From: Candidatus Poribacteria bacterium
GTDB lineage: Bacteria; Poribacteria; WGA-4E; UBA9662
Assembly: GCA_036339735.1 (NCBI GenBank)
Contig: JAYZAL010000003.1
Coordinates: 1-48,499, forward strand
Length of the DNA stretch: 48,499 nucleotides
Direction of reading: 5' to 3'
Shown here: positions 1-48,499 of the stretch, one piece after another
Numbering within the stretch: position 1 is the stretch's first letter
How the letters are laid out: every line of letters begins with the position of its first letter
The notes under the pieces: generated by a model
Seen by the model: only the letters and a program-made list of their open reading frames with translations
Told to the model about the DNA's origin: nothing
Database searches by the model: none
Made by a program: the position numbers and the translations under genes

Positions 1-218
1 TTTGTGTGGAAAGATTTGAACTGCTGGAGGGCTTCTAAGCCAGACATTCCTGGCAACTGTACGTCCAATAGGACCAGATCTGGTTGGTGTTCAGCGGCTA
101 GACGTAAACCATCTTCCGAATTACTGGCGATTAGAACAGTATAGTTCAGATCTTGAAAAAATTGCTCGAACGCCCAACATATGTTAGAGTCATCATCAAT
201 AACAAGAACGGTATTCAT
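1..218 (-). CDS. Response regulator, N-terminal receiver domain (partial, runs off window start; possibly NtrC-type)
   Basis: Manual translation from ATG at 218: MNTVLVIDDDSNICWAFEQFF...PDLVLLDVQLPGMSGLEAL. This has the receiver acidic pocket (IDDD) and the phospho-acceptor D-x-x-L-P-G. Not in the ORF track. Confidence 0.9.
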   Translation of the reverse strand, partial: MNTVLVIDDDSNICWAFEQFFQDLNYTVLIASNSEDGLRLAAEHQPDLVLLDVQLPGMSGLEALQQFKSFHT

Positions 219-232
219 AGTTATTCACTACT

Positions 233-670
233 TTACCTACAGTGAGAGCAATAGCCTAAAATCTCGTAACGATACTTGAGTGCTTGAAAATTGTGTGTAT
301 GGCAAATTTCATTCTGCCGAGCTTTAACTTCTGGATCTTGAAATTCAATGATTTGTGAGCATTGGATACAAATCAAATGAGCATGCTGACTAGTATTATC
401 ATGAGCGACTTCATACAAAATGTTATTGTTCGCATCAATAATTTCAGTCAGTAATCCACTTTTTACTAACAATGGAAGCGTACGATAAATAGTTGCTTTA
501 GAAGTTTTGTGGCCATTCGCAATCATTTGAAACAAGAGATCGTCAGCTCGAAAATGCGTGTGAAAAGATATGGACTGCTCTAACACTAGCCGTCGCTCTG
601 TGGTCAGCCGAAGATTTTGCGTTTCTAGATAATCCTTAAACTTCTGGATTTGTTGTCTACTCTTTTTCAA
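233..670 (-). CDS. Fur family transcriptional regulator
   Basis: LRLTxxR start, ATIYRTL helix-turn-helix, HAHLICxxC and C-terminal GYCxxC zinc site. Subtype (Fur/Zur/PerR) not determined. Confidence 0.92.
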   Translation of the reverse strand: MKKSRQQIQKFKDYLETQNLRLTTERRLVLEQSISFHTHFRADDLLFQMIANGHKTSKATIYRTLPLLVKSGLLTEIIDANNNILYEVAHDNTSQHAHLICIQCSQIIEFQDPEVKARQNEICHTHNFQALKYRYEILGYCSHCR

Positions 671-675
671 TTTAT

Positions 676-1482
676 TTATTTTTCTTCTATACGTTGTTGA
701 ATAGGGAGGAGCTTATCAGATTTAACCATTTCCCAAATTTGATCTAACTGTTCTAAGCTATAGTCAGTTAACTGGTGTCCACAAGCAGAAACGTGAGCTT
801 CCATTTGATGAAATCGACTTTCAAACTTTTGGTTGGATTTACGAAGTGCAGATTCAGCCTCTACATTCAAAAATCGAGCTAGATTAACTACGGAAAATAA
901 TAAATCGCCGACCTCCATTTCCACTTGATCTATTGGTCCATCAATTAAGCAAGCCTCGATTTCCTCAATTTCTTCTTTTAGTTTTGGCAACACTTCAGTC
1001 ACATTATCCCAATCAAAACCAACACGTGCAGCTTTCGTTTGCAGTTTTTCGGCTCTTTGCAGACTGGGTAAGGCAATAGGTACCCCATCCAGTGCCGAGT
1101 CTCTATCTTGGTATCCTTCTTCGCTTAGTTTAATTTTCTCCCAATTTTGTATTACCTGATTGGTATTTTTCACACTAAGATCGGAAAATACATGGGGGTG
1201 GCGACGGATTAGTTTTTCTGAAATTTTTGCTAGGACTTGTTCTATATCGAAGTTGCCACTTTCCTGACCTATTCGTGCCTGAAGCATGATAACCGATAGA
1301 AGATCACCAAGTTCTTCACAAATCTTGGCTGAGTCATTACTTTCAATTGCCTCAATGATTTCATAGGTTTCCTCTAGAAGGTTTGACTTCAGACTTTGGT
1401 GTGTTTGTTCTCGGTCCCATGGACAACCGTCTTCACTTCGTAATGTGGCAATAATAGACTTGAGTTCTTCAAATAATTTCAT
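676..1482 (-). CDS. mazG: Nucleoside triphosphate pyrophosphohydrolase MazG
   Basis: LRSEDGCPWDREQT, EETYE, EELGDLL, KLIRRHPHVF and second domain EVGDLLF. Confidence 0.95.
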   Translation of the reverse strand: MKLFEELKSIIATLRSEDGCPWDREQTHQSLKSNLLEETYEIIEAIESNDSAKICEELGDLLSVIMLQARIGQESGNFDIEQVLAKISEKLIRRHPHVFSDLSVKNTNQVIQNWEKIKLSEEGYQDRDSALDGVPIALPSLQRAEKLQTKAARVGFDWDNVTEVLPKLKEEIEEIEACLIDGPIDQVEMEVGDLLFSVVNLARFLNVEAESALRKSNQKFESRFHQMEAHVSACGHQLTDYSLEQLDQIWEMVKSDKLLPIQQRIEEK

Positions 1483-1524
1483 TTATCTTTCTATTCAGCC
1501 TCAATTTACTTAAAACCATTAAAC

Positions 1525-1552
1525 AAAAAAAGCCCAGATAAACTATCTGGGC
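1525..1552 (-). terminator. Intrinsic terminator after rpsD
   Basis: 9-bp stem GCCCAGATA/TATCTGGGC with a 3-nt loop, followed by a T7 run on the minus strand. Confidence 0.85.
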
Positions 1553-1584
1553 CTTCATACTCACGATTCATTATTAGAACTAAG

Positions 1585-2196
1585 CTAGAGGAGTCGCGCG
1601 TAATACTCTACAATCAGCTGAATATCTAAGGGAAATGGAACTGATTCAATCGTTGGCAGTGCAGACACAGTGGCCGTACGCCGATTTCGATTTAAGTCCA
1701 ACCAGTCAGGACTAATTAAGCTAGGATTTTCCATAGAAACAGCCACACACTCTAGATTCTGGCTTTTTTCTTTAAGACTAATAACTTCACCAACTCTGAC
1801 CCTATAAGATGCAATGTCTACTTTTCTGCCATTTACTTGAAAATGACCGTGATTAACCAGCTGACGCGCCGCAGGAATAGTAGGAGCGAAACCAGCTCTA
1901 AATACTACATTGTCTAATCTTCTTTCCAGCAATTCCATTAACTTATCACCAGTCGAGAGCTGGCTACGACGAGCGTCGGATACTAGACGACGCAGTTGCT
2001 TCTCACCTAGTCCATAATTGAACCTTATTTTCTGTTTTTCCGTCAAACGACGACCATAATCAGAGACCTTGCGACGAAAGTTATTACCATGCTGCCCAGG
2101 AGGATAAGTTCTCTTCCTCCTTTTCCGTGTTAGTCCAGGCAAGTCTGCATCTAAGGCTCGACACTTTTTGAGTCTAGGTCCAGTGTATCTACTCAT
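1585..2196 (-). CDS. rpsD: 30S ribosomal protein S4 (standalone gene)
   Basis: MSRYTGP, PPGQHG, EKQKIRFNYG, LERRLDNVVFRAGFA, ARQLVNHGH, LIVEYYAR. Confidence 0.97.
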   Translation of the reverse strand: MSRYTGPRLKKCRALDADLPGLTRKRRKRTYPPGQHGNNFRRKVSDYGRRLTEKQKIRFNYGLGEKQLRRLVSDARRSQLSTGDKLMELLERRLDNVVFRAGFAPTIPAARQLVNHGHFQVNGRKVDIASYRVRVGEVISLKEKSQNLECVAVSMENPSLISPDWLDLNRNRRTATVSALPTIESVPFPLDIQLIVEYYARLL

Positions 2197-2279
2197 CTAC
2201 TTCTTATCTCCACCGTGTTCTTTTATGTGTCCGACTAAACTAATTGAATTATCTTTGATAGATCAACGAAAAGAGGTAG

Positions 2280-2308
2280 ATAGTAACATTTTTTCACCTA
2301 GACCGCAA
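2280..2308 (-). promoter_or_regulatory. Putative sigma70 promoter for rpsD
   Basis: TTGCGG-17 nt-TACTAT on the minus strand, with TG upstream of the -10. Confidence 0.5.
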
Positions 2309-2334
2309 GTACAAAGTGATAAGTAAGTAGTCAA

Positions 2335-2889
2335 TTAGTGGTGTGATAAAGAAACAGCGCTCCGTACAATCTCAGGGTCGTTAGACAACCGCTTAGCAGC
2401 TTCGATAACTGTCTGGTGATGATGTTGCATTTCTTTCTGGATTCTATTCAAACGGTTTAACAAAAAAGTTTGATTGTTTTGATAAATGGCTTTTTCAGTC
2501 ATTTTTGCCAAATACATGAATAGTTGATCAGCTTCGCTTCGCTCAATTTCAATCGTTATCCTAAACCCATCACTTAAACTCACGTTCATTTCGGAAACTC
2601 TTTGTTCGTGCTCGGTTAAATCATCTCTAATTTGGCTAATCGAACCACTAGCAGGCAAATCGTGGATCCGCATGTCTAAGTCAAAAGCCGCATCACAGAG
2701 GCCACGACCAAATTCTATCAGGACATAATGCTGCCATTCTTGGGTGCTCATTGTTTCCCAAAAACGAGCGACTCGATCATCAATTCCTCCCAGCAACAAG
2801 GACAGCCGAGCATAAATTCTGGCGAACCGTAGTTCAATGTCTTGACATGCATCAAATGCATCTCTAAGTGTTAAATATTTATCAGTCAT
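2335..2889 (-). CDS. Ferritin-like / rubrerythrin-like four-helix bundle protein
   Basis: IELxxxxxY...ExxH (QEWQH) and second half IERSE...EMQHH pattern of di-iron carboxylate proteins. Confidence 0.6.
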   Translation of the reverse strand: MTDKYLTLRDAFDACQDIELRFARIYARLSLLLGGIDDRVARFWETMSTQEWQHYVLIEFGRGLCDAAFDLDMRIHDLPASGSISQIRDDLTEHEQRVSEMNVSLSDGFRITIEIERSEADQLFMYLAKMTEKAIYQNNQTFLLNRLNRIQKEMQHHHQTVIEAAKRLSNDPEIVRSAVSLSHH

Positions 2890-3767
2890 GAAACAATTAA
2901 TGGTAAAAACATATCTAGAAGGATCAATTTGCCTTTACCTCCTCCATTTTTCTTTAAGCGATAGTCTATTCTATTTGACTTTTGTATCCTGTTTGTCTAT
3001 TGAACTTGTTTTGTTTTTAAAATTAGAACCATATATCGTATGTGGTTAAATGCAACAGCATAAATACTGGCCAGCGAACAAACATAAGGCCTTATTTCGT
3101 GATTCAGTTTACTTATAAGAATCTGGCACTCACATCAAGGAGGTGGAACTTTGAAAATAAAGACCAAGAACGATATCGAGTTATTAAGAGCCCCCATTCA
3201 GTAATACGCCAGCAAGAATACTACATCGATTTTAGCCAGCAATAAACTGAGAAGGCTAGCTATTTAAACTGATTTTTTGTGTGGTTTAATTTCCGGCTGA
3301 CGCGATGCCACTTTACCTACACAGTTGATCTTCTTGGAAGCGTGTCAGCTCGCGCATTCATTGCAACTAGAGTTTTTGCTAACCTCAATTAAGATGTAAA
3401 CTTTCTAGTATATAGAACCTTCCGGGCCAGTAACAACTTTATTTATCAGGTCGTTGACCAAGAGCGAAACCGAGTGTACATTTCATCTTGTTGCCAAGAA
3501 GTGTCTAAGTTAGATTCATATGAGTCTTTAGAATCGAACGAAAATACACTCTATCGTATGTGCCCCAGTTCTATTACCATTCGAGTTCTAGTTTCTCTGC
3601 TTTTGGTAGTTAGTTAGCTGCAAGCACAAAAAGCAGATCCTTACGCCCAAATTTTATCACGACGATCCATTGATTCCAAATCGAATCTATGACAGACGAA
3701 AAAGCTTGCATACAAGAGATAAGTTTGTCAAAATAGGACCTTGGATCGAGGAGGTAAATTATCTTCT

Positions 3768-5174
3768 ATGAAAGAATTCTTGAGAACAACACGGCGTGTT
3801 TTTCTTTCCCGGGCGAGTTTGGGTTTGGGGTCAGTTGCTCTTTCTCAACTCCTGCCCCAGCAGGTATCCAGCCTTACAAACCCACAATTTTCACCTCGTG
3901 CTAAGCGAGTGATCTACCTTTTCCAGAGTGGTGGCCCATCACAACTTGACCTATTTGATTATAAACCTATTTTGAATAGACGAAATGGGGAGGAACTGCC
4001 TGATTCAATTCGCCGCGGCCAGCGGCTAACGTCTATGTCTGCTAATCAGGCAAGCTTGCCTTTGGCGGGTTCAACCTTTCAGTTTAAAAAAGAAGGACAG
4101 TCAGGAAATTGGGTTAGCCAATTACTACCTCACACTGCTGCGATTGTAGATGACCTCTGTTTCATTAAGTCAATGTATACAGAAGCCATTAATCATGATC
4201 CTGCTATCACCTTTTTCCAAACTGGTTCGCAAATCGCAGGCAGGCCATCTTTAGGGTCTTGGCTCAGCTATGGTCTTGGATCGCTAAACGCTGATTTGCC
4301 AACTTTTTGTGTGTTAGTTAGTAAGGATAAAGGTGGGCAGCCGCTCTACTCTCGGTTATGGGGTAGTGGTTTTTTGCCTTCACGTCATCAGGGGATTCAA
4401 TTCCGGTCAGGTAAGAATCCTATACTCTATTTGACTAATCCAGATGGGATCTCGCAAAAATGCCGGCGTATAATGTTGGATCGATTACAAGAATTACATC
4501 ATCTAGAGTTTGATCGTGAGAGTGACCCGGAAATTCAAACAAGAATAGCGCAGTATGAAATGGCATATCGTATGCAGACCTCTGTACCGGAAGTGACTAG
4601 TATAGAAGATGAGCCTGATTATGTTTTTGATATGTATGGGCCGGATTCGCGCAATTTCGGATCCTTTGCATCCAACTGTCTACTAGCTCGTCGGCTTGCG
4701 GAGCGCGATGTTCGGTTTATCCAGTTATATCATCAAGGTTGGGATCAACACGGAAATTTACCTAGTAGTATTAGCCGCCAGTGCCAAGAAACGGACCAGC
4801 CAGCAGCCGCTTTGGTTCAAGACCTCAAACAACGAGGTATGTTAGATGATACTCTGGTAATATGGGGCGGTGAGTTTGGTCGCACCAATTATTGCCAAGG
4901 GAAATTAACTAAAACTAATTATGGCCGTGATCACCACCCGCGCTGCTTCACTGTTTGGATGGCTGGTGCTGGAATCAAACCTGGATATTGTCACGGAAAG
5001 ACAGATGACTTCGGTTATAATATAACTGAAGATCCAGTCCATGTACATGATCTGAATGCAACGTTGCTCCATTTACTTGGAATTGACCATGAAAGGTTGA
5101 CGTTCAAATACCAAGGCCGCCACTTCCGTTTAACCGATGTACACGGACGTTTGATTAAGCCAATTTTGTCTTGA
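3768..5174 (+). CDS. DUF1501 domain protein (sulfatase-like, Tat-like N-terminus)
   Basis: [60 protein letters not shown] precedes ATG 3768; TRRVFL twin-arginine-like motif. Confidence 0.9.
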
Positions 5175-5235
5175 TCTGAGTAGTCGTAATGATATTTGTC
5201 TATATATCGATAGTTACGCAGTTTTTGAATTTTCG

Positions 5236-5796
5236 ATGAGAATTATCGCTGGGCGTTTTAAGGGAAGGCGGTTAGCTAGACCGAAGCACGCAGTTGTCCG
5301 CCCAACAGCAGATCGGGTGAGAGAGTCTTACTTCCGCATAGTTCAGAGTCAGATAGTTGGAGTAACCTTTTTGGATTTATGTGCTGGTAGTGGTGCGATC
5401 GGCTTAGAGGCGTTTAGCCGTGGTGCTGAACAGGTTTTTTTTTTAGAAAATGACTACCGATCAGTTCGACTGATTAAAGACAATCTCGAAAAATGTGGTG
5501 TTTCAGCTGACGATCATCGAATTAAGCTGCTGCCTGTTGATATCCTGAGGTATCTGAACGGTTTTGATATTACACATACACAGTTTCAGATGATTTATTT
5601 CGATCCACCGTACGATTCAGACTTTTATCTCAAGTGTCTTGATCAAGTCAGTACGTCACATATACTGGTAGATCAGGGAATAATTTGTGTTGAACATGAT
5701 CAAAATAATTTTCCTACACAAATTGGGCACCTAAAGCAAATCAAACAAAAAAAATATGGAAATACCCGTTTATCTTTTTTTAGAATGGAAAAATAA
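5236..5796 (+). CDS. rsmD: 16S rRNA m2G966 methyltransferase RsmD
   Basis: MRIIAGRFKGR, RPTADRVRES, LDLCAGSGAIGLEAFSRGA, DPPY, KYG. Confidence 0.95.
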   Translation: MRIIAGRFKGRRLARPKHAVVRPTADRVRESYFRIVQSQIVGVTFLDLCAGSGAIGLEAFSRGAEQVFFLENDYRSVRLIKDNLEKCGVSADDHRIKLLPVDILRYLNGFDITHTQFQMIYFDPPYDSDFYLKCLDQVSTSHILVDQGIICVEHDQNNFPTQIGHLKQIKQKKYGNTRLSFFRMEK

Positions 5797-6455
5797 ATAT
5801 TCTGATGGGCAGAATTGGTATCACCGTATTAACAGATATTTTCGAAGACAGATCACTGAATGGCTTTAATGAGTATGCATGCAAATCATATGACTAATAG
5901 AAAATATCCGATGGAGAAGTCTTAGATGTCATTTGTATTTGTATGCATACCGTTTTTGTTGATTAAAAATTCCCCCTTTTCGGGAAAACTGATTGTATCC
6001 CGCACGAATTTAGCGAAGTTAACAAACTTACCGATTTTAATACCGGTTGCTACACATGAAATTGCGGACCATGATAGGGGTAATATGGTCGATTTTTCTG
6101 ACTACGATGTGAACATTGTCAGTATTAGTTTTGCTAACGACATGGTATAAGTTGTTTTTTCGCTTTTATATTGAAAGTAAAGTGATGGATTGGGTTAGAT
6201 CGATCCAAGACTAGTGTTGTCAGAGATATTGATGGTAATTCAATAGGTATGAATTTTCTGGCCAGATAGAAGAACATAGTAGTAACATGAATGGTTAGCC
6301 TTACGAATATAGATATTTTATTTGTGCTTTCAAAAAGTAGGAAGATTTCGAAAAATATAGAAAATTATAAATTAGGGCTAAAAAGCTTACAGTTAACGCT
6401 TTCGGCTAGTTGATTCTTCAACTAATACAAGCAAAGTTGTCACTGTGGATAGGAT

Positions 6456-7955
6456 GTGAAAATGAAAATTAGTGTCCAAATTGGGGACTTACGAACAATC
6501 GAAGTTGATGCTATTTGCTGTCCGACCTTTGAAGGTAATAAATTAGATGATATCGGTAAAATAATTGACCGATCAACAAATGGTCAAATCAGTCATCTAT
6601 TAACGCTTGGAGACCATACTGGTAAGATAAAACAATCTACTATTTTGTACAGCAATGAAGGAATTACATCTCCACGTGTCTGCTTGGTTGGCCTAGGTAA
6701 GCTAAAACGACTAAACCTGGAAGCCATTAGACAAGCAACAGCAAGTGCTTTAAGAAAAATACAAGAGCTTGGGTGTAAAACTGTTGCCTGCTCAGTATCT
6801 GTACCAGAAGCAAGTGGCGATCAAATTCAGGCCCTAGTTGTAGGCGCAAAATTAGGTTTATATCAATTCAATCAGTATCAAACTAATACTGACACTGAAA
6901 CCTCTATTGAAGAATTATGTTTGCTGGTAAGTAGTGAATTAGGGCGTGAAACAGTTGAAAAAATAGTTAGAAAGGCTGAGGCTATTGCTGATGGTACACT
7001 CTTTGCCCGGGATTTAACTAATCATCCTGCCAACAAGTTGACTCCAACCGATTTCGCTAATAGGGCTCAGGATCTTGCGGCCACCAGTAACTATCTGGAA
7101 TGTCAGATTTTTGATCAAGTAGAACTAGCGAAAAAAGGATTTAATGCCTTGCTAGGTGTCGCTCAAGGTGGACCTCAGGCACCAAAGCTAATTCAGCTGA
7201 CTTATAAACCTAAAAGCCCACTTAAAACTGAAACTGTAGTTTTAGTTGGTAAGGGAATCACCTTCGATAGTGGAGGATTATCATTAAAGTCTGGTACTGG
7301 AATGATGACAATGAAATCAGATATGGCCGGAGCTGCTGCTGTTATGGCAACTATACAGGTTATATCTCAAATTCGTCCTAATCTTACCGTGATTGGGCTA
7401 ATCGCAGCAACCGAAAATATGCCATCAGGCACAGCACAGAAGCCAGGTGATGTTGTTAAGTCATTCGGTGGAAAAACTATTGAAGTTCTTAATACAGATG
7501 CGGAGGGTAGATTGGTCTTGGCCGATGTTCTTGGTTATGCCAAAATTTTTGAGCCTAAAGCTGTCGTGGATTTGGCGACCTTAACTGGCGCAGTGGTAAC
7601 AGCATTAGGTCGGCATGTTGCTGGGATCATGGGGACTAATCAACAATTGATTGACCAGTTGATCGTCGCGGGTGAAGCCACCCATGAACGCCTCTGGCAA
7701 CTCCCACTTTTTGACGATTACGATGATGGTATTAAAAGTGACATTGCTGATGTTAAAAATATTGGGGACGGTACCGCTGGGGCTATTATTGGTGGCGCAT
7801 TCCTCAAACATTTTGCTGATGGTTATGCTTGGGCGCATATCGATATTGGAGGAGCCAGTGATTACCAAAAAGGATCTGCCTACCTACCTAAGAGTGCTTC
7901 GGGTTATGGCGTTCGATTATTGACTCGGTTTCTCTGCGATTTTGTAGCTGACTAA
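6456..7955 (+). CDS. pepA: Leucyl aminopeptidase (M17 family)
   Basis: VGKGITFDSGG, MKSDMAGAA, NTDAEGRLVLAD, DLATLTGA, WAHIDI. Confidence 0.95.
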   Translation: MKMKISVQIGDLRTIEVDAICCPTFEGNKLDDIGKIIDRSTNGQISHLLTLGDHTGKIKQSTILYSNEGITSPRVCLVGLGKLKRLNLEAIRQATASALRKIQELGCKTVACSVSVPEASGDQIQALVVGAKLGLYQFNQYQTNTDTETSIEELCLLVSSELGRETVEKIVRKAEAIADGTLFARDLTNHPANKLTPTDFANRAQDLAATSNYLECQIFDQVELAKKGFNALLGVAQGGPQAPKLIQLTYKPKSPLKTETVVLVGKGITFDSGGLSLKSGTGMMTMKSDMAGAAAVMATIQVISQIRPNLTVIGLIAATENMPSGTAQKPGDVVKSFGGKTIEVLNTDAEGRLVLADVLGYAKIFEPKAVVDLATLTGAVVTALGRHVAGIMGTNQQLIDQLIVAGEATHERLWQLPLFDDYDDGIKSDIADVKNIGDGTAGAIIGGAFLKHFADGYAWAHIDIGGASDYQKGSAYLPKSASGYGVRLLTRFLCDFVAD

Positions 7956-8578
7956 ATCTAAAGTCTTACAGCAAATTGTAAACAACCAATAAAATAAGTT
8001 GTAATGATTGGGAACTAATCGGCATTTAGTATTTTCTTATTTGCCTCACGACTTTTAGAGGGTGTGTTTGTACGTAGCATCTAGTTTAGTCAGTGTGAGT
8101 AAGAGAATTTGCCCGACTGAATCCGAGCTGATAGAGGAAGCTTTAACAATTCTATCTAAATACTTGGTCGGTAATCTATTTTAGTTTGGTTTTGGTGATA
8201 GATCAGGTTCTTTCTACCAGTCGGGTTTTCGATTAAAGCGGCATCATCCCAATGACAAACCTTGTTTTAGAAACAATTTGAACATTTTGAATGTATCTCT
8301 CCAATAAGACGAACAAAAATAGAGACTTGTTATCCTGACCCTAATTCCAATGATAAGCTTATCTTCACTAAATAAGATTTAGCACAAAGACAGGCAAACT
8401 GATTTGGGATTCAACTTTCCTGAGTCTTAAACCAGAGTAAGTAGTTAGAAGTGCAAGACATACTGATCCGATTAATTTAGATTATACTCAGGGTAGTTTG
8501 GTCTATTGGTTACCTGATTCGTTTTATTTAATAATAATCCAACTAGAGTTTACATCCTGTTAGCCTTGCGACCTAGCT

Positions 8579-8607
8579 TTGACAACCAAGATCTGATCTG
8601 TCATAAT
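8579..8607 (+). promoter_or_regulatory. Putative sigma70 promoter for the oxidoreductase-polA-phyH unit
   Basis: TTGACA-17 nt-CATAAT, about 78 bp upstream of ATG 8685. Confidence 0.7.
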
Positions 8608-8684
8608 CGTGGGGATTTCGTTGTCTCGTTACCTCATTACAAATGAGTTTAAAATAAGTATGTTATATAAGTGAGTCATTCATT

Positions 8685-9656
8685 ATGAGCCAGGAAGTGC
8701 GTTTTGGTGTTGTTGGTCTAGGTATGGGTATGAACCGTTCTAATCAGGTTGTTGATACTGATGGGGCTAAGTTGGTTGCTGTAGCCGACCTCGATGAGAA
8801 CAAATGTAAAGTCGCCGAAGAGAAATTTAGTTGCGACAGCCATACTGATGCACTTGAAATGTTCGACCGAAACGATATCGATGTAGCTTTTATTATGCTG
8901 CCAAGTGGGTTACACGCGAAATTGGGTGTCGAAGCAGCCAACCGAGGAAAGCATGTGATTACGACCAAACCCATGGATGTCAATTTAAAAAATTGTGATA
9001 CCTTGATTCAGGCTTGTGAACAAAATCAAGTTCAACTATTGGTCGATTTTCAAGAGCGTTATGGAAATAAAAATCGAAAGATTCAATACGCTGTGCAAAA
9101 CGGTTTGATCGGTGAAGTCATTCATTGTGAACTCAGAATGAAGTGGTATCGCCCTGATAGTTACTATATAGGTTGGCACGGAACATGGGAGTTTGACGGC
9201 GGTGGCTCAATTATGAATCAGGGCGTGCATTATGTAGACCTAATGCTTTGGTTTATGGGAGGGGTTAAACGGGTGATTGGTGCTCACTATGACGTATTTG
9301 CTCATGAGAATTGCGAAACTGAAGATTTAGCCACTGCTATTCTAGAATTCAACAATGGTGCTATTGGAACCGTCTATACTACGACAACTTTTCCGAAGGA
9401 GGCTGGAACTGTGTCCATGATTAACATCCATGGTGATAAAGGGGCAGTTGGATTAGGGCCTGACGTTTGGGCGTTTATCGATGGTGAACCTGATATCAGT
9501 CTTCCCGATCACCCTGTTAATGTTGTAGATGATGCCGTGCGTGCTATTCGTGAAGGTCGTATGCCTGCAGTCAGCGGCCAAGAAGGCCGTCGTTCGGTTG
9601 AGCTCAATATGGCAATCTACGAATCAGCTCGTACTGGTCGATCAGTTTCTTTATAA
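8685..9656 (+). CDS. Gfo/Idh/MocA family NAD(P)-dependent oxidoreductase
   Basis: GVVGLG Rossmann start, GKHVITTKPM (EKP variant), GGGSIMNQGVHYVD, ETED. Confidence 0.9.
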   Translation: MSQEVRFGVVGLGMGMNRSNQVVDTDGAKLVAVADLDENKCKVAEEKFSCDSHTDALEMFDRNDIDVAFIMLPSGLHAKLGVEAANRGKHVITTKPMDVNLKNCDTLIQACEQNQVQLLVDFQERYGNKNRKIQYAVQNGLIGEVIHCELRMKWYRPDSYYIGWHGTWEFDGGGSIMNQGVHYVDLMLWFMGGVKRVIGAHYDVFAHENCETEDLATAILEFNNGAIGTVYTTTTFPKEAGTVSMINIHGDKGAVGLGPDVWAFIDGEPDISLPDHPVNVVDDAVRAIREGRMPAVSGQEGRRSVELNMAIYESARTGRSVSL

Positions 9657-9696
9657 CTTCAATCACATTTACGATGTGGTGTCGGATTATATAGTT

Positions 9697-12429
9697 ATGA
9701 GTGAAGTGTCAAAGAAATTATTTCTGTTGGACGGGATGGTTTTAATATTCCGTTCCCATTTTGCTTTCAGTCGCAATCCGCGTATTACCCATCAAGGACG
9801 AAATGTGTCAATTCCTTATGGTTTTACCAGTACTCTTGTCAAGATTTTAGAAAAAGAGAAGCCCACTCATATTGCAGTAGTATTCGATACTGCTGGTCCG
9901 ACACAACGTCATCTGATTTTTCCTGACTATAAAGGACATAGGGATAGTGCACCTGAGGAATTAGATACTGCTATACCGGACGTTGACCAAATTCTAGGTG
10001 CGTTTAATATTCCCGTTTATAGATTAGGAGGCTATGAAGCGGATGATCTTATCGGAACCATCGCAAGAGAAGCCGAAAAAGAAAAATTTGAGACTTATCT
10101 GGTCACAACCGACAAGGATTTTGCGCAATTAGTCACTGATACTACTTATCTTTATCGCTTGTCGTCCCGTAGTGATGCTGAAGAAATCATGGGGATTGAA
10201 CAAATTAAAGAGAAATGGAAGGTTCAACGTCCTCAGCAAGTGATCGATATTTTGAGTTTATGGGGAGATTCTTCAGATAATATTCCTGGTGTAACTGGAA
10301 TTGGAGAAAAGACAGCACAAAAATTGCTCGCTCAATTTGATAATTTAGAAAATTTACTAAAAAATACCGCTCAACTTAAAGGTAAACAACGGGAAAATCT
10401 GGAAAATGAGTCGAGTGTCGCTAAATTATCGAAACAGTTGGCAACTATAGACTGTAAAGTACCTTTTGAATTTAACTTTGAAGATATGCGTCGTCGATCG
10501 CCAGATATAACAAGACTCAACGACATATTCATTGAATTTGAGTTCAATCAGTTAGGTAAAAGGGTATTCGGTGATCTCTTTGATCGACAAAAAGATGCGG
10601 CCAAGGCTGAACTTTTACAGACTATTAACGATATAGAGGTTAATTATCAATTAGCCGAAACGGCCGACGAAAGATCTAATCTAATTGGTTTGTTATCTCA
10701 GCAGCCAGCTTTTTGCTTTGATTGTGAGACAACTAGTTTGGACAAAAAAGAGGCTCAATTAGTTGGTTTAGCCTTTTCTTTTGATGCACAAACAGGGTTT
10801 TTTGTCCCACTTCCGATTGATCAATATGAATGCAAATCCATTTTGACTGAATTTCAAACACTATTCGAGGATACGGGGATCGAAAAGGTGGGACAAAATC
10901 TTAAATACGATCTTACCGTTCTTCGATGGTATGGTATTGAAGCTAAAGGCCCATTTTTCGATACTATGATTGCACACCAGCTGATTGCACCTCACCTGAG
11001 ACATGGAATGGACTTTTTGGCCGAAACCTATCTTAAGTATTCTCCTATTCCGATTCAGGCTCTAATTGGAGATAAAAAAGATCAGCAACGTAGTATCCGA
11101 GAAGTTGCTCCTGATGAATTGATGACCTATGCCATTGAAGATGCAGATATTACTTGGCAACTACGATCTGTTTTTGCTCAATTATTGACAGAGTTCCAGC
11201 TGGAGCGAGTCTTTTATCAGGTCGAATGCCCTACGATACCAGTCCTAGCTGCGTTAGAGTTTAACGGAATTAAGACTGATTCCATAGCTTTAAGTGATTA
11301 CTCTTTAGAATTATCTCAAGAGATTATGAACCTGGAGCGAAAAATATATGATTTGGCCGGCACGCGGTTTAATCTTGATTCACCAAAGCAAGTAGGCAAA
11401 ATCTTATTCGAGGAATTGCAGCTAGAGTCTGACCCGGGCAAAACTAAAACAGGCCAATACAAAACCGATGTGAAAGTCTTAGAACGATTAGCGCCAAATC
11501 ACTTAATTGCTCAACATATGCTCGACTTTCGGGCTTGTCGAAAATTAAAGAATACCTATGTAGATCAGCTGTCAGCTTCTATTTTTCAATCTACTGGTCG
11601 TATTCATACAACATATGAACAAGCATTCACGGCAACCGGCCGTATGCAATCACATAGTCCCAATCTGCAGAATATACCAATCAGAACTGATCGAGGCAAA
11701 GAAATTCGCCGAGCCTTTATTTCTAGAGACCACAATCATTCTATTTTATCGGCGGATTATTCGCAAATTGAGCTACGTATTATTGCAGAACTCAGCCAAG
11801 ATCAAGCACTAATCTCAGCTTTCGAAAGTAACCTAGACATTCACACCGAAACAGCTGCTAAGATTTTTGACGTGCCCTTTGATCAAGTTGATAGTGAAAT
11901 GAGAAGGCGTGCTAAAATGGTAAACTACGGAATCGTGTATGGCATTTCACCTTTTGGATTGTCGCAACGATTGGCGATTCCGCGAGGAGAGGCCGTTGAG
12001 ATAATTGATCAGTACTTCAAACAATTTCCGGGTGTACCAGTTTATATTGAAGAAACGGTCGAATTCGCTCGTCAATATGGTTATGTCAGGACAATGACTG
12101 GCCGAAGGCGTTACCTTCCTGATATTCAGTCTCAGAATGCTACCATGCGGAATGGTGCGGAACGTAATGCTGTTAATTCACCAATTCAAGGTTCTGCTGC
12201 AGATTTAATCAAACTTGCTATGTCCAGTATTTACCAATCTATCTCCAAACGAAACTTGAGAACTCAGATGATTCTTCAAGTTCACGATGAGTTACTTTTT
12301 GATCTGCACAAAGACGAACAGGATATAGTCATACCGCTAGTTGTAAAAAAAATGAAAACAGCACTTTCAATGTCAGTACCAATTGAAGTCGAAATTGGTA
12401 TTGGTTGTAACTGGCTAGAAGCACATTAG
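9697..12429 (+). CDS. polA: DNA polymerase I
   Basis: 5'-3' exonuclease (LLDG, YEADD, GDSSDNIPGVTGIGEKTA), 3'-5' exonuclease (FDCETT, NLKYD, YAIEDAD) and polymerase motifs (SADYSQIELR, AKMVNYGIVYG, QVHDEL). ATG 9697 preferred over 9529, which overlaps the upstream gene. Confidence 0.97.
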   Translation: MSEVSKKLFLLDGMVLIFRSHFAFSRNPRITHQGRNVSIPYGFTSTLVKILEKEKPTHIAVVFDTAGPTQRHLIFPDYKGHRDSAPEELDTAIPDVDQILGAFNIPVYRLGGYEADDLIGTIAREAEKEKFETYLVTTDKDFAQLVTDTTYLYRLSSRSDAEEIMGIEQIKEKWKVQRPQQVIDILSLWGDSSDNIPGVTGIGEKTAQKLLAQFDNLENLLKNTAQLKGKQRENLENESSVAKLSKQLATIDCKVPFEFNFEDMRRRSPDITRLNDIFIEFEFNQLGKRVFGDLFDRQKDAAKAELLQTINDIEVNYQLAETADERSNLIGLLSQQPAFCFDCETTSLDKKEAQLVGLAFSFDAQTGFFVPLPIDQYECKSILTEFQTLFEDTGIEKVGQNLKYDLTVLRWYGIEAKGPFFDTMIAHQLIAPHLRHGMDFLAETYLKYSPIPIQALIGDKKDQQRSIREVAPDELMTYAIEDADITWQLRSVFAQLLTEFQLERVFYQVECPTIPVLAALEFNGIKTDSIALSDYSLELSQEIMNLERKIYDLAGTRFNLDSPKQVGKILFEELQLESDPGKTKTGQYKTDVKVLERLAPNHLIAQHMLDFRACRKLKNTYVDQLSASIFQSTGRIHTTYEQAFTATGRMQSHSPNLQNIPIRTDRGKEIRRAFISRDHNHSILSADYSQIELRIIAELSQDQALISAFESNLDIHTETAAKIFDVPFDQVDSEMRRRAKMVNYGIVYGISPFGLSQRLAIPRGEAVEIIDQYFKQFPGVPVYIEETVEFARQYGYVRTMTGRRRYLPDIQSQNATMRNGAERNAVNSPIQGSAADLIKLAMSSIYQSISKRNLRTQMILQVHDELLFDLHKDEQDIVIPLVVKKMKTALSMSVPIEVEIGIGCNWLEAH

Positions 12430-12450
12430 AAAATATAGAAAACTATCAGT

Positions 12451-13284
12451 ATGGACCAAGAAAAAAGAGATCAACTAATTGAAGATGGATACTGTTGCTT
12501 CCCACAAATTTTGGATTCCGAAATTTTGAAAAAAACTCGTCAGGTTAGTGACCATTTGATTAACCATCAAAAAACCGACCACTTCGAGACCCAAAAATCA
12601 ACGGGTAGTATGATCAGCGTTTACGATGACCCATTTTTCGCTGAATTGATTACTTACCCTGAAGCACTATTTGCTTTAAAACGACTCGGTTATTCTGACC
12701 CGCGTTGGTCATCAGGGTACATCATTAGCAAACCGGCTCATTCTCCGCCACTATTCTGGCATCAGGATTGGTGGGGATGGGACGACCCTATCAGCTATAC
12801 CAAGATCCCACAACAATTGTTTTTGATGTACTATTTAGTCGACACTAATCAACAGAACGGATGTTTACGTGTAATCAAGGGATCACATCTGAAACGGCAC
12901 TCTCTGCATACTAGTGACGGAGAAGCACATACAGCTAACTGGAGTCGTTATTCTCACCCTGAACACCCAATTTATCAGTCGGTGGCCGAAGAAGTTGCCG
13001 TGCCTGTAAGTGCTGGAGATTTAATAATTGGGGATTCTCGCCTAATACATGGTGCTTACGCTAATGAATCGGATAAGCGAAGAACCGTTATCACACTTTG
13101 GTATCACCCAGAATACAGTAAATCGCCAGAATCAATAAGGGCCCATTTGAGTCGTAAACAATCTTGGGTGTCTAGATGGCCACCAGAGGCCCAAAAACGG
13201 GTGCAGCATTTAGTGCCAGATTATTCAGGGGATTGTGAACCATTAACCTGGAATCGAAACCCTAGTTACAGTTACGAAACCTAA
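12451..13284 (+). CDS. Phytanoyl-CoA dioxygenase (PhyH) family protein
   Basis: WHQD, NGCLRVIKGSH, AGDLIIGDSRLIHG...RR (HxD...H facial triad). Confidence 0.9.
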   Translation: MDQEKRDQLIEDGYCCFPQILDSEILKKTRQVSDHLINHQKTDHFETQKSTGSMISVYDDPFFAELITYPEALFALKRLGYSDPRWSSGYIISKPAHSPPLFWHQDWWGWDDPISYTKIPQQLFLMYYLVDTNQQNGCLRVIKGSHLKRHSLHTSDGEAHTANWSRYSHPEHPIYQSVAEEVAVPVSAGDLIIGDSRLIHGAYANESDKRRTVITLWYHPEYSKSPESIRAHLSRKQSWVSRWPPEAQKRVQHLVPDYSGDCEPLTWNRNPSYSYET

Positions 13285-13304
13285 TTTGTGGCTCTGACTT
13301 TTTC

Positions 13305-13333
13305 TTGACAGAAAATGGTGCCAATTCTATAAT
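13305..13333 (+). promoter_or_regulatory. Consensus sigma70 promoter for dapF-dapA
   Basis: Exact TTGACA-17 nt-TATAAT. Confidence 0.85.
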
Positions 13334-13414
13334 AGGAGCGTCAGTTTCTGACGTCATCAGCCTGAAGTTGATTCTTACCTCAGTTCAGTCAATCAGCGTT
13401 TAAAAATAGAGACG

Positions 13415-14251
13415 ATGCAGATACCATTCATGAAGCTTTGTGGTGCTGGGAACGACTTCGTCGTCATAGATAATCGCCGAGATGTCTTACCAATACCGTC
13501 TACTGAATTCGCCCGTCGGGTGTGCCACCGCCGATTATCCGTTGGCGCCGATGGCTTGTTATTGTTGTCAGAGAGTATCTCAGCTGACTTTCGTATGGAA
13601 TATTTCAATGCTGACGGTAGTCAAGCGGAGACCTGTGGCAATGGTGCTCGTTGCATTGCTAAATTTGCTCATCTCAACGGTATCTCTGGCACAGAAATCC
13701 GTTTTGAAACTGTAGCGGGGCTATACCACGCCGAAATTTTAGGCTCACAACAAGTAAAAGTACAACTAGGTAACCCACAGCAAGTACGAATAAACTTCCC
13801 TCTGAAACTAGACAATGAACGTTTGTCGATAAGCTTTGTTAATACGGGGGTTCCACACGTAGTCAATTTGGTGACGGAACTAGCAGCCATTGATTTAGCC
13901 CATATGGGAGCTAAAATTCGCTATCATAAAAGTTTTGAGCCAAAAGGAACCAATGTTAATTGGGTGAAAATTCAAGGCAGACATGATATTGGCATTCGAA
14001 CTTATGAAAGAGGAATCGAGGGTGAGACGCTGGCTTGTGGAACTGGTTCCGTCGCTGGAGCTATTATTGCTGTACTGACAGGTAATGTTGAAACACCTGT
14101 GGCTGTGAAAACCGCTAGTGGAATAGTACTGACCGTCCACTTTGCCCACAAGATTGTAGGCGAGAAAATAGAAATTACCAATACCAGCCTAGAGGGGGAT
14201 GCTAGGCTAGTATGTCGCGGACAACTAACTTCTTCTGCCTGGGATTATTAG
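13415..14251 (+). CDS. dapF: Diaminopimelate epimerase
   Basis: GAGNDF, GADG, NADGSxAExCGNGARC, GVPH, YERG, ETLACGTG. Confidence 0.96.
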   Translation: MQIPFMKLCGAGNDFVVIDNRRDVLPIPSTEFARRVCHRRLSVGADGLLLLSESISADFRMEYFNADGSQAETCGNGARCIAKFAHLNGISGTEIRFETVAGLYHAEILGSQQVKVQLGNPQQVRINFPLKLDNERLSISFVNTGVPHVVNLVTELAAIDLAHMGAKIRYHKSFEPKGTNVNWVKIQGRHDIGIRTYERGIEGETLACGTGSVAGAIIAVLTGNVETPVAVKTASGIVLTVHFAHKIVGEKIEITNTSLEGDARLVCRGQLTSSAWDY

Positions 14252-14277
14252 AGCTTACTTCACACAAGGAGATTTTG

Positions 14278-15159
14278 ATGTTTGAAGGTTCTTTTGTTGC
14301 TATTGTAACGCCATTCAATACTGATGGTTCACTAGATGAAGGAAAGTTACAAGAATTAGTCGAGTTCCAAATTCAAAATGGTACACATGGTGTTGTTCCT
14401 TGTGGGACAACTGGTGAATCGCCAACCCTTACACATGATGAACACGACCGTGTAGTCGAATTGACAGTTACAGCTGTTGACAATCGGGTTCAAGTAATCG
14501 CTGGTGCTGGATCTAACTCGACAGCAGAAGCTTTGCGTTTGGTAAAACACGCTAAATCCGTTGGAGCAGATGGTGCACTGGTCATCACTCCATATTATAA
14601 CAAACCAACTCAAAACGGCCTCTATGCCCATTTTATGCACATTGCCGATCAAGTTGACATCCCAATTATTATTTACAATGTACCTAGTCGAACGGGTACG
14701 GATTTACAAACGGAAACCTTAGCTAAATTAGCAAGACACGAGAATATTGTTGGCCTTAAGGAGGCAACTGGGCAACTTAGCCGTGCAAGTGAAGCTGTCA
14801 ACGCTTGTGATGATCACTTTTCAGTTCTATCAGGAGATGATGTGAATACATTACCTATACTATCAGTTGGTGGCAAGGGGGTCATATCAGTACTCGCAAA
14901 TGTAGCACCGAAACCCGTTGCAGATATGTGTAATGCATTTCAAGCTGGAGATCTAAAAAGGGCACAAGAGATCCATCATCAGACAATGAAATTATCGCTG
15001 GATCTATTCATAGATACAAACCCAATTCCAGTCAAGACAGCATTACAAATGATGGGGAAATTGAATGGGTATATGAGGTTACCACTTGCTCCAATGTCCA
15101 AAGACGATTGCCAGGTACTGGAAGCAACGATGAAAAGTACGGGGTTAAATTTACTATAG
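14278..15159 (+). CDS. dapA: 4-hydroxy-tetrahydrodipicolinate synthase
   Basis: AIVTPF, GTTGES, TPYYNKP, YNVPSRT, LKEA, NPIPVK. SD AAGGAG before ATG 14278. Confidence 0.96.
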   Translation: MFEGSFVAIVTPFNTDGSLDEGKLQELVEFQIQNGTHGVVPCGTTGESPTLTHDEHDRVVELTVTAVDNRVQVIAGAGSNSTAEALRLVKHAKSVGADGALVITPYYNKPTQNGLYAHFMHIADQVDIPIIIYNVPSRTGTDLQTETLAKLARHENIVGLKEATGQLSRASEAVNACDDHFSVLSGDDVNTLPILSVGGKGVISVLANVAPKPVADMCNAFQAGDLKRAQEIHHQTMKLSLDLFIDTNPIPVKTALQMMGKLNGYMRLPLAPMSKDDCQVLEATMKSTGLNLL

Positions 15160-15485
15160 TCCAGCAGCAAGCAAGATACAAAATCGAAATCTAAGATCAA
15201 GACAAAGAATTTGGTAACTAGTATCTAATAATTGGTTTGTTTCTAGGAAGGGGTATGGATTCGCTGATCTGTGATTTTACGACGCGACCTACTTTCCTCT
15301 CTACACTAAGTCCTAGGCAGGTTTATTCCTTCGACCTGATATTCTGCATCGTCTAACCTCTGGAGGCTTTGCTACTGAACGGCATAGTATGATGCCAAAG
15401 TCAAAGGCCCCGTTTTGTCCTCAGCTAATCAATTCCTCATTTTTACGCTTGTATGTTTAAAAAAGATAATGTTCTGTAGGTTTAG

Positions 15486-17558
15486 ATGTCAAAACTTTTT
15501 TCTAACTCTTTAACCTTTTGCAATCAATTCAAGTATTCAATATGGCTTTGTGCTGTTTGGGGGTTCTTATTCAGCCAGACAATAATTGGTGAAGCCAAAA
15601 TAATAACAGTGGATTCAAGTATCGGACAGTCAGTAGCCCCGGGTGGACAGACTGTGTTCAATAGTATCCAAAAGGCAATTGATACTGCCAGCAATGGAGA
15701 TACCATTAAGATCAAGCCCGGAATCTATAAAGAGTCTATCACATTTAGGAAAAATCTAACATTAGCTGGTTCTGGAAGTGAAAAAACTCGTTTGGAGTTT
15801 GATCGAGAGGGTTTAGTTTTATCTGCGAGTGATGTCAAACGGGCCAACATTCAAGGATTGACTATTGCTTACACTGGCCAAGGTCAAAGATCAACACTTT
15901 GGTTTTTCCGCTCTAATATTATCCTAGAAGATTGTACAGTAAAAGGCGGATTCTATTCTGGGATTTATATTACAGCAGGCTCAAACGTAACCATTCGTCG
16001 ATGCCAAATCACGGATAATCGACGCATAGGTATTAACATAGCTAATTCGACTGTGCGCTTGTTGAAATCTAAAATCAGTCGAAATGGGCACTATGGACTA
16101 AAAATTACTAAATGTCGGGATACAGTTGTGGAACAGTGTGAAATACATCAAAACAAGTGGAGTGGAATCTATATCTCTGATGGAAAATCGGAAGAAAACG
16201 AACCAATATCCATTGTAACTCTCAGGCGAAACACTATTCAATCAAATCAGCAAGATGGAATTGTCGTTCACATGACTCGTCAGACTATCGTACATCAAAA
16301 CTGGCTACAAGACAACATAGGAAACGGTGTCAAGATAGAAGAGACTGCTGGTCAACTTATTGGTAACTTAATAAGCGATAACAAAAAAAACGGGATTATT
16401 GTACGTAATTCGCCTAGTATTCTGATACATCATAACACCATTGCTTCCCAGCAAGTTGGGTTGGACCTGCAAAACGCCAAAAAGTTGGATGTTAAAAACA
16501 ATATCATTGCTTATCATCAGACTGGTGTTATTACTAAGTCTGTGGTTACTGCTACCTTCGATCGTAATAATCTTTGGGCTAATCGAAAACACTATTCGAA
16601 CCTAAAACCCCCAAGTGAAGATATACAATACAATCCCAAGTTTGTTTCAGTCGAAAAAAAAGATTATAGACTATATGATGATTCACCTATGATCAGCAAT
16701 GCAACTGACAAGACTGATATTGGTGGTTTTACTCATTCAAACCCAACGGACATAATAGAAAAATCACAAGCTAATAATACTCGTTCGGAATTCCAAACGA
16801 CAGAAAGATTTCTACCCCAACCTCTACCAATCCAATCCGAAATATTAGAACAGCCCAAAACGCCAGAAAATAATGCCCAGCCGCCTGAATTATTACTCGC
16901 CTCCCCAACTACGCCTGATTTTGTCGTGCATATTACTCATCTGCAAAAACAACCCTACTTGATTGAAGTTGGGCAAACGGTCAAAATTTCAGCCCAAACA
17001 GTCTTCCCCAAAAATGATTTAAAAATGGTCAATTGCCAATTGTTGAGTGATAGAAGTGAAAAAATATCTGGTTTTGTATACCAAAAACAGGAGTTAAACT
17101 GGAAAGCTAGTTCTGATCAAATAGGTTCGCAGACTATTCGCTTTCAGGCAAATCAGCTAGTCGTGGACGTACGATTTTTTGTTTGGCAACAAAAGAAGCC
17201 ACCACGTATTACAAAAATCAATGGTAATTGGATAAACCGAACTGATAGCCAAAAGCCAGTTGAATATGCAGTCCCTGCCAATAAAGAAAGTAAATTAGTA
17301 TTTGAAGCCGAGGGTGGGGATTCGCTTAAATTCTCTTATGTATTCCTGCCTGTTGGGGCAAAAACGAAAGAAAATATATTGACTTGGAAGCCACCACGTA
17401 GCCTTGCAACAAAATCGAGGGCCAGAGCATCGACTACAAAGAAAAACAAGACTTCCCTCATCGAAAAACAGTCGGCAAAATTCCCACTCTTAGTCGTTGC
17501 AGAGAACGGTAATGAAGTAGATGTTCTAGACCTAGTACTGATAGTTGAATTAGATTAG
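15486..17558 (+). CDS. Secreted right-handed parallel beta-helix (pectin lyase-like) protein with C-terminal Ig-like domains
   Basis: Signal-like N-terminus, SIQKAID...GDTIKIKPGIYKE, repeated IxxNxxxGI units, PKFV...DYRL...SP...DIGG cap, Pro-rich linker, then beta-rich C-terminus. Confidence 0.8.
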   Translation: MSKLFSNSLTFCNQFKYSIWLCAVWGFLFSQTIIGEAKIITVDSSIGQSVAPGGQTVFNSIQKAIDTASNGDTIKIKPGIYKESITFRKNLTLAGSGSEKTRLEFDREGLVLSASDVKRANIQGLTIAYTGQGQRSTLWFFRSNIILEDCTVKGGFYSGIYITAGSNVTIRRCQITDNRRIGINIANSTVRLLKSKISRNGHYGLKITKCRDTVVEQCEIHQNKWSGIYISDGKSEENEPISIVTLRRNTIQSNQQDGIVVHMTRQTIVHQNWLQDNIGNGVKIEETAGQLIGNLISDNKKNGIIVRNSPSILIHHNTIASQQVGLDLQNAKKLDVKNNIIAYHQTGVITKSVVTATFDRNNLWANRKHYSNLKPPSEDIQYNPKFVSVEKKDYRLYDDSPMISNATDKTDIGGFTHSNPTDIIEKSQANNTRSEFQTTERFLPQPLPIQSEILEQPKTPENNAQPPELLLASPTTPDFVVHITHLQKQPYLIEVGQTVKISAQTVFPKNDLKMVNCQLLSDRSEKISGFVYQKQELNWKASSDQIGSQTIRFQANQLVVDVRFFVWQQKKPPRITKINGNWINRTDSQKPVEYAVPANKESKLVFEAEGGDSLKFSYVFLPVGAKTKENILTWKPPRSLATKSRARASTTKKNKTSLIEKQSAKFPLLVVAENGNEVDVLDLVLIVELD

Positions 17559-17899
17559 TCACTCGCCAACATATAACCAATGAATACACCAAGACTGGTT
17601 GTAGTCAAAATAAGAATAATCGCACATAGAACATATTTCCAACTTGTTGAGACCGACTCTTGATTACTATCTGCTTGAGGGCTAATGTTGTTTCCTTCCG
17701 ATTGTTGATGAAAAAAATCATTGTTTATAGTTTGGTTCTCAATCAGAATATCGGATTCAATAACGACTTTTGGATCATGCTGTATTGTTTGGTTTAAGTT
17801 CGAAGATCGTGGTTCATCAAGACCGGCGCCTAGCATTTCGCGTCTTCGATTTTTAACTTTCTGTTTTACAATTTCTTTTTCTGCTTCTGATAGTGCCAT
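17555..17899 (-). CDS. Hypothetical protein with a C-terminal transmembrane helix
   Basis: Starts 2 bp after the argB stop with an SD-like GGAGG; polar N-terminus and hydrophobic YVLCAIILILTTTSLGVFIGYM tail. Confidence 0.65.
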   Translation of the reverse strand: MALSEAEKEIVKQKVKNRRREMLGAGLDEPRSSNLNQTIQHDPKVVIESDILIENQTINNDFFHQQSEGNNISPQADSNQESVSTSWKYVLCAIILILTTTSLGVFIGYMLASD

Positions 17900-17901
17900 T
17901 T

Positions 17902-18819
17902 TTAATCCTCCGAATCAGTAGCCTTGAGGATTTCTGTACCGATTCCTTGCGAAGTAAACATCTCCAACAACAAGGCGTGTTTCATACGCCCATCAATAAT
18001 GTGTGTTTTGCGAACCCCAGCTGAGAGGGCTGTTGTGCAAGCTAATACTTTAGGTAGCATACCTGAACCAATAATTCCCTTTTGAATATATGCATCAATT
18101 TGGTCAGTATCAAGTGTTGAAAACAACGTTGACTCGTCGGTAGGATCAGATAAAAGCCCCCTCGTATCAGTTAGCAAGATCAACTTTTCAGCCACTAGAG
18201 CAGCTGCGACTTCACCAGCTACAGTATCCGCATTAATATTATAGGCACTTCCATCATCTCCAATACCATTGGGTGCAATGACCGGAATATAATCCGCAGA
18301 TTTCAAAGTGTGTAACAGATCTGGGTTCACCCGAACGACCTCGCCTACATAACCAATATCGATCTGCTCAGCTATTCCTTCTTCGGACACAAGAGTTGGT
18401 GAATATTTCTTTGCCTGGACTAGGCAAGCATCCTTGCCACATAATCCAACCGCATGTCCACCATGTTGATTGATCAGTTGAACAATTTCTTTATTGATTG
18501 AACCGGCCAATACCATTTCGGCAATTTCTACAGTCTCATGATCTGTTACCCTCAGGCCTTGTACGAATTTAGACTCCTTACCCATCCGTTTCATCATCTG
18601 ACTTATTTTAGGGCCACCACCATGTACGACAACCGGCTGAATCCCAATATATTTCATTAAAACAATATCTTTCATTACTGAATGTTTCAATGAATCATTG
18701 GTCATAGCAGCTCCACCATATTTAATCACTACCGTTTTTCCTGAAAACTGCTGTATATAGGGTAGCGATTCAATTAAAATCTTCGCTTTATTCACTAAAT
18801 CGGTTTCTTTAAATGCCAT
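17902..18819 (-). CDS. argB: Acetylglutamate kinase
   Basis: [40 protein letters not shown]. Confidence 0.96.
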
Positions 18820-19612
18820 CAATATGATTTCCGCTTGGTGTATTGATTAAACCACCACTAGGGCTTGAAGCCGTAGCATATAATTTCTGTGGAATTCGAC
18901 CAGCTAAAAATGCTTCTCGTCCAGCTTCAATAGCTTTTCGCATAGCAGACGCCATCAAGACCGGCTGGCGCGCTTTTGCTATTGCGGTATTGAGCAAAAT
19001 TCCGTCACAACCTAGCTCCATTGCAATAGTTGCATCCGACGCTGTTCCAACCCCCGCATCGACAATCACTGGAACTGAAATGATATCTCGAATAATTTGA
19101 ATATTATAAGGGTTACGAATGCCAGCTCCGGAACCAATAGGTGCTCCCAGCGGCATAACTACAGGACACCCTAAATCCTCTAATTTTTTACAGGTTATTG
19201 GGTCGTCATTGCAGTAGGGCAAAACTGTAAATCCATCCTTGATTAATACTTCAGCGGCTAAAAGAAGTTGTTCAACATCAGGGAATAGAGTCCTGTCATC
19301 TCCAATTACTTCTAGTTTTACCAATTGAGTCTCAAGAGCATCTGCCGCGAGTTGAGCCGTTAGTATCGCATCTTTCGCCGTGAAACAACCAGCGGTATTG
19401 GGAAGTATAATTATTTTTTTTTGTCTCAATAACTGAAACAGATCTCCTTGATCTTGATTATCAAATCTTACTCGTCGAACAGAAACGGTTACTATTTCTG
19501 TTTCACTAGCAGCAATAGCTCTGAGCATAACTTCAAAATTAGGGTAACCAGAAGAGCCGATCAATAAACGAGAAGAAACAGTTAGATCTCCTATCTGTAG
19601 TCCCTTATCCAC
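18809..19612 (-). CDS. thiG: Thiazole synthase
   Basis: [42 protein letters not shown] 19612, overlapping the thiS end, preferred over 19699. Confidence 0.96.
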
Positions 19613-19814
19613 CTTGCACCGCCCGAACGATTTCCACCTGACACCCTGAAAAAACTTCGGTTTTTGGCCAAAGTTGGCGATGTACAACCCGATGATCAAG
19701 AGCTACAGCAATACCAGCCTGTTCAGGTTCTAAATCTAAGAGTTGTAAAAGCTGATAAAGATTCAGTACATCTTCAGGAAAATTTTTTGTTTCGCCATTA
19801 ATGTATAATTGCAT
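19605..19814 (-). CDS. thiS: Sulfur carrier protein ThiS
   Basis: INGE start, [14 protein letters not shown] with C-terminal GG, located between thiO and thiG. Confidence 0.93.
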
Positions 19815-19824
19815 AAATCTGGAT

Positions 19825-20967
19825 TTAATAAGACCTCTTGTCTGTTTTACTCAGGTTAAGAGTTTCAAATCTGGAAATGTTAAACGGTTTTATCACTTCT
19901 GACACTATACCAGTTAAGACAAGTTGCGAAATTTCGTCACAGGTAACCGGTGTAAGCAAAATACCTTTTCGAAAATGACCAGCGGCCAAAATTAACCCAT
20001 CCACAGAAGTTAACCCAAGAATTGGGGCATTATCTCGGCTCGCGGGTCGTAAACTTACGAAGGTATCAACTATGGGAAATTCGTAAATACCTGGAAGTGC
20101 TTCCCATGCCCCACGCAATAGTTCGAACATACCACCAGCTGTCAGATGAGTATCAAACCCTTGTTCTTCAACAGTAGCGCCTACTACCAAGGAACCATTA
20201 CTACGTGGTACTAGATAAGCGTCTGGGGCGTAAATCACATGAGATATGATTGGTTCTGCTTCCATTTGTAATCCCAGTATTTGGCCCTTAACAGGTCGAA
20301 TTAGGTATTGGTATGATTTTGGTAGGCCTTCAACTTGACTCAGCCAAGCTCCTGCGGCTACGATCACCAAATCAGCTGGAACAAATTCTGAATCGATATG
20401 GATACCGGTTACCTGCTGATCTTTTATATTAATTTTTGTTACAGCTGTCTGCTCAAATAGCTTACCGCCAGCTTTCTGAAAAGCAACAGTCAGCGCAGCA
20501 GTCATCAGACGACCATTAACCTGTAAATCGGAGGGGCAATGGATGGCAGCCACTACCCGTGGAGAAAGAGCTGGCTCCAACGCACGAGCCTGATTGCCAG
20601 TTAACCAATCCACTGGCAAGTCGAAGCTTTTTTGCATTTCAAAGTGGTGTTGAAGATCGGCTCGGCCATCTCGGTCCAGAGCTACCATTAATGTTCCTTT
20701 TTTGCGGTAGTCAATGTCGATTTGACTTTCTTCTTGCAGTTCACGGACCCACTCAGGGTAACGATTAGAACTTTCTAGGCCGAGCTTTAGTAATTCCGCT
20801 TCTTGCGTATGCGCTTCTGCGAGTGGGGATAACATTCCTGCTGCAGCCCAACTTGCGCCACGACCAACCTGATTACGTTCGTAAAGTGCAACTTGGCAAC
20901 CTAGACGTGATAATTTCCAACCAATTCCTAGGCCAATTACCCCGCCCCCAACGATAATGATACGCAC
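19825..20967 (-). CDS. thiO: Glycine oxidase ThiO
   Basis: GGGVIG FAD motif, ASWAAAGML, PVKGQ, YLVPR, GHFRKGILL; upstream of thiS-thiG. Confidence 0.93.
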   Translation of the reverse strand: MRIIIVGGGVIGLGIGWKLSRLGCQVALYERNQVGRGASWAAAGMLSPLAEAHTQEAELLKLGLESSNRYPEWVRELQEESQIDIDYRKKGTLMVALDRDGRADLQHHFEMQKSFDLPVDWLTGNQARALEPALSPRVVAAIHCPSDLQVNGRLMTAALTVAFQKAGGKLFEQTAVTKINIKDQQVTGIHIDSEFVPADLVIVAAGAWLSQVEGLPKSYQYLIRPVKGQILGLQMEAEPIISHVIYAPDAYLVPRSNGSLVVGATVEEQGFDTHLTAGGMFELLRGAWEALPGIYEFPIVDTFVSLRPASRDNAPILGLTSVDGLILAAGHFRKGILLTPVTCDEISQLVLTGIVSEVIKPFNISRFETLNLSKTDKRSY

Positions 20968-20993
20968 GATATTTCCTACTAATTACGCGCCGA

Positions 20994-21023
20994 ATGGTAC
21001 ATTAGCTATTCGAATAAAGTCAA
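20994..21023 (-). promoter_or_regulatory. Putative promoter for thiO-thiS-thiG-argB
   Basis: TTGACT-18 nt-TACCAT on the minus strand. Confidence 0.45.
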
Positions 21024-21062
21024 GGCTGAGACGGATACTAGAGTCAACTAAGACTTTTTCTA

Positions 21063-22679
21063 TTAGATCAATCGCTTAGCCCTGAGAGCAATAACCATAT
21101 TCTTCATTTCTTCGATGATTTGGCACTCTTTTTTAGCAGTTGTATCAAGAACAGAAACAGGTACAGATGTATTATTATACTGATGATTGTTGATCCACAT
21201 ACGATCTGGATGATCTAATCCTAGGTAGCGAATCGATAAGTAATGTTCTGCTTGTTGAATCGATTCTTTTCCATTCAAAATTTTTCCTTGTTTTTTAGTT
21301 TCATAACTAACACTATAGCAGCGGCCTGTTTTTTGATTAACAATCGTATAACCCGCTCTACCTATGGATTCATTCCAGCATTCTTCAAAACCATTTGTAG
21401 GTATACGCTCTCTTAATTCTTGAGCGGATCTAACAAGGGACTCTTGGCCGATGGGATTTCGGACCACAGTAACATCATCTTCTGTTGTTCGGTGAGGAGC
21501 TAAGCTTTGTGTCAAATAGACACTATCCAAACTGTAAACCACTCCATTCTTAATGCCTTTGGCTAGATTCAGATGGCACTCAGAAATTTCAGTGTCAAAT
21601 GGATGGAGCTGGTAGAGTGAGCTGCTAGAAAACATAGCTCTTAATTCTTTGCGACAATTAATACTAGACATTCGGCTCTGAGGTGTTGAGACCTCCAAAA
21701 TTAACTGATATCCAACCAGTAAATCTCTTACGACTCCTAATTCCGATTCTTTTGCTTTAGCAAGATAGGTCAACCCGGTCTGACTTTTGGAAATTAGTCG
21801 ACTAATCAGGTACTTTCGGCGGAGTGATTTTATTTGTCCTGAAATTGATTTGAACACTGGTGGTGGCAGTTGATCGATTAAGATTTTATGTTCCCACCGG
21901 CTGCCACGCTCGTGTGTGAGAATCTGTAGTTGTTGTATTTGTTCCTCAGAACGAATATAACCAAGAGTAGTAAAAGGATCAAAGGTAGTCCGGTAGCCAT
22001 CCGTTTCTGAATCGGTCAAAACACAGTCTCGACGCTCATAACGAGAATAAAGACCGAACTGGAATTCCACTTCACCAAATGGTTCTATCGCTTCCAATAG
22101 ATCTCGTGCAAACTCGTTACCACTCGGATATTGGCTAAAGATAGCTTCGGTTTTTTTTGGGTTGTTGAGTCCATCGAGAAAATGACCAATGGGAATTCCA
22201 CTCTGGCTCATATTTGTACCAAAGACTTTTGTTTTACTTTTGAAGGGGGGTTGTTTCAAAAACAAGTCTCTTTGTGCCGTTAGATGCTGTGCGGGGTCCG
22301 CTGATAGGTTCGAGATCGTTGTTGCATCTCCAAAAAAATCTTCCAGTAAGTCGTAATTCCCACTTTCAATTACATCGTCACCCCTTTTTAGCTCGGCAAA
22401 CTGAACAAGATCATCAGCCTGATAACAAAGCGGAGCACTCGATGAAAGATTATCGTAATTACTTCGAGTGAAACGAATACGTGGTTTAATTCGCATGACA
22501 GGTATTAAACCATAGTTTTTCAGTAGAGCATATAGGGTAACAGTATATGATTCGTCATGGATTTTCTGTCTCAAGATCCCTTGTTTACTAGTTCCTTTGA
22601 TCAAATGAGATTGGACCGTTTCACTGTCGTTAGAAAATATCATCATTCGGTGTTCTTCTCGACTATTATCAACCATCAC
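21063..22679 (-). CDS. Divergent VTC/CYTH-like (triphosphate tunnel metalloenzyme) domain protein
   Basis: Ordered motifs REEHR, YTVTLY, KPRIR, FAELK, YERR, YRTTFD, WEHK, ISKSQTG parallel the VTC-domain consensus as recalled (RxExK, YxxSLY, KxRIR, FLExK, YxR, RITFD, LEVK, SKY). Confidence 0.55.
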   Translation of the reverse strand: MMVDNSREEHRMMIFSNDSETVQSHLIKGTSKQGILRQKIHDESYTVTLYALLKNYGLIPVMRIKPRIRFTRSNYDNLSSSAPLCYQADDLVQFAELKRGDDVIESGNYDLLEDFFGDATTISNLSADPAQHLTAQRDLFLKQPPFKSKTKVFGTNMSQSGIPIGHFLDGLNNPKKTEAIFSQYPSGNEFARDLLEAIEPFGEVEFQFGLYSRYERRDCVLTDSETDGYRTTFDPFTTLGYIRSEEQIQQLQILTHERGSRWEHKILIDQLPPPVFKSISGQIKSLRRKYLISRLISKSQTGLTYLAKAKESELGVVRDLLVGYQLILEVSTPQSRMSSINCRKELRAMFSSSSLYQLHPFDTEISECHLNLAKGIKNGVVYSLDSVYLTQSLAPHRTTEDDVTVVRNPIGQESLVRSAQELRERIPTNGFEECWNESIGRAGYTIVNQKTGRCYSVSYETKKQGKILNGKESIQQAEHYLSIRYLGLDHPDRMWINNHQYNNTSVPVSVLDTTAKKECQIIEEMKNMVIALRAKRLI

Positions 22680-22722
22680 TTTCCTTTTTATTTTTGGCTT
22701 TTACCCGTAAGACAACCTATCT

Positions 22723-23244
22723 TTATTGTACAAACGTCTCTTTGGGCCGCCATAGTCGAATCAACTGCCCTCGATTTTTATTGTTCAAGCACAGAATCTC
22801 GGTCCAGTTGTCTATAGGTAGGTATACCTCAGCTAATGCAGCGGTTGGCATAGTTTCATGATTACCGGTAAGTTCATCTATCAGTAGTTCTAGACCAGGG
22901 TTATGTCCAATCACCATCACCCTAGCGTGATGATTGGGCAAATCAGATAAGTAAGACATATATACCCATGGCTGTGCTAAATAAAATCGGTCAACTTCAG
23001 TAATCCCATGAACGTACTGGCTCGATGCCGCTACTAAATTAGCTGTTTGTCGAGCTCTCTTAGCTGAAGAGGTTAAAATTAAGTCAGGAACTAGTTGCTG
23101 TTTTCTCAGCAGTTGCCCTACTCTTGGGGCATCTCTTTGCCCACGTACGTTCAAAGGCCGATCTTTGTCTGAAATTGATGGGATGTCCCAACTCGATTTA
23201 GCATGTCGTAAAATCAAAACAGTTTTTGTTGTAGAAGGCATCAT
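22723..23244 (-). CDS. sixA: SixA-type histidine phosphatase
   Basis: LRHAKS, DRPLNxRG, SSAKRARQT, IGHNPG. Confidence 0.9.
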   Translation of the reverse strand: MMPSTTKTVLILRHAKSSWDIPSISDKDRPLNVRGQRDAPRVGQLLRKQQLVPDLILTSSAKRARQTANLVAASSQYVHGITEVDRFYLAQPWVYMSYLSDLPNHHARVMVIGHNPGLELLIDELTGNHETMPTAALAEVYLPIDNWTEILCLNNKNRGQLIRLWRPKETFVQ

Positions 23245-23373
23245 AGCAAATCATACTGCGGATACGTCTATTTTTCAATATACTATTTAGCTAATGGTCG
23301 ATTAGTGTAATGCCAGAGAAGTAAAAACAAATTTACAAACCAGCCCTCACTAAATATTGATTATCGGTTTTAT

Positions 23374-23402
23374 TTGACATTGCCTCTTGTCTATTGTAGC
23401 CT
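23374..23402 (+). promoter_or_regulatory. Putative sigma70 promoter for hflK-hflC-fkp
   Basis: TTGACA-17 nt-TAGCCT. Confidence 0.55.
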
Positions 23403-23443
23403 ATACATCTTTAGTTTACCATCACTGTACTTAGGCTAGTTTC

Positions 23444-24430
23444 ATGAATGAATTTAACCCGGCTGAAATTTTGGATTCGCTTCAACCAGACTTCAATCGA
23501 TTTTCAGGGAAACACCTGATTTGGGTTGTTCTATTCGGGTTAGCCGTTTATGGTCTGGCTACATCTATTTATACGGTTCCTGAAGACTCTCGAGCAGTCG
23601 TTTTGCGGTTTGGGCAGTCTATTGAACAGAAGGAATCAGGACTACATTTCAAGCTTCCTTTTGGTATCGATCGTCAGTATCCAGTGCCCGTGAAACGGAT
23701 ATTCAAGGAAGAATTCGGATTTCGTACACTTCAAGCTTCGGTTACTACTCAGTACGACACTCGGGATTATCCTGGTGAATCTTTAATGCTGACTGGAGAC
23801 CTAAATATTGCTGACGTGGAGTGGGTGGTTCAGTACAAGATTTCTAACCCAGAATTCTATCTTTTTTCGATTCGTAACCCTGAGCAAGCCCTACGGGATT
23901 TAGCTGAGTCGGTAATGCGGTTAGTAGTTGGGGACCGAACAGTGACCGAAGTCTTAACCGTTGGTCGGAGTGAAATTACACTGGAAGTCGAAACAAAACT
24001 ACAAGACTTATTAGAAGTTTATCAAACAGGTCTCCGAGTAGAGAGTGTAACGTTACAAGATGTGAATCCACCTGAAGCTGTCAAGCCTGCTTTCAACTCG
24101 GTCAATGAATCAAAACAGCAAAGAGAACAGCTTATAAACGAGGCACGTGAAGACTACAATACGTCCGTTCCAAAAGCTACAGGGTTGGCTCGTAAGGTGA
24201 TCACTGAGGCTGAAGGTTATGCATTAAAACGAGTCAACGAAGCTCGTGGAGACGCAGACCGTTTTACAGCCATCCTTGGTGCTTATCAAAGCGCTAAATC
24301 AGTTACTCGTCGGCGTTTGTATCTAGAAACAATGAGCCAAGTTCTACCAACTGTAGAGGAGATATATATCATCGATGGTAAGCCTGGCGCACCACTACCA
24401 ATTTTGCAATTGGGACCAAAAGGGAAATAG
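23444..24430 (+). CDS. hflK: FtsH protease modulator HflK
   Basis: N-terminal TM helix, VVLRFG, GLHFKLPFGID, MLTGDLNI, QDVNPP, TRRRLYLETM. Confidence 0.93.
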   Translation: MNEFNPAEILDSLQPDFNRFSGKHLIWVVLFGLAVYGLATSIYTVPEDSRAVVLRFGQSIEQKESGLHFKLPFGIDRQYPVPVKRIFKEEFGFRTLQASVTTQYDTRDYPGESLMLTGDLNIADVEWVVQYKISNPEFYLFSIRNPEQALRDLAESVMRLVVGDRTVTEVLTVGRSEITLEVETKLQDLLEVYQTGLRVESVTLQDVNPPEAVKPAFNSVNESKQQREQLINEAREDYNTSVPKATGLARKVITEAEGYALKRVNEARGDADRFTAILGAYQSAKSVTRRRLYLETMSQVLPTVEEIYIIDGKPGAPLPILQLGPKGK

Positions 24431-24435
24431 CTATT

Positions 24436-25395
24436 ATGGATAAGCTGCTAGTCGCTTTTGCTATCATACTTTTGTTCATTATTCCAACTGTAACCAGCAC
24501 TTTTTACGTGGTCAAGGAGGGCGAGCAAGTAATCATTACCGAATTTGGTCGAGCCGTTGATCAAAAAACTCAGGCAGGGTTGCATTTTAAAAAGCCATTT
24601 ATACAAAATATTGTTTCCTTCAGTAAGAGAATTCTGGAGTGGAATGGGTTGCCTAACCAGATTACTACCAAAGATAAACGTTTCATTTGGGTTGATACCA
24701 CAGCTCGGTGGCAAATCGTAGATGCATTAGCTTTCTATCGTTCTCAACGCAATGAGGATATTGCACAATCTCGTTTGGATGACATTATTGATTCCGCCAC
24801 ACGTGACCTAATTACAGGGCAGTTACTAATAGAAGTTGTTCGAAACTCCAATCGGATATTGAGTTTAGATATGTCAAGGTTGGCGGAGGAGGATCAAGAT
24901 GCTCCTATTCCAACCGAAGAAATTGAAGTGGGACGAGAACAGGTCACACAAATGGTACTAGAGAAGGCAAATCAGAAGTTATCAAAAGAATTTGGTATTC
25001 AGTTGATAGACGTGAGGATCAAGAGAATTAACTATGTTGATGAAGTTCAGCAGAAGGTTTTTTCTCGCATGATTTCGGAACGGAAACAGATTGCGGCTAA
25101 ATACCAGTCTGAAGGCGAAGGTGAAGCGGCTAATATTCAAGGTCAAATGCAAAAGGACCTAGAACAAATTCAGTCAGAAGCTTATAAAAAAGCCGAGCAA
25201 ATTAAAGGACAAGCAGATGCCGAAGCTATCGAAATCTACGCTTCGGCACATAACCAAGACCCAGAATTCTATGCTTTTTTGCAGACATTGGAAACATATG
25301 CAGCTACCATTGGCAATAACTCTAAACTATATCTTTCCACGGATAGTGATCTTTACCAGTACTTGAAAACTACGGGAACGACTAGCAAACGGTAA
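24436..25395 (+). CDS. hflC: FtsH protease modulator HflC
   Basis: GLHFKKPF, TKDKR, DVRIKRI, RMISER, DPEFYAF; directly follows hflK. Confidence 0.93.
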   Translation: MDKLLVAFAIILLFIIPTVTSTFYVVKEGEQVIITEFGRAVDQKTQAGLHFKKPFIQNIVSFSKRILEWNGLPNQITTKDKRFIWVDTTARWQIVDALAFYRSQRNEDIAQSRLDDIIDSATRDLITGQLLIEVVRNSNRILSLDMSRLAEEDQDAPIPTEEIEVGREQVTQMVLEKANQKLSKEFGIQLIDVRIKRINYVDEVQQKVFSRMISERKQIAAKYQSEGEGEAANIQGQMQKDLEQIQSEAYKKAEQIKGQADAEAIEIYASAHNQDPEFYAFLQTLETYAATIGNNSKLYLSTDSDLYQYLKTTGTTSKR

Positions 25396-25419
25396 AATTG
25401 GTCTTAATAAACTAAACTA

Positions 25420-28023
25420 GTGGTCCAACCGATGTGGGAAAATCTAATTCTCACCGCTACAAACTCCGCTCAGGCAGAGGTCTTCGAGAGCCAACTGAAA
25501 CGGCTTCGCCGAGCTAAAGTTCTAGACCCAGAGGTTCGCACTTGGGTTATTCCTGATCCAGATGGACAGAGAATTGGTAGTGGAGGCGCCACTTTTAATG
25601 CTTTGGCCACTTGCTTCCCACAGGGCATTGGCTTCGATCAGAAAACCTTGATGCTTCATTCCGGTGGTGATAGTCAACGGATCCCGCACCAAAGCTTACA
25701 AGGAAAGATATTTGCTTCACTGCCTGCCCCAGATTTTTCAGTATTCGAATCTATTTATCAAGTACTAAGCCAGATTGGTCAGCAGTTAGAATCTGGTATC
25801 GTAGTTGCTTGTGGTGATACTCCCCTTCGATTTTCTGGTCAGCCTAAGCTTCCATCTCAAGATTTTGACATATTAGGTATTGGCCATTGGGCGGACCTTG
25901 ATCTGGGTACGCGACACGGAGTCTATCAAACTGCGAAGCCCGAGTTTTCGAAGTCCCAAATTTTACATCAGGTGAAGTCTGTGTGGCAGAAAGCCTCAAC
26001 CGATTTACTAAAGCAATTTTGCAACAATGACCAACAGGTAATCATTGACACGGGTGTTCTGATTTTTCAAGGTCGATCTATTGACCAATTACAAGATTGG
26101 ACCATGGAGTATAATCCGGGTACTTTTGTGGATTTATATAGTCAGCTACTACCCCAGTTTATAGCAGACCAGTTCACCGATTTTCGAGCGTGGATACCAG
26201 AACAATTACATTTTTTCCACTCAGGGACAACTCGTGAATACTTTGATTTTATCGATAATTCTGAGCAGACAGTTAAATTTGCTGTTCCTTTAATTGAACC
26301 CACTGACAGTTGGGTAGAAATTTCATACAATGTTGACGATAACCCAAAAAAAGTTGATGATAAAGCTACCTTATTTGGACAACCAATTTACCAATGGCTT
26401 AGGACAAATTCTCATTCAGCTATCAGTATTTGGCCATATGAAGAGGAACGCTCTCTATGGAACGCTCGACTATTCCCGATTCACAGGGGAATCCAAGATA
26501 ATGACTTTGGTTTATCTCCAGACACAGCTTTTCCAAATTGGTATTTGGACCCAGATGATAACTGGCTAAAAAGTAAACGATTGTCGATTGGGGAAGTCAT
26601 GAAACTGGCTGATAGACATAAAATTTTCAAAAATGAGCAGAAGATTGAGGCCGAAGTCTTAGCATCCAATATTGTCGACAGAATTGGAACAGATAGTGAT
26701 TTTCGTTCTGAACTCAATCAGATACTAACACCGGAAGGCAGTCATATTCTTATCGGTAGCTTAAGTAAACAATTAACCGAAATTGAGAACCCACTTTATC
26801 AAGCACGTTTGCACAAGGTAATTTCAGACTTGTCTGATAAGATGGAGGATGACAGGCTTAAAAAACAGCATTTAGAATTGGCCTTCCAAAAAATTGCACA
26901 ATCGGTATCAGAAAGTATGGTACTGGATCAAAAGAACTCCTCATTCAAGAAAAATCAATTTTCCAATTCCAAAACTATAACTGTCAAGCTACCAGTTCGA
27001 ATTGACTTAGCAGGAGGTTGGACTGACACTCCGCCCTATAGTTTGGAGCGGGGTGGTGCCGTTGTCAACATGGCAATTTTGCTGAATGGGGATTATCCGA
27101 TTCAAGTACAAGCTAGATGGCTAAATCAACGAATAGTAAGGTTTCATTCAATAGACCAAGATCAACTACTAGAGATTACTGATTTTGATGAACTTTATAA
27201 CAGGCCAAAAATTGGTAATGCGCTAGCTCTGCCACACGCGGTTCTGTTAGCTGGGGATATTTTGTCAGTCTTGAATATTTCAAAAACAATGGGCCTGGAG
27301 ATTACAACTAGCTGTAATGTGCCAATGGGATCTGGCCTCGGTACTAGTAGTATTTTAGCCGCAGGCTGCGTTATAGCAACTTGGGGACTAATGGAACGTG
27401 AATGGAGCCAAGAGGAGTTATTTAATCAAGTTCTGTATGTCGAACAAGTGCTAGGTTCTGGTGGAGGCTGGCAAGATCAAGTAGGTGGAATTGTAGGTGG
27501 TGCAAAATTGACAACCACCGAAGCCGGAATACCTCAACATTTTTCAGTTCAGCAGTTGGCACTTACAGGTTCATTTGCCCAAATATTGCAGGAACGAATG
27601 ATTCTTGCATACACGGGTGAACAAAGAATTGCCAAAAACATTTTAGAGTTGGTGGTTGCTGATTGGCTTTCCCGCCGAGTAGATCTAGTCGAAACCCTGA
27701 ACAATCTACGTACTAATGCTTACCAAATGGCTATGGAAATTCAAAAAGGAGATGTAGATAAATTCAGTCAATTATTAGTCAATTATTTTGAAGGTAAAAA
27801 AGTATTGAACCCACAAACTACGAATCCACAAATCAATAGACTGATTAACCGTGATTATTGTCTCGCTTGGAATATTGCTGGTGCAGGTGGAGGCGGGTTC
27901 TTGATACTTCTTGCTAAAGATGCTGATTCGCGTCGCTTGATGGAGCAATATTTAATTGACTATTCTGCTACGATATATGATTGGGATTTTGCTAACGGGT
28001 ACGTCGTTGATTCACTCCCATAA
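25420..28023 (+). CDS. fkp: Bifunctional L-fucokinase / fucose-1-phosphate guanylyltransferase-like protein
   Basis: N-terminal DPDGQRIGSGGAT and HSGGDSQR; C-terminal GHMP kinase motifs PVRIDLAGGWTDTPP, PMGSGLGTSSILA, GGGWQDQ, AGAGGGG. Confidence 0.85.
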   Translation: MVQPMWENLILTATNSAQAEVFESQLKRLRRAKVLDPEVRTWVIPDPDGQRIGSGGATFNALATCFPQGIGFDQKTLMLHSGGDSQRIPHQSLQGKIFASLPAPDFSVFESIYQVLSQIGQQLESGIVVACGDTPLRFSGQPKLPSQDFDILGIGHWADLDLGTRHGVYQTAKPEFSKSQILHQVKSVWQKASTDLLKQFCNNDQQVIIDTGVLIFQGRSIDQLQDWTMEYNPGTFVDLYSQLLPQFIADQFTDFRAWIPEQLHFFHSGTTREYFDFIDNSEQTVKFAVPLIEPTDSWVEISYNVDDNPKKVDDKATLFGQPIYQWLRTNSHSAISIWPYEEERSLWNARLFPIHRGIQDNDFGLSPDTAFPNWYLDPDDNWLKSKRLSIGEVMKLADRHKIFKNEQKIEAEVLASNIVDRIGTDSDFRSELNQILTPEGSHILIGSLSKQLTEIENPLYQARLHKVISDLSDKMEDDRLKKQHLELAFQKIAQSVSESMVLDQKNSSFKKNQFSNSKTITVKLPVRIDLAGGWTDTPPYSLERGGAVVNMAILLNGDYPIQVQARWLNQRIVRFHSIDQDQLLEITDFDELYNRPKIGNALALPHAVLLAGDILSVLNISKTMGLEITTSCNVPMGSGLGTSSILAAGCVIATWGLMEREWSQEELFNQVLYVEQVLGSGGGWQDQVGGIVGGAKLTTTEAGIPQHFSVQQLALTGSFAQILQERMILAYTGEQRIAKNILELVVADWLSRRVDLVETLNNLRTNAYQMAMEIQKGDVDKFSQLLVNYFEGKKVLNPQTTNPQINRLINRDYCLAWNIAGAGGGGFLILLAKDADSRRLMEQYLIDYSATIYDWDFANGYVVDSLP

Positions 28024-28215
28024 CAAGTATTTAGTATTTTTTCTTAAGGAGCTAAAGACTCATTCGTAGAAAAGATAACGCCAACTAGTATTCTCCTGTT
28101 TTCGAGTCGCATGGTCGTGGAGTGATATATAAGTGCTACAGAATGGCCTCGATTACAACGGGATAAGATCAAATTATGAAGAGAGACTAACTTTTCAGGT
28201 CAACGGGAGGTAACG

Positions 28216-29301
28216 ATGCCGGTTAAGTTCAAAAAAACGCTTATTTCAGAAGAAACCTACGAAACAGCTGCAGCTTTCGACGTTGATGGTGATGGAGTTT
28301 TAGATATTGTATCTGGAGGTTGGTGGTACAAAGGTCCCAATTTTAAAGAGCGTTATAAGATATGTGATGTTATGCCGGATGGTGAATATTACGATGATTT
28401 TTCCACAATCCCTCTGGATGTTAATGGCAACGGGCGTACCGACTTTATTACAGGTGGTTGGTTTGGTTGCCATATACGTTGGGTGGAAAACCCAAGAGAC
28501 CTAAATCAAGAATGGGTCCAACATATTATTGCTGATTGTGGTAATGTTGAAACCACTAGGGCTTGGGATGTTGATGGCGATGGTCTGCTTGAAATTGTAC
28601 CGAACACCCCATCAACACCTCTGATTGTCTATAAACTGATCGTAGACACAAATGGTCAAGGACAAGGCGAATTTGTGAGACACCAAATTTATGATTCCGG
28701 CCAAGGACATGGTCTCGGCTTCGGTGATGTTACTGGTAACGGTCGTGGCGATTTTATACTCAATCATGGCTGGTTAGAATCTCCCGAAGACACCTACGGT
28801 GGAGACTGGAAGTTTCACGCTGATTTCGATCTTGGTTCGGCCAGTGTACCGATTTTGGTAGTAGACGTGAATGGAGATGGTCTCAACGATCTCATCGTTG
28901 GTCAAGCTCACCCTTATGGCTTAGACTGGTGGGAGCAACAGATTAGTTCGACTGGTAAACGAACATGGGTGAAGCATCCCATTGACCCCTATAATTCCCA
29001 ATACCATGACATCCAATGGATCGACATTGACGGTGATGGTGAATGTGAATTGGTAACTGGTAAAAGATATAGGGCGCATTGTGGTAATGATCCGGGGGCC
29101 AATGATGACCTTGGCATCTACTATTTCAAGTGGAATGGCAAATCTTTTTCAAAACAAGTAATCGACTATGGTCCAGCTGGAACTGGCTCAGGTTGTGGCA
29201 TCTATTTTCATGCTGTGGATATTAATAATAACGGTTTGATAGATATAGTTGCACCGGGGAAAGATGGACTCCACCTGTTTCAAAATTTGGGAATTACCTA
29301 A
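28216..29301 (+). CDS. FG-GAP/VCBS repeat beta-propeller protein
   Basis: About seven DxxGxGxxD repeats (DVDGDGVLD, DVNGNGRTD, DVDGDGLLE, DVTGNGRGD, DVNGDGLND, DIDGDGECE, DINNNGLID); SD GGGAGGT. Confidence 0.85.
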   Translation: MPVKFKKTLISEETYETAAAFDVDGDGVLDIVSGGWWYKGPNFKERYKICDVMPDGEYYDDFSTIPLDVNGNGRTDFITGGWFGCHIRWVENPRDLNQEWVQHIIADCGNVETTRAWDVDGDGLLEIVPNTPSTPLIVYKLIVDTNGQGQGEFVRHQIYDSGQGHGLGFGDVTGNGRGDFILNHGWLESPEDTYGGDWKFHADFDLGSASVPILVVDVNGDGLNDLIVGQAHPYGLDWWEQQISSTGKRTWVKHPIDPYNSQYHDIQWIDIDGDGECELVTGKRYRAHCGNDPGANDDLGIYYFKWNGKSFSKQVIDYGPAGTGSGCGIYFHAVDINNNGLIDIVAPGKDGLHLFQNLGIT

Positions 29302-29348
29302 GGAAAAATAGGACATAATTTCTTGGTATTTAACACCAAAATAAATTT

Positions 29349-29389
29349 GATCGAGAAGAAAAAACATATCATGGTCTTTCTTCTCGATC
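29349..29389. repeat. 13-bp perfect inverted repeat (possible terminator or operator)
   Basis: GATCGAGAAGAAA-15 nt-TTTCTTCTCGATC. Confidence 0.7.
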
Positions 29390-29480
29390 TGATTATAATT
29401 TGTAGACAAGATTAAAGATCGGTGATAGACTTGTGGTCATTTTCGAAATTTATGATGTGTGATTAGGAGTACAAACCTGT

Positions 29481-30257
29481 ATGAAGAAAATATTAATTGT
29501 TTTAACCCTAATTCTATCCGTGGCCTTCTTGGGACAAACGGCTGAAATTACAGATGGCCTAGTACTGTATATGCCGCTGGATGAAGGGACTGGAAAAAAA
29601 GTAAAAGACTTGTCGGAGACAAAAGCCGAAGGTGAATTGAAAGGTGGAAAGTGGGTTGATGGGAAATTTGGCAAAGCTTTACAATTTAAGGCGGCTCAAG
29701 AAAAGGTAGTTGTGGATGATAACAAAGCCTTCCACATTGAAGGTGCAATCACTCAAGCAGCTTGGGTTCAATTAGATCAGTTGCCCAGTGCTCACGCCAT
29801 TGTTTTCGGTACTCGGTCGGGAGGTGGCCGTAACATTGGTTTTGGTTACGGAATGAATCCTGGTAATGGAATAAAAGTTTGGACTAATGACAAAGGCGGC
29901 GGATTTAAAGATATCAATGATAACAAGACTAAACTCAAAACCGGTACATGGTACTACTTAGCTTATACTCATACTGACGATGATAAAGGTATGGTTAAGA
30001 TTTATGTAGACGGGAAAGTCACTTATGAGGAAAAATCTGGTAACCCAGTTGCGCCTGCAGGCTCACCTGATGTAGTTCAAATTGGAACTTGGAATGGTGA
30101 AAAATGGCCCGGCATCGTGGACGAAGTTCGGATGTGGAATAGGGCTTTGTCCGCAGAAGAAATTCAGTTTAGCATGGAAGCTGGTGAGGAGAAATTCATG
30201 GCAGTTCAACCAACAGCTAAATTAGCTGCCACTTGGGGAAGACTCAAAGTCCAATAA
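29481..30257 (+). CDS. Secreted LamG / concanavalin A-like domain protein with C-terminal WGxLK tail
   Basis: Sec signal peptide, GLVLYMPLDEG, GKFGKAL, WYYLA, IYVDG, GIVDEVRMWNRALS, tail AVQPTAKLAATWGRLKVQ. Confidence 0.9.
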   Translation: MKKILIVLTLILSVAFLGQTAEITDGLVLYMPLDEGTGKKVKDLSETKAEGELKGGKWVDGKFGKALQFKAAQEKVVVDDNKAFHIEGAITQAAWVQLDQLPSAHAIVFGTRSGGGRNIGFGYGMNPGNGIKVWTNDKGGGFKDINDNKTKLKTGTWYYLAYTHTDDDKGMVKIYVDGKVTYEEKSGNPVAPAGSPDVVQIGTWNGEKWPGIVDEVRMWNRALSAEEIQFSMEAGEEKFMAVQPTAKLAATWGRLKVQ

Positions 30258-30284
30258 TAAAACTTACATATCATTTGGATTAGC

Positions 30285-30334
30285 AAATACCAGCCGACCT
30301 TACCTATGAGTAACGGTTGAGCTGGTATTTTTTT
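30285..30334 (+). terminator. Intrinsic terminator after the LamG gene
   Basis: Stem AAATACCAGC...GCTGGTATTT running into a T tract. Confidence 0.75.
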
Positions 30335-30417
30335 GATCGTTTTCCAATTTTGAATTTAATCTTGAGAAATGGATGAAGTTTCGCCAACAATATGCAATAT
30401 GGAGGTAAAACTAAATT

Positions 30418-31263
30418 TTGAAGAAAGATATGTTCTTGTGCGATCAACAAATTATGCAGTGGCAGACAGATGGTTATCTTTTACTAAAACATGCTATTCC
30501 AAACGTACTGATCGAGGCAGTCAAACAGCAATTTGCTCATATGGTCGATAGCATCATAAGTGAATTACAAGTAGAAGGACTCATTCAACAAGATGGTTCA
30601 GATTTACCTTTTGAAGAACGGCTACATACTGTAGCCGGAAATTATGCCAATCGCTTCGGCCGCTCTTGGCGTCAGCAAGTACTAGGCCAACCGATTTACG
30701 ATTTGTATCGAACCCCAGCTCTAGTGTCTGCTATTAATCAAATTACGGGTGCCGATGTTATAGGCCATCCAGTTTTTAACGCACGCCCTAAGTTGCCAGG
30801 TCAGCAACTGACAGTGGTACCATGGCATCAGGACAGTGGTTACTTTGGTTCCGATAGCGAACAGGCTCTAATCCCCACTGTTTGGATACCTCTGGTACCT
30901 GTCGATTCGACTAATGGTTGTCTGCAGATAGTAATTGGCTCGCATCGCCTAGGCTTACTAACACATCATACTGAAGCAAGAGAAGGCCAGTTTCTAGAAG
31001 TAATGGATCAATTTGTTGACAAGAGTAAAGTTGTAACTTGTCCGATGGAAATCGGGGACGCACTACTCTTCCATAACTTAACCTTACATCGGTCAACAGC
31101 TCACACGAATAACAAGACTATCCGTTGGGCTATTGACATTCGTTATTTACGGGATGGCGATGATGGTGGTAGTGTATATTGGAACGACCCAGAATTTAAA
31201 TGGGTGATATCTAGTCAGACTCAGCCTATTACTTCGTTTGAAAAATGGCTGTCAAAATGGTAA
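30418..31263 (+). CDS. Phytanoyl-CoA dioxygenase (PhyH) family protein
   Basis: PWHQDSGY, VWIPL, NGCLQIVIGSH, GDALLFHNLTLHRS, RWAIDIRY; SD GGAGGT before TTG. Confidence 0.9.
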   Translation: MKKDMFLCDQQIMQWQTDGYLLLKHAIPNVLIEAVKQQFAHMVDSIISELQVEGLIQQDGSDLPFEERLHTVAGNYANRFGRSWRQQVLGQPIYDLYRTPALVSAINQITGADVIGHPVFNARPKLPGQQLTVVPWHQDSGYFGSDSEQALIPTVWIPLVPVDSTNGCLQIVIGSHRLGLLTHHTEAREGQFLEVMDQFVDKSKVVTCPMEIGDALLFHNLTLHRSTAHTNNKTIRWAIDIRYLRDGDDGGSVYWNDPEFKWVISSQTQPITSFEKWLSKW

Positions 31264-31293
31264 TTCTTTCTCATAACCATAAAGAGTACTAAG

Positions 31294-32124
31294 ATGAAAA
31301 AGATAACTGACCATCTAGTAGAATATAGAGAAAATGGGTTTACGGTCTTTCCTGGTTTGTTTTCTGAGAACCAGATGCAAGAATGGCGCAAAAAACATAC
31401 TGAACTAATGTCAGACTATGATCAACGAACATGGTTTGGAAATATGCTAGAGTATGCTCCTAAGCTGATGTGGCCGGCAGTTAGCCACCCCATCTTGCTT
31501 GATTTTTTACAACAAGTGATGGGTCCTTTTGTTCAGCTAGATAACTTGACTTTAGCTGCGTTTCCTTCAATTACTGAGGATAATGCCAATGGGGTTGTGT
31601 CTGGCTGGCATCGTGATCGATGGGCTCATTTGCCACAGGAAGGAGTCTATACAACACCGCTGGCTTCTAATGCGATTAGTTACTTACAGGATTTAACAGA
31701 CGATTTTGGTCCACTACGGGTGATCATCGGCTCTCATCGTAAACCTATTACGATTGAGGAAGGTGAAAGTCGTCGCCGACCACACCCTGATGAAACTCTA
31801 ATACATATGAAGGCGGGCGATGTGATAGTTACCCACAATGGACTGATTCACTCAGGCTCACCAAATACTTCTGGTCAATTACGTTACTTTTTCAGTATAT
31901 ATTATAACTCGTGTTGGCTCAAGCATACGGATAATCATAATGGTCCCCTAACGCAACAACTACTAGCAGCCGCTCAGGAATGCAACAATTATCGGCACAT
32001 GCGTCTTTTAGGAGATGACCCGCAGATGCAAAGTCGCTGCAATTCTGGTTTTTTACTAGCAGACGAATCGCAATGGCAGAAGTGGATTGAGGCGGATTAT
32101 CAGGCACTAAAAACTAATAATTGA
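31294..32124 (+). CDS. Phytanoyl-CoA dioxygenase (PhyH) family protein
   Basis: GWHRD, YLQD, GPLRVIIGSH, AGDVIVTHNGLIHSG. Confidence 0.88.
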   Translation: MKKITDHLVEYRENGFTVFPGLFSENQMQEWRKKHTELMSDYDQRTWFGNMLEYAPKLMWPAVSHPILLDFLQQVMGPFVQLDNLTLAAFPSITEDNANGVVSGWHRDRWAHLPQEGVYTTPLASNAISYLQDLTDDFGPLRVIIGSHRKPITIEEGESRRRPHPDETLIHMKAGDVIVTHNGLIHSGSPNTSGQLRYFFSIYYNSCWLKHTDNHNGPLTQQLLAAAQECNNYRHMRLLGDDPQMQSRCNSGFLLADESQWQKWIEADYQALKTNN

Positions 32125-32159
32125 CGTTCTAATTTCAATGACTAACTGAAGGTTGGGTT

Positions 32160-33155
32160 ATGCGAAAGACGATCGGTATATTTACTCTTTTAATTGCAAT
32201 TTTTTTACTGACTGGATTACTAGAATCTAATTTCTTCAGCAAAAAATCGTATTTTTTTGACGGCGGAAACATCTTTAATATGGCCAAATGGACGGGTTTA
32301 TTTGGAATTCTTGCCGTTGGTGTTTGTTTTGTAATTATAACAGGTGGCATTGATTTATCAATTGGCTCTCTGATTGGCTTAACGGGTGCTTTATTTCCAC
32401 TTCTTTTGGTAGGAAAAGGTCTGCCGATTTTTACTGGCTTTGCAATTGTTCTTACATTGGCTATGACAATTGGATTAGTCCACGGGCTACTTATTACCAA
32501 ATTAAAGCTACAACCATTTATTGTTACCTTGTGTGGCCTTTTTATTTATCGTGGTATAGCCCGCTACATGACGGGTGAAATGAATCAAGGATTTGGTAAT
32601 AGCTTTGGCAATCTACGTCAGTTGGTTAAATTTAAAGTCTTTGGCTTTATGCCAATGCCATTTATGAATTTAATCATTATTGGTATTATTGCTGCTGTAT
32701 TTCTGAATTGTACAACTTATGGACGCTATTTGCTAGCTCTAGGAAGAAACGAAAGTGCGGCTCGTTATAGTGGCATTAATACTGATCGTATGGTAATAGT
32801 TGCTTACATTATCTGTTCTCTGTTAGCTGGTGTTGGTGGCATTCTATTTGCCTTAGAGCAAAATTCAGTGCAGCCATCTACCTTTGGTAATTTTTATGAA
32901 CTTTATGCTATTGCTGGTGCAGTTTTAGGTGGATGTAGCCTACGTGGGGGAGAAGGTGCAATTTTGGGAGTAATTTGTGGGGCAGCAATGCTGGAGGTTA
33001 TTCGTAATGCTGTCATATTTTTGAATGTGAAGACCGAATCCGAGTTTACCGTTATCGGTTTTGTCATTTTAATCGGGGTAACGGTAGACGAATTGGTTAG
33101 GCGCTTTTCTGAACGACAAATTAATATGCGCCACCAAAAAGAAATTGGTACTTAA
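32160..33155 (+). CDS. Monosaccharide ABC transporter permease (RbsC-like)
   Basis: GGIDLSIGS, PFIVTL, YGRYLLALGRNESAARYSGI, YELYAIAGAVLGG...GGEG. Confidence 0.92.
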   Translation: MRKTIGIFTLLIAIFLLTGLLESNFFSKKSYFFDGGNIFNMAKWTGLFGILAVGVCFVIITGGIDLSIGSLIGLTGALFPLLLVGKGLPIFTGFAIVLTLAMTIGLVHGLLITKLKLQPFIVTLCGLFIYRGIARYMTGEMNQGFGNSFGNLRQLVKFKVFGFMPMPFMNLIIIGIIAAVFLNCTTYGRYLLALGRNESAARYSGINTDRMVIVAYIICSLLAGVGGILFALEQNSVQPSTFGNFYELYAIAGAVLGGCSLRGGEGAILGVICGAAMLEVIRNAVIFLNVKTESEFTVIGFVILIGVTVDELVRRFSERQINMRHQKEIGT

Positions 33156-33158
33156 AGC

Positions 33159-34910
33159 ATGATTAAACATAGCTATTTCAATCTTTCCCGTACGTCAAAA
33201 CTATCACACACCTTCGAAAAGATAAAATTAAGCTTACTTTTAATAAAAATCGTTATTGTACCGATAGCGATCGGTCAAGAGACGCCAAATTTCTTGGATA
33301 TCACAGAACTTTCCGGTATTACTTTCAAACACAATAGCGGCTCATTTGGCCAAAAATACCTCCCGGAAACTATGGGACCAGGCTGCGCTTTTATTGACTA
33401 TAATAATGATGGAAGACAAGATATTTTGTTGGCTAACGGTAAAGATTGGCCGAATCATGAAACCAGTCGTCGACAAACTATGGCTCTTTATCGGAATGAA
33501 GGAGACCTAGATGGAAATGGTGTCCCAGAGTTTTCAGATCAAACTTCTGCGGCCAAGTTGGACGAGTCGAATTATGGCTTGGGTTTAGCGGTAGCAGACT
33601 ATGATAATGATGGAGATGATGATTTTTACTTGAGTTGTTTGGCAAACGACCGACTGTTTCAGAATCAAGGAGATGGAACATTCATTGATAAAACGGAGAC
33701 TGCAGGCATCTACAACCCTGGTTTTGGTACCAGTTGTGCTTGGTTCGACTATGATGGGAACGGTGATCTAGATCTTTTCGTTGCTAATTATGTGGATTGG
33801 TCTATCGAATCTGATCTCTTTTGTACATTGGATGGCACACATAAATCCTACTGTACACCAGAGTCGTATGATGGACAATCGAGTAGGCTATTCCGGAATC
33901 GAGGAGACGGTACCTTTTCTGACATCAGTCGAATCGCTCGTATTGAGGATCAAGTTAGTAAGTCTCTTGGTGTGTGTATATTCGATTGTAATTCTGACGG
34001 GTTACCTGATATTTTTGAAGCAAACGATACTCAACCCAACAAACTGTACCAAAATAACGGGGATGGAACATTTATCGAGCAAGGAATGATCTACGGCGTG
34101 GCCTTTAGCGAGGATGGTAAGGCTACTGGTGCAATGGGAGTTGATGCCGGCGATTATGATGGGTCAGGTCGTGAAGGTTTAGTCGTTGGGAATTTTTCAA
34201 ACGAGATGATTAATCTATACCATAATGAAGGTGGTTTTTTTATTGATGATGCGCCTGTAGCTAATGTAGGAAGTAGTAGTTTGTTGACCTTAACTTTTGG
34301 ATGTTTTTTCTTCGATTTTGATCTTGATGGTCGGCTGGATATCTTCGCTGCTAACGGTCATTTAGAGGACGAAATTAATACAGTACAAAGTGAAGTAACC
34401 TACGCTCAGCGACCACATCTATTCCGGAATACTGGTAATAGCTCCTTTCTGGATGTTGTAACTGATGCTGGTGAAGATTTACAGAAGCCAATTGTTGGCC
34501 GCGGTGCAGCTTACGGTGACATTGACAATGATGGGGATTGGGATTTGCTGGTCACGACCTGTGAAGGGCCGGCCTATTTATATCGTAACGACACCATCAT
34601 AAATACAGAGGTACTTTCTAATCGTTCGTGGATCAAGATTAAACTAGTTGGAAACCAATCCAACCGAAATGGTATTGGAGCTAAAGTTACTGTTAAAACG
34701 GCCGGGGGCCAGCAAACCAGAACACTACGTTCTGGTGCAAGCTACTGTTCGCAGAGTGAGTTGTCAATTATATTTGGGTTAGGGACGAGTAAAACGATAG
34801 AGCAACTAACAGTGGATTGGCCACTATCAGTGGCAAACAAAAAACGTCATCAGACTCTATTAAGTAATATTAAGGTCAATCAACATCTAACGATTCGAGA
34901 AAGTAATTAA
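33159..34910 (+). CDS. CRTAC1 family protein (FG-GAP repeats plus ASPIC/UnbV domain)
   Basis: Multiple DYDNDGxxD repeats, RGAAYGDIDNDGDWDL, SNRNGIGAKV, SYCSQ, FGLG, VDWP. Confidence 0.9.
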   Translation: MIKHSYFNLSRTSKLSHTFEKIKLSLLLIKIVIVPIAIGQETPNFLDITELSGITFKHNSGSFGQKYLPETMGPGCAFIDYNNDGRQDILLANGKDWPNHETSRRQTMALYRNEGDLDGNGVPEFSDQTSAAKLDESNYGLGLAVADYDNDGDDDFYLSCLANDRLFQNQGDGTFIDKTETAGIYNPGFGTSCAWFDYDGNGDLDLFVANYVDWSIESDLFCTLDGTHKSYCTPESYDGQSSRLFRNRGDGTFSDISRIARIEDQVSKSLGVCIFDCNSDGLPDIFEANDTQPNKLYQNNGDGTFIEQGMIYGVAFSEDGKATGAMGVDAGDYDGSGREGLVVGNFSNEMINLYHNEGGFFIDDAPVANVGSSSLLTLTFGCFFFDFDLDGRLDIFAANGHLEDEINTVQSEVTYAQRPHLFRNTGNSSFLDVVTDAGEDLQKPIVGRGAAYGDIDNDGDWDLLVTTCEGPAYLYRNDTIINTEVLSNRSWIKIKLVGNQSNRNGIGAKVTVKTAGGQQTRTLRSGASYCSQSELSIIFGLGTSKTIEQLTVDWPLSVANKKRHQTLLSNIKVNQHLTIRESN

Positions 34911-34955
34911 AATTTACCATTAAAAAATAATAGTTTTGAGGAGGTTTATAAAAAC

Positions 34956-35675
34956 GTGGAAATTCGTAACCAACTGGGCGAGAAATTAGATTACACATTA
35001 ACCGAATACCCTGATTCTCCATTTACCGTTATCATTGGGCATGGAGTTACTGGTAATAAGGATCGACCTTTTCTTGTTGCTTTAGCTGAGGCACTGGATT
35101 TGGCCAAAATTACTAATCTGAGATTTTCCTTTGCAGGTAATGGCAATTCTGAAGGCGATTTTGCATCTGCAACAATCAGTAAAGAGGTCGAAGATTTAGG
35201 TGCTGTTTTGGATAAGTTCAGTAGTCAAACAGTTTGTTATATTGGGCACAGTATGGGAGGCGCTGTAGGTTTGTTACGAGCTAGTCAAGACAAACGAATT
35301 CGGCTTTTGGTATCGCTAGCTGGAATGGTGCGTACCAAGAAATTTGCCGAAACTGAATTCGGGCAAGAAATACCAGATCAAGGCTTCATGTGGGATGAAC
35401 CCAGTTGTCCCTTATCCCAAGATTATATGGACGATCTGTGCAACATAAACACTCTGGAAAATATAGCCAATCAGATCTGTATTCCTTGGTTACTAGTACA
35501 CGGTACTGCAGATGATGTTGTTTTGATGGACGATTCAGAAACGGTTTTTGACAATGCAAATAATCCCAAGAAACTGGTTGTAATTAACGATGCTGACCAC
35601 GTGTTCAGTGGTTCAGCACAATCTCAGATGATCGACACCGTAGTCAACTGGATTATTGAGCAGAAATCGAATTAG
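34956..35675 (+). CDS. Alpha/beta hydrolase
   Basis: HG oxyanion loop, GHSMG nucleophile elbow, HGTADDVV, ADHVF catalytic His; SD GAGGAGGT. Confidence 0.9.
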   Translation: MEIRNQLGEKLDYTLTEYPDSPFTVIIGHGVTGNKDRPFLVALAEALDLAKITNLRFSFAGNGNSEGDFASATISKEVEDLGAVLDKFSSQTVCYIGHSMGGAVGLLRASQDKRIRLLVSLAGMVRTKKFAETEFGQEIPDQGFMWDEPSCPLSQDYMDDLCNINTLENIANQICIPWLLVHGTADDVVLMDDSETVFDNANNPKKLVVINDADHVFSGSAQSQMIDTVVNWIIEQKSN

Positions 35676-35764
35676 AATATCAAGGAGCAAATAATCCAGC
35701 ACTTTTTACTTAGCAACTCTAGTAACTCGTCATCAAGATGAATTAACTAAACATACGTAAAAAA

Positions 35765-37207
35765 TCACATTAATTTAGCCAATAGCTCGAGACAGGTCAT
35801 ACCATTAGTCAACTGATGGTAAAATGGGATCAGTTGATCAACAAAATGTCGGTTCTGGCTCAAATTGACTGTTGTCGTAGCTCCAGGTGAGGACCAAAGA
35901 TCAGTATTAGACAGAATTGACTCTAACCGTCGACTAGTATCGTTTTGTCCGAAAGCTCCTGACAAGGCTTGCTGAATTACTCGGTTAGGGTCAGAGATAG
36001 GGTAATTTTCTCCCGTGTCAGTTTGACCCAAATAGGTGTCTCCTTGTTTTGTAACTGGTGTTAAAAAGCGTAGTACAGTAGCAAACGAATAAGCAAATGC
36101 TAAATGAAATTGGCTAGAAGATTTTGTATAGTTGGGAGAAATAACTATATCCGCAGCTCGTTCTCTCAATTTAACTGTTTCATTGACATTAATACGAGCA
36201 TTAGTATCCTCGATACGCCGAATACGATGTACAAAATCCATTGTGTATTCAAGTGCTGATCGTCCTGGAATCGGAATGTCCTTAGAGACTAGTTCGGCAT
36301 ATCCGGTCATCAATGCTTCTAAGTGCGGAGAAAACTTGGGATGATTGGCAGCTTCGTTGACGGTTTCAATCCCAGACAAAAATGCCTTGTGGGTAATACC
36401 TGGTACGTGAACCGAATTTACTAAAAGTAATTTCCAGTCGTGAAAGGAATCAATAGGTTCAGAGGTGACAATTACTCCCAGTGACTCTAGTTCATCAAAA
36501 GGTACACGCAAACGCTTATTTGTATCTTGCAATACAAGAGATACAACCGGTAATGATTCGGTATAGGTAATCAGGTCATCTTGTTGGCCTATTTGATCAA
36601 TAGCAGCTTTTTGAGTTTGATTCGGTACTATAGAAGATTGTGGTACAATTCGATCCCCCATTTGGTCTAGAAAATCGACCTGATTTTCCAGCCAATGAGC
36701 AAAATCAGGTGTTGGCGCTTGGTAATCATTAAGTATTATGTCCCGAAGGACTTGGCCGTTGTGGCGAATATTATCGGTATTCATAACGGAAATTGAACTA
36801 TCGGATCCATGGTGTTCATGATAACGTACGAGTGTTTGGTGTAAAACATCCATAGCAATTTCGCCTTTTCCAATACCAGCTTCCGTCACGCCGACAAGAA
36901 TTAGATCGAGGGGGTTTTCCACCTGTTTCAGGAACAGTTCTCTTCCTTTTTCAGTCGAAAGGGTTGTCGCCCCGACTACACTCTCTACCTTTTTGATCTC
37001 TGTGATTTCATTTAGGTCAAAGACAACCAAATTGTAAATGCCATTTTGTTGATTGAATGCTTCGGCTTTGTCTGTCCCACGTGGCTGGCCAACGTAAATC
37101 CCCCCGTGGTAACGGTTGTTTTTATTTAGATAATCGATAAACTCATGAGTCAAAGCCCGTTGCAAACCACCAGCGCCAATGGCCAAAACTTTTATAGGGT
37201 AACGCAT
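35765..37207 (-). CDS. Mannitol dehydrogenase family protein (tagaturonate/altronate reductase-like, divergent)
   Basis: IGAGGLQRA Rossmann motif, TEAGI, DRIVP, KLLLVNSVH (cf. KLRxLNGxH). Confidence 0.75.
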   Translation of the reverse strand: MRYPIKVLAIGAGGLQRALTHEFIDYLNKNNRYHGGIYVGQPRGTDKAEAFNQQNGIYNLVVFDLNEITEIKKVESVVGATTLSTEKGRELFLKQVENPLDLILVGVTEAGIGKGEIAMDVLHQTLVRYHEHHGSDSSISVMNTDNIRHNGQVLRDIILNDYQAPTPDFAHWLENQVDFLDQMGDRIVPQSSIVPNQTQKAAIDQIGQQDDLITYTESLPVVSLVLQDTNKRLRVPFDELESLGVIVTSEPIDSFHDWKLLLVNSVHVPGITHKAFLSGIETVNEAANHPKFSPHLEALMTGYAELVSKDIPIPGRSALEYTMDFVHRIRRIEDTNARINVNETVKLRERAADIVISPNYTKSSSQFHLAFAYSFATVLRFLTPVTKQGDTYLGQTDTGENYPISDPNRVIQQALSGAFGQNDTSRRLESILSNTDLWSSPGATTTVNLSQNRHFVDQLIPFYHQLTNGMTCLELLAKLM

Positions 37208-38120
37208 TATATTTTCTTTTTTACCTGCTAATAGATTCTTTTCTCTGTACTGAAAAAATTCGTTTCTCCAATTTTTTTTACAAACTTATAATACTTGCTC
37301 ATTGATTAAAGAAAACAGAGAGTTTCTGAGGACTAACATTTTGGGTTACGCGATCTGTATATCCATCCCTTCTCGTAACGATAGATCAACAGACGCAAGA
37401 GTGGAAGAGTAACTCTGAATCTTGATTTTGTCAAAGTTAGTATTATATTAACGATAAGGCTTCTTATTGGTACCATTCGTTCTATCTACTAGTATTTTTT
37501 AATTCTTGACTTCATCAAATTAAATATGGCTAAAGTCAAAAATTGATCGGCGAAGGTTATAGCTGATGCTACCAATTCACCTGATAATTTTTCCAATCAA
37601 TACTTGATTTGCTGCACTGACTTATAGTATCAACTGTTGAAAAATCGGAAAGTCACAAAATTGATATGGACTTAGTTACCAAGGCCTATTGCAATCGCCT
37701 TGTTACAGATTCTACATGTTAGAATAAAGAAGAGATATTCGTGAATCTCTCTGGGTAAAAATACATTATTGTCTTATTTGGGAAACAATCTAGTTTACAT
37801 TGTTCATCCATCAGGCACAATTCAAACTTGGTAGAACTCGAGAGTAAAATCATTTTTGGCTCCAACACATATCTAGAATTTCTATTGAATGGTTCTCCTT
37901 GCTGAACGCACTCTGGAGAACAAAATCTTACTGACAACCTAGGTTAGTTAATCACCTTCTAAAATCCTCTATACCACCTTGGGTGGAGGTTGTCAGTATC
38001 TCGTGGGAGCCAATTACGAGTGCAAAAACAAAAATGAGCAACATACTCGGATCGAATAGTGATGCGTCATCTGCCATACAAGCGTCCGAGGAAGATAAAC
38101 GAGCGAACTATCTTTAGTAA

Positions 38121-38846
38121 ATGATACCTGATAAAAGAACAGCATTAATTTTTTTGAATGGGTTTTACGATACTCGTCAACTCCCTTTTTATCGAAAAGC
38201 AATTCAATCTGCAATTACAAATGGGTATTTGATCGTTTGTGCCGATGGAGGCCTTCATATTTTTGAATGTTTGAACAGAACTTTCGGACTAGACTTGTGG
38301 CCTACATACTTGATTGGCGATTTGGATTCGGTCAATTCAAACCTTTACTCAAAAGCAAGTACTAGTATCAAAACCGTCTCAGATTGGATCGGGCATACTG
38401 ATAAGGATAGTACTGATGGACAACTCGCAGTTGAATTAGCCCTGAGGGAGTTCGACTTCAATTACCTCTGTATCTATGGATCTTTACCCCATAGATATGA
38501 AACTGACCACTTTTTGGCGAATCTAAAACTGTTAAGACTCGCAAACAAGATCAGACCGGATGTACAAGTAGTTTTGAATGACCCTCAACAAGCCATTTAT
38601 CGCCTACGGTCCAAGCTGACGATCAGGCGCCATACCAGTGATTCGACTGAACAAATTTCATTGATAGCACACGACAAGAATGTTAAGGTCCGCTATTCCC
38701 AAGGATTACGTTGGAACTTAAATGGGTTATGGATTGATCCAGACAAGCCGACTGCAGTCCGAAATGAATTTCAATCAGACGCAGAGGAAGTTATCATTGA
38801 ACTTGAAGTTTCTTCAGATCCCGTTTGGGTGATTCATAACTTTTGA
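38121..38846 (+). CDS. thiN: Thiamine diphosphokinase
   Basis: CADGG, IGDLDS, KDSTDGQLA, DHFLAN, GLRWNL...NE. Confidence 0.85.
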   Translation: MIPDKRTALIFLNGFYDTRQLPFYRKAIQSAITNGYLIVCADGGLHIFECLNRTFGLDLWPTYLIGDLDSVNSNLYSKASTSIKTVSDWIGHTDKDSTDGQLAVELALREFDFNYLCIYGSLPHRYETDHFLANLKLLRLANKIRPDVQVVLNDPQQAIYRLRSKLTIRRHTSDSTEQISLIAHDKNVKVRYSQGLRWNLNGLWIDPDKPTAVRNEFQSDAEEVIIELEVSSDPVWVIHNF

Positions 38847-38892
38847 GTTTCTTTATTTCAGACTTTAGTCTTTCTGAATTCTTATGTATCAA

Positions 38893-39996
38893 TCATTCAT
38901 AAAGAATCATGCCGCGGATATTTTTACCAGCATTTAGATCATCAAAAGCTTGGTTGACTTGGTCCAATGAGTACGTTTGGGTAATTAACTCACTCAACTT
39001 GATTTTACCTTGATCATACCAATCTAAAATACGTTGCATATCAAGACGCAAGTTTGCTGATCCATAAAAAGAGCCAACTAATCGTTTCTCGCTTCGTACT
39101 AGATCTTGAGCTGGAATCTGAATATTAGCCGAAGGCTCTGCAATTCCAATTACCACTGTCATGCCACCTGGGCGAGTCACTTGGTAAGCTAAGTGGGTAG
39201 TTTCTGGTTGGCCAATTACTTCAAAAGCATAATCAACGCCCTTTCCATCTGTCAATTCTGTCATGATTTCTTTCGGGTGGGTGCGAGAAGCATTAATGAT
39301 ATCTGTAGCACCGAATTGTTGAGCGTAATCTAACTTCTTTTGCACTAAATCAATGGCAAAGATGCGTTCGGCTCCGGCTATCCTTGCTCCTTGAATCACG
39401 TTCAGCCCAACACCACCAACGCCAATTACAGCAACCCATTCACCAGATTCTACTTGAGCTGTGTTGATGACTGCTCCTATACCTGTAGTTACACCACACC
39501 CAACTAGGGCCGCTTTTTCTAGAGAGTAATCTGAAGAGATCTTAATTAGACTATTTTCTGAAACAACAGCATAATTGGACATGGTTCCAATTCGAGCCAT
39601 CTGTGGAATTGACTGCCCACTCCTATTAGTAAATCGACAAGTATTATCTAAAAGGAAACCACTGTTAGCCAAAATTCCCTCGCATAGAACGACTCGATCA
39701 GACTGACACATTCGGCATAAACCACAATAAGTTACAAAAGATAAAATGGCGTGGTCTCCCGGTTTGACATAGGTTACTCCTTGCCCTACAGCCTCAATTA
39801 CTCCTGCCCCTTCATGACCTAGAACAATAGGCAGATCGTAACGGATTGTACCTTTCACAACCGACCAGTCAGATTGGCAAATACCACTAGCACCCATTCG
39901 GACAAGAACTTCGCCATCTTTTGGGGGTGCCAAATTTAGATCTTCGACGACAACGGCTCCACCATACTCATATACAACTGCCGACCTACACTTCAT
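38893..39996 (-). CDS. Zn-dependent alcohol dehydrogenase (class III-like)
   Basis: GICQSD, LGHEGAG, CGLCRMC...C structural zinc site, GCGVTTG, GVGGVG. Confidence 0.93.
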   Translation of the reverse strand: MKCRSAVVYEYGGAVVVEDLNLAPPKDGEVLVRMGASGICQSDWSVVKGTIRYDLPIVLGHEGAGVIEAVGQGVTYVKPGDHAILSFVTYCGLCRMCQSDRVVLCEGILANSGFLLDNTCRFTNRSGQSIPQMARIGTMSNYAVVSENSLIKISSDYSLEKAALVGCGVTTGIGAVINTAQVESGEWVAVIGVGGVGLNVIQGARIAGAERIFAIDLVQKKLDYAQQFGATDIINASRTHPKEIMTELTDGKGVDYAFEVIGQPETTHLAYQVTRPGGMTVVIGIAEPSANIQIPAQDLVRSEKRLVGSFYGSANLRLDMQRILDWYDQGKIKLSELITQTYSLDQVNQAFDDLNAGKNIRGMILYE

Positions 39997-40580
39997 TTCT
40001 CACTCCCGTTATTTGTATTAATTTATCCTATTTCCCACTTTCTGAGAAAAATTACATACAGAATCTCCGAATTCGACTCCAAGATAGCATATATTTATGC
40101 CTGATTTTTACAAAATTTAAAGCGAAAAACTCTAATCTCCTTTTATTCAGCTCAAACAAAAATCAGTGAGGTTAATATAAACGGACTCTGAAACGTCTTC
40201 TATATTAGTTCAGGAATCTAAAAATTAACCTAGGAAATATTTACTGATTAGCTGTCGACGTTAATCAGTTGATGTAGGTTTTTGGGTGAGCTTAATATAG
40301 CACAGTCAATTCTAAAGAAACTCTATTTTTTTGATACTGAACGAATGATATAATAGTTGCTGAGTGTTAATATTTTTTTCGAATTCTCAAATATTATCGT
40401 ACGATGTCAGATAGATTAATCATTAAATAGGATAATGTAATCTGGATTTTCAGTTGTCGTAAACGTTGGTTGATTTCATTCCGTTGATTTCTAGTAGGCA
40501 TCGAAAGTAACACTCTGGTAGTTAATGTTGTTTCGGTGACCAAACCAGAGGCCAATCAAAAGTGCTAACAAGGGTTATTT

Positions 40581-43500
40581 TTGATCGTTATTCTTAGTTA
40601 CTTCGGTCGTTTTTCTGACATTCTCGTTGATAAACGATTTTTGCTTCACTCTTTTATTTTAGGCTTTTTCGTTCTTTCCTTGGCCTGGGGCGGAGTTATA
40701 ACCAAGGACGCCGCACTAACACAAGCGTATGAGAAAGTTGTCACCGGTAATTCTTCTCCTCCTTCTACCTTCAATTCCAAAGATAATTCGAAACGAATCT
40801 TTCTAGAAAAACCAAAAACTTTACAGCCTTGGCTACATTCACCAACTCATCTAAAATCTCACGCATTGAAAGATGAATTGGAACCACCACACTATATTAG
40901 GCAGTATCTTTACTCTTTGAATCGATGGAAACGTGTTCCCCAGTTTGTAGACCTCAGTGAATTATGGGAATACGACCCCAATCAAGTAGACAGTGAAGTC
41001 GATCAAGACGGGTTTGACCTTCCTCTCAACTCAAATCTAAAAATTACTGGTCATAAATCTGTTACGGTTGAACTCAATAAGACACATTACTTCGGCCAAA
41101 CTGATCGCTATAGCTTTTACGGTATGAATAGTGGGTATAGTAGCTCATATAATTCTGGCCTCGATTTAGGATTGAACTCATCTTATGGGGATTCTTATTC
41201 TAGCTATGGTAACTATGGTGGTGGATATGATTCTTTTAGCGGAGGTGGTTTCGGTGGTAGTAGTTATGGTGGATATGGAAGTGGCTTTTCAATGTCTCGC
41301 GGTGGCGCACCTAGAGCTAGTGGTATTAACATTCGTCAGACCCTACAAGTTGGATTACACGGGAGAGTCGGTGAACATACTCACGTAGAAGTCGATTATA
41401 GTGATTCAGGAGGTGACTCATACGGAGGGAGTAGTTATGGCGGCTACAGTGGTGGTGTTGGTGGAGCTAAACAGCAAAAGATCCGAGTCTGGTATGAAGG
41501 GAAACCTGAAGGTATCCTGAGACGAGTCGCCTTTGGCGATATTATGCTTAATTTACCAAATACACGTTTTCTAGATATTAACCGCAATTTATTTGGTTTG
41601 GAAGCTATTGCAGAGTATAAAGGCGCCAAATTAACAGCCTTTGGTTCACGTTCTAAAGGCATAACAGACCGGCGAAGATTCAGAGGTGAATCTCGCCGTG
41701 CCGGTTATGGTAGGGGACAACAGGTAGCCGACCATAATTACGTCAAAGAGCGGTTTTATTTTATTCAGCTAGGTGAAGATGGGTTACTTCATGATTCGTA
41801 TTTACCTATCAAAAAAGGTAGCGAGCAAATCTATATTGATGATGGAGTTGCTAATAACAATCAGGGCGGACAGAGAACAGTAAATGGTTATTTCAATCTA
41901 CAGTACCCAGGCCAGGACTACAATATTGACTATGAAACGGGAGAGATTGAATTTCTTATTTCGATGTCTCCTAGTTATAAGATTGTGGCAGCATATGAAT
42001 ATCTTGGAGACGGAACTGGCGTTGTTGGTTCACCTAAGAATGTTTTTGTTAATGAAAATGATGACACTCCTACCACTGGAGAAAGTCAACAGAAAGGATA
42101 TGTAACTCTAAAAGACAAAGCCATTCGAGGTACTGAGTCTCGGCGCGTGTATAACCTGGGAAACAGAAATATTAATCCGAGAGATTTCCAGCTGACCATT
42201 TGGCGCCAAGGTGCAGGTGAGGCATTCGAGACAAAACAAGGAGAGATCCCTTATGTTCAAATCTTTGGTCTAGATAAAGATGGGGATGGCAGAGTCGAGC
42301 CAGAGTATGTCGATTTTGATCGTGGTATTCTAACATTTCCAACTTTCCGCCCATTTATGATTGAAGATCCAGAAAGCCCTTTCTATCAGTATAGAGATCA
42401 ACTTAACAATGAAGCTATTTACGCTGAGAACACACGTTATGGTGATCAACTTTACACTATTCAAGCTGACTACGCATACCAGTCTAATAGCCACAACGTA
42501 GGTTTGTTTGTTATTCCTAAAAGTGAAACTGTCCGATTAAATGGCCGAAAGCTACAAAGAGATATTGATTATATGATGATCTACGAAGTGGGAACACTTC
42601 GCCTAATGAACATTCAACTAGATGAATATGATGAAATTGAAGTCGAGTTCGAGCGTGCACCTTTCGGTGGTTCATTACAACAGACTGTAGCGGGGGTTTG
42701 GCTAGAATATCAGTATCAACCAAAAGAAAAAAAATCTACTGATGTAAACACTTCTACCAAAAAATTTAATCGTTTTGATCGATTGATGGGACGGACTAGT
42801 CAAACTACAGGCACTTTTTCTAAACCTAATTCTACAATAGGAACGACATTTGGCTCAGGTCAAATGGGGAGAGGATTTGGTGGGAACCGGTTTGGCAGCG
42901 GTTCTTTTGGCTTTGGTGGATCTTCGGGGTTTGGTGGTGGATTTTCCTCTTCAAGTTTCGGAATGGGTGGTCGTTCAAGGCGTGGTATGTATGGTACAGG
43001 GGGACGAACTCATTTTAATCCTGTTTTTAAACAAGGATTGAATTTTTCAACTGGTTACATTATTAATACGGGACAAAAACCAGTTGAGGTCCCCAACCCA
43101 AATGAAGTTCCCAGCCGTTTGCAAGCTTTTAATTTAAATACTAGTTTTGGCCAACAATTCAATTTAGCGTGGCTAGTTAACCCTATACCTTTTGTTTTTG
43201 TAGATGAATTTCCATTGATCTTCAATTTTAGTGGTGAGGCGGCATTCTCACACAATAACCCTAACAGTGTGGGTCTATCCATGGTTGACGGTATGGAAGG
43301 AGCCAGAGAAACGACTGCTATTTCAACTTTCAAGCATAACTGGAGTATGGCAAGTATCCCTTATAGTCAAGATGGAATTTCTGGTCAACAGCTAATTCCA
43401 CCGACTGTAGAAAATAGAGCCGTCTTTCGTAAACTAGTTAGCGATGAAAAGGATGAAAAGGCTATCGGTAACTACATGAGAAACAAGCGTCTTCCTGCCT

Positions 43501-46500
43501 CAATTATTAATCCGATGGCACGTTCAACTGAAGAAATACTAATCATGGAAGTTGGTTATGATTTCAGTGATGTTATTGAGGAATGGGGTGGATTTTCCTA
43601 TGGCATCTCTTCTGCTGGTGCTGATTTTTCTCAGCGCCAATTTTTGGAAATGTGGCTTCGTACTCGTGGTGATGATGATGTTATTTTACATATCGATATT
43701 GGTGTCGTTGCTGAGGACGCCGACCAAGATATGCGTCTGGATAGTGAAGATTTACCTAAACGACTAGATGATAATAATGGAGACGGCAAAATTGATGCTC
43801 TCGATTTAGATCTAGAAAATCTACCTCTTGAACACAAGTACCGAGCTAATGGTACATTAGATACTGGTGAAGATACTGGTTGGGATTATAATCCGCAAAG
43901 TGGTTTCCGGTCAGCTCTTCGTCTCGGAGATAACAATAAAGCCTTAGATACTGAGGATCTCAACGGAGACGGTGTCCTAGATGATATTAATGCTTACCTG
44001 GAGATTTCTATACCTTTGGATCAAATTCCTGATCAATGGATTAAACGTAAACGAAGTAATGGTTGGAAGTTTATTAGTATTCCCCTAACAGTTGCTGCAC
44101 CCCATGGGGATCGAGTTCCTAATTTGGGCTATGTACAACATATACGATTTTGGTTACAGAAGAACCAACCGGGTTCCGTGAATGGACAACTTCAATGGTC
44201 TTCAATTGAGCTTGTTGGTAACCAATGGGAACAAGGCATTGTTACTCAAAATGGCTCACCAGTAAGCGATACTAATGAAAAGTTCGTAATTTCTACAAAG
44301 GATAATTATAACTTTGATGATTATCAAGGTGCTTATGATCAACTCAAGGATGGCAAATTGTTTCGTAAACTTCATCCTTACACGAACGTGAACTTTTCAT
44401 TTGATTCATCACATCAAAAAGAGCAATCACTGGTACTCAACTATAATCTCTTACCTGACTCATTTGGTATTACCTCTAAACGACTGCGTGGACGCCAGCA
44501 AGGAGAAGGACAAGATTTTTCTAAGCATAATAAACTCAATTTTTGGTTATACGGTGATAAAAGCCAGGCGACTTTCGTTATGCGGTTAGCTTCAACTGGT
44601 ATTAGATCTAGTTATCGATCTTCTTACTACTATTCTTCGAATGACCCTTTCTCTGATCCACTTAAAGACACCAAAGATGAAGTAAACGTATTTGAAAATT
44701 TAACTGATTATTACGAATTTACTCTTCCTATAGATTTTGAAGGATGGAAATTAGTTGAAATCAGTTTAACAGATGAGCAGAAAAATGAAACGGAAAGCAA
44801 AATTGAATCGAAGCCCTCACCAACTCAAATAGAAGAAGCAAATGACCAAGAAGACCTGAAAGAATCAAGCACAAAAACATCTCAGCCCGATGGTCACCCA
44901 GATAGTTTCAAACTCCGGGGGCAAAATAGTAATAATTTATCGATAAAAAACATTGGAGGTGTTTTATTAGGCTTAAAGAATGATGGTCAAAATGAGATTA
45001 GTGGCGAAGTTTGGGTTAACGATATCCATTTGAGTGATCCGTTGGTCAAATCAGGATGGGCGAGACGTGGAAATTTGTCAATTGAGTTGGGGCGTATACT
45101 CAAAATTCAAGGTGGTTTTGCTGGACAAGATAAGGATTTCGAGAGTTCTGCTGGTCAAACAAGCAGGCAAAGTATGTATGATCGTGGCTATAGTACCACT
45201 AATAATGATTACAATCTTAACAGTGATATTACTTTGCTGAGTTGGTTACCCATTCGATATTCGATTAGCCATCAGGAGACTGAAACAGAAAATCGGAGGG
45301 GTTCAATTAGTTCATATCAAAGTGGGAAAAGTGAAACCCTAAATCGTGATATTTCGATACAGTTCAGCCGTCCAAAATGGCCGATGTTGGGCTTTGCTTA
45401 TAATAAGCAAGATTTTTGGAATGAACGTCAAGGTTCACAATTAAGTGATCTTTATACAGGAACTTTCCGTTACAGTATTGGACAACGTATTGGATTAGAT
45501 GTTCAGTACCGGCATGAAGATGTCGACTCCGATACATCCACTGCGAACTCAACAAACACTAGTCGCTCTAGTTATGGTGGATATTATGGGTATAATCAAG
45601 ATGAAAAAGTAGATACAGGTTCAGTTTCTTTCAATCTACAACCCTTCGATAGCCTTAGTCTCAACACGCGTTACGATATCAGGAGAGAATTAGAAAAAAA
45701 AGGAAGCAGACAATCTTCTAGGTCTTATAATTCTTACGGAACTTATTCATCATACGCTAATCAATCGATTAGCAACCCGACAGAGCAAGAAACCGAATCA
45801 AAAGCAGATAGTGAAGAAATTTATACATTAGCAGCTAGGGAACACCGATTTTCAATTAATCCTCGTATCAATAGGGACTTACTTGGTTTACGACCAACAA
45901 TTACCAACCAAGTTAGTTTTAGTGAGAATTGGTTCGGTGAGTCGAAAGACGCATCAATCAATGCTAACATTCGTTTGGGGCTTGGTATACGCCCAAAGTC
46001 TTGGTTCGGCTGGCTATTGAACCCTAAACCTAATACTAGTGAATCTAGCGAGCTATCATTATTCGAAAAAAATACAGATGAAGAACAATTTGAGGAAGAG
46101 ATTAAGCAACAAGATAGACTAAACCAACTAGAAGATATAGGAATTACCCAAGAAAGTGTTGAAAATGCTGAAAGCCTTAAAGGCGATTGGATACAAAAAG
46201 AAAAGAAAAAAATGGATCAAAAAATGGCTTTACGAAATGGCCTGGACCAAGAAAAAAGGACCGGATTATTTCAAAGAAGTCTTGAATCATTATCATTAAA
46301 TACTGATATCAGTTTCAACACTCAAGACTACCTCCGACAATTAGAATCTGGGGATTCTTTTCGTGATATTCTTGAGTTTGATGAAGGAGATAAGCGACGT
46401 TCACGAGCTAGAACTGGTACTCGATACAATTTTCGTGCTTCAGTAGATCCCTGGTCTTGGGCATCAATCAGCGGAAATTATTCACATAGTGATAGCTTTA

Positions 46501-47099
46501 TGAAGTCTTCCAGTACCTCATCTAAATCAAATACGACTAGTTATGATAGTAATCTCAAGTTATTCAATGCTAAGAATACTTCTACCTTGCAATTACGTTA
46601 TAGATATATGACGCGAGACCATAGTAATATAAATGCTAGAATTGGCGGAAGCCTCTCTCATGAACCTTCGATTAGCTGGCGCCATGCTTGGCAAGGCGGA
46701 AGTAGAACTACCATTGGTGTACGAACAACTCTCCGTGACCAAGAACGGGCTGGCATCGATAGCTTATCGTTTATAATCACACCTAGTTTCAATGTAGATT
46801 ACAAACTTAGTATTGAAAGTGGTATTCGTATTCCCTTTCGACGGAAAGTCATTAAACTAGAGCATGACCTTGATTTGAGTAATACGTTCTCAACAGTAAT
46901 TCGTCGTGAACAATTTGGTGCTAACAGAGAAGAGCGATCAGAACGTTATGAGACTACGGTACAAATGCGATATAACTTGAGCACCAAACTAACGGCTAAT
47001 TTGAATTTAGGCGTTAGTTACAATCAAGATCATGTAGAGGAAGGACGCGATTACTTGTCTATTGCCAGTTCATTAACTGTAAGAGGTGAGTTCCGGTAG
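40581..47099 (+). CDS. SprA-like (type IX secretion translocon) giant outer-membrane beta-barrel protein
   Basis: SprA-type blocks in order: LQVGLHGRVGEHTHVEVDY, KIRVWYEG...VAFGDIMLNLP...NLFGL, LQRDIDYMMIYEVG, DTEDLNGDGVLD, GEVWVNDIHL; amphipathic beta-strand C-terminal half ending LTVRGEFR. Exact start codon uncertain. Confidence 0.75.
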   Translation: MIVILSYFGRFSDILVDKRFLLHSFILGFFVLSLAWGGVITKDAALTQAYEKVVTGNSSPPSTFNSKDNSKRIFLEKPKTLQPWLHSPTHLKSHALKDELEPPHYIRQYLYSLNRWKRVPQFVDLSELWEYDPNQVDSEVDQDGFDLPLNSNLKITGHKSVTVELNKTHYFGQTDRYSFYGMNSGYSSSYNSGLDLGLNSSYGDSYSSYGNYGGGYDSFSGGGFGGSSYGGYGSGFSMSRGGAPRASGINIRQTLQVGLHGRVGEHTHVEVDYSDSGGDSYGGSSYGGYSGGVGGAKQQKIRVWYEGKPEGILRRVAFGDIMLNLPNTRFLDINRNLFGLEAIAEYKGAKLTAFGSRSKGITDRRRFRGESRRAGYGRGQQVADHNYVKERFYFIQLGEDGLLHDSYLPIKKGSEQIYIDDGVANNNQGGQRTVNGYFNLQYPGQDYNIDYETGEIEFLISMSPSYKIVAAYEYLGDGTGVVGSPKNVFVNENDDTPTTGESQQKGYVTLKDKAIRGTESRRVYNLGNRNINPRDFQLTIWRQGAGEAFETKQGEIPYVQIFGLDKDGDGRVEPEYVDFDRGILTFPTFRPFMIEDPESPFYQYRDQLNNEAIYAENTRYGDQLYTIQADYAYQSNSHNVGLFVIPKSETVRLNGRKLQRDIDYMMIYEVGTLRLMNIQLDEYDEIEVEFERAPFGGSLQQTVAGVWLEYQYQPKEKKSTDVNTSTKKFNRFDRLMGRTSQTTGTFSKPNSTIGTTFGSGQMGRGFGGNRFGSGSFGFGGSSGFGGGFSSSSFGMGGRSRRGMYGTGGRTHFNPVFKQGLNFSTGYIINTGQKPVEVPNPNEVPSRLQAFNLNTSFGQQFNLAWLVNPIPFVFVDEFPLIFNFSGEAAFSHNNPNSVGLSMVDGMEGARETTAISTFKHNWSMASIPYSQDGISGQQLIPPTVENRAVFRKLVSDEKDEKAIGNYMRNKRLPASIINPMARSTEEILIMEVGYDFSDVIEEWGGFSYGISSAGADFSQRQFLEMWLRTRGDDDVILHIDIGVVAEDADQDMRLDSEDLPKRLDDNNGDGKIDALDLDLENLPLEHKYRANGTLDTGEDTGWDYNPQSGFRSALRLGDNNKALDTEDLNGDGVLDDINAYLEISIPLDQIPDQWIKRKRSNGWKFISIPLTVAAPHGDRVPNLGYVQHIRFWLQKNQPGSVNGQLQWSSIELVGNQWEQGIVTQNGSPVSDTNEKFVISTKDNYNFDDYQGAYDQLKDGKLFRKLHPYTNVNFSFDSSHQKEQSLVLNYNLLPDSFGITSKRLRGRQQGEGQDFSKHNKLNFWLYGDKSQATFVMRLASTGIRSSYRSSYYYSSNDPFSDPLKDTKDEVNVFENLTDYYEFTLPIDFEGWKLVEISLTDEQKNETESKIESKPSPTQIEEANDQEDLKESSTKTSQPDGHPDSFKLRGQNSNNLSIKNIGGVLLGLKNDGQNEISGEVWVNDIHLSDPLVKSGWARRGNLSIELGRILKIQGGFAGQDKDFESSAGQTSRQSMYDRGYSTTNNDYNLNSDITLLSWLPIRYSISHQETETENRRGSISSYQSGKSETLNRDISIQFSRPKWPMLGFAYNKQDFWNERQGSQLSDLYTGTFRYSIGQRIGLDVQYRHEDVDSDTSTANSTNTSRSSYGGYYGYNQDEKVDTGSVSFNLQPFDSLSLNTRYDIRRELEKKGSRQSSRSYNSYGTYSSYANQSISNPTEQETESKADSEEIYTLAAREHRFSINPRINRDLLGLRPTITNQVSFSENWFGESKDASINANIRLGLGIRPKSWFGWLLNPKPNTSESSELSLFEKNTDEEQFEEEIKQQDRLNQLEDIGITQESVENAESLKGDWIQKEKKKMDQKMALRNGLDQEKRTGLFQRSLESLSLNTDISFNTQDYLRQLESGDSFRDILEFDEGDKRRSRARTGTRYNFRASVDPWSWASISGNYSHSDSFMKSSSTSSKSNTTSYDSNLKLFNAKNTSTLQLRYRYMTRDHSNINARIGGSLSHEPSISWRHAWQGGSRTTIGVRTTLRDQERAGIDSLSFIITPSFNVDYKLSIESGIRIPFRRKVIKLEHDLDLSNTFSTVIRREQFGANREERSERYETTVQMRYNLSTKLTANLNLGVSYNQDHVEEGRDYLSIASSLTVRGEFR

Positions 47100-47290
47100 T
47101 TGGTCATTTTAACACAAACTAACTGGGTGCCAAGCTAACTGGTGCTAACAGAGAAGAGCGATCAGAACGTTATGAGACTACGGTACAAATGCGATATAAC
47201 TTGAGCACCAAACTAACGGCTAATTTGAATTTAGGCGTTAGTTACAATCAAGATCATGTAAGAGGAAGGACGCGATTACTTGTCTATTGC
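46916..47290 (+). repeat. 150-bp direct repeat (46916-47065 and 47140-47290)
   Basis: The two copies are identical except for one extra A in the second (CATGTAGAGG vs CATGTAAGAGG). Confidence 0.95.
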
Positions 47291-47330
47291 TGACAGTCAA
47301 TCTAAACACGAATTTTCAGGCAAAAAAAAA

Positions 47331-47447
47331 CCCAGCAACGACCTACTTTCCCACGGGGTCTCCCCCGAAGTATCATCAGCGCTGAAGGGCTTAACTGCCG
47401 TGTTCGAAATGGGAACGGGTGGGACCCCTTCGCTATAGTCACTGGGT
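47331..47447 (-). rRNA. rrf: 5S rRNA
   Basis: Minus strand reads CCCAGTGACTATAGCG...CCCGTTCCCATTTCGAACACGGCAGTTAAG...GGGAAAGTAGGTCGTTGCTGGG; the ends pair; downstream of 23S. Confidence 0.96.
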
Positions 47448-47605
47448 AAATCTTAAATCCGCCTGAACAAAAAATAAATTATGTACATCAGGCTTATAAT
47501 TACGGTGCATTCACCTAATGTTAGATGAATGCGATTCTATGAAACATTGAAAACTGTGCTTATATTTAGCAAGGACCTTGTTAAAGATGAACGAAATATT
47601 GCAAA

Positions 47606-48499
<894 letters not shown>

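Follow-up and report, generated by a model that had tools for sequence, protein, structure and literature searches.

A conserved, predicted-disordered aromatic-glycine loop in a divergent SprA/Sov-type translocon of Poribacteria

The reading frame carrying a cluster of FG dipeptides in the analyzed window (the whole stretch of 48,499 nucleotides from a Candidatus Poribacteria contig) encodes, with high confidence, an SprA/Sov-type outer-membrane translocon of a type 9-like secretion system that is a single-copy core gene of Poribacteria, and the FG cluster is modeled as the aromatic-Gly core of a disordered insertion of approximately 100 aa, located in the turn that joins barrel strands 8 and 9, by strand parity at the periplasmic rim of the pore. 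The gene was present in all of the 81 sampled Poribacteria genomes, covering eight families of the phylum. Poribacteria are sponge-associated, and the source genome (4.3 Mb) is 92% complete. The TTG start was adopted from the 96%-identical orthologue P0003 after comparison of the N-termini.

The identity of the protein was established with a family profile, since the searches with the single sequence were too weak: no Pfam family was assigned to the product of ORF 40581-47099 and phmmer returned no match in the PDB. The profile of 50 family members matched Flavobacterium johnsoniae SprA (6h3i_A) with an E-value of 4.3e-92 and 312.6 bits, and the NCBIfam model TIGR04189 was matched with an E-value of 6.7e-39 and 133 bits, under its 200-bit equivalog cut-off. 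When the half-length AlphaFold models were compared with known structures, the top four matches were SprA chains (Z 13.4–14.3, 580–656 residues aligned, 17–19% identity in the structural alignment), the best of them being 8gl6_A (Z 14.3, rmsd 29.8, 656 aligned); the large rmsd values (23–30 Å) arise because the half-barrels do not close. The family profile, TIGR04189 and the structural matches all agreed with the first-pass annotation, which had described an SprA-like barrel protein. The translocon is of a divergent SprA/Sov type, homologous by profile and fold to SprA of F. johnsoniae (PDB 6H3I, 6H3J, 8GL6, 8GL8) and Sov of Porphyromonas gingivalis.

The protein was modeled by AlphaFold as two halves, and the strand numbering was joined across both models. 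The N-terminal model (mean pLDDT 60.8) showed strands 2–11, strand 1 being without a confident model, and the C-terminal model showed 25 long strands, 12–36, giving a total of 36 that is complete without counting the FG insertion. Inserts were found after strands 7 and 11, together with a long loop at strands 24–25. A review of the SprA structure gives the same number of 36 strands, with cap inserts between strands 7–8 and 11–12 on the extracellular side (PMC9127263), and a second report gives the 24–25 loop as the protease-clipped one in F. johnsoniae SprA (PMC10994853). Since the inferred topology of the model matches that of the published SprA, the 8–9 connection would be a periplasmic turn. 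The helical insert at strands 24–25 represents a second lineage-specific periplasmic insert. The coordinates of these features are collected in Table 1.

Table 1. Features of the translocon gene, with positions in the window, strand and protein coordinates (aa); sides of the membrane are predicted from strand parity.
Feature	Position	Strand	Description
SprA/Sov-type T9SS translocon gene	40581..47099	+	2172 aa, single open frame
Gly/Ser/Tyr-rich loop LC1	41121..41315	+	aa 181-245, before barrel strand 2 (L1, outer side by parity); pLDDT <50 over aa 157-257
Gly/Ser/Tyr-rich loop LC2	41406..41477	+	aa 276-299, strands 3-4 (L2, outer side by parity); pLDDT <50 over aa 273-298
Folded cap insert 1	41652..42683	+	aa 358-701, strands 7-8; pLDDT 70-92; aligns to SprA up to residue 766
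Barrel strand 8	42684..42716	+	aa 702-712; AlphaFold strand, fragment 672-682; conserved in all orthologues
Lineage-specific insertion, predicted disordered	42717..43034	+	aa 713-818 (106 aa), periplasmic turn of strands 8-9; pLDDT <50 over aa 717-816
RFxRL motif	42771..42785	+	aa 731-735, within the insertion; regex RF.RL in 59/78 orthologues
FG core	42849..42971	+	aa 757-797: 41 aa, 7 FG, 8 F, 18 G, 9 S; Tyr and acidic residues absent
Basic motif GGRSRRG	42966..42986	+	aa 796-802, closes the low-complexity core; regex G[GR]RSR in 54/78 orthologues
Barrel strand 9	43035..43070	+	aa 819-830; AlphaFold strand, fragment 789-800; aligns to SprA from residue 766 onward
Folded cap insert 2	43254..45059	+	aa 892-1493, strands 11-12; AlphaFold; region best matched by TIGR04189
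Short Ser/Tyr/Gly patch	45534..45602	+	aa 1652-1674, strands 19-20, outer side by parity; pLDDT <50 over fragment 656-669; S/Y/G patch kept in orthologues
Helical insert of ~100 aa	45990..46292	+	aa 1804-1904, strands 24-25, periplasmic by parity; five predicted helices (fragment 804-901)

Frame +1 of 42849-42971 reads exactly the peptide quoted in the first-pass annotation, and the seven FG dipeptides that it had counted in approximately 41 residues were all found. The wider span that it had assigned, 42849-43004, does contain this peptide, but its end also takes in the basic tail RSRRGMYGTGG. Similarly, the two stretches named as bordering strands (VAGVWLEYQY and LNFSTGYII) correspond to predicted strands 8 and 9, but the FG cluster does not lie directly between them, as it starts 44 aa past strand 8 and ends 21 aa short of strand 9. 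The description as a disordered loop between barrel strands was consistent with the model, where the pLDDT of the insertion is below 50, a value that can arise from true disorder but also from a weak alignment of low-complexity columns. Mapping on the predicted structure placed the insertion, by strand parity, at the periplasmic rim of the pore and not far from the lumen, and in the close orthologues the loop was present and rich in Phe and Gly. The net charge of the 8–9 loop is positive.

The arrangement of the core was not explained by its composition alone: when its 41 residues were shuffled 100,000 times, a mean of 3.52 FG was obtained and the probability of at least seven was 0.0087. Additionally, the composition of the whole genome was scanned over the 6666 stop-to-stop frames that reach 80 aa, amounting to 1.6 million residues. 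ORF 40581-47099 was the sole frame with at least six [FY]G in 41 aa, and also the sole one in which G+S+F+Y reached at least 70% of a 40-aa window. A genome-wide compositional bias was ruled out, the next-nearest frames (4–5 [FY]G per 41 aa) being ordinary sequence. No DNA tandem repeat was found beneath the FG region; the region is therefore not a recent product of slippage, and an origin by this route was discarded.

The insertion was kept in all of the 78 aligned orthologues, at identities of 38–96%, with a length of 65–148 aa. The best 40-aa window of each had a G+S+F+Y fraction of 0.60–0.97 (median 0.85). The number of FG dipeptides ranged from 0 to 8 (median 4), and 10 of the 78 orthologues had one or none, with Tyr in place of Phe; when both aromatic residues were counted, at least four [FY]G were present in 77 of the 78. 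The F/(F+Y) ratio ran from 0 to 1 across the family. The earlier expectation that FG density would be conserved while the sequence diverged was thus correct for a composition kept over a drifting sequence, but not for FG itself. As judged from the alignment, the conserved feature is the aromatic-Gly/Ser composition and not the FG dipeptide.

Identity among the orthologues was 0.42 in the core vs. 0.60 in the flanks, and Gly insertions or deletions distinguish even the close orthologues P0002 and P0003. The cores contain 0.38 Gly and 0.22 Ser, with runs such as GGG and SSSS, and a median charged fraction of 0.09. Gly follows the aromatic residues 65% of the time, compared with the 38% of Gly in the composition, and the linkers between aromatic positions have a median of 2–3 and a mean of 2.5–3.4 residues. 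The median number of aromatic residues per 8–9 loop is 10 in the family, and the protein studied here has 8.

SprA itself has no counterpart of the insertion, and both flanks meet at its residue 766. A tight turn was found at the 8–9 connection in the eight distant relatives compared (8/8), and also in 99 of the 101 distant relatives in which both flanks were matched, one exception having 21 aa. This survey started from 136 representatives, 35 of which were excluded: two without a flank match and 33 whose flank score did not exceed 10 bits. P0105, which was among those excluded, showed an apparent gap of 118 aa with a right-flank score of 1.8 bits, and the segment was not rich in Gly or aromatic residues.

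Aromatic-Gly/Ser loops predicted to be disordered were also found at L1 and L2 of the same protein. In SprA, these places and the 8–9 connection are occupied by ordinary sequence or by a tight turn. At the position of LC1, the low-complexity core measured 39–86 aa and held 9–23 aromatic residues among the 78 orthologues, while SprA-like relatives carry ordinary sequence there. The loops differ in their aromatic residues, with a median Phe share of 0.54 in the 8–9 loop vs. 0.21 in L1 and 0.18 in L2. A location of LC1 and LC2 on the periplasmic side was discarded, the strand at fragment 331-338 being part of an Ig-like insert domain (matches span 331-662).

FG repeats with Gly/Ser spacers form the selective barrier of nuclear pores, and the loop had been labeled nucleoporin-like in the first-pass annotation. 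This label was changed in view of the spacers of approximately three residues, with a median of 3, as in the YG domain of PEX13, of the replacement of Phe by Tyr and of the ten FG-poor orthologues. According to the PEX13 report (PMC9795577), the aromatic residues of the YG domain are approximately four apart, with Gly/Ser linkers and no charge, Y-to-F replacement is tolerated, and the domain forms a selective phase for folded cargo; yeast PEX13 requires at least 11 Tyr per copy, in many copies, and the linkers of nucleoporin FG repeats are longer than those of YG. In the poribacterial loop, the aromatic residues are likewise approximately 3–4 apart, with Gly/Ser linkers, few charges and a swapping of Tyr and Phe by lineage; their number and position vary, and the loop is tied to a conduit for folded proteins. 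In composition, as far as the sequences indicate, the loop resembles the YG domain of PEX13 more closely than the FG repeats of nucleoporins.

These likenesses do not imply homology. The YG domain of PEX13 lies at the N-terminus, ahead of an amphipathic helix and then a transmembrane helix, and works in an oligomeric meshwork of many copies, whereas each poribacterial segment is a loop of one beta-barrel and occurs once per pore; no helix was predicted adjoining the FG segment, whose flanks are barrel strands. With nucleoporins, the loop shares a repeated FG in a low-charge, Gly/Ser-rich stretch that is predicted to be disordered and anchored at a wide pore. However, with seven FG in a core of approximately 41 aa, one loop per pore and approximately 8–10 aromatic residues, it is far below the multivalency of the nuclear pore, and the resemblance would be convergent at most.

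In F. johnsoniae, the periplasmic end of SprA is sealed by a separate protein, Plug (T9SS Plug loci Fjoh_1759 and PGN_0144). The role that we tentatively favor for the 8–9 loop, although we give it somewhat less than an even chance, is that of a built-in soft gate of the pore. With its aromatic-Gly/Ser composition, the flexible loop would cohere with itself and hang as a curtain from the periplasmic mouth, loosely occluding the very wide pore in the idle state. Incoming folded cargo would push this curtain aside or be weakly bound by it, and the loop would thus act as a soft plug in cis, doing the job of the Plug protein of F. johnsoniae. At the capped outer end, the Tyr-rich loops at L1 and L2 may contribute to this filling as well. 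The relation to PEX13 YG and nucleoporin FG would be one of convergence in material and not of homology. According to the review cited above, the loss of Plug in F. johnsoniae caused no secretion or gliding defect (PMC9127263), and a gate therefore need not be under strong selection. The other aromatic-Gly loops lie by parity on the opposite, outer side, so that no single obvious cluster would be formed. Moreover, the conserved motifs of the loop and its net positive charge look more like specific binding than like a generic phase.

These motifs lead to a second possibility, which we consider somewhat doubtful, namely that the loop is a docking tether: a disordered arm at the periplasmic rim that would bind a partner through its short motifs and its sticky aromatic-Gly core, the pore not being closed by it. 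Candidate partners are a T9SS component of the periplasm, a chaperone, the C-terminal domains of the cargo or peptidoglycan, and the arm would replace the contacts made by SprE/PorW, SkpA and the Hub in Bacteroidota. RFxRL and GGRSRRG suggest specific contacts, and they are kept as linear motifs inside an otherwise drifting loop at the frequencies given in Table 1. In F. johnsoniae, SprE and SkpA dock at this same region, the periplasmic rim and the N-terminus of SprA, according to the corresponding report (PMC10994853). The second periplasmic insert of the lineage, which is helical, also favors docking, and the N-terminal LysM domains of some orthologues show selection for periplasmic anchoring.

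The gene content of the genome supports the identity of the translocon. The C-terminal domain of T9SS cargo scored over the cut-off in 42 ORFs, and there are two proteins of the PorV/PorQ carrier family (165 and 187 bits against the 90-bit cut-off of NF033709, although under the PorV and PorQ equivalog cut-offs) and two ORFs resembling the PorU sortase (281+116 and 273+75 bits, with a cut-off of 420 that neither reached). For GldL and GldM, no match to TIGR03513, TIGR03517 or PF12081 was obtained in this 92%-complete genome; none of the control genomes has the motor, ring or PorW/SprE genes. The GldK model TIGR03525 gave 61 matches under its cut-off, all in its second half and read as sulfatase-maturase-like. 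The PorW/SprE model NF052312 was matched weakly, at no more than 43 bits; these matches were taken for generic repeats and likewise seen in 12 of the 14 control genomes. In contrast to SprA, this translocon lies outside Bacteroidota and in a genome without GldL, GldM, GldK or PorW/SprE detected over the cut-offs, so that its periplasmic contacts may be arranged differently. Against docking, composition rather than sequence is kept over most of the loop, which is unusual for a simple binding site, and the like composition of the outer-side loops is left unexplained.

An unlikely explanation is that these segments have no specific transport role, being tolerated low-complexity expansions, entropic spacers or aids for the folding and insertion of a 36-strand barrel. 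The more than twofold variation in length and the variable FG count would fit this explanation, as would the Gly indels between P0002 and P0003, the recurrence of similar segments in more than one unrelated loop of the translocon and the absence of any structure assigned to them by AlphaFold. However, the insertion persists in every orthologue down to 38% identity, in a gene present in every sampled genome, there is no DNA repeat driving an expansion, and the composition is unique to the translocon within the genome. The preference for the [FY]G order and the spacing of approximately three residues are maintained, and the Phe share differs between the loops.

An extended form of the soft gate, quite improbable in our opinion, is that the pore is filled by a cohesive aromatic-Gly phase formed by its own loops, those at the periplasmic mouth being rich in Phe and those beneath the cap (L1, L2 and 19–20) in Tyr, which folded cargo or its carrier would cross by partitioning. 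This would be a third, bacterial and independently evolved, instance of the nuclear-pore/PEX13 principle, and such a phase might take the place of Plug and of some of the gating by the motor that was not detected. Finally, that the segment consists of extra beta-hairpins, which would line the barrel wall or prolong it, or of a folded plug missed by AlphaFold through poor low-complexity alignment is very improbable: barrel strands often contain Gly and aromatic residues, a conserved SGLDLGL segment in LC1 aligns with a strand-like stretch of SprA and the mean pLDDT of the N-terminal model is low, but the core is approximately 60% G+S with its runs of both residues, its length and register vary freely among orthologues, and the 36 strands are already accounted for without it.

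The T9SS is commonly assigned to Bacteroidota and their close relatives, and here its translocon is a core gene of another phylum. No published link between Poribacteria and T9SS or SprA was found in full-text searches, the matches being only incidental co-mentions. SprA has been described as the largest outer-membrane barrel formed by a single chain, and these results touch on the question of how so wide a pore is kept tight, a task for which F. johnsoniae uses the separate Plug and where the poribacterial family bears conserved, predicted-disordered aromatic-Gly loops on the barrel itself. If the pore is gated or lined by these loops, bacteria would have arrived at the material solution of the nuclear pore and the peroxisome for moving folded proteins; if they do not, they would still mark the docking site of periplasmic partners in a divergent T9SS.

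Unlike Plug, which is a separate folded protein, the poribacterial loop is part of the barrel chain and is predicted to be disordered. A plug encoded within the barrel polypeptide, between two strands and on the periplasmic side of a large pore, is also found in the PapC and FimD ushers. In the ushers this plug is a domain with a beta-sandwich fold, which occupies the lumen and can swing out of it, whereas the poribacterial loop has no predicted fold and no homology to it. In the structural comparison, a FimD chain was recovered as a generic barrel match, with a Z of 8.2.

The 41-residue peptide quoted in the first-pass annotation, with its seven FG dipeptides, was read exactly in a single open frame encoding the barrel protein (see Table), whose TTG start agrees with that called in an orthologue of 96% identity. 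Shuffling of the 41 residues (100,000 times) gave a mean of 3.52 FG and P(≥7) = 0.0087, so that the FG count exceeds the expectation from composition. A scan was also made of every stop-to-stop frame of 80 aa or longer (6666 in total) in the same genome, which comprises 4.32 Mb in 107 contigs and is 92% complete; only this ORF had at least six [FY]G in 41 aa, and only here did G+S+F+Y make up at least 70% of any 40-aa window. Chance and genome-wide bias were ruled out by these two results. No DNA tandem repeat was found under the FG region.

The identity of the host protein was then examined. A Pfam search with this protein alone returned no families, and the sole NCBIfam match was TIGR04189 (T9SS translocon Sov/SprA), at 133 bits, below the 200-bit cut-off. 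Database searching retrieved about 100 orthologues with 38–96% identity, the few named ones being "Candidatus Poribacteria bacterium", and a distant tail of 22–27% identical proteins bearing Pfam SprA_N. A 50-member family profile matched Flavobacterium johnsoniae SprA (6h3i_A) with an E-value of 4.3e-92, and the four best structural matches of an AlphaFold model of residues 31–1200 were all SprA chains: 8gl6_A (Z 14.3, rmsd 29.8, 656 aligned), followed by 8gl8_A, 6h3j_A and 6h3i_A (Z 14.0–13.4). The large rmsd arises because the half-barrel stays unclosed. The protein is a divergent SprA/Sov family member, and the SprA-like barrel named in the first-pass annotation is borne out.

The barrel strands were counted on two predicted models. 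In the C-terminal model (residues 1003–2172, pLDDT 72.6), the chain from residue 1494 onward to the C-terminus forms 25 long strands, the thirteenth of which is followed by a helical insert of about 100 aa. One barrel strand must come ahead of the first long strand in the N-terminal model (residue 255); with it, the predicted total comes to 36, strands 7 and 11 are each followed by an insert, and a long loop joins strands 24 and 25. This modeled arrangement is that of the published SprA topology: 36 strands with cap inserts 7–8 and 11–12 in PMC9127263, and the 24–25 loop in PMC10994853. By this count the FG stretch falls in the connection between strands 8 and 9, a periplasmic turn since strand 8 descends from the extracellular cap. 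The 8–9 loop would thus lie, by strand parity, at the periplasmic rim of the pore, the end where substrates enter and where the separate protein Plug seals SprA. On the periplasmic side the lineage has a second feature, the predicted helical insert between strands 24 and 25; the 24–25 loop of F. johnsoniae SprA is described as protease-clipped in PMC10994853.

Table. Coordinates of the features in the window, the barrel protein and the rest of the genome
Feature	Location	Residues	Remark
SprA-like ORF	window 40581-47099 (+)	2172 aa	
FG peptide (FG core)	window 42849-42971, frame +1	757-797	8 Phe, 18 Gly, 9 Ser, 7 FG; periplasmic, Phe-rich
8–9 loop		713-818	
Loops before strand 2 and between strands 3 and 4	window 41121-41477	181-245, 276-299	outer by parity; Tyr-rich
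Long strands, N-terminal model		255-263, 267-275, 300-306, 313-322, 336-346, 349-357	
Folded insert		358-701	after strand 349-357
Long strands past first insert		702-712, 819-830, 846-861, 878-891	followed by second insert
Helical insert, strands 24–25	window 45990-46292	1804-1904	about 100 aa, Glu/Lys/Gln-rich; periplasmic side
FG-GAP repeat proteins	window 28216-29301, 33159-34910		one with an ASPIC/UnbV domain
5S rRNA	window 47330-47446 (-)		
23S rRNA, 3' end	window 47606-48499 (-)		
T9SS C-terminal sorting domains	C94:3747-3977, C53:49181-49420, C16:64425-64685		at the ends of very long frames
TPR protein	L006:551-1390 (contig C67)	279 aa	

In the profile alignment, both flanks of the loop converge on SprA residue 766, indicating that SprA has a tight turn at this site. 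The NCBIfam model offers only positions 673–710 opposite about 140 residues of the protein, and the distant SprA_N proteins have 29–30 aa (8/8) over the span that takes 94–177 aa in the poribacterial family. A survey across 1.84 billion cluster representatives yielded 478 hits. Distant representatives with a length of 1000 aa or more were examined, 136 in number, and 101 of them had both flanks above 10 bits. The projected gap was at most 2 aa in 99 of these 101, the exceptions being one of 21 aa that is not aromatic-Gly and one of 96 aa that is itself a poribacterial-type orthologue. By these alignments, the 8–9 loop is a lineage-specific insertion.

Within the family, each of the 78 aligned orthologues (1900 aa or longer) has kept the insertion, which measures 65–148 aa (median 100) from the end of strand 8 to a conserved FNPxF. 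The disorder proposed earlier was also predicted here, with pLDDT <50 over residues 717–816. The loop opens with a Lys/Glu-rich segment and continues with RFxRL (59/78) and a variable polar stretch; the aromatic-Gly/Ser core comes next, followed by a basic G[GR]RSR (54/78). The first-pass annotation had also asked whether FG density is kept while the sequence drifts, and this was found only in part. Composition was maintained (best 40-aa G+S+F+Y fraction 0.60–0.97, median 0.85) while identity to the query was 0.42 in the core vs 0.60 in the flanks, but the FG count ranged from 0 to 8 (median 4; at least four in 50/78, at most one in 10/78), Tyr replacing Phe in more distant orthologues. At least four [FY]G were present in 77 of the 78. 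The aromatic residues are spaced by a median of 3 residues with a charged fraction of 0.09, and Gly follows them in 65% of cases, vs 38% Gly in the composition. The FG dipeptide itself is not conserved; the term "FG" is to be taken in the sense of "aromatic-Gly".

The same aromatic-Gly/Ser material was observed in the disordered loop before strand 2 (L1), in another between strands 3 and 4 (L2) and in a short patch at strands 19–20, all of them placed by parity on the outer, capped side. The three main cores together hold 19–41 aromatic residues per protein (median 30). The median F/(F+Y) was 0.54 in the periplasmic 8–9 loop (1.0 in this genome) vs 0.21 in L1 and 0.18 in L2.

The nucleoporin-type nature attributed to the loop did not hold, as its motifs are too few, its spacers too short and its Phe unconserved. 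Usher pores carry built-in plugs that are likewise inserted between barrel strands; these are folded, unlike the predicted-disordered 8–9 loop. The composition matches point by point that of the PEX13 YG domain, in which, according to PMC9795577, aromatics lie about 4 apart with uncharged Gly/Ser linkers, Phe occurs in some lineages, Tyr-to-Phe changes are tolerated and a selective phase for folded cargo is formed. The setting differs, PEX13 being oligomeric and helix-anchored vs a loop of a single barrel here, and the analogy is a likeness of material, not membership. A full-text literature search on Poribacteria and T9SS, with supplements outside its reach, found only incidental co-mentions. 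The present analysis provides the strand-by-strand placement of the FG loop on periplasmic turn 8–9 with the Tyr-rich loops outside, as well as the distant-relative survey, the phylum-wide gene presence, the Phe/Tyr asymmetry and the PEX13 comparison.

Other T9SS parts were searched for in the same genome. A T9SS C-terminal sorting domain was present in 42 ORFs, and two PorV/PorQ-family proteins and two PorU-like ORFs were detected as well, while GldL, GldM, GldK and PorW/SprE gave nothing over cut-offs in this 92% complete genome, searched with no positive control genome. Frames bearing the sorting domain reach 7432, 4738 and 4207 aa, and the PorU-like ORFs (about 2060–2080 aa) are nearly twice the model length. 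Sixty-one places matched the GldK model in its second half (positions ~210–407), all below its cut-off; they were taken to be sulfatase-maturase-like domains and not GldK. The TPR protein lies directly upstream of a PorV/PorQ-family gene with a 4-base overlap, and matched the PorW/SprE (17.6 bits) and PorE (18.4 bits) models faintly, amid many generic TPR ones. The SprA-like gene itself was found in 81/81 sampled Poribacteria genomes (17/17 genera, 8 families), a count of gene presence, nearly always as a single ORF of 2100–2300 aa; the 441-aa query included the 8–9 loop and was nearly always matched over its whole length. A subclade of orthologues (P0079–P0094) carries, in precomputed Pfam annotation, an N-terminal peptidoglycan-binding LysM (PF01476), which fits a periplasmic N-terminus.

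The anatomy of the loop on the barrel is well supported. A very wide pore for folded proteins bears, on what strand parity makes its periplasmic rim, a conserved and disordered aromatic-Gly/Ser loop, about 100 aa long and low in charge; relatives have only a tight turn at this place. The permeability gate first proposed, which neither of the refuting conditions set in the first-pass annotation overturned, may tentatively be recast as a cohesive, flexible curtain across the pore mouth, which would act in cis as a soft plug. The pore is reportedly about 70 Å wide in the 2018 SprA structure paper. As a rough estimate, a loop of ~10 kDa in a mouth 70 Å wide and 40–50 Å deep would reach roughly 100 mg/ml, a substantial filling, although this is arithmetic and not evidence. 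The main rival, somewhat unlikely in our judgment, is that the loop serves as an arm on which periplasmic partners dock. Three points favour it: the conserved linear motifs inside the loop, the usual periplasmic parts that this genome seems to lack, and the docking of SprE and SkpA on the same face of F. johnsoniae SprA (PMC10994853). A neutral spacer is improbable, as it would hardly explain why the phylum has kept the loop and its [FY]G pattern, and a hidden fold is very hard to credit with Gly+Ser at about 60%.

The genes adjoining the SprA-like gene are metabolic, and hence no T9SS operon is present at the locus. Just past the 3' end of the SprA-like gene come a 5S rRNA and the 3' end of a 23S rRNA, and the contig stops within this rRNA operon. 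The two FG-GAP repeat proteins encoded upstream, next to transporter, PhyH dioxygenase and hydrolase genes, appear to have nothing to do with the FG loop despite their name.
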